From assembly GCF_009914755.1 (NCBI RefSeq), contig NC_060936.1: a stretch of DNA of 64,000 nucleotides. The stretch is one strand, 5' to 3'. Source of the stretch: the human T2T-CHM13v2.0 reference genome, Homo sapiens. Below the pieces are notes generated by a model. That model saw only the letters and a program-made list of their open reading frames with translations. It made no database searches and was not told the DNA's origin. This document shows positions 1 to 64,000 of this stretch, piece by piece (position 1 is the first letter of the stretch; the number at the start of each line of letters is the position of its first letter). A program made the translations under genes and the position numbers.

Positions 1-1521
1 ATGGTGCATCCTTTCCAGAAGTTTTCAATTTACTTTGCCCATATGTATCCATAGAAGCTATAATTTTATGAAATATATTTCTGAAATCAGAAGACTTGAA
101 AGTCAAAATGACTTCTTGATCCATGGGCTGCAGAATGGATGGTGTGTTAGCAACAAGAAAACAACATTTATCTCCTGGTACATCTCCCTCAGAGCTCTTG
201 AGTAACCAGGTGCTTTGGCAATAAGCAGTACTATTTTGAAAGGAATCTTCATTTGAACAGTAGGTCTCAGCAGTGGGCTTAAAAATATTCAGTAAACCAA
301 GCTGTAAACAAAAGTGCTGTCATCCAGGCTTTGTTGTTCCATTTATAGAACATAGGCAGAGGAGATTTAGCATAATTCTTAAGGGCCCTCAGATTTTCAG
401 AATGGTCAATGAACATTGGCTTCAACTTAAAGTCACCAGCTGCGTTAGCCTCTAACAAGAGAGTTGGCCTGTCCTTTGCAGCTTTGAAGTCAGGCATTGA
501 CTTCTCCTCTCTAGCTATGAAAGTCTCAGATGGCATCTTCTTCCAATAGAAGGCTGTTTGGTCAACACTGAAAATATGTTTTTAGCATAGACTCTTTCAT
601 CAATGATCTTAACTAGATCTTCTGGATAACTTGCTGCAGCTTCTCCATCAGCACTTGCTGTTTCACCTTGCTCTTTTATTGTAGGTAGATGACTTTTTCC
701 CTTAAACCTCATGAACCAACCTCTGATACCTTCAGACTTTTCTTCTACGTCTTCCTCACCTATCTCAGCCTTCATAGAATTGAAGAGAGTTGGGGCCTTT
801 CTCTGGATTAGGCTTTGGTTTAAGAGAATGTGATGACTGGTTTGATCTATCCAGACCACTAAAACTGTCTCTCTATCAGCAATGAGGCTGTTTCACTTAT
901 CATTTGTGTGTTCACTGGAGTAGCACTTTAAATTTCCTTCAAGAACTATTCCTTTGCATTCACAACTTGGTTAACTGTTTGGTGCAAGAAGCCTAGCTTT
1001 CAGCCTATCTTGGCTGTCAACATGCCTTCCTCACTAAGCTTAATCGATTCTAACTGGGTTGAAGGGAGAGACACACAACTCTTCCTTTCAATTGAACACT
1101 TAGAGGTTGGGTTACTAATTGGCCTAATTTCAGTATTGTTGGGTCTCAGGGAAGAGGGAAGCCTGAGGGGAGGGAGGGAAATGGGAACAGCTAGTTGGTA
1201 AAACAGTCAAAACACACACATTAATCAATTAAGTACACTGTCTCATAAGGGTGCAGTTTGTGGTGTCCCAAAACAATTACAATAGTAACATTAAAGATCA
1301 GTAACAAGAGGTCATGGTAACAGATGTAATAATATTGGAAAAGTATGAAATAGTACAAGAATTACCAAAATGTGACACAGATACTAAGTGAACACATGCT
1401 GTTGAAAAAATGGTGCTGATAGCCTTGCTCAAGGCAGAGTTGCCACAAATCTTCAATATGTAAAAAATGCACTATCTGCTAAGTGCAATGAAAGGAAGTA
1501 TAATAAAATAAGATACTCTTG
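1..1521 (-). mobile_element. Tigger1 (TcMar-Tigger) DNA transposon, decayed and cut by the window edge
   Basis: ORFs 279..536 and 515..859 are pogo-like transposase fragments ([31 protein letters not shown]; NNKAWMT); degenerate terminus at ~1470-1521. Confidence 0.93.
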
Positions 1522-2557
1522 TGTAATAATTGTGGAATTTAAGCTGGATAAAGAAGTAAAAAGGACGTAAAAGGCATAAGGGGCAGTGAGAATGCAGAGA
1601 ACTTGTCATCTGGTGAAAATGAATGAGAGCTGGCATTCAGGTAACAGAAAGAGTAAGCTATACAGACAGGAAGTGGTGGTCAGAAAGTGGGATATATGGA
1701 ACTGAGATTATGGAGGAGTTGCAATTGTTGGTGATGCCAAGGTCTAGATATTATGATGCAAGTGAGTGACTAGCATGGAGGACAAAGTCACTGAAGGAGG
1801 GGAGGTCAAGGAACCAAGAGGCCAGACCCAGGATCTGATGGCATACTGGCAGCCTTTGTGCCCAGGAGTTACTCCCAGACCACCTTGTTATCAGATCCTG
1901 CTGTTGCTGTACCTGTTTGCTGCCTCAGCTGGTGGCACTGGCTTTTGCCTCAGCCTTGGTTTCTAAGTTCCAGTCAGTACCTTGTTGAGTACTCTTGTCC
2001 CTTCTAGGACTGGAGACTTGCCCTGAGGTACAGTATGGTTGACTGTGGACCTGCTGTCTTTGGAAAAGATTCCTGGCCAATGCTTATTGTCATCCTCACC
2101 TAGGAATTGCTTTTGACTTTCTGTTGCAGTTGCATCACTACAAGGAACCTAGTCACTTTCCTTTTGGAATCAGTAGCTCCAACACAAGGCCATCACCCCT
2201 GAAGCTGGTATGACAGTTCCTATAGGCCTCCTGAACCTTCCCTCAAATGGCGGCTGGATGGCCTCCCCCAAGAACCAGTCCTCATGCTGAATCTCTTTAC
2301 CTTCCCATCTGCTCTCGCTGCTGAGGCCATTATGGTTTGAATTAGGGGGCTGAGTTATGAAAATACTACTGAAGGGGAATCTATAAATGGTCACAGCAAA
2401 GTGGCAGGTGCTAGTCACACAATAGTCTTTTTAACCACATTGTGTGATGTAAAGTAATCCTATGTCCAACTCCAAATCCTGCATTCTTAGAGTTTTTTTC
2501 TCATAAATATTTGTAAAATAACTTTTTGGTTCATAGATAAAACCTAAGTACTCTTAA

Positions 2558-2921
<364 letters not shown>

Positions 2922-3079
2922 TAAAGCAGATATAGCTTTTCAAACTTACTGTGTTTAGAGCTAGAATAATGGCAAATTTTAAAGGAAAAAAGAATGTCAG
3001 TGATAAGTTGACAAACCTGGAAATAAGTAAGATGCTTCTTCTACCTGGCATAATAACATAAAGAATCTAGAGCCTGCTG

Positions 3080-4770
<1,691 letters not shown>

Positions 4771-4789
4771 AATCAGATAATTTACTTAT

Positions 4790-5000
4790 GCTTAAACGTG
4801 ATGTGTACCATTCTAAGTTGTTGCTGTTGTTTTAATTAATGTCATTTACTTCTCACAGCAATTTTATGGAAAGCTTCTCTTATTACTTCCATTTTACAAA
4901 GGCAAAACCAGGCATCAAATAACATGTCTGAGATTGCTGATCCAATAAATTTGAATCCAACCAGTCTGACTTTAGAATCCGTTTGTGTAACCACCATGCT
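4790..5000 (-). mobile_element. MIR fragment
   Basis: ccattttacaaa...tttgaatccaaccagtctgactttaga core. Confidence 0.55.
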
Positions 5001-5374
5001 GAAAGTCATATTCCTGATATTTAGTATCAGTCTAATATTCTAAAGACAAACAAACAAATCCAGCCCTACATCTATGTGTCTCTAGGTAGATATGTATTGC
5101 TATGCAAGCACTGGGGAAAAGGGTATTAATTTTTATTGTTTCAGTGGGTGGGATAATAAGAGAGAAGATTATTAGTCATTTCTTAATACATGTCTGTAAT
5201 ATTTGACATCTTGCAAGGAGGAACCTATAATTTTTGAAACCCCTAGGAAGAAATATATTTTTAAATTAAATTAAACAATTGTAAAGAGAAAGAAAAATAA
5301 ATCTGGAAACATGATGTTGAATCCTGTGTCTAATTATTCCACTTTAAAGATGAAATGTGACTTAGTGTAAACAC

Positions 5375-5965
5375 TATCATGTATTTATTCACTTAAATAT
5401 TTATTTGAACACTTACCCAGTTTCAGGTGCTGAGAGACAGCAGTGAACAAAATAAACCCTGCCCTCATAGAGTTTACATTCTAGGTAGGCATAGACCATA
5501 AACAAATAACTAAACAAACTAAAGCATTTCAGATGAAGACAAGAGTTGACTAAAAAAATAATAATAATAAAGCAAGAGAAAGCATATAGGGAGTGAAGTG
5601 TGAGTGGGATGGGTAGGTAAGTTGTTATTTGTTGTGAAATGCCCTGAGAGTGTCTTAGTGAGAAGGTGACACCTGAGAAGAGACCTGAGGGCAGTGACAA
5701 TAAATTATACATGAATAAGCGTGAGAAGAGGATGACAGCAAAGGGAACAGTAAGTGCACAGGCCCTGAGGTCAGAGTCTGTTCGTTATGTTCCAGGAACA
5801 AGGCCAGTTTGGGTGGTGGTGGCTGGGGTGGGGGGTTTCAGGATGTGGGAGGAAGCGATCACGGGAAGACCATCTGGGGAAGGGCTTCGGCTTTTTCTCT
5901 GAGTGATATGGGAAGTCGTGGAGCCTTGGAGGAATTGCGAACAATCACATGATACGACTTACTGA
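5375..5965. mobile_element. L2 fragment
   Basis: atttattcactt..aaatatttatttgaacactta...ccctgccctcatagagtttacattctag L2 3'-end pattern. Confidence 0.75.
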
Positions 5966-6506
5966 CCTACTACTCGAAGAATCGATTATTTAGTCGGTCA
6001 TTTCAAATGTGAGGGTAGTAAAGTATTTGCCATTCATTTCACACAGCACACACAAACAATGCAGTGAGTGTCCCCTGAGAGCATTATTTGAAAAGGGGAT
6101 GTGGTCTGCAAGAGTTATCAGGGAAGTCTGAGAGGGGAACTATGGGGTGTTCCTGAGAACAGTTTGGAAATCCCATGCTAGGTCCCAGGTGAACAGACAC
6201 TGCAGACAGAATATGCTGTTTACGTGGTTTATGTGGTTATGTCATTCAGAGAAAGAACCTTGGGAGATTGGTAGGGGAATTTTATTCCAAAAGGAGCATT
6301 ATCTATATGTTTGATATTGAACACGGGGAGGAAGGTCCACAAGACTTAGCTAAGGCCTGCCCCAACCCCATACTAAAAAAGAAAAAAAAAAAGGCAAAAA
6401 ACATAACCAGGATTTTATTTTACTTTTTAAAGAAAGATCAAAACAATAGGGGGAAAATGATTATTTAAAATATAACCTATAGGTACTGTGAGCTGAGGCA
6501 CACTTA

Positions 6507-6840
6507 ACGTATTAGGTTGGGTTTCCCAGAAGCAAATCCCAATACAGAATGTACGTGAAAGTGATTTATTAGGAAGTGTTCCCAAGAAGAATTCACAGAG
6601 GGTCAGGGAGTGAGGCTGGGAAGGGAAGGAGCCACACAAGGAAGGACGCAGTATCCAGCAAAACCCAAAGGGAAACTGGCACCATCCCACGGGGGAGCAG
6701 TGCAGACACGCAAACACATCTCCACACCGTCCCCATCAGTGGCAGGGCTGCTGTGCCATTTACACCTGTCAGTCACGGGTTAAGTAAGCGGGGAAATGCT
6801 GAATACCCGGCATGTACATCACATAGTGGGCTATACTGAA
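6507..6840. mobile_element. MLT1-family MaLR LTR fragment
   Basis: tattaggttgggtttcccagaagca...gtgatttattaggaagtgttccc. Confidence 0.6.
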
Positions 6841-7468
6841 AATCTCTCAGGGAACAGATCCAGGAATAAGGACATCATTTGACTGTCAAAAGGGTCTTTG
6901 AAAACTATGAATGGAAAGTAGATCTAACTTTTTCCTTCATGCTGTTCCAAACCATCTGTATTCCACAGGAAAATAAACCTTTACCTCAAATAAAAACTTT
7001 GATGTTTGAAAAGTAAAAGCAAGCGGCTTCCCCAGGCAGAAAGGACTGCTTCTAAACTACTTAGAAGAGCTATCCTTTCAAAAGGTAGGGATGGTATATA
7101 ACATGTTTTCTGATGCCCGATTTCCAAGTGCTGAGCTGTTCATACAGATCTAATTTGCTTCCAATGTGACTGACTGAAGAAAAAGTCACCAACTGGTGGT
7201 GGTCAGGGGCCTGTCCTGCTCTCAGACACATTCTGTTTGGCCTGCCTATTGTTTCCAAAAATTGGAATTGCAATGTTTATCTTCATATAAGACATTTTTT
7301 GCTCATCAAGAATATATCAAAAAATTACTCTATGTCCACGGTACCCATATCATGAATAAAATAAAAAGCTGATGATCAAAGATAATAAATACCATGGGGG
7401 CAGCAAGTATGACAACATCAAATATCACAACAGAGATGAGAATTTCACATCCTATGAATAGTATTCTT

Positions 7469-7754
7469 TTTTTCCTTTTTTTTAAGAGGCAGAGTCTCAC
7501 TGTGTCACCCAGGCTGTAATGCAGTGATGTGAATACAGCTCACTGCAACTTCAACCTCCTGGGCTCAAGCCATCCTCCTGCCTTGGCCTCCCGTGTAGCT
7601 GGGACCATAGGTGCATACCACCATGCCAGGCTAATTAAAAAATATATTTTTTTGTAGGGGCAGGATCTCACTTTGTTGCCCAGGCAGGTCTCAAACTCCT
7701 GGGCTCAAGCGATCCTCCTGCCGATATTACAAGCATGAGCCACTGCACCTGGCT
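7469..7754 (-). mobile_element. AluJ with an internal deletion
   Basis: TSD atagtattctt at 7458-7468 and 7756-7766. Confidence 0.92.
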
Positions 7755-7843
7755 GATAGTATTCTTAACAAAAATAATAAGACAAAGGCCACACACAGGC
7801 AATCTGAAGTAGGATGGTAAAGCTGGTTCAAAGAACATTTTGA

Positions 7844-8136
7844 GGCCAGGTGTGGTGGTTTGCACCTGCAATTCCAGCACTTTGGGAGGCAGAGGCAGGA
7901 GGATTGCTTGTTCTTATATCTTCTTGTAAGTTAGTAAGACCCCATCCTTACAAAAAAAAAAAAAAAAAAATTGACAGGTCTGGTGGTGTGTGCCTGTGGC
8001 CCCAGCTACTGAAGAGGCTGAGGTGGAAGGATCACTTGAGCCCGGAAACTCAGGCCTGCAGTTAGCCGTGTTCTAGCCACTGTACTCCAGCGTGGGTGAC
8101 AGAGTGAGACCCTGTCTCAAAGAAAAAAAAAAAAAA
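7844..8136 (+). mobile_element. AluJ with a replaced segment in the left arm
   Basis: imperfect TSD ...cattttga on both sides; A tail. Confidence 0.92.
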
Positions 8137-8399
8137 TTCAGAGCATTTTGAAGAACTGGATGTTTACAGGCATATAGAAATAATAGAAAAATATAACAAG
8201 ATTGTTAAGTTAGATACAAACCTTTGAGGTTATTTTTCTACTGGGCAGAAATCATTTGCATCTCTACCAGATAAAAATCTGAACAAACAAAAGTACATTC
8301 CTCTAGATAATTAAATAACCCTTGGCTAGGACTGGTAAATAATTTCCCAGTTTCATATTATATCTTCTCATCTTAAGTTTGGAGTAATTTTTTAAAATA

Positions 8400-8560
8400 A
8401 TTTTTTTAATTTAACTTTTAAATTCAGGGGTACATGTGCAGGTTTGTTACATAGGTAAAGTTTTGTCACTTGGGTTTGTTGTACAGATTATTTTGTCACC
8501 CAGGTATTAAACCATTGGTTATTTTTCCTGATCCTCTATCTCCTCCCACCTTCCACCCTA
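8400..8560 (-). mobile_element. L1PA/PB 3'-end fragment
   Basis: tcaggggtacatgtgcaggtttgttacataggtaaa. Confidence 0.85.
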
Positions 8561-9029
8561 GAAGATTTTGAAAATATCTCTGACTATACCACTAGAGATT
8601 ATGATTTAATTGGTCTGAGGTAGGGCCCTAGCATAATTATTTTTTAAAGCTGTCCTAAATTCATAAATTTCATAAAAACTACCCCTATCATTTTGAAACT
8701 GGCTATGCGGAAACAAACTAGAGTTGAACAGGGATTTACCAATTAATATTTTCTGATGCATATGGTCAAATACCATCTCTAGTTTCTATCTGTGGTAGGG
8801 AGCTGGGCTAACTGCGAGCTTGAATATGGAAAACAGGGCTGGGGCTGGGTTTAGTTAGGGGAAGTATAAATATAAGGACTGTTGAAGAGCTTATTGAAAA
8901 AACAGAAGTGGTGAAAGAACAGCTAGGAGGACTACAGAAACATAAAAGAAGAGAGGCTGGAATATGAACTGAGGTAAACAGACAAGATGTGAATCTGACA
9001 TTCTATCGTTCATATGTTCTTATACCTTC

Positions 9030-9430
9030 TTGTGAGTTTAGAAAAATTCACAGACACAGAATTGATGGGACAAAAGTAAAGAGCACTTACAATATTCATA
9101 GATATTGCCAAATTGCTCTCCAAAAAGGTTGCAACAGTTTACATTCTCACCAACTGCATACACAAATGCCTGTTTCTTACATCCTTACCGGAACTATAAC
9201 AGCAACCATTTTGGTCTTTGCCAATATGAAAAAGAAATAAAAAGGTATCATATAGATATTCTAATTTGCATGTATTGATTTAAGAGTTAGAGCGTTAGAT
9301 TGAACACATCTCAAGTGTTTATTGTATTTCTTTTTCTGGTGGCTCCTTTTTTATTTTCTACAGCTTATTTTTTTCCTTCTTAGTGATTTTTAGAAGCTCT
9401 TGATTTATTAAGGAAATTAGCCTTATGCTA
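9030..9430 (-). mobile_element. Old L1M fragment
   Basis: gatattgccaaattgctctccaaaaaggttgc..agtttacattctcaccaa. Confidence 0.7.
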
Positions 9431-10629
9431 CGTAGCCAAGGGCTGCTTAGGGAAACTTTAAGAAGCTTCTAGGTGCTTCTTTGTGAAGACAATTAGCCAC
9501 TTTTAAACAAGAGAAAAGTCGAATGGCCCTTAAATTCTGAATAGCAGCCAAATTTTCTTGAAAAGGGGATTTTTAAAAAAGGAGCCAATCAGGCAAGCAC
9601 CACTCCAAAGGAAGGATGTGACAGTGTTTCTGTGGTTTAACCTGAGTGCCCCAAGTCAGACATTTCTGCACCAAAAATTATTGAGTCAGGCAAAGTTGCA
9701 GAGGCACCAGGACAGCTCCTGGGAAAATAATATTGTCTCCTACTCAATTTTTTCCCTTTTGGGTTTTGCTACTTTTCATACTTCACTTGTGGATTAAGAT
9801 AATCGTGGAAGGAGCAAGAAACAGTAAGAGTTCTACAGAGGAACTCACCATGAGGACATCAGGAGTAGAACCTGGAATCAGTATCAAGTTTCAACTCCCA
9901 TGCGTTGGGGGAAAGTGAGAGGGTTGGGGGAAAGTGAGAGGGTTGGTTTTAACACAATGTACAGCTGTAAACAAAAGGCCCCCCTGAGCCAGACAGGGTG
10001 GAGGGTATGGATTGGGAGTGAGCTGGTGGCAAACTGAGGAGCCATTCCTTGCTTGGGCTCCAAAAGTGACAGCTACCATAGCACTGTGTGGATTGGGGTC
10101 AACCTTCCTCTGCTGCTTCAGCCCTCCTCAAGTTGTGGACCTATGAGGACATGATTGCAGCAGCAGACACAGATGTAACAGATTACACAGGGCCGGTGTT
10201 CAACAAGGACATCATGTGGCAGTGGCGGAAATGAATGAGGTGGGAAGGAAGCCTGCTGTGAAGCCTACATTCACCAGTTCTCTCTTTGCCTGGAGTTTGG
10301 AAGCAGACACCTCTGGGTTCTTGCACCATTTGGAAGTGGGAAAGAAAGAGGTGTTAGGCATCCTGGAAATTTGGCCAGGGGAATATTTTGAATAATTTGA
10401 ACCTCAAACTGAAGAGGCAGGTCCCATCCATTGCAACATATGAGTGGCAAATATTAGTTTTGTATCCCATTTGGATTTTCAGATTTTTTTACATGTTAGC
10501 ACTATTGTATGTCATACAGAGTTTTAAAATATTTACTGATCAATTACTTCCTCTGTGGCTCCTATGTTTTGTAACAAGAGAGATCTTCTGCACTCCAAGG
10601 TATTATCTATATAAGATATAGATATATAT

Positions 10630-12190
10630 ATTGCAAGAGAAAAATTGCAAAGGACTTTGAAATGGGCAAAACAGATTATTAGGTGACCTTTCAGTGGAAT
10701 ACCACGTGGTCCTTCAAGGTTATCGGTAAGGATACCTAAGATATAATGGATAACTATTAGTTACTGAGGTAAATTAACTACAACTTTTTGTCTTATTATC
10801 AAATAGGTTTCTGCTTCCTGAAACTAACCTTAGTCTCTGCTATTAACTACAAGCCAAAATTTGGTTCTTCAGCAAAGAAAGAGCCTCAGAGTCTCATGGA
10901 AGAAGATTGCACCAAGTACTTTAAACTATCGAAGTCTATTCAAAGAATAGACTCTTGGGTACAAACCCTGAGCTGATGGTATTTAGACAATTTTCAGTCT
11001 GTACCTGTGTAATGAGTATGAATTTACAGGAGTCTTTTCAATGCAGAAGCACATAGCTTTCTGAATGCAGAAATGCCAATCCAAAATTCAGCAAAACACA
11101 ATTACAAAGGACAGAATGAGCTGATGAGGAAAATTTTCACTGTGGTTGTATTGATGTTGTTTTAAGGCTGTATTTGCTGGATATATAAGGAAGACATTTC
11201 TCTTTCTTCTTAGGCTATCTTCAGTCTACAACAATTCAGTAGACTCTGCTTTTGTAAAATAAAACTAAACATTTTCTTCCTGCTTTTCACTGAACTCTCC
11301 CCCACCCCGAGTTTAAACACTGTGACTGAGTTACCTTTTTGACAGCAATGTAGTTATTTGCATAGGTTCAACAAGAGTCTTTTTCTTTCCCGGTGCATAA
11401 CTGGACAAAATTGAATGTCACCATGGCCTTACTTGGAAGATCATATGTGAGGATGATGGTCATTTAACAGGTATGTCAAACAACTCCAAGGAACAAAGGT
11501 TAATTTTATTTCTGTAGCCAATGCCTACAAAACCCTGGCTTAGTACCAACCTTCTAGGGTTGTAACCTAGAGCCTAGTACCTAAACTGGTCTATAGGATC
11601 CTATTATGATGGGTGGTGACAAAGAGCACTTCCTGGCAGGCCATGAACCTTAGTAAATTTAAGCGACCTCAAGTAGAAAGGAATTCATCCAAATCTATAG
11701 ATGGTATAGGTGAATACGGTGGAGTCTCTCGGGCTTGCTTTCCTAGCCCTGAGCTAGCAAATGATGGAGACTTTTTCCCCCTCAACCCATAGAGACTTTT
11801 AAAAGTGCAGTTCTGTGGCTCCAGTAGCTGTTCAATAGTACATAGCTCTAGAATTGCAAACCAAATTCAAGGAAGCTTATGTGGTTAATTAACACCCTTG
11901 CCGCACCCATGCAAATAATCAGGCCAAGGCTAATGGGACCATTCTTTTTATGACCAAGAATAATCTTTGAGATTTTTATAGTCACAAAGGGGAAGTTGTT
12001 ACGGAAACTGGAAAGACTTTAAAAGAAGCAAAAAAGATTACTGGGTGGGTGTACTTTCAATGAAATATTATATGCTGCTTCTGGGTTATCTGATTCTATA
12101 AGAGTTTTGCCTCGCACCCCCTTTTTTTGTTTTTTGAGCTACTTTATAACCCTCTAAATTGTAGAAAACTGAGAGATGGAAATGATTATT
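10630..12190. mobile_element. Probable decayed ERV1-class internal sequence (MER4-group-like)
   Basis: motifs such as atgcaaataatcaggccaag and ttatttgcatagg resemble non-autonomous ERV1 internals; family and limits uncertain. Confidence 0.4.
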
Positions 12191-12236
12191 GTCCAGACAT
12201 ACAAAATAATTCTGTCTGATTAAGATGCAATTAATT

Positions 12237-12344
12237 AGATGACGAGTTAGTGGGTGCAGCGCACCAGCATGTCACATGTATACATATGTAACTAACCTGC
12301 ACATTGTGCACATGTACCCTAAAACTTAAAGTACATTAAAAAAA
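12237..12344 (+). mobile_element. Young, extremely 5'-truncated L1 (L1PA2-like)
   Basis: agatgacgagttagtgggtgcagcgcaccagc...; perfect 15-bp TSD aagatgcaattaatt at 12222-12236 and 12345-12359. Confidence 0.93.
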
Positions 12345-13052
12345 AAGATGCAATTAATTTCCCCCTGTGGACAGGCCAGTTTTGCATCTATTAGCAAATT
12401 CATTTTAGAATTCCTGATTGCTGATATATGTATCTGTTCTTTGAGTTCTCCTTTGGACCAATTTTTAAACATATTACTTGTTCCTTAATTAATAAGCTAA
12501 CTAAATTTTTTGACACATACTTTATTTAAGTCATGGTTTCATGCTTATAAAAATAGATATATTTACACATGTGTTATTTAAAGTCTTTAATATATCTAAG
12601 TTCTCTTTAGACATAAGGGGTAATATAGAAATCTGGTTTCATTTTCTTCAAAAACTATGTATTTTTTCCTATCATTTATTAAGTAACCTTTATTTTTCCC
12701 CATTGATTTGAAAGGCCACCTTTCTGGTATTTTTTGGATCATTTATGCATTCACTATTATGATCTATTTATTTATTTGTACCCAGTTCAATTCTAAGTGC
12801 TATGGCTTTATATAATTTGGGTAATTTGTCAGGTTATTTTGGTGGTGTACTGACTCTCCCAATGAGCAGATTATTCTACCAACTTGGATTAGCCTAACAT
12901 GTAAACTAATAAAAGATTTTTAAAAATTGATATTCAAAAATTGGCCTAGTTATTTGGGCCTCATCCACCCTTTCCAAACTAGGTAGAACACAATTATAAA
13001 TCTAGAAAGTAAGAAAACAGGACATCTGAGTTGCAAAGTTATCATTAAGCCC

Positions 13053-13633
13053 CGTGATGGTTAATATTAGGTGTCAACTTGATTGGACTGAAGGATGCCT
13101 AGATAGCTGGTAAAGTATTGTTTCTGGGTGCATCTGCAAGGGGGTTGCCAGAGGAGATTGACATTTGAGTCAGTGGACTGGGAGAGGAAGACCCATCCTC
13201 AATGGGGGTGGGCACCATCCAATAAGCTGCCAGCATGGCTAGAACAAAGCAGGTGGAAGAAGACGGGCTAAGCTGGCTTGCTGAGTCTTCTGGTGTTCAT
13301 CTTTCTCCCATGCTGGGTGCTTCCTTCTATTCCTCCTGCCTTTGGACATCAGACTCTAGGTTCTTTGGCTTTTGGACTCTGGGACTTACACCAGGGGTTT
13401 GTTGGGGGCTCTCTGGCCTTTGGCCACAGACTGAAGGCTGCACTGTCAGCTTACCTACTTTTGAGGCTTTTGGACTCGGACTGAGCCACTACTGGCTTCT
13501 TTCTTCCCCAGTTTGCAGACGGCCTATTGTGAGACTTCGCCTTGTGATCATGTGAGCCAACTCTCCCTAATAAACTCTCTTTCATATATACATATATCCT
13601 ATTAATTCTGTCCCTCTGGAGAGCCCTAATACA
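13053..13633 (+). mobile_element. MLT2A solo LTR (HERV-L)
   Basis: (c)gtgatggttaatatt...ccctaataca; 5-bp TSD agccc at 13048-13052 and 13634-13638. Confidence 0.9.
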
Positions 13634-14630
13634 AGCCCATAGTTAATTCCATGGGAAAGGCAGAGAATAGCTCTTCCCTGACAATTCTGTGTAAAAAAGG
13701 ACGGAATGGAACAGTATTAGCAAATACTCATGGAGGGAGAGTAGAAGGAAGAAGCCAGAACTATCAAAGGCACTGCAGGACTGGCCCTTTCAATTTGGAA
13801 CAAAATCTGCTCAGATTCTCAATAGTCTTTTAACTTTTACCACTGCTTGAGTTTAAAAGTGCTAATTACTCACTCACACCCTTTGCCCTTGGGGTTTTGA
13901 TCAATTAAGAAGTAGGCATAGGAAGCATGTAAGGATAAAAATATCAGCTTTATTCCTAACGAAGTTATATTGGAGAACATGACTTGGACTCCCGTACCCC
14001 AGGTTTCTACTTTGAGTTTTGCGTGTGTGCCACCGAGGCCCTACAGAATGCACTGCTGTCACCTGGGTAGGCCAGAAGAGTTCATCAAGGGGGTCTTCAT
14101 TCCCAGCCACACCGTAAAAGACCCAGGCTATTCCTGTGCTAGCCCTGTCCACAAGAAGAACTTGGATATCAGACTTTGGCCATCTTGCTGGTCTGGTAAA
14201 GCCTTTCTAAGATGCTGGAGAGGAGTTGGTGATGGATAAAAAGACAAGGCTGCACTAGCTTTGACCCAATAGTTACTGAGAAATGAAGTGTTGATAGAAT
14301 TTCTTCTTTTATAGGTGGCAGCAATGTGGGTAGAGGAAGACTCAACTCCTTCCTACAACACAGGGCAGAAATTAATACTTATAAAGGTAAACTTGACTTA
14401 AAAAAGAAAATATTATGGTGAATCTACTCTGATTATGAAGAATGGAGAAATGTGGTATATGTTTCAGACCAGATAGATTTCTATCAGAAGTATTTTTAAA
14501 AATATTTACGTTAGGGTGCTTAAATATATAACCTTCTATGATCTAGAACACTGACAAATATGTATAACCCTTCTCCAGCAATCCTGAATAGTGTATATAG
14601 TACACAACTGCCCCATTTTAGTATTGCATT

Positions 14631-14740
14631 GCAAAAGAACAAACACAACATTTTTAAATACTTTTAGTTCACATTTTTTAATGTTTAAAAACTATGTTAA
14701 CAGAGCAGTTATAGAACAGAACTTCTTATATTTCTTTATT
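14631..14740 (-). terminator. Distal polyadenylation region: AATAAA (14735-14740), ATTAAA (14677-14682), GU-rich downstream element (14631-14650)
   Basis: minus strand reads ATTAAA, then ~26 nt, then TGTTGTGTTTGTTCTTTTGC. Confidence 0.75.
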
Positions 14741-17700
14741 TACACCACACTCTGAAAAAAAAAACCCAGTTCTATTTGATTAACTATGAATAGCAAAGTT
14801 TTGTGACTTGTGACTCACTTAAATCACCCATCTGAAATTCATTTACAAGGTTTTTACATTAATAAAACAGTAGTGTGGTACATGTATTGGACTCAGATGA
14901 AGTCTAAAGTACACTGGACTCTAGAGAGTGGATTACATACCAACGACCAAGATTCAAGTGTTTGGGGAAAAAAATACCTTAGACAGTCTATGTTGGCGTC
15001 AACACTAAAATAAAAGGCAAACATGCAGGACTTTCAAAGCTTGATTAGATAATGGTTCTTTGTTTTCTTTCCTTCAAATTTGTGCTCATAATTAATATTC
15101 AGGTTCCCTCTCCCCGCTTTCATAGATCCCAAAGTTTGAGAAATGCAGCAATTCAATTGTGAAAAAAACATTCTTCTCCCCAGCTTCTGTTTTCATATGT
15201 ACTGTGTAGTGGTATCAGTGTTAAAAATGGAAGATCATTATGAAGAAACAATTTGTCATTTGGGTATATCTGTTTCTATAGGACAAGGATTTGTGTCTAA
15301 ATATTCCTTACTTGTATCTCAGAGGACTATCTGTTAAATAATTGATCTTAATGCCAGCATAAGAAATCAAGGGAACTATTTCTCAGACATTTCTTTCTCT
15401 AAATTAAGTAGGGTTTCAGGTTCCAAGTTTACATTGAGAGAACTATGTTACCTGGGAGAGAATGTAAATTTTTCTAATTCCCAAACAAAACCACTAATTT
15501 CTAGGAAACATTTATTGTTTATATGCAGATCCTAGAGACTTCTATTTCAGTGCGGATCAACAACTTCAAAAATATACAGCCTCCTATTTATTTACAATAA
15601 TATTTACATACAAATGAAGTATTTCCTGCAATAAGCCTCAGCTGCATAGATTCTTCCTTTAAAAACGTAAATTTGAGCCTGTATACAGATGGGCCCAGTT
15701 TCATAGCCCTTCCTTAGATAAAAGCCTAAAGAAGGAAAATGTCTGCACCTTGTGAACTTTACATATTTTGCAAGAACTTTCTCTTTGAGATTTAGTGATA
15801 GTTTTTAGTTGTTAGACACCCCACCTTCAGCTTGTACCTGAAAGCTTTATCTCGTTATAAATAATTCACTGTAATTTAGGGGAATTATGTCCTGTTGCTA
15901 AAGGATTCTCAAACCTGCCATCCCCAAGGAAAATCATGTATTAGTATTGCTAAATGATGGTCTGTATATTCTTTGTTTTGAAGGTGGCTAGATGTTTGCT
16001 GTAAACTTGAATGGGAGAATTATATTCTTAAAGTTTACACCCCCTATAAGCCTAAAGCCATTTAAATTGATAAACTGAGAGAGACTAATAGATTTTGCTC
16101 TAAGGTATAAAATCCATTATCTGATCATATTCCTGACCTCCCCCCGACTCCAACTAAATGTGCCATAGTCCAACACTGTGCCTCACTGAATTGGAACTCA
16201 GTATTTCATTCTTTTGAGAGCAGTTTGTAGCTCCTTAAGCAGAGCAGACCTTTCAGTAGAGAATTCGCTTTAAAAGGAGGACAGGATTATCACCACACGA
16301 TTAACACAAACACTGGAGAACTTCTGACACAAATTCAGTATTTCTTCTAAGTCTGCATTTACAAAGGGTCTTTTATTTTAATTTCTTTCACAACTGCCTC
16401 GCCCCAACCAAAGCCTCACTTTCATTTCCTCACAGCTTTAAAAAATAAAATATTATCATGCCTCAGCCCGAGGTAACACCGAGTGCAGGCAGCCTGTGTT
16501 TAGGAATTTGCACCCGCGCTGCTATTTTCAACGAGAAGGGGATAACCAGGTGGCAGCGCTGGATTCACTCACTTTCTTGCCATTGCAGAGACCCCTGCCG
16601 CCAGGCTCCTTTCCTCCCCTCCCTAAAGCCTGGCTCCTGTATGTTGCACCATGAGTCCTAGGAATCATCTGGTGAGGGAGGACTAATGGGAAGTAAAAGG
16701 GAGACTCATTGGCTTAGGGTGGTTCTCAAACTTGATGCGCTTTAGAATCATTTGCTGAGTCCCTCCCTGAGAGCTTCTGACTTCACCATGTCTGGGAGGG
16801 GGCTGAGAATCTGCATTCTAATGAGGTCCCCGATGATGCTGATGCTACTGGTCTAGGGGCCACACTTTGAGAACCACTGGCTTAGAGGCATGAATCAAGC
16901 TCTAGAAAGCAGTCAGTTCCAGGGTAATAGTCTTAGGTGCTCGCCGAAGCACTGAGGAATCTTACCACAACCCTGTGTCCACCACAAGCCCTATCACCAT
17001 CACCCATCTGGGTGCTTCTTTTTCTCAACAGGGTCTGTAACTGTAAAAAAGGAAAGTGGGTGGAGAGGTTTTTTTTTCCCCCTTTTTTCTTGTTTTCTAA
17101 CCTCCCAGCTTATTCCTGGAGAGTTAAAACACAGTTACTAGCACTAAAAACATTAAAAGTGCTGCGCGCTGGCCTCAATGACTGGTACATTGGAGAAGCT
17201 GTGCAGCAGCATCCTTTTCTGTGGTGGGCAGGGCAGGAGATGAACCATAGGAGCCAAAAGTCAGACAAACAGAAGAAGGCACACCAAGCCTGAACCCTCC
17301 GGACAACAGCAGAGTTACCAGCTGAGGGATGTCCCTGGAGGTTTCTGACCCATGAGAGGCCCCCTCACCCTCCTTCACCCTCCTCCTACCACCAAGCTCT
17401 CCGGCAGTCATGGACTTATTCCTCCCCGTTTTTACTGGACACCATGTTTCAGGCCAATCTGGTCACCTGTAGTCTGGTGGCATCTCTACCCCTACTGTCC
17501 AGTAGGTGGGATGTGGCTGGGATGGACAGTCCAGATTCTACTAACAGGCAACTCTGAACAAACACCCTCCCTGGAAACAATATTATATTTGATGGTTAGA
17601 TTCTTTAGCAAACCTATTACATTATTCGATGTCAGCTAACCTATTGGTTTGATCATCTTTTCCAGCTGCTCTAGGGGCCTAACCACCATGGATAACCTGG

Positions 17701-20565
17701 TCTCTAAAGGAAAATACATTCCAGGTTGCAAACAACCAACTGACAACCTTTTGGAATATGATCTCCTTATACACTGGGGCTGCCTGTGCCTAAACACAGT
17801 AGATTTCCCTCCTGTGCGTATTTCATCAGCCCCACTTCCAATAAGTAACATTAAGTAAATTAGGGATTGACAGTATTCTGTGTTACAATAACTAGAGAAC
17901 AGTTCTAAGTCCAAAGTGTGGAACTGGCACTGTTCACTAGTATAGAGATCCTACCTACCAAAGGAAAACGTGCTGCTCCCCATGCCTAGGGTATAGTATT
18001 CTTTAATCTACTAATTTAGCAGAAAAACTTCCATAGCACTTGACTGTGCTGTTTAAATTCGACCTAACATCTGTGATACATGTATTTTTGGCTACCAATT
18101 AACTATTCTGAATAAGAATAAGAGCAGTATACTTTACAGCTAATCTCACACAAAGGATGTAACTAATCAGTGATATTTGACGAATTATGGTAGGGTCTAT
18201 TATATTCAGTCAACAACAAATTTAGAGAAACATACAAAGGTTTTTAAAAATATGGGTGGTGTCACACAGATCAACAACACTGTGCCTCCTCTAAATAAAT
18301 CTATTTTAAATAAATATTCCTTGTATTGACACATGAAACCCAGAGGCCCAAAAATATCACTACACATCCCAGTTAATGATAAGGTTCTAAATTGACTTTG
18401 TGAGGGTAAAATGAATTGCTATAAAGTAACGAGGAAAATAGAAAGTAGCATAATATAGCTTGCAAACTAAATTATGTATTTTTAAAGGTACAGTCATCCC
18501 ACTACCTGGCTATTTCATTACTTGGTGCTCTAGACAAGCTCCCAAGAACTGACTGGATCTTGGCTTGTTCTGTTTCTGTCATTGCTAATATAATATGGAA
18601 AACATTGCTGAAAAGAACAGAGATGGCCATGGATATGGCTAGGTTAGGTATTCATATCCAAATATCTGAACTCTAACCTAATGTGGATATGATTCTGTAG
18701 CATTATATTAAAAGCTATGATGATGCAATGCAGGAAATAACCTTTCATTCTCCCCCCTAGAGGATCACGACAGGTGCTTCAATGCCTGCCTTATCTATGG
18801 GACAGTAGTGTGATTCTCAGTGAGAGTGAAGGCCTTTGGGGATTTGAGTCAGGAAGGGAACATGGCTAAGTGCCTGGAAACTCTGCCAACAGTCTGCGGT
18901 TAGATTCTACTTGTCTCTGGATAAGAAATCTGTGCTCAGTGAACTTATGTGTTTGGAAAATTTAACCAGAATATAGAGGAAGCATAAGTCCTGTTTCAAG
19001 AGACCAGCTCACGGAGCATGCACATTTCTCACCATAGGCAAGCTATGGACAATTCAATCACATGGGATGGCCCCACTTAGGGGAATGCAGTTCTGGGTTT
19101 CCTTGCTATCCCTATTCTTTTTCAGCTACAAACTCTCTTCTTTTTCAGTCTCTTCAGTTTCCTTGTGCTCCCTTTAGGAGAGGGACAAGGGTAAGAGTAC
19201 CAGGCAACTCTGTCCTCCTGCATGGACAGTTGAGACGGGCAGTAATGGCACAGTCCTTGGTTGGGGAAGAGAAGAGGAGACAGCACAGACACTGAGACCC
19301 CCTTGTCTTCCTCATCTGGGGGAAGGAAGGTACTCAGTGATTCTGTCAGAAGCTCTTCACAAAGACTATCTCTGAGGGTTTTTTTGTTTTTTTTTTCACA
19401 AGACTAGATGGAGAATTAATGAAGAAGAAATAGAAATGAGGCTTATTTAAGGTACAAAATTCTTGTATTTGTAATAACCTAGATTTATAGATATAAAACA
19501 AGTCTTTTAAAGACTTCCCTAAAATACTCAATATAAAACAGGAGTTACTTATCCTAGATCATCCTTAGTTAGGTACACATGATTCTCTGTGCAACTAGCT
19601 GGTGGACATGAATAAAAGCTGCTGGGCCTATAATGTACTAAAACATTTTTCTCCCTTCAGCAAGACAGGTAGGGTTGAAGGCTAAATGCATCAGAGGAGT
19701 ATTTTCTTAGGCATTTTGGACAATCTTTTTGCAGTAGGTTCCATAGGTTTTCCCCAGCGAAAGTTGACTCAGACCAGAGTAACTCTGACACAAGTTGCCA
19801 AGAGGGAAAAAATACTTCATTTGCTAGATTACCCAAATGTGTAGCTTCATTTAATTACCAAGGTAAGAATCATCCCCAACCACTTTTCAGCTGAGAACAC
19901 TTGCCAGAGAATGTCTCTGGATGGGAATAGATGTGGTACCAGCTAGGCCACTGGACTACCCGAGTTCAGCTGCCAGGAAATCAGAGCCACCTCAAATATT
20001 GGGCATGCTCTGATTCAGCAGTGGCAGTGCCCTATAACTTTCAGATGATTATCTCCATGTGCTATGTTAACCAAAATAGGCAAATTATTTACGAAACCAT
20101 TTTTTTCTGTAAAGCAAAATAAATATATACAATTCAAGATTCTTTTCTCTTCTAAAAAGGTACAGATAGTGTGAGCTGAACATCAGTAGGAAAATTATTT
20201 CAGAATCTGGATGTATAATAAATAAACATTATTGTATATCATGTTTTCAAAGTTCTAAGAGACCGGGAAGCCACAAAACATAGAGTTAGATGGGTAAAAA
20301 ATGATTGTGAAAAGTACTGGGAAATATGATTGTATGAAATTTGAAAAAAAAAATTCACAATCCCTAAATTGATCTCAAATCTTGGAGGGACATGAAGCAT
20401 TATAGAACCATGTCTCTGTTTTGCAACCAAAAAGTTATTCCATTTTAAGTATCCTGTACATTTCTGTTTGCTTCTGTAAACTTGCAAAAGAAGTGGTGAG
20501 AGATTGCTGATGTGTGGGGACTTGACTGAGCAGACAACAGGGATGTTTCTTTTTCTCGGCGGGTT
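14660..20565 (-). other. SLC38A1: SLC38A1 long 3'UTR (~5.9 kb)
   Basis: repeat-poor unique sequence between the stop codon and a poly(A) signal with a GU-rich downstream element; end position inferred. Confidence 0.8.
16718..16879. mobile_element. MER5A (hAT-Charlie MITE) inside the SLC38A1 3'UTR
   Basis: terminal inverted repeats gtggttctcaaa / tttgagaaccac; gcttag flanking both ends. Confidence 0.88.
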
Positions 20566-20667
20566 TCAGTGGCCTTCGTCACTACTCGATGAGCAGGCCC
20601 AGTCATAGATGACCAAGGGAATGCTGACCAAGGAGAACAACACCCCCAGGCCCAAGAAAAGGGCAGC
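20566..20667 (-). CDS. SLC38A1: SLC38A1 terminal coding exon: AALFLGLGVLFSLVSIPLVIYDWACSSSSDEGH* (last TM helix and tail)
   Basis: pyrimidine tract plus cag at 20668-20670; TGA at 20566-20568. Confidence 0.98.
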   Translation of the reverse strand, partial: AALFLGLGVLFSLVSIPLVIYDWACSSSSDEGH

Positions 20668-21206
20668 CTGGAGCAAGAGAAAGGCAAGGGTTATTTTCAG
20701 TGCAGCAAAATTTTTCCACATGTACCTGGGGAAAAAAAATAGAACAGTTTTTCCTCTCCCTTTGTGTCCTCTGGTATTCAGAGTTTGTCACAACCATGGC
20801 TGAACTGTGAGAATCTTTCTAAAATTTTATGAATCTGATTCTGCAAGGATGGGAAAATAGGAAAAAAAAAAAACTAGCTAAGCAGAGTAGTCCTCTATGT
20901 CCCATTCTTTGACTTCATGGTCACCTCAAGTGTATGTATCCATTCTACAAATAACTGGGTATCCTTATGGCTTCTCTCAAACTAAGATTACAACCAAGGG
21001 GGAATAAAGGCCTTAGAAAATATCCAGGTCATTTTGTTATTCATTACCTACCAACTTAGCTTATCACTGGCAAGCAAACATTTCTGTTTGAAAAAGTGGA
21101 AAAAAAACATACAAAAGCAAAATAGATTTGATTAAGTGAAATAGGAAACAGGTGTCAAAAACTAAGTTACCTGAAGGGCTGATGAAGGCCATAGGTGGAC
21201 AGATGA

Positions 21207-21537
21207 TGATATGGTTTGGCTGTGTCCCTACCCAAATCTCATCTTGAATTTTAGCTCCCATAATTCCCACGTGTCATGGGAGTTACCTGGTAGGAGGTAA
21301 TTGAATCCTGGGGGCGGGTCTTTCCCATGCTGTGCTTGTGATAGTGAATAAATCTCATGAGATCTGGTGGTTTTATAAAGGGGAGTTACCCTGCACATGC
21401 GCTCTGCCTGCCACCATGTAAGACGTGACTTTGCTCCTTGTTTGCCCTCCGCTATGATTGTGAGGCCTCCCCAGTCATGTGGAATTGTGAGTCAATTAAA
21501 CCTCTTTCCTTTATAAATTACCCTGTCTCAGGTATTT
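21207..21537 (+). mobile_element. THE1 (THE1B-like) MaLR solo LTR, 5' ~331 bp, split by an L1
   Basis: tgatatggtttggctgtgtcc start; continues at 27699. Confidence 0.93.
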
Positions 21538-27687
<6,150 letters not shown>

Positions 27688-27698
27688 CTCAGGTATTT

Positions 27699-27730
27699 CT
27701 TTATTAGCAGTGTGAGAACAGACTAATACA
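27699..27730 (+). mobile_element. THE1 LTR 3' remnant (32 bp)
   Basis: ctttattagcagtgtgagaacagactaataca; LTR TSD gatga (21202-21206) versus gatta (27731-27735). Confidence 0.92.
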
Positions 27731-27872
27731 GATTACTAAATCCAGAATCCAGAGAACACAAGATTATAAGTTCCTTGCGCTTGAGCATGTTCAGTGAGAG
27801 CGCTGCAGGGAGAAGGATGATGCATTCTGAGAGCCAACAGGGCTGGACTGGAAACTGGAGGAAGAGAAAGAG
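27723..27872 (-). CDS. SLC38A1: Alternative terminal exon of SLC38A1: LFLFLQFPVQPCWLSECIILLPAALSLNMLKRKELIILCSLDSGFSNLY* (454+49 = 503 aa product)
   Basis: pyrimidine tract plus tag acceptor, phase-0 compatible with exon 14, 49 open codons, TAG at 27723-27725, AATAAA at 27700-27705; length agrees with my recollection of an annotated 503-aa isoform (not verified). Confidence 0.7.
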   Translation of the reverse strand, partial: LFLFLQFPVQPCWLSECIILLPAALSLNMLKRKELIILCSLDSGFSNLY

Positions 27873-28803
27873 CTAAGGAAGGAGAGGAGCAAATTGGGGG
27901 TTGACATGGCTGCACATGGCATACCATCCTGGGTCCAGTCTAACTCCCAGTGGTCCTTACACAGATGGAACCCTTGTCTAATGCCATTTGGAAGACCCTA
28001 CTACTAGTTTCATTATGGGACCAGGGTTGGAGAGGCTCAGAATTCATGGGCAGCAGGCCTCCACCATTTTCAGATTTAATCTGAATATATTGTCCTGTTG
28101 TGCCAGAGTGACTGTTTCTTCCTCTCTGTCCTCATTAAGCCCCTACAGATAAGGCTTGGAAGGATTTGGGAATTAAGGCTTCAGGGGTGATCATGTTGGG
28201 GAACTGGATGCTCTACTAGCATCAGTGCTGCTTTTCCTAAATGCACAGAGATGACCCTCCTGCCTACACCTCTCATCTGGATCTGTTGACTCAGGTAACA
28301 GGTACAATTGCAGTGCTTACACTAGCTGGGAGGGCAGCTGAGAAGCCTTCTCCAAGACCAAGCAAAATGGAGCTCCAGAAGGGACTCAGGTAGCAGCCAC
28401 TTCACCCCTGCTTCCCTCACTGTCTCCAAGTGCACCACGTTCAAGATGCCCTTGAACTTCACCAGACCTGGAAACAAGAATCCCAATATAGAAAGGTAGT
28501 TTTTGAATCCAGGTCTGTTGTTCCAAAGCATATCTGTCAAATAATAAAAAAGACTATTTAAGCTAACTCAGACATTTTAATTAAGGCATTGCATGTTCCC
28601 TGGGCTGTAGGGAGGAGTTACATGACTAGAAATCATATGGAAACAGTGGACTGCATAACATCTGTGAGTCCCTCGTCACTTCCTCTCTTGCTGAAGACTA
28701 GACACTGTCCTATAGAGACACAGGAGGATGAATGTCCATTCTTCTGACTGGCCATGCCCTGGATCAGAACAAAAGCTGAGGCACAATAACAGTAAAACCA
28801 GAG

Positions 28804-29111
28804 GGCCGGGCGCGATGGCTCATGCCTGTAATCCCAGCACTGTGGGAGGCCGAGGCAGACGGATCATGAGGTCAGGAGATACAGACCATCCTGGCTAACA
28901 TGGTGAAACCCCGTCTCTACTAAAAATACAAAAAAGAAAAAAGAAAAAAGAAAAAAAATTAGCCAGGCATGGTGGCGGGCGCCTGTAGTCCCAGCTACTC
29001 TCTGAGGCAGAAGAATGGCATGAACCCGGGAGGCGGAGCTTACAGTGAGCTGAGATCTGGCCACTGCACTCCAGCCTGGGCGACAGAGTGAGACTCCATC
29101 TCAAAAAAAAA
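28804..29111 (+). mobile_element. AluY/Sc-type with an expanded middle A-linker
   Basis: accatcctggctaac and gaatggcatgaaccc diagnostics; TSD agtaaaaccaga at 28791-28802 and 29113-29124. Confidence 0.93.
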
Positions 29112-29315
29112 GAGTAAAACCAGAAAAGATATTTGGAGGGATGGGAGAAGATTCTGATATGATATTTTAAATATCTCCCAAGTAGCAAAGCTACAGGGCT
29201 TCTGCCTCCTTTCAAGGCAACTGAAAGTAGTCTTGATAGAGAGGTGGACTATTTATTTTGTAAATTTAAATGGAAAACTAATCAGAAAAGTTAGAGTGGC
29301 TGGCAAGAGACATAC

Positions 29316-29413
29316 CCAAATTCTTTGAGTTCCTTTATCTCCATCCTGGTCTGTGATTTTTAAATAAAGAGATGAAGGAAGAATGAAAATAAGCATGTTA
29401 GCAGATGTAACTC
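29316..29413 (-). CDS. SLC38A1: SLC38A1 coding exon 14 (98 nt): VTSANMLIFILPSSLYLKITDQDGDKGTQRIW
   Basis: cag/gtatgt boundaries; ends in phase 0; visible in ORF 29253..29609. Confidence 0.98.
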
Positions 29414-29514
29414 CTGTAAAATAAGACAAAAGAGAAAGTTTAGCATTGCTATTGTGAAAATTTCCCTGCAAACAGCTACTGTAGAATGACAAGCACAAAG
29501 TCATGAAGCCATAC

Positions 29515-29656
29515 CTACGACTCCAAAAATATCCTTCATGGAGGGTATGAAGATCACCAACAAGTTGATAACAACCAAGAGTATGCAGGTAACCACGGTA
29601 TGACGACATAAATTAAACTTTGTTTTCTTAGCCAGTTCAAATAAAGATGAACGAAC
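29515..29656 (-). CDS. SLC38A1: SLC38A1 coding exon 13 (142 nt): VRSSLFELAKKTKFNLCRHTVVTCILLVVINLLVIFIPSMKDIFGVV(G)
   Basis: cag/gtatgg boundaries; visible in ORF 29501..29917. Confidence 0.98.
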
Positions 29657-30220
29657 CTGCAAGAAAAGAAAACAAAGATTCTGTAAGTGCCTACAGCATG
29701 CCAACATTGACATTTCTCCGCAGAGTAACTGATTTATTGGTGCACAGGAATTCATGAAATGTTTTGTAATGCCTAGTGAATTTATAGATAGCTTAACAGT
29801 TTTGGAAGTACGGGGGCTTGACTTAAGAGGGAAAGTATTTTTATTTATGAGTAGTAGAGTTTTCTTGTTGGGGGGTGTAATTTCTGTCTTTGGTTTATCT
29901 AAGACTTGAATGTTCATTTCTGTTCTTTTTATATTCTCTCTTCATGTCTACTGAGATTTGAACATTCTATTGTCATTTCTTTGGAAAGAACAGGGTCAGA
30001 TTAATTAGAATGGAGATTCACTGCATCAGAGGCTCCCTGACGCACTGAATGCCACTTGCTTTTCAAAGAGCCTGAACCGAGTCTTGGGATCTTTCCCAGA
30101 TGCAGATTCAATAACCCAGGAAAGTTACCTGGGGCAGGCTTTCTCTGCAACGGGCTCCTGCAGGCAGAAGGAAAGCCGAGACCTCAGCTTTTCTCATATT
30201 GCACAGAGGCCCTTACTCAC

Positions 30221-30339
30221 CGTGAAAAATAACACCGGCACTGTGAGGATCACAGCAACAATGACAGCCAGCCGCACTGTCAGGATGAGAATGTCATCTT
30301 TACTCTGATATTTGTGAAGGAGGTCGGACTGCACGTTGT
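30221..30339 (-). CDS. SLC38A1: SLC38A1 coding exon 12 (119 nt): NVQSDLLHKYQSKDDILILTVRLAVIVAVILTVPVLFFT
   Basis: tag/gtgagt boundaries; visible in ORF 30194..30535. Confidence 0.98.
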
Positions 30340-30901
30340 CTAAAATGAGGGAAAAGCAAGAGGGTTTTAAAAGGAGACAAAGTATATAGCTGAATGACAG
30401 TTTTTCTGAAAAACAAAGAATCTGTAAACTAAAGGGCAAGAAAAGCAATGTTTCGAAATGTCTATTAAAACAATCAGGTTGGAAAGAAAAATCTCTATGT
30501 AAGACATGCTCCACTGTGCATACGCGACTTAGCAAAGAAATTTAAAGTAATCACTGGAAGAAGCTACATGGAGTGGGAATGCTTAATTTAGACTAAATTA
30601 AACCTAGGAGTACACTGGGCTCGAGAATGAAACATACAGTTGAAACGCGAAGCTGCTCTTAATCTAGACTTTCCCTCCACTCTTCAAACCACACCAAACT
30701 GCCACAGGCTTGCTCAGGGAGGGGGTGGGGTGGGGAGAGCTACAAGCCACCTTGGAGCTTGTTTCAAACTCTTCTCTTGTTAAGTCAACTTCAAGTGGCC
30801 AAGCAGCAGAGACACTAGTTGAAATTTCACCATCAGGAAATAATTCCACTCTTTCATGTATGTTGTTCTTGTAAAAAAAAAAAAATTAGTTTATGTACTA
30901 C

Positions 30902-30903
<2 letters not shown>

Positions 30904-30933
<30 letters not shown>
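30904..30933. repeat. (TG)15 microsatellite occupying an Alu tail
   Basis: direct read. Confidence 0.95.
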
Positions 30934-31245
<312 letters not shown>

Positions 31246-31937
31246 TGAACTTTTTCTCAATCCAGAACTTCAGAAAGTGTTATTTCAAAGACTAACAAAG
31301 CTAGAATGGCAGTCACATAGAGTATGGAACTGCTCACTCTTTTGACAAGAGGTAATTTCCCCTCCTGTCTCCTGCAAGGGCCTCTCACTGCACCAGTCTC
31401 AAGGTCCTCAGCATGGAATTCAAATGCTAATCTGTACCATAGAGCTTAGCTTGGTCTCAGTTTCCAAAAAAGAACCATAAGTTATAATACCAATCTCACT
31501 AGTTCTAATTTCCTTAATTCAAAATAACTAACCACTTAAAAAATAGCTAATCCTTTTTCTTTAATCCAAGAGTAATAAAAGTGTTTGGTGTTCTATTCTA
31601 TGTGAAAAATAATGCATCTACAAAGAAAAATTATAGCTTCAACAAGACAACAGTGAGACTTCAACTAACATTAAGTTCTCCGCCTCTCTCTCCCTGTACA
31701 ACTCTGTATGCACCTTAGCAACACCATTTTTATGTAAAAATTAAATGTGGTATTTATGAATTCATTAGACAATGCCATTCTCTATTGCTAGTGAAAACAA
31801 TAATAATATCTGTATAATCAGAGTAGCCTTTTTCTCCAGGCTGAATTAATACTTTTTAAATGTGTTTAATTTTGAGACATTTGTGTTTATGAAAAAAAGT
31901 CCCAAAGAATTATTATTTAGTAGAGAAGATTGTGAAA

Positions 31938-32016
31938 TACATACATATATATATATATACACACACATATATATACACATATATATAGACACACATATAT
32001 ATACACATATATATAT
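31938..32016. repeat. Compound (TA)n/(CA)n microsatellite
   Basis: direct read. Confidence 0.9.
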
Positions 32017-32671
32017 TTAAATTAGGTCCCCAATTATAAAGATAATGAAAGATATTAAATCAAGCTTCAGGATAATTTGAATAGGAGAGGATGAAGAAGC
32101 AGTAAACGCCGGTAAACTGTTCATTCAGGGTCAGTAAAAGTTACATATGAAAACTTGTTCCCTTTTTCAGATTTCATTTTTTAAAATTTTCTATCATTCC
32201 TTTGGATCTTTGCAAGGCTTCGACTTCCAGTGAACAATTAGAAGTTTCATTTTTAATTAACTCAGAGTGTCATGAGTGTAGCACTCTGCTCTTTCTCACT
32301 TTCAGCATCTGTCTCTGTCTCTCCATTCTATTAATGGAATCTGACCCAATTTGCGGTGTCAATTAGGAAAGCCTTCTCTGATGTAGTTTTAAACCTTCCT
32401 CAGTAAAGGTAGCATGCTTCTAAAATGCAATTTCTATTAAGGACACTGTTAGGAGAAAAAAATTATAAATATTGTTTGAGTAATTATTTTATTCGGCAGT
32501 CTGCATGAACATGAAAAGATCACCATTGCTTTAAGTCGAAGAAAAAACTAGAAAAACCAATGGATAGCTTTGTTGCTTTCTTTGCCTTTCATGTTAAAAG
32601 TTATTTCAACACTAATTTTTACTAATTTGTTTACAAATATTTATATTTATGTACCAGTAGAAATTACTTAC

Positions 32672-32772
32672 CATAGAATGTCAAGTAGCCAAAAATGGCA
32701 GTCAAGAAGTACATAACAAACATGGCGAAAAAGGAGATGTTTGAAACCATCTGCATTTTTTTCTGTGATCGG
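32672..32772 (-). CDS. SLC38A1: SLC38A1 coding exon 11 (101 nt): RSQKKMQMVSNISFFAMFVMYFLTAIFGYLTFY(D)
   Basis: tag/gtaagt boundaries; FGYLTF motif. Confidence 0.97.
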
Positions 32773-33484
32773 CTAAAAACAAATAAATGTTAAAAATTAA
32801 AAATCATATGACTGAATTTAAGCACCAGTGTTAACATTGAAGAATACTAATTTAACTTTGCTTCTGTCAGGTTAGGGAAGATCTGAACAGCTGAAATTAC
32901 CCCTGGCAGTTATGCCAGTTGAAAATAACCTCTCTTATACTGAATTGGTATTGAGGGTGAGATCTGTGGAACTACACTCCCGTTAGCGTTCTTCCCCATT
33001 CTTTTAAAAGAATATCGAGTTCTCATCGGAAGGGCAGACAGCATTTTTTTAATATTTGTGCTTGATATTATCTCCACACTAGCTGGGCAAAGGAAAAAAG
33101 GCAGAAAAAAATCAATGCTGTTCTCCTAGCTCCAGAGATTAGTGGCAGAGCTGGAACTTGACCTCAGGTGTTCTGTCTCTAAAGCTGCTGTTTCAGGTTC
33201 TGATTTTCCCATTGGGTGGCCTCAGGGATGCACCTGGAAGTCTGTAGGTCTCCAGCGCAGCAAGTGCCCAAGAGATCACAGCTGGAATGATGAAGGGCTC
33301 CATCTCTCAGGTCAAGTTCACTCTGGGGTTGGGATGACCCTCTAAGTTTCTTTAACTGCCCAAACAATTAATCTGCAACACTTGTATTCAATAAATAACA
33401 GACCACAGATAGTCATAACATTTGGTTATGTCAAGGAATCTAGGATGCCATAGAAGTATGGAAAACAAGAAAAACGGAGAAGTA

Positions 33485-33785
<301 letters not shown>

Positions 33786-34580
33786 AAAATTGAGAAGTAT
33801 ACGCTTGAGAAGATTAAAAACTAAAACTAAAAGCTGAACTATTAAAAGACGCCAAAGATATATGAGTGGATTCAATGCTAAATGACATCAACTTTGTTTC
33901 AAACTGGAAATAAATACTGATATTGTCGATCTTTTCTAAGTTTTTAAGATACGCTATTGTGACTATTTTTGTTTATGTTTGATAACCATAGGCTAAAAAG
34001 AGACATGAAGAAGTTTATAAGCAGGCCTTAATTTTCTCAAAACCAGCAATCAAAAATAAATCAATAAATCCATAGAATTTTCTTAATAGTTAAAAATGAA
34101 CAGCAATATTCTCTTTTCCTAGTTTGTGGTCTTAATATTGATTTCTTATTGTCTGATTTACTAGCCTTTTCACCCAAACCCACAGGCAAATCAGAGACGA
34201 TGTATTTAGCAGTTTACAGATAAATCTGAAGATTATCACCCACTTGCAAAATACGCATACGTAATGGAAAGCAACACAAATACTTAAACTTTCCTCGGTG
34301 ATACAATATTTGAAAAACCAAATTAATGAAAAAGCCCACATGGTTGGCTACTTTTTATGTTTATGGCCCCCCAAAATACTGCAAGTTTCTGATTTTTCTT
34401 GCTTTCTTGTTTCTTAAAATACAATGCTTGTTTAAGAATGGCACAATGTGAGTAAATGTTGAAGCTGGGTGATGAATCCGCTGACGTTCATTAGACAAGT
34501 CCGTTTATTTTAATTGCATACTTGCCTATTAATGAGGGGATGTAAAACGATTAAGATAAAAAATTAAACAAATTTCTTAC

Positions 34581-34660
34581 TCTTTAAGCTCACTGTAAAT
34601 TGGCAGGACTGACGGGTGGCAAACAAATGCAAATGCAATGGTGGGTAAAGCATACACGGT
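34581..34660 (-). CDS. SLC38A1: SLC38A1 coding exon 10 (80 nt): TVYALPTIAFAFVCHPSVLPIYSELK(D)
   Basis: tag/gtaaga boundaries; FAFVCHP TM6 motif. Confidence 0.98.
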
Positions 34661-35299
34661 CTATTTGAGAGAAAAGAATAGACATTAGGAAAAACACTTT
34701 TACCATAAAAAGGACATAGCTCCAGTATTTCTGAGCTGTCTTTTTATCTGACAGCTCTTCAGAATCCCTGGATTATTCGGTTATTAGGGAGGTTTTGATC
34801 TCTAAAGTAGAAGCAGCTTTTCTAAGACAGCTTGTCTAGCTCGAGCCATTAGCCACTTGTCACAGAGGGACTTCGGATTTGGCTCACCTATGGTGTATTT
34901 TATATACTCCAGGTATACAACACCCCCTGTTTATACAGCATGAGCCAGTTACATGGCACTCTTCCTAGGATAGCTCGCTGGGTCCCCACAGCAATCCCAA
35001 GCAGTAGGCAGACTGTGGCTGTTCTCCTGGCTCCCTCCAACAGGTCAGGCGACTGGCCCAGCACTCCCACCTCTAGTTTACTGCTCTTCGCTCTACATCA
35101 GGTGCATGGAATCGGACTTAAAAGATACCCTCTGAAAAGAAAATCTGTTCCATATTGCACTACTTTGGCTATATCCTTACAATCAGAGAGAAGGAGAAAG
35201 ATCGCGATCTATTTAGTTTTCTTAGATAAGGCTCTTTGAAACTCTCACACTCAATCTAACTTCCTATGCAAAAAGAAGTGAAAACTAACCTATCTTATG

Positions 35300-35445
35300 C
35301 CCTAACTCTGCTGATGCACTATGCCAGGCACATTCTAACAAAACCTTGTAAGATACAGAATAGAATACTTATTTTTACTCAAGGGGTTGGGTGACTTGCC
35401 TGAGGATTCAAATCCAAGCCTGACTGACTCCATAATCCTCTGTTT
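35300..35445 (-). mobile_element. MIR fragment
   Basis: gtgacttgcctgagg.attcaaatccaagcctgactgactcc. Confidence 0.6.
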
Positions 35446-35871
35446 CCCATTGTATCAACAATATTTTAATAGTATGAGAGTTTTTTAAGTGCCAGTTTGT
35501 GGTGGCATCTATATTTCAACTGTGCAACCTGAGGAAGTCTGCAGTATTCCTTTCTGTCATCGCCAGAAGAAGGGAGCTAAGGATGTTGTTAGTCTGTTTT
35601 TGAAGTATCACCTAGCACTCTACACAGAAAAAGCTGAGACAATTATCCAGAATGGGATTTTCACAGAGAATGCTTAATGGTAAGAGAGAGTGTAAAATAT
35701 AATATTTGTATATTTCTCAAGGATCTCTACATAGATGTGTAATCTGGAAGCAATGGTATCATGTGTTCTTTTGAGAACTAATACATTCAAACCAGTGCAA
35801 TTACAAGCATGAGAAATAGAATGTCCTTAATAAAAATGCTTGTTTCATCTGCAAAGGATCAGGAAACTTAC

Positions 35872-35988
35872 CTTTGAATTGAAGGTAACATATTTTGGCG
35901 TACACGTGTCAGCATTTGTTGAATTAGCACTTATTGTTGAATTTAGCTCTGGAACAATGCAGGGAATTTGAAATTTCTTGTAAATAAC
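35872..35988 (-). CDS. SLC38A1: SLC38A1 coding exon 9 (117 nt): VIYKKFQIPCIVPELNSTISANSTNADTCTPKYVTFNSK, glycosylated extracellular loop
   Basis: cag/gtaagt boundaries; two N-S-T sequons and two Cys. Confidence 0.97.
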
Positions 35989-36102
35989 CTGGTATTAAGA
36001 AGTATAGTAGAAGCAATATGGACTTTAGTAAAGCCAATGAATAATTATTACATGCCATTGTACTATCACAAAACCAAACCAACCATTGCAATCAGCACTT
36101 AC

Positions 36103-36161
36103 CACAATTAGGAAAAAAACCATACAGCTCAAGGAAAATCCACTAGTATAGCCAAGATACC
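36103..36161 (-). CDS. SLC38A1: SLC38A1 coding exon 8 (59 nt): YLGYTSGFSLSCMVFFLIV
   Basis: aag acceptor after a U-rich tract, gtaagt donor; LGYLGYTSG family motif. Confidence 0.97.
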
Positions 36162-37650
36162 CTTTAAAAAAAAGTAAAAAATAAATTATTTCATTTTTTT
36201 CCATTTTTAAAAATTTTGGAGCTACCCATCATAAACTGTTATTATTTCAAAATTCATCACCTCACTTATTTCAGTGCATTATTTGAAGCATATTTTAGAG
36301 ATCCAATAATAAACATACATGCCCAAGTGAATACAAGATTTATTATTTGACAGTGCTACTTTATTTGGCAAAAAAATGGGGCTCTGAATAGAAACATTAT
36401 ATTACGTGTTTTGATTCCAACTCTCCCTGGCACACTAGAGAACACAGATTCCCAGAATCCAGCAGAAAAGAGCCTTCCAATTTTTGCTGTAAGTCTGTGT
36501 TGGTGGACCCTGATGGAGTCCTATGGGCAAACCCATTTACTCCTTGATCCCCTCAATAGCTCTTTATTATGCACTTATTGTGTGCATACTGAATGTCAGT
36601 TATAATACTTTTCTCCCCAGATGACAGAGAGTAGATGAAGCGAATTTCTAGTGGTAAATTGAGTATCTGGGGCTCTTTAGTAGCTCCCCTTAGAATGCCT
36701 GGGAGATCTCCAATTGCTACCATGACCTCCAGAAAGGTAGAGTTAAGTAGCCTCTCGGGACTGCATTATTTTCAACCCAGGGGAAGAGCTTTTCTCTACT
36801 TAACTGAAAAGAGCTACCTCTATAGGTACAGAAAACACAGAGGCAGAAACCAGAAAATTAAGTAGTTAAAAAAATCTATTTATAAACCTCACAGAACAAC
36901 TACAGAGCTGTTTTGTTTTGTATCCAAAACAAAACAAAAAACTAAGGCTCATAATTATTGTTTGGAGAGCTTTTATCCAAACTTCTGTTTGAATTAGCCC
37001 AGAATTAAAGTAAATACATTTTATAGGTTTTTGACTAGATGGCAGTCTGGTCACATTATTCAATGTATGAAATTCCCTTAACATCAGGCATCCTTGTCTC
37101 CAAATACAAGCATAAAAACAAGTAGTAGATCAAAGCCAAATGGATATGACTTGGAGATTATCCACCATTTCTGACTTTTGATTTCTCTCTCCCACTTCGA
37201 AGAGAAATAATTGAGGCTGGTCAGACTCTCTAAATTTATAATACTTGTGGGTATAAATCTAGGCAGCTTTCTGTCTCCATATTAGATTTGAAAATGTATT
37301 TATCTAAATAATGAGGGTATTTAAGACTTCGTATGAAGAGAATTGCATTTTCTGGACTTTTCTTAGAGTAGCATATAAGTTGTACTACTGAAAATAGCCC
37401 TGTCTGTCCTGGCCCCAGGACCTCCCTTCTCCCCTCCACAGCTCAGTAGAGGGATTGTTTAGGAGGTCACATACTGACTGTTATTTTTATCCCATATTAA
37501 AGTTGGGACCGATTAATACTTGCAATTTATCATGTACTTAATCTTTGAGTGCATGCAGAGGGGAAGCAGAGGGCAACACTGTCCATTTTTATTCAGTTTC
37601 TGATTCACTTGGGCACTGCAGAATATGATAAAAGCAAAATCTGTCCTTAC

Positions 37651-37733
37651 CTAAGTTCTTCAAGAGACACAGAGGGAGAATTATGCCAAAGGTAACTATC
37701 ACCACCAGAACGCGGCCATCCACGTACCAGGCT
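37651..37733 (-). CDS. SLC38A1: SLC38A1 coding exon 7 (83 nt): AWYVDGRVLVVIVTFGIILPLCLLKNL(G)
   Basis: cag/gtaagg boundaries, in phase. Confidence 0.97.
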
Positions 37734-38725
37734 CTGAAAGGCATTTAAGTGATTAGGTTATATTTTTTTAGAAAGTGACTTTTTTCCCCTCCAATGTAAA
37801 ATTTCATGATATCATGATATATATTTTTATTAATTTTTACTATATGCATTAATTTTTAAAATCATTATTCAGGTCTTATCCAAACACTTTAACCCAGCCC
37901 CTACTTATATACTACAGCTTCACTCCCCTGTAATGGAAGAGGGAATATTGGTTTTTTTTTTTCCCATTGGCTAAATGTGGCATTCTTTTGAATTATTTAC
38001 ATGGTTTCAAAGCTGAATGCACACATTTCATTCTGTCAGATTACAACTTGTCCTATCAATTATTTAAAGAGAAAGCTCCTTTTTGTTTTGCTGGGCTAGT
38101 ATCAGTGAGAAACAAGTCACTACAGGTAGACATTTCTCTCTCCCTGATCCCTTGGATTTGACCTTGAATCCTGAGAACACTAGAGACTCTGGCTTCTACG
38201 ATTCTCCCTTGAAAGAAAACAGAGAAACTAAGACTGACAAGAACTGTTAAACAAGAGGGAGTCAAAACACAATTGTGCCAAATGTAGCTGCAACATTTTC
38301 CAGGGTTATCTACATCTTTAATGAGGTTGGCTCATGTAAATTTTGCCCCCAAAATGCTATGTCCCTTCTTTAAGTAAGAGGCTAGGGTCTTAATTTTTGT
38401 TGCATGTTCCACTTTTGTGTTAAAAATACTGCATATCTGTTCTATTTCACAGAAACTAGATATAGATTTCAGGCTCTGGGGAAAATGCAGTATCTACCGC
38501 TCATAGCATGACAGACAAATCTACTTTTCAAATGTGCATATACAAATGGCTCTCCTGCTTTTTTCCTTTATATAGCCCCAAAGAAATTTATTGTTGAAAC
38601 AACAAACAAACAAAACGCAGCCTAGGAAAAACTTTCTGCAATATTCACAAGCAAGAATTTTGATTGGCCCATATTTAAATTAAAAACATTTTAGTTATAT
38701 CATAAAAAAATGGTCTATAACTTAC

Positions 38726-38807
38726 GAAAATGTCTCTTCCTTTCCCATTAGAAACTTTATGGCAGAGGGTAGTTCATTTTTTACGATGAAGAGGTAGCTC
38801 AGCATTG
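38726..38807 (-). CDS. SLC38A1: SLC38A1 coding exon 6 (82 nt): MLSYLFIVKNELPSAIKFLMGKEETF(S)
   Basis: cag/gtaagt boundaries, in phase. Confidence 0.97.
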
Positions 38808-39099
38808 CTGAAGGAAAATGAGAACATTTTTAGAAAGAAGATATGAAGGCTTATGTTGCAAGCTACATAAAAAGTTATCAGCCCGTTCTTAGACCAACTG
38901 TCAGTAAGACACAAAGGCAACTTCAGCTACTCTAGCAGGATTTGTGGCTTTAAATAAGTGACTGCTGTCTCTGCTTTACTTTCCCTGTGCCATTTTAGCA
39001 ATGAGGATGATAACTGCTTGAATTATGTTAAAATTCATGTGGCCGCTCATCCACCAGAATTAGTTTCAAGTTATGTAAAGAAAAGCATGTTCTTTTTAC

Positions 39100-39192
39100 C
39101 TCCAGTGTTCTGTAGAGAGGTGGCTCCAAAGATTACGAACTTCCCTGTGGTGCCAAAGACTTGTTCCCCCAGCTTTTCATACACCATGCAGC
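39100..39192 (-). CDS. SLC38A1: SLC38A1 coding exon 5 (93 nt): CMVYEKLGEQVFGTTGKFVIFGATSLQNTG(A)
   Basis: tag/gtaaaa boundaries, in phase. Confidence 0.97.
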
Positions 39193-40624
39193 CTATTTAA
39201 AAATCAAATTTGAGAACACAAGAAATGACAGGGTTCAGAAAGTTAAAATAGTCAAGATTTTGTCATTCTATTGACTGTTCCCCAAGTTACTATGTGCCTT
39301 TCTCAAACTCACACAAATAGTCATTTTGGCCTTCAGGGGTTAAGGTATCCTCATTACAAAACAAATTCTTAACATTTTAAAATGTGAGATGCAACCATCA
39401 TTTCTCCTTTTTCAAGTTGGCTACCAGAGCATTACAATTAACCTATTAGGTCATAAGGCTTATTTTTAACTACCTCTATCTTACAAAGGGGAAATTCCTT
39501 CTGTGATCTTTTTCTTCAGGTCTGGTGTACACCATTAAAATACATATTTGATTTAAAAAGATCCTAATAGTTGAAACAAAAAGATTCCTTTTGAATTAAT
39601 GACCTGAACTGATTAGGCAAACAAGGAATTATCTTAATAACATCCCATCAATGCCTCCACGTTCTAAATGTAATAACAAGCTTAGAAACATTTTAATAGC
39701 CACGACATACAAAACCTAATTATTCATAAAATGTAGTTCAAATACATGCAACTCACAAAAGAGAGCAGAAGACTAATCTGTCAAAAGCATAATTTGTCTG
39801 TAGCAAAATTTGAAAGTGTTCGACTAGCTCATCTCAATAAATACTGAAACTCTAAAGCATTCACTTTTTAAAAAGTGTTTATATTTCTTTATAACTGTTC
39901 AGTTCATGTTTTCAAAAGGTTCACGGAGAGCAATATGGGACAGGCTATAATTAAACCTTTGTTTAATCTCTCATAAGACTGGTGTTTAAACTAGACAATG
40001 GTTAGCTCCTCAATTTATTATAAAATGTTCCAGTTAAATGGAGTCATGTATATACAATAATAGTTGACCAATGTGGTTTTAGTTAATGTAAAAGTCAAAG
40101 AATTACAAACATAATCCAGTGTCCCAGAAATAGAAAATAAACACTTCAGGTATTACACTGCCCAGAGTACTTGAAGTCTCTTCATAGCTTGCTCACTCCC
40201 ACATTGCCTCAGGAGTAACACTTTCTCCTTGGAATATGCACAAGAGAATGACAGGTCTGTTTACTTTTAAAACCTTGGAAGTTATAATATAAAAACATGG
40301 GATCTTTGTTCTGGATTTATAAAGACCTAAGGAAAAACAAGCTTTTAAAATGAAGTCATTTTAAACCAGAAAAACAGGTATAATTGAGGGTTCACTTTAA
40401 GTGACAACATTATTTTCTCATTGTCCATGACAATTTAATTTATATTTTGCTGCAACTGTTTCTCTAGATAAATACTACTATAGGTCTTCCAATCACTCTA
40501 GGTCAAAATAGTCTTTCTTTTTAATAATCAAATTGCTGTACAGAGAGAACATCATTGTTCCACAATGCTACCATAAAAATAATTCACCCTGGTTTTAACA
40601 AAATCAAACACGTCCTCAGCTTAC

Positions 40625-40698
40625 CTGTTTCTTTTGAACAGATCAATAGGAGGTTTATTGAATATATAGACAGCAATGTCACTGAAGTCAAAAGTACC
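40625..40698 (-). CDS. SLC38A1: SLC38A1 coding exon 4 (74 nt): VLLTSVTLLSIYSINLLLICSKET(G)
   Basis: tag/gtaagc boundaries; phase matches the previous exon across a 20,015-nt intron. Confidence 0.97.
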
Positions 40699-42107
40699 CT
40701 AAAGCAAAGAAAATAAATCTTATTGTAATATCTAGAAAAGAATATATTCTGGCATTACAGTTTAGAAGGGCAAAGGTTTATTTGTATGGTTAACACTATT
40801 TGTTAATAGTATCCAAATTTTGGAACCTATTAGTCATCCCTGCTTTAAAATCCTCAACAAAAATGTCCTACCAAATAAAGAAGTGCTCATTAGAATCTGA
40901 GTAACAGTTCAAATCCTTTATGTAATTCGAAGCCCAAATAGCTCTCTGGGAGCATTTCGGTTGAGATGACTTTAAAACAACATTATGAAAGAAGGCTTTT
41001 GTAGTCTATGTTGCACTCTCTGTTACATCCGGGTGAGAAAGTGTGAGAATGGGGTGGGAGGGGCGGAGGGAAAGGCTGGCAGTGACCTTAGGAGAATGAC
41101 CACCTGACTTTGGGCAACTTGCTTAACATTCCCATCTCTGGATTCCTTGCCCATAATATAAAGATACAAGCCAAATGATGTCTAGGGTTCTTTTCATCTA
41201 TTACTTCATGGCTATTTTAAAATCTATATATTGGGCTACTAATGTAATTCACTTTTTTTGCACCTGGTTCCTCTTAGATGAATAAGCACCACTTGGTAAC
41301 CAGTGGGAAAATTTGACAATCAAGTATAATGAAAAGACTTTTTTGAATGATGAACTCATGTTTTTGTTTTAGTACATCTGGGTCATTATCACACCCTTCT
41401 CAAGAAAAAGTGCAGTTAAAATGATGTGGGAGATTATATAGATGATTTCTGAAACATTTGGTTAAAACAGACATGATAATTGAAAATAAAGCCTATTTAT
41501 TAAAAAAGAAGAAAAAAAATCCAGTCCCCAGATGAAACCGCTCACTTCCTGATGTGGGAAAATATATCCCTAGAACAATACATAACTGCAATTGACTCTA
41601 TGTTTGAGTCATGAAAGGCAATTATTTTTCCACCAAGTGCTGTTGAGAGGCACTTGGCACATCATGCCGTTCGCTCTGCGTGGGCTGCTTCCTCCTGGCC
41701 CTTCCCCCTCCCAGCACACCTGTTGAAGGCTGCTCTAGGCCCCAGCTCAGATGCCAACTCCTCAGTTGCCTTCCCTGGCCCCAGGCAGAATGACTGCTCC
41801 TCAGCTGTCTATGATCCTACAGTGTTTTGTTTCTCCTGCATACGGGGCAACCATGAGGAGATAAACCAGGAGTACAGAATGGTCAACAGCAGAACAGATG
41901 AACTGCCAGAAACTGGCCAGCAAACAAAAGAGGGGCAGAGCTCAGCAGAGGCAAAACAAACACTAGGAGAAAGAACAGACCTAACACTTTGGGTAGAGGC
42001 CCAACTGATCTGCCAATAAACAGGAATTTAGGTTAAGATATGATTGGTAAGGAAGTACATTCAGATCTATACTTATTTCCCTAAAATCCTTGAGTGAGGA
42101 GGCTGAT

Positions 42108-42472
42108 TGATATGGTTTGGCTGTGTCCCCACCGAAATCTCACCTTGAATTGTAACTCCCATAATTTCCACGTGTTTTGGGAGGGACCCGGTGGGAGATA
42201 ATTGAATCATGGGGGCAGTTCTCTCATACTGTTCTTGTGGTAGTGAATAAGTCTCATAAGATCTGATGGTTTTTTTATAAGGGGAAACCCCTTTCACTTG
42301 TCTCTCAATTCTCTCTTGTCTGCGGGCAAGTAAAATGTGTTGTTCGCCTTCCGCCATAATTGTGAGGCCTCCCCAGCCACGTGGAACTGTGAGTCTGTTA
42401 AACCTCTTTTTCTTTATAAATTACCCAGTCTCAGGAATGTCTTTATCAGGAGCATGAAAATGGACTAATACA
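42108..42472 (+). mobile_element. Intact THE1 solo LTR
   Basis: tgatatgg...gactaataca; perfect TSD ctgat at 42103-42107 and 42473-42477. Confidence 0.95.
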
Positions 42473-44989
42473 CTGATTAAGAGGGTAGGTCTCTTATCTC
42501 TTCAGGTTGAGGGATGTGAGAAACGGACAGCAAGCATTTATTAGCCAACCCAGTAGTTCTGAGATACGTAATGGAACAGGATTTGATATGCTCTGCCACA
42601 GAATAAGATATGGGACCTAATTGTGGCATGATTTTTTTTCCCGTCAAGTAAGATAAGCAATATTTATGTCAAAGAAGCAAGCTTTCGGTTTCTTGCAGAG
42701 TTCACTTGTTTTGAGGGACACAATGCTAAGTAGCCACTTCTACACGAACATGTGACAGGCCCTAGAGGATTTCCGTGTGGCACAGAAGAGCACAGGCTTC
42801 CTAGTGGAGTAAAATGAGTGACATCTTAGGATGAGCCAGATGCTATTCTGGAATGACTATGTGCCCTGTTGGGTCTACTCTGCTAGGACCAAAGGGATTT
42901 TCCCATGGGCCCAAGGCTAATGTATAAAGAGTATGACCTTGTAGGAACTATCTATGTGCCTAGCAGGAGGGGATAATTATGAATATCTACACAATTATTT
43001 ACAAAAGGCCCTAACCCTGGAGAACTCGGTATTTATTAGCAAAAGAAACATTCTAAGGAAACATTTGCTGTGTTCCCTCAGTCAGTAGCCTCTGCAACCA
43101 CGCGGTTCTTGCACATGGTTGTGTCTTAACACAATCTATGTGTTGAATCTCTTTGCAGATGATGCTCAGTGGCATCTGGCCCTTTGAGCATCATAAACTG
43201 CTATCCCCCCTTTTCAAGCCGGAGAAAAGTGTTGATTAGGGAAGATTTTAGTAGTGTTCACTTATCTTCTTCCCCCCACTTAAACACAACAGAATGAGGT
43301 GCTCCCACAGTGGTGAAAACAACCCCCTCCCATGTTTAAGAGACGTAACATTGCACCCCAGAGTACTTAGAGTCTGATAGTTTTTGCCTTTAACTGTCTG
43401 ATCTGCAAAGGATCTCTTCTTAGTCCTTTCCCAAATGTAGATCTTCTCTTCCAAGACTGAAAATTAATATAAAGCAAAACCCCCTTTTCTATCAGATCAC
43501 TAAGAGGCAAACTGTAAAAGTAAAATTCTAAGAATACTTTAGCCTATACAAGAATCTGGCATTAATAGGATTAAAATTTAGAAAAGTATACCTCCTTGTT
43601 CAGATTCTTAGAAAGAAGGAATATGTTGTCTAATTGACTCTAATAGAACCTAGAAAGGGTTAGAAAAATCAAATCATAAATGTCTTGAGACACAGAAACC
43701 ATGACATCTAAGAGAAAGAAGAAAGAGGAATAACTGGAGAGAAGGTATTGACTTGTTTGAACACTTCTATTTAGAGCATGATTATGCCCCTAATTGTCCG
43801 GGTAGATATTTGTACATATAATTATGGTTTCCTGGAAGAGAAACACATGCTGGGATTCCTGTGTTAACACAGAGGAACACAAGTGATTCCTTTTTAAAAT
43901 TTCATCTGGATATAATTTAAGCTTCAACATTGTTAACCACTGACCACAAGTATTAATATGGCTGGGACAAAAACTGGTTGCTAAAAAAGGCGTACTTACA
44001 TGGGGACTACAGATCAGCAATTGATAATAGGGCTGCCAAGGTGTTGATATTTCAGACTTATGTTCATCTTTGAGGAGAAGATCTAGAGCATGTAATTGTA
44101 CATGGGTCATGGGGAAGGGGTGGCAAGAGAGTTAGAATTGCGAATAATGTGGTCAGGAGCCTTCAAGAGTCTTTGAGTCAGCAACATTATGAAAGATGTG
44201 GTTCAGGACATTCTAGTAAATTTTGGAGTCTCCTGAGAAGAAACTTAGAATTCTAGACTCCTGAAGCAGGGAGAGACTTTCAGAGAGAACCTAGTCCAGC
44301 ACAGCATGTTTACCCAGGACAGGAAACCTCTATGCTCCATGCCAACACACAGGCATCCAGGTCTGCAAAGTGTCTTTTAAAAGGGGACATATTATGCAAC
44401 CCATTCTGTTTCTGAAAAGTTCTGTGCTTGGAACTGAGGCTCAGCTGAAATCACTGTCGCTACTTCTATCCTTGGGTCCTCATTTTACCTTCTGGACCTA
44501 TTTGTATCTACTTGAAATCTAACACCTCTCCTACCTAACAGTCCTGAGGGTGCTCATTTTAAGATTGTGCTCTTTAACTCAAACATCTTTAATTCTTTGA
44601 ACTGTTCATCTTGTGATGAAGTGTTTGGGCTGTTTACATCTCAGTCATGGTCCAGTTCCTCAACCATCCTTTTTAAAGGCTGTGTGCTGAGATGAACACA
44701 ATGCTATAACATCAGATTTGGTCCAAACAGCGCAAAGCATGATAGGATTTTTAATTTCTCTGAGTCAGACATCTTTCTTCTTTCAAGGTAATCTATTTTG
44801 GAATTCATTTTTACGGCAACCACACACTTTTCATTCTTTTTGAGCTTCTGGTGTGAATGCTACTAGGCTGTCTTCCTGATTCTATCTTGTGTACTTTTTT
44901 TGTCTGTTTCTGAAGCTAAGTGCCAGTCCTATATTTATTTACATTACATTTTATCTTTCAAGTCTCATGATCTCTTCTTAAATTGTTGA

Positions 44990-45480
44990 TCCTTTTTACT
45001 TATATATCAACCACTGCATCTAACTTCATATCTTAAGTGTACCTTCATCCAAGTCACTGGCATCAACTTTGAATAGAACAAGACCATCTGGAAATGGCCC
45101 ATTGTCCAGCCAACTGCTTGAAGCCTGGAAGTCGACCTTATCTCTCACCCATTCCCTCATCCTTTATATCTAGTTCATTGGCAAGTGCCCTATCATTTCT
45201 ATCTCCAAAATTTATCCCAAATCCATAGGCATTTTGTTCCCATCTCCACTCTAGTGTGAGCCATCGTCCTTAATTTCTGGATAACTGTGATCATCTTGTC
45301 TCCTCACATCCGTCTTCCACCCAGCAGCCAGAGTAATCTTTTTATTTTATTGCTTTATTATGTGTCTCCATCACTAGACTGTAAGACAGACAACGACAGT
45401 TTAATTCAACTATTTACCTATTTACCTTCAACATCAAACACACACATAACAGAGTCTTCGCTGAGAATCAGTGAATTTAG
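44990..45480. mobile_element. L2 fragments
   Basis: atctccaaaatttatcccaaatcc, cagcagccagagtaatcttt, tctccatcactagactgtaag. Confidence 0.6.
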
Positions 45481-46559
45481 AAACATTAGAACCTCATTGG
45501 CAAGTTATGTGAGACTATGCCAAATATCTTAACTAAAATCAAGACTCCCTCTATGAAGATAGTCCCATGATCTACTTAGCTCACTGTATCTCAAAAGATG
45601 ATATTAGTTTAGTGACTATTTAGAAAAACTTTGTTGGTTTCTACAGAGTAATCTTTTCTGCAGTCATTGCACATAAACAAGCTGTTTAATAATTTTCTCT
45701 ACACTATTCCTTGGCATCTACTTTTTGCCATTTTTGAAAGTTGGGATTAAATTAGCCTATTTCTAATCCTCTGGGGATACTCTTGCTTTCCATGATTTTT
45801 AAACAGATTCCTGAGAGTATCTTAGACAAAGTGGCATGAGCAAAAAAAGAAAAAATGAAAAAGATTTCTCACAGTGGTCCTAGATATATTTACTCTTTTT
45901 GCTGCAAGAAAATTTTGACTCATCTTTTAAACAACGAACATCTAAACATCTATTTGAAAAACGTTATTTGTCAATGTTTTGAATCATATTAACAGAATTG
46001 TAATTATTTGGTCTTCCATAATTTACCCAAAGATTATATGAATAATGTTATTATTTTCATATTTAAAAGTACCATATGCTAATAAAGTGGAAAGCTGTGA
46101 CAACAAATAAAACCAAAACATTTAATGTGATTGAAATGTTCTATACCATGATTGTGGTGGTGATTTCACAACTGTATTTGGGTAAATTTAACAAACCTCA
46201 CCCTTTAAATTGGAGAATTTTATTGTATATAAAGTATACCCCAAAACAAACAAACAAAAAAACAACCAACAAACAAAAACCAACCTCAGGACACTTTAAG
46301 GGAGATAAGACTATATTTTAAAAGCCTAGCTACACAGCAACAAATCATATGACATCCTCCCAACACAGCATCAGAACCTTTGGTAGGGGTGGAGGTAAAG
46401 CAGCCATCACTGCATCAGATCCAGAAATAGCTCAGATGGGGGTGTTTGGGGCTGCCTTGCAGCTGAGTGCTTTCAACTTCTCCAGGACCCATTCCTCCCA
46501 AAAAAAGAGAGAACCGTTGCCAGCCCTCCCTAGCATGACTCTCCCTTGCAAAGTTGAAA

Positions 46560-46702
46560 GCAGCTATTCTCAAACTTTAACGTGTGTGCAAATTAGGATC
46601 TTGTTAAAATGGATGGGTCGGGACCTGAGATTCAGCATTTCTAACAAGTTGCCAGATGCTGCTGCTGCTACTGGTCCACTGACCTCCCTGGAAGCAGCAA
46701 AA
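46560..46702. mobile_element. MER5-family MITE
   Basis: ttctcaaacttt...gggacctgagattcagcatttctaacaagt..cagatgctgctgctgct. Confidence 0.75.
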
Positions 46703-46971
46703 CTGAAAGCCCTAAGCTCTGGCCTTGTGGTGTATACATTCCAGTTCTTTCTGTTTCTCACCACACTGTGCTGTGCATCACCCGCCACACTGTCTGTGGT
46801 GAGGTGCTGTGCCAACACTGCAGCTCAGTTACCTGTAAACACAGACCCCACGGCTACCCAAGTAAGGTGACAGTGACGAAAAGCACTTACAACTGAATCA
46901 TTCTCATTGCTGTGGGATGCTGACTAGCTTCCAGTGTGAAAAGTAAGATCTCATCTGCTTCCTTTGGTTGA

Positions 46972-47230
<259 letters not shown>

Positions 47231-48105
47231 AAGCATTATTTACTTCAGCAGGACATATATTTAAATTCTATTTTCAACCTCCCCTCCCCCATGTTTCACT
47301 CCTTCCAAAAGGGATCTGAGGCTTACTAAACTATGTAATTCTTCCTCTTCTAGATCCAGTTAGAAGTATAAAACTTTTACTATCCTCAATTAAACAAGCA
47401 GGCTAGTACATATAAAAACTCCTTGAGCTGGGGTAAAAGTGGTCTTTATTACTAGTCCTCCTTTGATCTATCACTGTCTCCTAATAACCCACAGCCCTCA
47501 CTCCAAAACTTACAGACATACTGCTTGTTGAGGCAGAGTATTTACAAGAAAAATTTAAAATCCAGGACAAGGAACTTAGACAAACCATAGGAAATGCATC
47601 GGTTCTGGGCTAGCCTATCTTTCTCCACTCCTTTCTGCTATTGCTGGCCTCTCCCTCACCCTCTTCTACCTCTTACTTCTAGTCTACCTTTCTCAAGGGT
47701 CTCAACCCTCCTGCATCTTCACCTTGCACTTTCCCATTCATCTTTCATCTCCACCAACTCTCCCTGCTTCTCCATCCCCACCCCCAATTATTCTAGGGGA
47801 AATACCTGTATAAAGATTTGAAAACATTGTTGAAGAGACTAGAACACTAGCTGAAAATGATGGAGGGGCTGGACTGTGGGGAGGACCCAACTGAGAATGC
47901 AGACCAAGAACTTAGTGTCGCCGTGTCTGTGTGGTTGGAAAGCACAGCTTCAGGGGTTTTCCAGGCAAGTGTGACAGCCAGCCAGTGGAAACAGGAAGTA
48001 GGGCATGAGTAGAAGGTTTAAGTGAGGGACCAGAGGCTCTCAGTGAGGCTCGAGGACAGGAATAGTGGTTTCTGGCCTAGGGAAGCAATGCCAATGGAAG
48101 ACTTA

Positions 48106-48450
<345 letters not shown>

Positions 48451-48659
48451 TTAATGAGAGCTCAGATGGAAAGAGGCAGGCCCAAAAGCAAAGAGACAGG
48501 GACAAGGTGTTCTGAGTCCCTAAATTCATATGAAAATGTTAAATATTTTGAAAAATTCAAAATGATCTTTTATATGAAAATGGGTTTTGTCAAGCTCTTT
48601 AATTTACCTTAAGGGATTCAATATAATTAATAAAACACTTTACTGATCATTAATAGTAC

Positions 48660-48870
48660 CAAATGTTGGGGTATTCATTATATATCAGGCCCTTTCTAAG
48701 CACTTTTTAAAATACTTCACTTATGAGTAGTACTATTACTATCCTTATTTTACAGATAAGGTAAATAAGGTAACAAGGAGGTTAAGTATTTTGTCTAAGG
48801 TCACACAGCTAGTGTCAGAGCACTCAAACCCTGGTAGTATGACTCCAAAGTCCCTACCCATCACGTTGCA
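48660..48870 (-). mobile_element. MIR
   Basis: ttattttacagataagg..gaggttaagtattttgtctaaggtcacacagctagt. Confidence 0.8.
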
Positions 48871-50163
48871 TTGTCTATCAAAGTCAAACATCCAGAGTGG
48901 AATAACACTGTAAAAAATAAGACCAAACAAAAATCTTAGAATGAAATACATTGAAATGTTAATGGAGCTTGTCTAAGGTGAGCCTGAACACTCCGAACAG
49001 AGAGACTTTGCGTGTTTTCTTTATACTTTATTTCATTTATTTTATGCATTTTCAAAATGGTTTAATGGTTATCTTAGTTTTACAATAAAAATATAAAGAA
49101 CTTTTCAAGTGACAGTATTATTATTTTAACCCCTTTTTAGGGGAGAGTTGCATTTGTTTAAGTCTTAAGCTCATTAATAGAATCCCTGTTTGATTAAGGA
49201 GCTCACAAAATACTTACAGAAAGGAGTAGAAACATAATTATTCAGTCCTAAAGTGGACTTCTTAGTCACTAAATTCTGATCAAATTTCAAAATTCTGAGG
49301 GTCAGAAGACCAGCACACGGTGACCTTGTAGCATGTGATCATGTATAATGCTTACAAATTAGATTAGGGAATTAAACGGGTGGTTTTAAAAGGCCAGGCA
49401 GGAAACAGGTGGAGAGCAATTATTTGTACCGTTCTTTCCATTTCTTTCCTTGTAGGTAAATCTAAGCTCTGTGGTGCAAAGCTTTTCTTAAACTAGCCTC
49501 ACTGTCAGTTAGGTATTTTGTTTTGTCTAGAAAAATAAATATGCATTGCTGATGGCCAATTCAAATAGTATCTAATATAATCCTCAAAAGAAAGAGGAAT
49601 CTAAAAGAAGTATCCCAGTAAAAATAGAATTTTAGTTTAGTTGGTTCTTTGTAAAAAAGTTAAAGGGAGGTCTGAGCTTAAATGAGGATGTTGTACCAGT
49701 GAGAAAGAGCGCCATGTACCACTACCACTTCCTGTTTTTAACCTATAGTGGGTAGAGGGCTGTGGGTTTTGTGGGCACTCCATTTATAACTCTTGACACT
49801 CTTGATGTGTCCTCGTTCCTCTTTTCCCACTCCACAAGGACAAGTCGTTTCCCTTCTCCTCAAACCTAGATCCCTACTCTTTATCATATTCTAAAGATGT
49901 TAACTCTTGAGTGACAGAAAAATCCCATGTGACTGTTGAAGTAAAGGAATATGCTGTTCTCGGTGGGTATTTGGGACTTTTGTTCCGGTAGAAAGGTGGA
50001 TTGGGGGCTTCATTCATATTTTCCCATTCTGTTTTTGTGGTAACAAGACACATTTAAGGAGAAATAGGCGGTTTAAGAGGAGCACCCAATGGACTTGTTG
50101 CTCTCCTCCCCACAGATGTCAGTCATCTTGGGCAAGTTGCTTAGCCTCCGTTAATTTTAGTTT

Positions 50164-50891
50164 TGTAGTCGCCCAATGGGTTCACCTTGCCTGCTGCCTA
50201 GACAGAACCACTTTATTGAGACAGGGGAATTGCAATGGAGAAAGAGTAAGTCATGCAGAGTCAGCTGTGTGGGAGACCGGAGTTTTATTATTACTCAAAT
50301 CAGTCTCCCAGAGCATTCGGGGATCAGAGTTCTTAAAGATAATTTGGCAGCTAGGGGCTTGGGAAGTGGGGAGTGATGATTGGTTAAGTTGGATATGAAA
50401 TCATAGGGGGGTGAAGTAAGATTTTCTTGCTGTCTTCTGTTCCTGGGTGCAATGGCAGAACTGGTTGGGCGAGATTACCAGTCTGGGTGGTGTCAGCTGA
50501 TACATGGAGTACAGCTCTGCAAAATATCTCAAGCACTGATCTTAGGTTTTACAATAATGATGTTACCCCGAGGAGCAATTTGGGGAGGTTCAGACTCTTG
50601 GAGCCAGAGGCTGCATGACCCCTAAACTGTAATTTCTAATCGTGTAGTTAATTTGTTAGTCCTGCAAAGGCAGACTGGACCCCAGGCAAGAAGGGGGTCT
50701 TTTTGGAAAAGGGCTGTTACCAATTTTGTTTCAGTCAAACCATGAACTGAATTCCTTCCCAAAGTTAGTTCGGCCTATGCCCAGGAATGAACAAGGACAG
50801 CTTAAGGGTTAGAAGCAAGATAGAGTTGGTTAGGTCTGATTTCTTTCACTGTCATAATTTCCTTGGTTATAATTTTGCAAAGGCAGTTTCA
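50164..50891 (-). mobile_element. LTR8-family (ERV1) solo LTR inserted into a MIR
   Basis: minus strand starts tgaaactgcctttgcaaaatt and ends gggcgactaca; 4-bp TSD gttt; MIR halves at ~50120-50163 and 50892-50960. Confidence 0.88.
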
Positions 50892-51509
50892 GTTTCTTTA
50901 TCTATAAAATGGGGGTAATTAACAGGGTTGTTATAAAGATCTCATGGAACAATGTACACTTTACAACTATCTTTTCTTTTTTAAAGTCCTTTATAAAATT
51001 AAAAGTCAATCTTACCTAGCCAGCCACACAAAAGGAGGCTGCGGGTGGCTTTGGTCTGCAGGCTGTCCCTTGCTGACCCCTGATATAGATGCAGATCTTT
51101 GAAATCATGTGCCTGACATAAGGTAAAGTCTGTGGCCAGAGAACAAAGCAAAACTAACTGGCCCACAAAGGAGTAGTTTTCCAATTAAACCAACTACCAC
51201 TCTGTGAGTAATAAAAGTTCAAGCTAACCTTGAAAATCCAACTCTCTGCACCACACTTAACCTGCTCTACTGTGATAACTCCAACCTGGCCTACTGTAAA
51301 CCAGATGAGTGAGCAGAGAAGGCATTCTACCAATCATGGAGGTAAATAATGCTGTAAAACCATAGCCAGTATAGTTAAGTTGTCTGTTGCAGGCTAAGAA
51401 AAATACACTGTACCAAAACAGAGATCACACTGCTGTCCTTGGATAGGACCAAGGCACCTGAGGCAACTCAGCATAAATAGGACTGAGTGAACTCAGGGTA
51501 TACACTCTA

Positions 51510-51543
51510 GCGCATGCGCGCGCACACACACACGCACACACAC
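51510..51543. repeat. Alternating purine-pyrimidine tract (GC)n/(CA)n
   Basis: gcgcatgcgcgcgcacacacacacgcacacacac. Confidence 0.9.
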
Positions 51544-54500
51544 CCCTACCTTTCTGGGGCTAAGAGAATTGAATTCTTAGAACCCCCTTATCAGATGCAT
51601 CACAGATGACTCATAAACTAGCAATAGCTGCTCAACTTCTAAAAACAATGAGTGGGACTCATCTCCTACACATGCCAACTATTTCTGTTTACAAAATAGG
51701 CACTCATTGTTAACGCAATGCTAACCACTTTCCCATTTCCCTATTTCTGAAAAGCTTCTTAATCCAGTGGATTTCAATAGAGTTCAATGGCACTGCCACT
51801 GTCCCTTTTCCATGTATTTCAAATGTTGGCAAGCCTGAATGTGCCATTTCTCCCTCTCCCGGGTTATTACTCCCAAACAACAGACTCTGATGTCAATGAT
51901 TTTTGCTGCCAGCCAAAGGACAATTTTCTCTTCAAATCATTTCTAAGGAACTGTGACTATAACTCAAAGAATTCTAAAAACAAGAAACTGATTGGCAAGA
52001 GGAAAGATGAATGTGACTAGTCCGATGGACCTCCTAGGATCATCCGGAAGAGTAGGGTTTCCTTATTGACTTCCTCTTAACTGCTCTGTCTTTAGATCAC
52101 AAGATCCAGTTTGGTATTTCCTAAGGAGGCAAAGAACTGCTCACTTAGGAATGCACAGAGGAGATGACTTACCATTTATAAGGAATAACTTGATAAATAG
52201 CACACAGACCATCTTCGTTGCCACTGAGAGCAAAATTATTATCTTGGTAGGTGTCATTCAACCTTTTTGGCATATATGTAAAGTAATAAAGCAACGATAG
52301 CTTAAGAGCAGGCCAAGTTTGTATAAAGGTATGCTGCAATCTCACTGCAACTTAGTAGAATTTGCTGAAAAATATTTAGAGACATCAGAAAGTGATGCTG
52401 GTGCAATTGGTTAAGAATATAATTCTCCTGATAGAATGAGAAGACTATTTTTTGTGATGGGATAATAATGATCAAATTCCCATAACATACAAGCAAGGAC
52501 TTAGGGCAACGTGCTGATGGGTCTATACTTTTACTTCTATTTCTATTTACTCCTTATGTAGGCTCAATTGTAAAACACTAAATTTAAAGAGAGAAGGGAC
52601 CTGGTAGTCTGATCTCAGTTTACAGAGACCCTTATATTTTTCGACTTATCCTTACTGGAAGGGGTACTAACTGATTTGTTTGTAAACATGGATCATAGAC
52701 AATACAATGGTGCATAGTTTTGCTGGTAGGATAATTACAAATGGCCCACAAAGGAGAATATTGAGAGACAGACAGAGAGACAGGGAGGGAGAGAGGGCCA
52801 GAGAATTCACCTACAATTAAGTGAACAATCCACCAAAGTGAAGATAATTGCTGTAACTGACAATGACAATTACTGTCCTTTTCCCAAACAGCAATTTAAC
52901 AACAAATGCCCTTTTGCAATACCAACCTCATCTAGTATTTCTTAGCAGTCTCAGAACTATTTTGAATTTTCAAATGAAGGAGGCATTCCTAGGAAAGTAG
53001 ACAATGAGCAGCCAGTCCCATGCTGACTCTGTGATTATTATCACATCTCCACAGCCTACTAAAAGTCTGAGGGTGAACTAAACCTTTCAGTTGATCTTTT
53101 TTCTCTCTGATAAATTTGCAACAATAATGAAAGCCACTGTTTTGCCCTAAAGCCTTGTTTCTGGTTTTGCAAAATCTAATTCTTACATATCCATTCACTT
53201 ATTTCAGTAAAACTTTGCTGAGGAGCAGCTACGTGCAAATGCTGTTCTAGATCGTGTTAGCGGGAGGAAGATGATTTCAACAAGGAAGAATTTGGCATTA
53301 ATCCTGCCCTTGTAGGGCTCAGCATTCAATAGGGAAGGTAAAATGTATGCTTAAATAATGGAAGTGATACTTACTATTAGAAAGATACAAATGACACTGA
53401 AAAGGAAAGGAAGAGAGACCTCCCTTCCACCTGGGAGGATCAGACAAGCAGTTTTGGAGGAGATAACATCTGATCTAGGCCTTCCAGGACCATGAGGATT
53501 CAGAAGACAGAGATGAGACAGGGTACGGGTGGGCTCTGGAAAGACCAAGGTAACAGTTTTAAGGCAGGCAGCCTCTACAGAAAAGGGAAGGTTAGTGTGG
53601 CAGAAGCTGAGGTCATCTGAAGGGAAAAGAGGTTGAAAATACAGTCTGGAACAAGTGGCACAGCATTGACAGAGTCCTCATTCTAGCTTCATGGTCTAAC
53701 TATCTACACCAAAAATATATTTTCTCTCTCAAGTTTTTAGCAGGTAAGAGGAAAAAGAAAAAGTCTTACTGCACTGGTGTTAAGTTCTTCAAAAAACCAA
53801 TTTTTTCAACTAGCTTTTTTTTTTCCTCTAAAAGCAGGTTAAAAATAAATTCAAAGAGTCTAAACTTTCCATCTCCACTCCACCTCTAGACCCTTTCTCA
53901 CTCTCCAGAAGTAACCACTGCCAACAGTTCTCTTGTGTACCCTCCCCAAATATTCTGGGCAATATAATGTATACATATAGACACACCCTCCTTCCATGCT
54001 CACTTCCACCCAATATTCAGTTTGTATTCATGTAATAGTACTATGCTACACAGTATTAATAATACTATGCTACGCAGTAACATAGTGCTACACACTATGT
54101 TCCCCGTTACAACCTAGGAGATTTTTCCTCACCTGCCCATATAAGTCTATTTTACTCTTTTAAGTAGTAGTCTAATACTCTATTTTATGAAAGTACCATG
54201 GTTATTTAACAAGTTTCCTAGGGTTAAACTTGGTATTATTTGATTTTGCTATCACTTGGTGTTTAATTCTTAATAACAAAATGTTTAGTTACTTCTTTCA
54301 GGAGTTCAACAGCTCCTGAAAGCAATGGGAAATCTTAAATTGCACATGCAGGAACCCACATGACAAATATGAAGCCACTGAGAGGTTTATTGGTTTCACA
54401 ATATACTTTAAGCATACATTTTACTTGTTGTGAACAGGAACCTGACATCCTCGGTCTACAGTTTGGTACACTTGATATTGCCAAGCTGTTTTCATGACAG

Positions 54501-54699
54501 TAAAGGGGATGGTTATTGGTGGAACACTAGCAAGATAATTCAGGAACACTGGCTGATTTTATAAGGTGATTTTAAAGGTACATTATATTGGAAAGTAAAA
54601 GGTAAGTACTAACTTGCAAGCATCCGTTGATAAAAATAAAGTTTTTCTCAAGTTGTAGAGTAATAATGCAACTTTGGTGTCTGAAGAAGGCATCACCAA

Positions 54700-54920
54700 A
54701 GGCGGTATGGTGTTTTAGATCACGCTGGCTCTAGAGTCAAGCAAGCCTGGATGGGACGCTGGCTCCCCTACTTTCTAATGTGTGATCACAGGTAAGTTAT
54801 TAAGCCTCAGTTACTTTATCTGTAAAATGGGGCTAATACCTACCTCATAATGTTGTTGGTGGGGATTAAGATAGTGTAGCATATATAGATACTGTTCAGT
54901 AAATGTTAGCCATTATTTAG
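54700..54920 (+). mobile_element. MIR
   Basis: ggctctagagtca...caggtaagtta..gcctcagttactttatctgtaaaatgggg. Confidence 0.8.
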
Positions 54921-55019
54921 TGACTACCTAATACTAACTGTAGTATTTTAACAAATATCTACAGTGTGTACTATGCACCACGCACTACTATCACTCTCTC
55001 CATCTCTCTTTCTCTCTCA

Positions 55020-55023
<4 letters not shown>

Positions 55024-55050
<27 letters not shown>
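55024..55050. repeat. (CA)n microsatellite
   Basis: direct read. Confidence 0.92.
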
Positions 55051-56599
55051 CCCACTCATTTATTCTTCCTAGTAGCTCTATGCGTTGGTACTAATAAAAG
55101 TCTCCTTGCATGCCACTTTTCAAAGTCTGTTTTTAGATAAATTATCTTTTTCACTCCCACAACCACAACACAAATGAGATAGAAAATGGAAAAAAAGAAT
55201 CCAAAAGGTCTGGTATTATAATCAACCAAATAAATTTAAACTATTGTTTTACACACATTGTACTTTTGTTTCACAATTAACATTTCAAAGAGATTGTTCA
55301 CAAACTCAGTGTTAATAATAAACTGATATCTCAGAAGTGTCGTGAATTCTACTTTTGTTTTTCATGGTTTTCAACTTAAGGACTACATTATTAAAATAAA
55401 AATAATAATACATGTTAAGAAGTTATGGAAAAATAAAAAGCATTTATTGCTTTATCAGATTCTGTGTAGTGTAATAAACATCATACTTACCTAGTACTAT
55501 GAGATGTGTTCTAGAGATTAATTTCCTGTAAAATGTATGCCTTTAATAGAAATCTTCAGAAAATGTAACAAAATGTAACAAAACAAAACCCACCATTCTT
55601 CCATGTCAATATTGATTTCTAATTCCTACTTCTGCTATGATGGAGTTATGGGTAAGACTCAGATAAAGAGGAAGTTATGGTGGCAGGAAATTCCTTTAGC
55701 ATCTATTGCCTTTTATTTGGGTCCTCACTCCCAGGAAAACAGCTCAACAAGTACTCTTTACCCTGAGGTACTTGTGCCTCAGTACATCCCTGACTTGCAG
55801 CCTCAGGGTCCAGCCTCACTTTGTTACCCATAGAGGATATATACCTGCAGAACTATGATAAATCGAGAGTGCCCACCAGCATCCTCAGAATTCAGAAAAA
55901 TGCAAAATCCAGCACCATTCTTACAACAGGACAGGACTCACTGAATCTAACTGAATTAGAGTGTGTTAAACAGGGATGACAGCCATTATGGATAGGTTAA
56001 AAAAAAATGAGCTGCAAACTCATCCAAGAAAAAGAAATCGCACCAACAAGTTTCCAGATGACTGCAGAGAAGGCTCCACACCCAGCCTCAGGGAGACACT
56101 AAGGAGCCTTCCCAGCTGCTGGTCCAAAGAAGCCTGGACAGTCTTGGACTCCTTTCCTGTGTTGGCCAATGTGAGTCTGGAATGGAGCCCTGTACCAGAT
56201 GAAATATCTTGATCCTGCCAACTGCTTCTTGGCTTTGAGCAGTTGTAGGAGCAGCTGGTTTTACAAGAGTCACAGAGTGAATCCTTGTCCTGAGGTAGGA
56301 GAGTCCTAAGTTTAGTGAGAAACTTAAAGTTTGAGCCTTTGTACAACTACCTTCATGAGATTTAGCTGAAGACTTGGTGTGTTGCGCTTGTTATCCATGA
56401 ATCTTACAAATAACTAAATGATCTATAATAGTTTCATCCAGGAAAAATCTTCCTTCAACTACAAAAGTAAATTTTTCCACTTCCCCGCTTTAATCAGACA
56501 CCAAAGTGTCATGAGATAGGAGGTCAATTATCCCTCAGCCAGTATAGTTAAAAATCAATTGAATTCTAGGAATAGTAGATTGAATACAAGGACTTACTC

Positions 56600-58980
56600 C
56601 CTCTCCCTTGATATCCCAGTAAAAAGATTTTTTTTAAGGCGTAAAGCTGTTAGGATAAAATATAATAGTAGACAATAATGAAATTTTGAAAGCTGGAAAG
56701 CAGACAGACCTGAACCATAAATCGGCAGTGGAAAAAGCCAAGACCAACTCAGTTTACCTCAGAGAATCTCTAAAAGGCACTGCTGGCATGACTGAAAGTT
56801 GGGGATAATGGAAGGGGTGAGCTAAAATAGTGAGGATCTGTTGAACTTTTTTCAAGAAATAGCTAGATTCCCCAGACCAGGTCCTACTCCATAAAGCTGA
56901 CTGGTTGGTCCTCCCCTATCCTGGCAACAATCTGAATATATGTTCTCTGGAAAGTATACAATATATGTTTCTAGGTGAGAGACTAGGCACAATTTGTGGG
57001 CAAGAGGCATACTCTAATGAAAATTGGGAACTGAGTGAACACATGCCTGCTGGGATAATCATTCCAGCCCTTTCCCCCTACTTGGTTCCCAGAAAGATGG
57101 CGGTGAGGTCTAGGCCCCCAGAACAGGGGATTGGGAGCTGTTCTCTGGGTGATCTGAACAGCCAAAGAAGAGGGTCTTAGACAAATGACCCTGGTGGTTC
57201 CCAAGTAAAGGAACATCTTAAGTAAATAGCATCTTAAGTGAAGCTATTGCGAACAAGCCCCACTCATGTGCGCCAGGCTCAAATCAGCCTTGTTTTCCCC
57301 CCATTCTTGAAGACAGCAGATAAAGAGGAACTATCTGACATCTGGGCAAAGAGTCTAAGGTGAAAGACCCCAAAACAAACAAAAATCAGCTTGTACCTCA
57401 GGGATACAAACAGCAAAATCCAGATTGTGGAAAACTTTACACAAATGGCCCTGTTTCTTAAATAAGTGGCACAGAATAAAAGGAAAGAAATGGGAAAATA
57501 TAAATTAAAAAAGACTTAAAATACATATCAACCAATTGCACTGTGTGAACCTTATCTGAGTACTGATTTGAACAACCCATATGTTTAAAAACATAACATA
57601 ATCAAAGCAATTTAAATACTGATTGTATATTTGATGATATTAGGGAACTGTTGTTGACTTGTTTCTAGGTATGACATATTGAGTTAAAAGAGTCCTTATG
57701 TTTTAGAGATATATACTAAAATATTTAGGGATGAAATAATAAAATAGCTGAGATTTGCTTCAAGACAATCTTGGTGGGGGACTGACTAAAACAACCATCC
57801 ATAGAAGGAAGGAAACATACAAATCTTTTTCTACTATTCTCTCTACTTCATGTTTTAAATTTTTCATAATGCAGAAAAAAAACTATCATTAGAATCCTCA
57901 GAGAAGATATTGAAATCATGAAACAGAACCAAAATAATATTAAAAAGAAACATTCTTAGAGTTTTTAAGCTCCTATAAATATAGTAACAGAAATAAAAAA
58001 TTCAATAAAGAGGGGAAAAATTGAGGACATATCCCAAAAATTACAGTGAAACGTTATAGAAATGAAAATAAAGGAAAGATTAAAAAAATTAGAGGACTAG
58101 TCTAGAAGGTCCAAAATCTGGGGGTAATAGGAATTCATCAACACAATAATGTAAAAAAATTTCCCAAACTGAAGGTCATGGATTTCCTTTTTTTTTTTTT
58201 TTTGAGACGGAATCTTGCTCTGTCCCCCAGGTTGGACACAATCTCGGCTCACTGCAACCTCTGCCTCCCGGGTTCAATCGATTCTCCTGCCTCAGCCTCC
58301 TGAGTAGCTGGGATTACAGGTGCCCGCCCCTACACCCAGCTAATTTTTTGTATTTTCAGTAGAGACGGGGTTTCACCATGTTGGCAAGGCTGGCCAGGCT
58401 GGTCTCAAACTGCCAGGTGATCCACCGGCCTCAGCCTCCCAAAGTGCTGGGATTATAGGCATGAGCCACTGTGCCCGGCCAAGGCCATGGATTTCTAAAA
58501 GAAAAGATTGCACCCAATGCCTGACACAATTGATGAAAACAGGCCCACATCAAGGCACGTCATTGTGAAACTGCAGGATACTGGGAACTAAGAGATTTGA
58601 CAAGTTTCCAAAAAAAAAAAAAATTAACAAAACCTGGCTATATATAAAAGATCAGGAATCAGAAGCATATAGGACTTCACAACAGAAAAAAGCTAGAAGG
58701 AAATAGAGCAATACCTTCAAAATTCTGAAGGAAAATTATTGCTAGTATAAAGTTCTATATCCAACCAAACTACCAATCAAAGGTAAAAGTAGAATAAAAA
58801 TATTTTTCAGAAATAAAGGTCTCAAAAATTTTATTTTCAGTCACCTTTTCTGAGCAATAACAGCACATAAGTAAATCCAGAAAGAATAATAAATGGAATA
58901 TAGGAAACAATGGATCTAGCAAAGAAGAGAGGTAGAGGAAATCTTCAGAAGGGTGATCAAGAGAGATTCCAAAATTAAAG
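56600..58980 (+). mobile_element. Old L1M fragments (5'/ORF1-like), interrupted by an Alu
   Basis: aaaatttcccaaactgaagg, cccacatcaaggcac.tcattgtgaaa, ccttcaaaattctgaaggaaaatta; limits approximate. Confidence 0.6.
58188..58480 (-). mobile_element. AluS with small indels
   Basis: TSD aagg(t/c)catggatttc at 58172-58186 and 58481-58495. Confidence 0.93.
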
Positions 58981-60712
58981 CTACCCTTTATGCCTCAGTT
59001 TCCTTATCTGTGAAACAGGAAATTAATGATAGCAGCTACTTCATAGAGTTATTGTAAGGATTCTGCATAAAACACTTGGAATAATGCCTGGCACTACCAG
59101 ATACTACTTGTATCTCTTGTAGAGATACAAGAATTACTGTTGTTACAACCATCAAAGAATTGACTTTTTACACTAGGTTAATTTATAACTTGACATATTG
59201 CAATAACTTTTAAAAAAAGAAATCAATGTAATACACATTCTGAAGTGAACATATTCCCAGCTTTGGAATGACTGAAAATAGTCACAGAACCATAGCGTTT
59301 TGGAGGTTGGCCTGGTTCTGAAATTTTTCTTGCACAATTTCCTTGTTTTGAAGAGGAAGGAACTGAAGCTCAGAGTGGCTAAGAAACTTGCTTAAAACTA
59401 CATAGCCATTTAGAAGAGGAGTTGGGAGTAGCGCTCAGGTGTCTCATGTAAATGCACTGAAAACCAGAAGTGTAGCTCCTCAAGCAGTCTACTATCCTCA
59501 GAGAGTCAGAATTTCACATATACTCAAAAAAATCACCATAGAAATATGTTGTCCAATTCTGCCATATTACCCTAAAACCTGGCACTCAGCTCAAGCGGAA
59601 AGGCAACTTAGAAAGATGCATTCAGAGTGATCAAGAGAGGAGGCTAGAGTTAGGTTCACTGAATTAGGCTGACAATATGGAAGACAATGTATCGAATTCA
59701 CCATCTTACACAGTCTTTTAATTTTAGAAAGGACATGTTAATTTACACACACACAAAATTAATGCCTAACACAGGGCAGCATGGATGGGCATTTCTGTTC
59801 CTGGAGTAATGGAATGGGCAGTAATATTCTTTTATCTCAGTTTTTGATGTCTTTTTTGAAAGGATATCCACAGTTTGTAGGATTAGTAACCATTTCGGTC
59901 ACTGCTTGTAAGGAAATGATGCTCCTGTCAAAAGGACATGGCAACAAGGACTATCTAGCCAGGCCAATGAAAAGCGTGAGTTTCAAGTCAGGGAACAAAA
60001 GGCAAGATCCTCGGAGAAGTGCTTTCTCCCTCACCTCACCACTGACTCTCGTGTGACATTTGAGAGGGAATCAGGCTGGGCGAGAATTTTCTTAGTACAA
60101 ATTCTATCATCTCTCTTAATCTTGTTCCAACTAAAAATAAGCCCTCCATACATTTGCAGAAAGTCCCATTCAACAGTTTGAGATAAAGTTATTTAAAAAG
60201 AAAATTGCCCATTTTCTTTTCATTGAATCTCAGTGGGAAAGTACATGCTAATTTCTCATCTTCAAAACACTGAAAATTTCTATGCTTCTTGAATATTTAT
60301 TACAAACAAATTTGTAATTGCCCTTTGATGTAGTACACGCTTCACAGCAATCCAAATGCCAAAGTGGTGACTGGCTGGGGTTAAACACCTCTTAATATTT
60401 TAACTGAGATTTAAAGTCACAGGTAGACTCCAAAAATACCAAAAAAAGTTATTTTCAAATGTTTTAATCCTTTTCACAAATGCTTATTTCAGTATTTTTG
60501 ATTAATAAAAAGATTTTCTCCTTCCTCTTTGTTGTAAGCATTAGGTACAGTTTGGAAAATCACTCAAGCAATAAATATCAAAGTATGTACTTGTAACTTA
60601 GCCAAGTTAATAAAAAAACTATTTATAAATATTTCACATTTCTTCTATGTAATAACAGAAACATACAAAAAGTTCAGTTTTAAAATGGAAAGTACCGGCA
60701 CGTCAATACTCA

Positions 60713-60880
<168 letters not shown>

Positions 60881-61124
60881 TCATCAAGCCAAAGCCTTTA
60901 ATGCACTCTCAGGAACCAATATGGAAGTAAAATTCAAGAAAATCCATTCTTAGTTATCTAGTTATTTCCTTGAATGGATTTCAAGAGAAAATACATAAGG
61001 TATGAGGAATATCCTGGTGAATACAGGTAGTTATGCTTTTGGTACTATGCTACTTGAATTAAAAAGATTTGTCCCAATTTATATGATTAAAAAAATAAGC
61101 ATACTTCATTATAATGATACTTAC

Positions 61125-61200
61125 ATACTCATCACACTTCTTTTTTTCCAAATGGCTGTTTGTGAGACTTCTTCTACTTTCACGATCAGAAATAAACTTG
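61125..61200 (-). CDS. SLC38A1: SLC38A1 coding exon 2 (76 nt): (S)KFISDRESRRSLTNSHLEKKKCDEY, cytoplasmic N-terminus
   Basis: cag acceptor at 61201-61203, gtaagt donor below 61125; 1 nt plus 25 codons. Confidence 0.96.
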
Positions 61201-61939
61201 CTGTAAAGACATGCGTAATATATTTAACCTTATGATAATGATTTGAAGCTTGACATCTTTACTAAATGATATGTTACTCATCAAAACATACATGAACAGT
61301 TACCAATCAGCTCTCTAAGAGTTTACAGCCCTATTCAACCACCAACTCCCCCCACCTTTTTTTCTTTTGCCATTATGAGTTGTCTATATTCTCGTTTTAC
61401 CAAATAAACTATAAGTGCCCCAAGGGCAGGCACTTTGCCTCATTCATTTTTATATCCTGCACTCTACCTTGTACAAAACAATGCCAATAACAGGTGCTCA
61501 TCTTGAGATGAAATGAAAGACAACCGTAAGTCAAAAACAGCTATACATTTTGAATCATTTTAATAATAAATTTAAACACTATATACAACATAAATTAATT
61601 TTTGTATAGTTTTTCCCTAAGTGGAAAATTAGATAATATCAAGACTACTATAAACCTGGTATTTAAAAGGATACTAGAGGCAAGTTTTCTTTTGAGCTCA
61701 GGTTCTTGGACTACAAAATTGTTAAATAGAAATTCCCTCTCCCTTGCAGAAAAGAAAAGAACTGTTTCACCGTCAGACATTCCTTCAGCGCCTGCTATAT
61801 GCAAGTCACTGGAACAGGCACTGGGGAGACACGGGGGTAGGTAATAAGTGATGCAAACAGGAGGCTACAGGAGTTCAGACTAGGAAATTACGGTGGGAGG
61901 CAAGGCATATGGTCGATGGTGAGGGTCAGAGCCAAGGCT

Positions 61940-62140
61940 TTGAGAAAGCAAGGGACTTAGAACTTGAATTCAAATCCTCACTATCTCTGAGGGCCTGAGC
62001 ATGCTACCCTAGTTTCCTCATCTGGGAAACAGAAGTTAACACTATTACATCATCTTATCAAGTTATTGGGAGACTTAAATGAGAGAGTACATGTTAAACA
62101 TCAGTCCAGCACCTGGCACAGAGTAACAGCAATAGATGTT
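61940..62140 (+). mobile_element. MIR fragment
   Basis: ttcaaatcct...agtttcctcatctgggaaa...gcacctggcacagagtaa. Confidence 0.7.
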
Positions 62141-62354
62141 AGACAGTCTTCTCCATGGGGAAAATAGGACTTGAGATGGGAACAATTCAGCCAGGCTAAA
62201 TGGAGTAAATGATGTACAAATATACAGAAGTAAGAATTTAAAATGCTTTCTTTAAGAATCATCAAATATATTCAGGGTGAGTATCAAAACTTTATAGCCT
62301 AAATTTCTAATTTAAAAAAATTATCCAACAAATGATTTTGTCAAAGAAAACTCC

Positions 62355-63000
62355 AACAGCAGATGTTGGCGAGGATGTGGAAAAAAAGGAATGCTTATAC
62401 ACCATTGGTGGGAACTTAAATTAAGACAGTCTCTATGGAAAACAGTATGAAGATTCCTCAAAGAACTAAAAATAGAACACCATTCCATCTAGCAATCCCA
62501 CTACTGGGTATCTACCCAAAGGAAAGGAAACTATTATATCAAAAAAATACCTGCATTCATATATTTATCACAGCACTATTCACCATAGCAAAGTCATGGA
62601 ATCAACCTAAGTGTCCATCAACAGATGACTAGATAAAGAAAATGTAGTGTAGATGTATACCACGGAATACTATGTCACCATAACAAATAATAAAATCATG
62701 TCTTTTGCAGCAACGTGGGTAGAGCTGAAGGTCTATATGAAATGACTCAGAAACAGAACATCAAAACCTGAATGTTCTTACTCATAAGTGGGAGCTAAAC
62801 AACGGGTACACGTGGACATAGAGAGTGAAATAATAGACACTGGAGACTCCAAAGAAGGGGAAGGTGGGAGGGGGCAAGGGATGAAACACTATCCAATGGG
62901 TACAACGTTTACTATTTTAAAAGCCCAAACTTCACCACTATGTATTATATTTGTGTAACACAACTGGACTTGTACCTCCTAAATCTATAAAAATAAAAAA
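62355..63000 (+). mobile_element. L1PB/L1MA 3' fragment
   Basis: ORF 62435..62632 resembles the ORF2 C-terminus ([11 protein letters not shown]...WNQPKCPS); 3'UTR and A tail. Confidence 0.88.
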
Positions 63001-63225
63001 TTAAATGAAATTAAAAGTCCAGGCATAGGCAAACTGCTGCATATATTAGTAAGATATGTTAAGGATGCTTTTTGGCTCTTCTAGTCTGGAAATTCAATTA
63101 CCTGATCATGGTTAGAACAAATGACAGTGAATTTTGCATTAATAAATATAAAACCACTTGAACTGGACTAGTTTAATGAAGCAATGATGCATGCCTATTT
63201 AAACTGTACATTAGATTTTAATAAA

Positions 63226-63476
63226 CTTTTTTCTGAGACAGAGTCTCACTCAGTCACCCAGGCTGCAGTGCAGTTGTACAATCTCCACTTCCCAGGCTCA
63301 AGTGATTCTAGTGCCTCAGCCTCCCAAGTAGCTGGGATTACAGGTATGCACCACCACGCCCAGCTAATTTTTGTATTTTTAGTAGAGACGTGGTTTTGCT
63401 ATGCCAGCCAGGCTGGTCTTGAACTCCTGGCCTCCCAAAGTGTTGGGATTACAGGCATGAGCCACCGCACCCAGCC
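63226..63476 (-). mobile_element. Degenerate Alu with deletions
   Basis: tgagacagagtctcactc...ggcatgagccaccgcacccagcc. Confidence 0.88.
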
Positions 63477-64000
63477 TCATACACTTTTTTCAATGATGCT
63501 ATATTTCACAATAAAACATTTTTAAATGAAACATATGTATCATTGATGTTGATTTTATTCATTGACGTTTTTCATCTTTATCCAAGGGATCTGGTTCTTT
63601 CAGGCATTATTTCTCCAAGTTTGTGTTATTTCAAACAAAATAACCAAAGTTAGGCAATACACTTACTACAAACTTACTCTGGGATCATCAGTTGGTATAA
63701 GCTATACAATCTGCAGACACTGCTTTTGGCTAGGACCTGCTGGGGACCAAAAGGATGTGGAAGAAAAACCTTGGTCTCTTGAAACACAAGAGCTGACATT
63801 CGGACAAGGAGAGACCATACCAGGTAACACCAGTATAGGAACGTCAGGCTGTGCAGATTAAGATGAGGTAAGGAGTCCAGAGAAGGAAAAAACCAGCACA
63901 GACTGGGATTAGCCAGAGGAAACTAAAAGACAAAAGCCTAAGAAATAATATAGAATGTTCTTAGCAAGAGATTGACATAATAAAAGCAATATATTTGCAG

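What the first reader, a model, noticed from the sequence alone, without database searches (positions are those of the whole stretch)
27670..27900. A 32-bp orphan LTR end supplies both the stop codon and the poly(A) signal of an alternative SLC38A1 terminal exon
Seen: on the minus strand a pyrimidine tract plus TAG acceptor (exon start 27872) opens a 49-codon frame in phase with exon 14. Its last codons (CTG TAT TAG) run into the antisense terminus of the THE1 LTR (tgtattagtc), and AATAAA follows 17 nt after the stop (27700-27705), still inside the LTR remnant. Cleavage 15-30 nt later would fall in the TSD or first bases of the L1 5'UTR. Inference: two nested transposons jointly built a 3' end, giving a 503-aa SNAT1 that replaces the last TM helix and the C-terminal His and escapes the 5.9 kb UTR with a UTR of about 50 nt. 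Knowledge: THE1 is simian-specific, and a C-terminal His has been linked to pH sensitivity in SLC38 system A/N carriers. I recall a 503-aa isoform being annotated, so the exon may be known; its transposon origin and functional effect are the interesting part.
Basis: partly seen in the sequence, partly recalled or inferred. Interest (0 to 1): 0.8.

Follow-up and report, generated by a model that had tools for sequence, protein, structure and literature searches.

The report
Transposon-capped alternative last exon of SLC38A1
An already annotated alternative last exon of the amino-acid transporter gene SLC38A1 gets its stop codon from the end of an old retroviral-type repeat that a LINE-1 element later split, but whether the repeat's poly(A) signal is used is unproven and the annotated transcripts run past it.

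Summary
The sequence features are real. Acceptor 27872 opens a phase-0 frame of 49 codons ending CTG TAT TAG (stop 27725-27723). The stop lies in the antisense terminus of a MaLR (THE1-type) LTR, and AATAAA follows 17 nt later (27705-27700).

Corrections:
- The LTR is not an orphan stub. It is a 363-bp solo LTR split by a full-length, same-sense, decayed L1 (27687-21538) with an 11-bp target-site duplication. The other 331 bp lie at 21537-21207.
- Stop and hexamer are family-borne. Of the 39 closest genomic copies, 32 keep TAG and 32 keep AATAAA. Spacing is 17 nt in 36 of 37 measurable copies.
- The 47 codons upstream come from single-copy intron DNA.
- An open frame this long is not unusual here (119 of 679 AG sites).

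The poly(A) claim is unsupported. All five RefSeq alternative exon models read through 27680 and end inside the L1, at 27321, 23929 and 23194. The downstream context is not U/GU-rich.

The closest known mechanism is forced exonization and cryptic polyadenylation upstream of tandem intronic L1s (Kaer 2011). The exon is known, and transposon-derived stops and 3' ends are a known kind. Interest is low to moderate, and function is untested.

The parts
29316..29413 (-). Its donor at 29316 is phase 0.
   Evidence: Hub table; sequence; frame.
27873..27895 (-). Pyrimidine tract and TAG acceptor in front of exon start 27872.
   Evidence: Read directly: 18 of the 21 bases before the AG are pyrimidines.
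27723..27872 (-). Coding part of the alternative last exon: 49 codons plus TAG. From acceptor 27854 it is 43 codons plus the same TAG.
   Evidence: RefSeq exons 27321-27872 and 23194/23929-27854 (hub table). No Pfam family for the tail.
27731..27872 (-). Single-copy intron DNA that encodes the first 47 codons and the first base of codon 48.
   Evidence: Own-genome search with 27731-28130 found only itself: 1 candidate, 1 match. No other match in the window.
27688..27730 (-). LTR piece A: the antisense terminus of a MaLR (THE1-type) solo LTR, 43 bp. It supplies 2 bases of the Leu codon, the Tyr codon, the TAG and the AATAAA.
27723..27725 (-). Stop codon TAG inside the LTR terminal motif TGTATTAG.
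   Evidence: TAG is kept at this position in 32 of 39 closest genomic copies, and 2 more have TAA.
27700..27705 (-). AATAAA hexamer inside the LTR, 17 nt after the stop and 13 nt before the first L1 base. Its use is unproven.
   Evidence: AATAAA in 32 of 39 copies, and spacing of 17 nt in 36 of 37 measurable copies.
27688..27698 (-). 5' copy of the L1 target-site duplication, AAATACCTGAG.
21538..27687 (-). Full-length L1 of 6150 bp including its A tail, in the same orientation as the gene, with broken reading frames.
   Evidence: Pfam: L1 ORF1 domains at 25634-26080 and endonuclease at 24864-25412. Longest open stretch is 280 aa. The first 600 bp match L1 5' ends genome-wide: 5526 candidates, 39 scored non-self matches at 86-87% identity starting at query positions 1-10. 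A tail seen.
21527..21537 (-). 3' copy of the L1 target-site duplication.
21207..21537 (-). LTR piece B: the remaining 331 bp of the same LTR, ending ...CCATATCA.
   Evidence: 10373 first-look candidates in the genome; 39 scored non-self copies at 87-91% identity.
27321..27722 (-). Annotated 3' UTR of the RefSeq exon 27321-27872. It reads through the hexamer into the L1 5' UTR. No poly(A) hexamer lies within 60 nt of its end.
   Evidence: Hub table.
23194..23929 (-). The stretch between the two other annotated 3' ends (23929 and 23194). Both ends lie inside the L1.
   Evidence: Hub table; at 23929 an AGTAAA starts 14 nt before the end; at 23194 an AATAAA starts 7 nt before the end.
20566..20667 (-). 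Canonical last coding segment: 33 residues ending in His, holding the last transmembrane helix. The alternative exon replaces it.

Best explanation
This is an annotated alternative last exon in the last intron of SLC38A1, assembled from three layers.

(1) Single-copy intron DNA provides two strong in-frame acceptors (27872 and 27854) and 47 codons of unselected-looking sequence.

(2) A simian MaLR (THE1-type) solo LTR of 363 bp inserted antisense. Its terminal motif closes the frame with TAG. The motif is part of a family-borne module, 'stop, 17 nt, AATAAA'.

(3) A full-length L1 later inserted in the gene's orientation, 13 nt after that hexamer.

Shown: the anatomy, the frame, the origin of the stop, and the loss of the last helix and of the C-terminal His.

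Inferred: the exon is terminal because transcripts that use these acceptors find no used donor and are ended at or in the L1. This could happen at cryptic sites in the A-rich sense strand of the L1, where the annotation places the ends. It could also happen, as a lesser route, at the LTR hexamer just in front of the L1 5' UTR.

The resulting protein (503 aa if the canonical one is 487) carries a moderately hydrophobic replacement tail. It is most likely a low-level, primate-restricted by-product rather than a selected isoform.
For: - Frame and stop.
- LTR split by the L1, with an 11-bp target-site duplication.
- The two LTR pieces align colinearly to an intact 365-bp copy at 42472-42108 that has an exact 5-bp duplication, ATCAG.
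- Family-borne TAG (32 of 39 copies), AATAAA (32 of 39) and 17-nt spacing (36 of 37 measurable).
- Exon body is single-copy.
- L1 identity, orientation and decay.
- All 5 annotated alternative exon models run past 27680, to 27321, 23929 or 23194: hub table.
- The L1 sense strand carries 14 AATAAA and 4 ATTAAA between the stop and the canonical last exon.
- Published mechanism (PMC3192792, abstract and passages): intronic full-length L1s in tandem orientation cause exonization from cryptic acceptors and cryptic polyadenylation upstream of the L1. The same paper cites earlier work on polyadenylation inside L1 ORF1 and ORF2.
- Transposon-associated poly(A) sites are common and mostly non-conserved: 3188 human sites (PMC2553571, passages).
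Against: - The annotated end at 27321 has no poly(A) hexamer within 60 nt and no A-rich genomic stretch after it. It is probably a truncated cDNA end and says little about the true 3' end.
- The two ends deep in the L1 may come from predicted models built on reads that map to many L1 copies.
- The LTR hexamer is canonical, is the first one after the stop, and sits exactly where Kaer 2011 describe cryptic sites. It could therefore be the main site while the annotation misses it.
- No expression, 3'-end or cross-species data were available.
- The replacement tail has a 19-residue stretch with mean Kyte-Doolittle hydropathy 1.64 (canonical 2.52). A working eleventh helix cannot be excluded.
Confidence: 0.6

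Rival explanations
1. The LTR-borne AATAAA at 27705-27700 is the working poly(A) signal. Cleavage falls in the last bases of the target-site duplication or the first bases of the L1, giving an mRNA with a 3' UTR of about 40-50 nt that escapes the 5.9-kb canonical UTR.
For: - It is a canonical hexamer, the first after the stop.
- A TGTA motif lies 25 nt upstream.
- The hexamer is inherited in 32 of 39 family copies.
- It sits 13 nt before a tandem full-length L1 5' UTR. Kaer 2011 found that this arrangement promotes cryptic polyadenylation upstream of the L1 in a minigene, dependent on the L1 5' UTR (PMC3192792 passages).
Against: - 0 of 5 annotated alternative exon models end there; all read through (hub table).
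- The 50 nt after the hexamer are 22% T and 46% G+T, with no clear U/GU-rich downstream element.
- Lee 2008 report that LTR-associated poly(A) sites show a strong bias to the LTR plus strand, whereas this LTR is antisense (PMC2553571 passage).
- In Kaer's survey, cryptic polyadenylation was seen in only 13 of 49 genes.
- SLC38A1 does not occur in the one readable supplement of the Singh 2018 intronic-polyadenylation paper. That file may not be the full atlas.
Confidence: 0.25
2. The exon encodes a selected, functional SNAT1 variant. It would be a transporter with a substitute last helix and no C-terminal His, hence with altered pH dependence, trafficking or dominant-negative action.
For: - Two in-frame acceptors share one stop.
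- The tail has a hydrophobic stretch near the usual threshold for a membrane helix (1.64).
- The stop is in the last exon, so the exon-junction rule for nonsense-mediated decay does not apply (established knowledge).
- The C-terminal His is implicated in pH sensing in SNAT2.
- SLC38 carriers have 11 helices with an outside C terminus (PMC8246967 passage).
Against: - The open frame is not longer than chance gives in this intron (119 of 679).
- The other two frames of the same exon run open for 26 and 44 codons before their first stop.
- The tail has no Pfam match.
- The tail cannot predate the LTR in its present form.
- The inferred empty site reads 58 codons, so the end of the tail is an accident of the insertion.
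- No paper on such an isoform was found.
- Two further acceptors, 28533 and 28467, give tails of 24 and 2 residues. That pattern looks like splicing noise.
Confidence: 0.12

Closest known systems
Forced exonization and cryptic polyadenylation upstream of tandem full-length intronic L1 elements (Kaer et al. 2011, PMC3192792)
   Same: A full-length L1 in the host gene's orientation lies inside an intron. A cryptic acceptor in the intron upstream of the L1 creates a terminal exon. A poly(A) signal lies just upstream of the L1 5' UTR.
   Different: Here the annotated transcripts do not stop before the L1 but run into it. The poly(A) signal and the stop come from a second, older transposon. SLC38A1 is absent from that paper's main text (0 occurrences).
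Transposon-derived poly(A) sites and terminal exons (Lee, Ji and Tian 2008, PMC2553571), 'skipped/hidden terminal exon' class
   Same: A non-conserved intronic terminal exon whose 3' region is transposon sequence. MaLR and L1 are the top LTR and LINE families in their table.
   Different: Their LTR-borne sites are strongly biased to the LTR plus strand, where the LTR's own signal lies. Here the LTR is antisense and the hexamer lies on its minus strand.
Premature polyadenylation inside sense-oriented L1 (19 signals in ORF1 and ORF2; works cited as refs 37 and 38 in PMC3192792, known to me as Perepelitsa-Belancio and Deininger 2003 and Han et al. 2004; author names are recalled)
   Same: The annotated ends at 23929 and 23194 lie in the L1 ORF2 region on the sense strand, next to AGTAAA and AATAAA.
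   Different: This L1 is old and decayed. The ends come from annotation only and may be affected by reads that map to many L1 copies.
Splice and poly(A) signals on the antisense strand of intronic ERVs and solo LTRs (van de Lagemaat et al. 2006, PMC1794541)
   Same: An antisense MaLR LTR in an intron contributes processing signals. That paper finds antisense motifs similar in strength to sense ones.
   Different: The LTR gives no splice site here, only the stop and a candidate hexamer.

Membership tests
ERVL-MaLR solo LTR (THE1/MST group) | LTR about 350-370 bp long with TG...CA termini | tested here: met
   43 + 331 - 11 = 363 bp. It starts TGTATTAG and ends CCATATCA in gene orientation. The size range itself is recalled.
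ERVL-MaLR solo LTR (THE1/MST group) | 5-bp target-site duplication | tested here: inconclusive
   Flanks are TAATC and TCATC, a 4 of 5 match. The in-window relative at 42472-42108 has an exact ATCAG on both sides.
ERVL-MaLR solo LTR (THE1/MST group) | High-copy dispersed family with full-length LTR matches | tested here: met
   10373 first-look candidates. 39 of 39 scored non-self matches cover the piece at 87-91% identity.
ERVL-MaLR solo LTR (THE1/MST group) | Match to a named consensus (THE1A-D, or MSTA/B versus older MST) in Dfam or RepeatMasker | not testable with these tools
No repeat library is held. The claim of simian specificity holds for THE1A-D, MSTA and MSTB only (PMC10735291).
LINE-1, full-length insertion | ORF1 and ORF2 domains in order on one strand | tested here: met
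   Transposase_22 and Tnp_22_dsRBD at 25634-26080 (E 4.8e-43). Endonuclease at 24864-25412 (E 2.7e-06, just above the cut-off).
LINE-1, full-length insertion | A tail, target-site duplication, and a 5' end shared with other full-length copies | tested here: met
   A tail and an exact 11-bp duplication. 39 scored genomic matches start at query positions 1-10 of the 5' UTR.
L1-induced exonization with cryptic polyadenylation (Kaer 2011) | Tandem full-length intronic L1 with a cryptic acceptor in the upstream intron | tested here: met
   acceptors are in RefSeq (hub table).
L1-induced exonization with cryptic polyadenylation (Kaer 2011) | Transcripts end upstream of the L1 | tested here: not met
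   0 of 5 annotated models end before 27687 (hub table). Unannotated ends could not be examined.
L1-induced exonization with cryptic polyadenylation (Kaer 2011) | Dependence on the L1 5' UTR | not testable with these tools
   Needs a minigene with and without the L1 5' UTR.
Functional mammalian poly(A) site at 27705-27700 | AAUAAA or a close variant 10-30 nt before cleavage | tested here: met
Functional mammalian poly(A) site at 27705-27700 | U- or GU-rich downstream element | tested here: inconclusive
   22% T and 46% G+T in the next 50 nt; only GGTTGCTT stands out. No trained predictor was available.
Functional mammalian poly(A) site at 27705-27700 | Observed cleavage cluster | not testable with these tools
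   No 3'-end data are held. The annotation shows none.

The most novel reading that the evidence does not exclude
The antisense end of this THE1-type LTR subfamily is a ready-made terminator cassette. It has stops in two of three frames, then AATAAA 17 nt after the TAG, and this is kept in about four of five copies. At SLC38A1, the tandem L1 5' UTR slows the polymerase just downstream and so activates the cassette. The product would be a simian-restricted SNAT1 mRNA with a 3' UTR of about 45 nt that escapes control through the 5.9-kb UTR. It would encode a carrier with a substitute last helix and no pH-sensing His, used in particular tissues.
Probability: 0.07. Interest if true: 0.55.

Novelty: new member of a known kind. 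Interest (0 to 1): 0.25.

Why it matters
If the short-UTR, His-less isoform were made in quantity, it would be a primate-only way to alter glutamine uptake and its pH dependence, and to uncouple SNAT1 from regulation through its long 3' UTR.

As it stands, the locus is a clean worked example of how three layers build an annotated protein isoform: unique intron DNA, an antisense LTR and a sense L1.

The one wider point is that this LTR subfamily carries an inherited 'stop, 17 nt, AATAAA' module on its antisense end. Antisense intronic copies could therefore cap cryptic exons elsewhere. That could be checked genome-wide against annotation and 3'-end atlases.

Tried and rejected
- A bacterial promoter and terminator scan of 27600-27900 found nothing and is irrelevant to a human gene.
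- A Pfam scan found no family for the 49-aa tail or for three of the five L1 fragments scanned.
- A PDB sequence search with the 33-aa canonical tail gave 0 matches at E up to 1. The tail could not be placed on a solved SLC38 structure.
- I at first expected, from recall and from the in-window copy at 42472-42108 (which has GATAAA), that AATAAA was a private mutation of this copy. The 39 closest genomic copies rejected that: 32 have AATAAA.
- Literature searches found nothing on this exon or its transposons.
  - SLC38A1 + isoform + polyadenylation: 27 papers, 15 listed. The one I opened concerned SLC38A10.
  - SLC38A1 / LINE-1 / intronic polyadenylation: 20 papers. The one I opened names SLC38A1 only as a prognostic gene.
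  - SLC38A1 / splice variant / C-terminal / SNAT1: 100 papers, 15 listed.
  - SLC38A1 / transposable element / exonization / THE1 / alternative last exon: none of the 20 listed holds SLC38A1.
  - SLC38A1 + transposable element: 40 papers, 15 listed, none on this topic by title or abstract start.
  - For all of these, only the listings were seen, apart from the papers named.
- Supplements:
  - Singh 2018: one xlsx file, 0 occurrences of SLC38A1.
  - PMC11289681: two files, 0 occurrences.
- Earlier findings of this scan were not open.
- Baird 2006 (PMC1513278) is not held. It is cited here only through PMC7805547.
- The L1 subfamily and the LTR subfamily could not be named because no repeat library is held.

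Full report
**The observation**

On the minus strand, the penultimate coding exon of SLC38A1 ends at 29316 (...AGA ATT TGG|gtatgt). The coding parts listed by the hub sum to 1240 nt inside the window. Frame 1 is the only open one, so the junction is phase 0 after 413 in-window codons.

The sequence ...ctcctctccttccttag|CTCTTTC places an acceptor at 27872. The sequence ...cttcctccag|TTTCC places a second one at 27854. Both are starts of RefSeq exons (hub table).

- From 27872 the frame runs 49 codons (LFLFLQFPVQPCWLSECIILLPAALSLNMLKRKELIILCSLDSGFSNLY) to TAG at 27725-27723.
- From 27854 it runs 43 codons to the same stop.
- The two upstream annotated acceptors, 28533 and 28467, stop early at TGA 28461-28459, after 24 and 2 codons.
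- AATAAA lies at 27705-27700, 17 nt after the stop.
- The canonical tail is AALFLGLGVLFSLVSIPLVIYDWACSSSSDEGH.

So the isoform does replace the last hydrophobic helix and the terminal His.

An open frame of this length is not remarkable. 119 of 679 AG sites on this strand of the intron are followed by at least 49 open codons.

**The repeat anatomy**

It is not. After the stretch 27730-27688 the sequence turns into an L1 5' UTR. 6150 bp further on, an A tail is followed by AAATACCTGAG, the same 11 bases as at 27698-27688. The LTR then continues for 331 bp to ...CCATATCA at 21207.

Both pieces align colinearly to an uninterrupted 365-bp relative at 42472-42108, at 77-79% identity. They overlap by the duplicated bases. 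That relative has an exact 5-bp duplication, ATCAG.

The element is therefore a 363-bp solo LTR in antisense orientation, split by a later L1 insertion. The 32 bp are simply the part ahead of the L1 target-site duplication. The LTR's own flanks are TAATC and TCATC, a 4 of 5 match.

The L1 is confirmed by several results:
- Pfam finds ORF1 domains at 25634-26080 and endonuclease at 24864-25412, both on the minus strand.
- The element is decayed; its longest open stretch is 280 aa.
- It is full-length. Its first 600 bp match 5526 candidate places in the genome, and the 39 scored non-self matches start at query positions 1-10 with 86-87% identity.

**Where the codons come from**

A search of the window's own genome with 27731-28130 found only the locus itself. 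The acceptors and the first 47 codons are therefore single-copy intron DNA at that sensitivity.

The LTR contributes two bases of the Leu codon, the Tyr codon and the stop. Joining the two LTR flanks in a script gives 58 open codons for the inferred empty site, with the stop TAA at 21169-21167. The LTR thus moved the stop forward by nine codons rather than creating a stop where none existed.

**The stop and the hexamer are family features**

The genome holds at least 10373 first-look candidates for the LTR. The 39 scored non-self copies are 87-91% identical to piece B. I fetched all 39 with their flanks. Results at the homologous positions:

| Position | State | Copies |
|---|---|---|
| Stop | TAG | 32 of 39 |
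| Stop | TAA | 2 of 39 |
| Hexamer | AATAAA | 32 of 39 |
| Hexamer | ATTAAA, AGTAAA, GATAAA, CATAAA | 1 each |
| Hexamer | AATAGA | 2 |
| Hexamer | gapped | 1 |
| Spacing | 17 nt | 36 of 37 measurable |
| Second-frame stop overlapping the hexamer | TAA | 33 of 39 |

These copies are the closest relatives, not a random sample. The more distant in-window copy has GATAAA. With that caveat, the antisense end of this subfamily carries an inherited 'stop, 17 nt, AATAAA' module. My first guess, that the hexamer was a private mutation, was wrong.

**Is the hexamer used?**

Evidence against use as the main site:
- All five alternative exon models in the hub table (27321-27872, 23194-27854, 23929-27854, 23929-28467, 23929-28533) run past the proposed cleavage zone at 27670-27690.
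- The implied 3' UTRs are 402, 3794 and 4529 nt, not about 50.
- The 50 nt after the hexamer are 22% T and 46% G+T, with no obvious downstream element.
- LTR-borne poly(A) sites in genes are reported to be strongly biased to the LTR plus strand (PMC2553571, passage).
- The end at 23929 has an AGTAAA starting 14 nt before it, and the end at 23194 has an AATAAA starting 7 nt before it. The L1 sense strand offers 14 AATAAA and 4 ATTAAA.

Points that keep use of the hexamer open:
- The end at 27321 has no hexamer within 60 nt and no A-rich stretch behind it. It looks like a truncated cDNA, not a real site.
- Ends deep inside an L1 may be artefacts of reads that map to many copies.
- Kaer et al. 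showed that tandem full-length intronic L1s provoke exonization from cryptic acceptors and cryptic polyadenylation just upstream of the L1, dependent on the L1 5' UTR in a minigene. Cryptic polyadenylation was seen in 13 of 49 surveyed genes (PMC3192792, abstract and passages).

I put use of the LTR hexamer as the main site at about one in four. Some use is more likely than that. No 3'-end data could be consulted. SLC38A1 is absent from the one readable supplement of Singh 2018 and from two files of PMC11289681. This is weak evidence only.

**Age**

Nesting shows that the LTR came first and the L1 second. THE1A-D, MSTA and MSTB are reported to be confined to simians, and THE1 elements to be more than 40 million years old (PMC10735291, passages).

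I could not name the subfamily because no repeat library is held. The simian limit is therefore likely but not shown for this copy. The best pairwise identities are 87-91% for the LTR and 86-87% for the CpG-rich L1 5' UTR. Both fit insertions tens of millions of years old.

**Function**

SLC38 carriers are described as having 11 helices with an outside C terminus (PMC8246967, passage). The C-terminal His of SNAT2 is thought to sense low outside pH (PMC7805547, passage citing Baird 2006; the original paper is not held).

The new tail has a best 19-residue hydropathy of 1.64, against 2.52 for the canonical helix. It has no Pfam family. It could span the membrane, but poorly.

Four observations point away from a selected isoform:
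- The frame length is within chance.
- Several acceptors are in use.
- The tail is young.
- No literature on it turned up.

I therefore consider a selected function unlikely (about 0.12). The total of 503 residues depends on a recalled canonical length of 487.

**Comparison with what is known, and verdict**

The exon and both junctions are already annotated. Transposon-derived stops, terminal exons and poly(A) sites are a well-described class.

I found no paper that describes this particular exon's transposon make-up (listings only, apart from the papers named). A standard repeat track would, however, show it at once.

It is a new member of a known kind. The family-wide terminator-like module on the antisense LTR end is the only part with wider reach, and it can be tested genome-wide.

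Noticed in passing
window 42108-42472 (-): A second, uninterrupted MaLR-type solo LTR of 365 bp, in the same antisense orientation, with an exact 5-bp target-site duplication ATCAG. It lies in the large intron between the exons at 40625-40698 and 60714-60829. It is only 77-79% identical to the split LTR and has GATAAA where that one has AATAAA.
   Followed up: partly
window 28459-28533 (-): Two further annotated acceptors (28533 and 28467) in the same intron give tails of 24 and 2 residues before TGA 28461-28459. The predicted proteins would simply lack the last helix.
   Followed up: partly
window 21167-21201 (-): In the inferred empty site (before the LTR and the L1), the frame from 27872 would run 58 codons to TAA 21169-21167. 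A donor-like CAG|GTAACT lies at 21171/21170, so the stop overlaps the start of a possible intron. Whether an ancestral internal exon existed here was not examined.
   Followed up: no
window 21538-27687 (-): The sense strand of the decayed full-length L1 holds 14 AATAAA and 4 ATTAAA hexamers. Over the whole window, AATAAA is over-represented: 159 matches against 93.7 expected, and 0 of 100 shuffles reach 159.
   Followed up: partly
window 27321: The RefSeq exon 27321-27872 ends at a place with no poly(A) hexamer within 60 nt and no A-rich genomic stretch behind it. This 3' end is probably a truncated cDNA end, not a cleavage site.
   Followed up: partly
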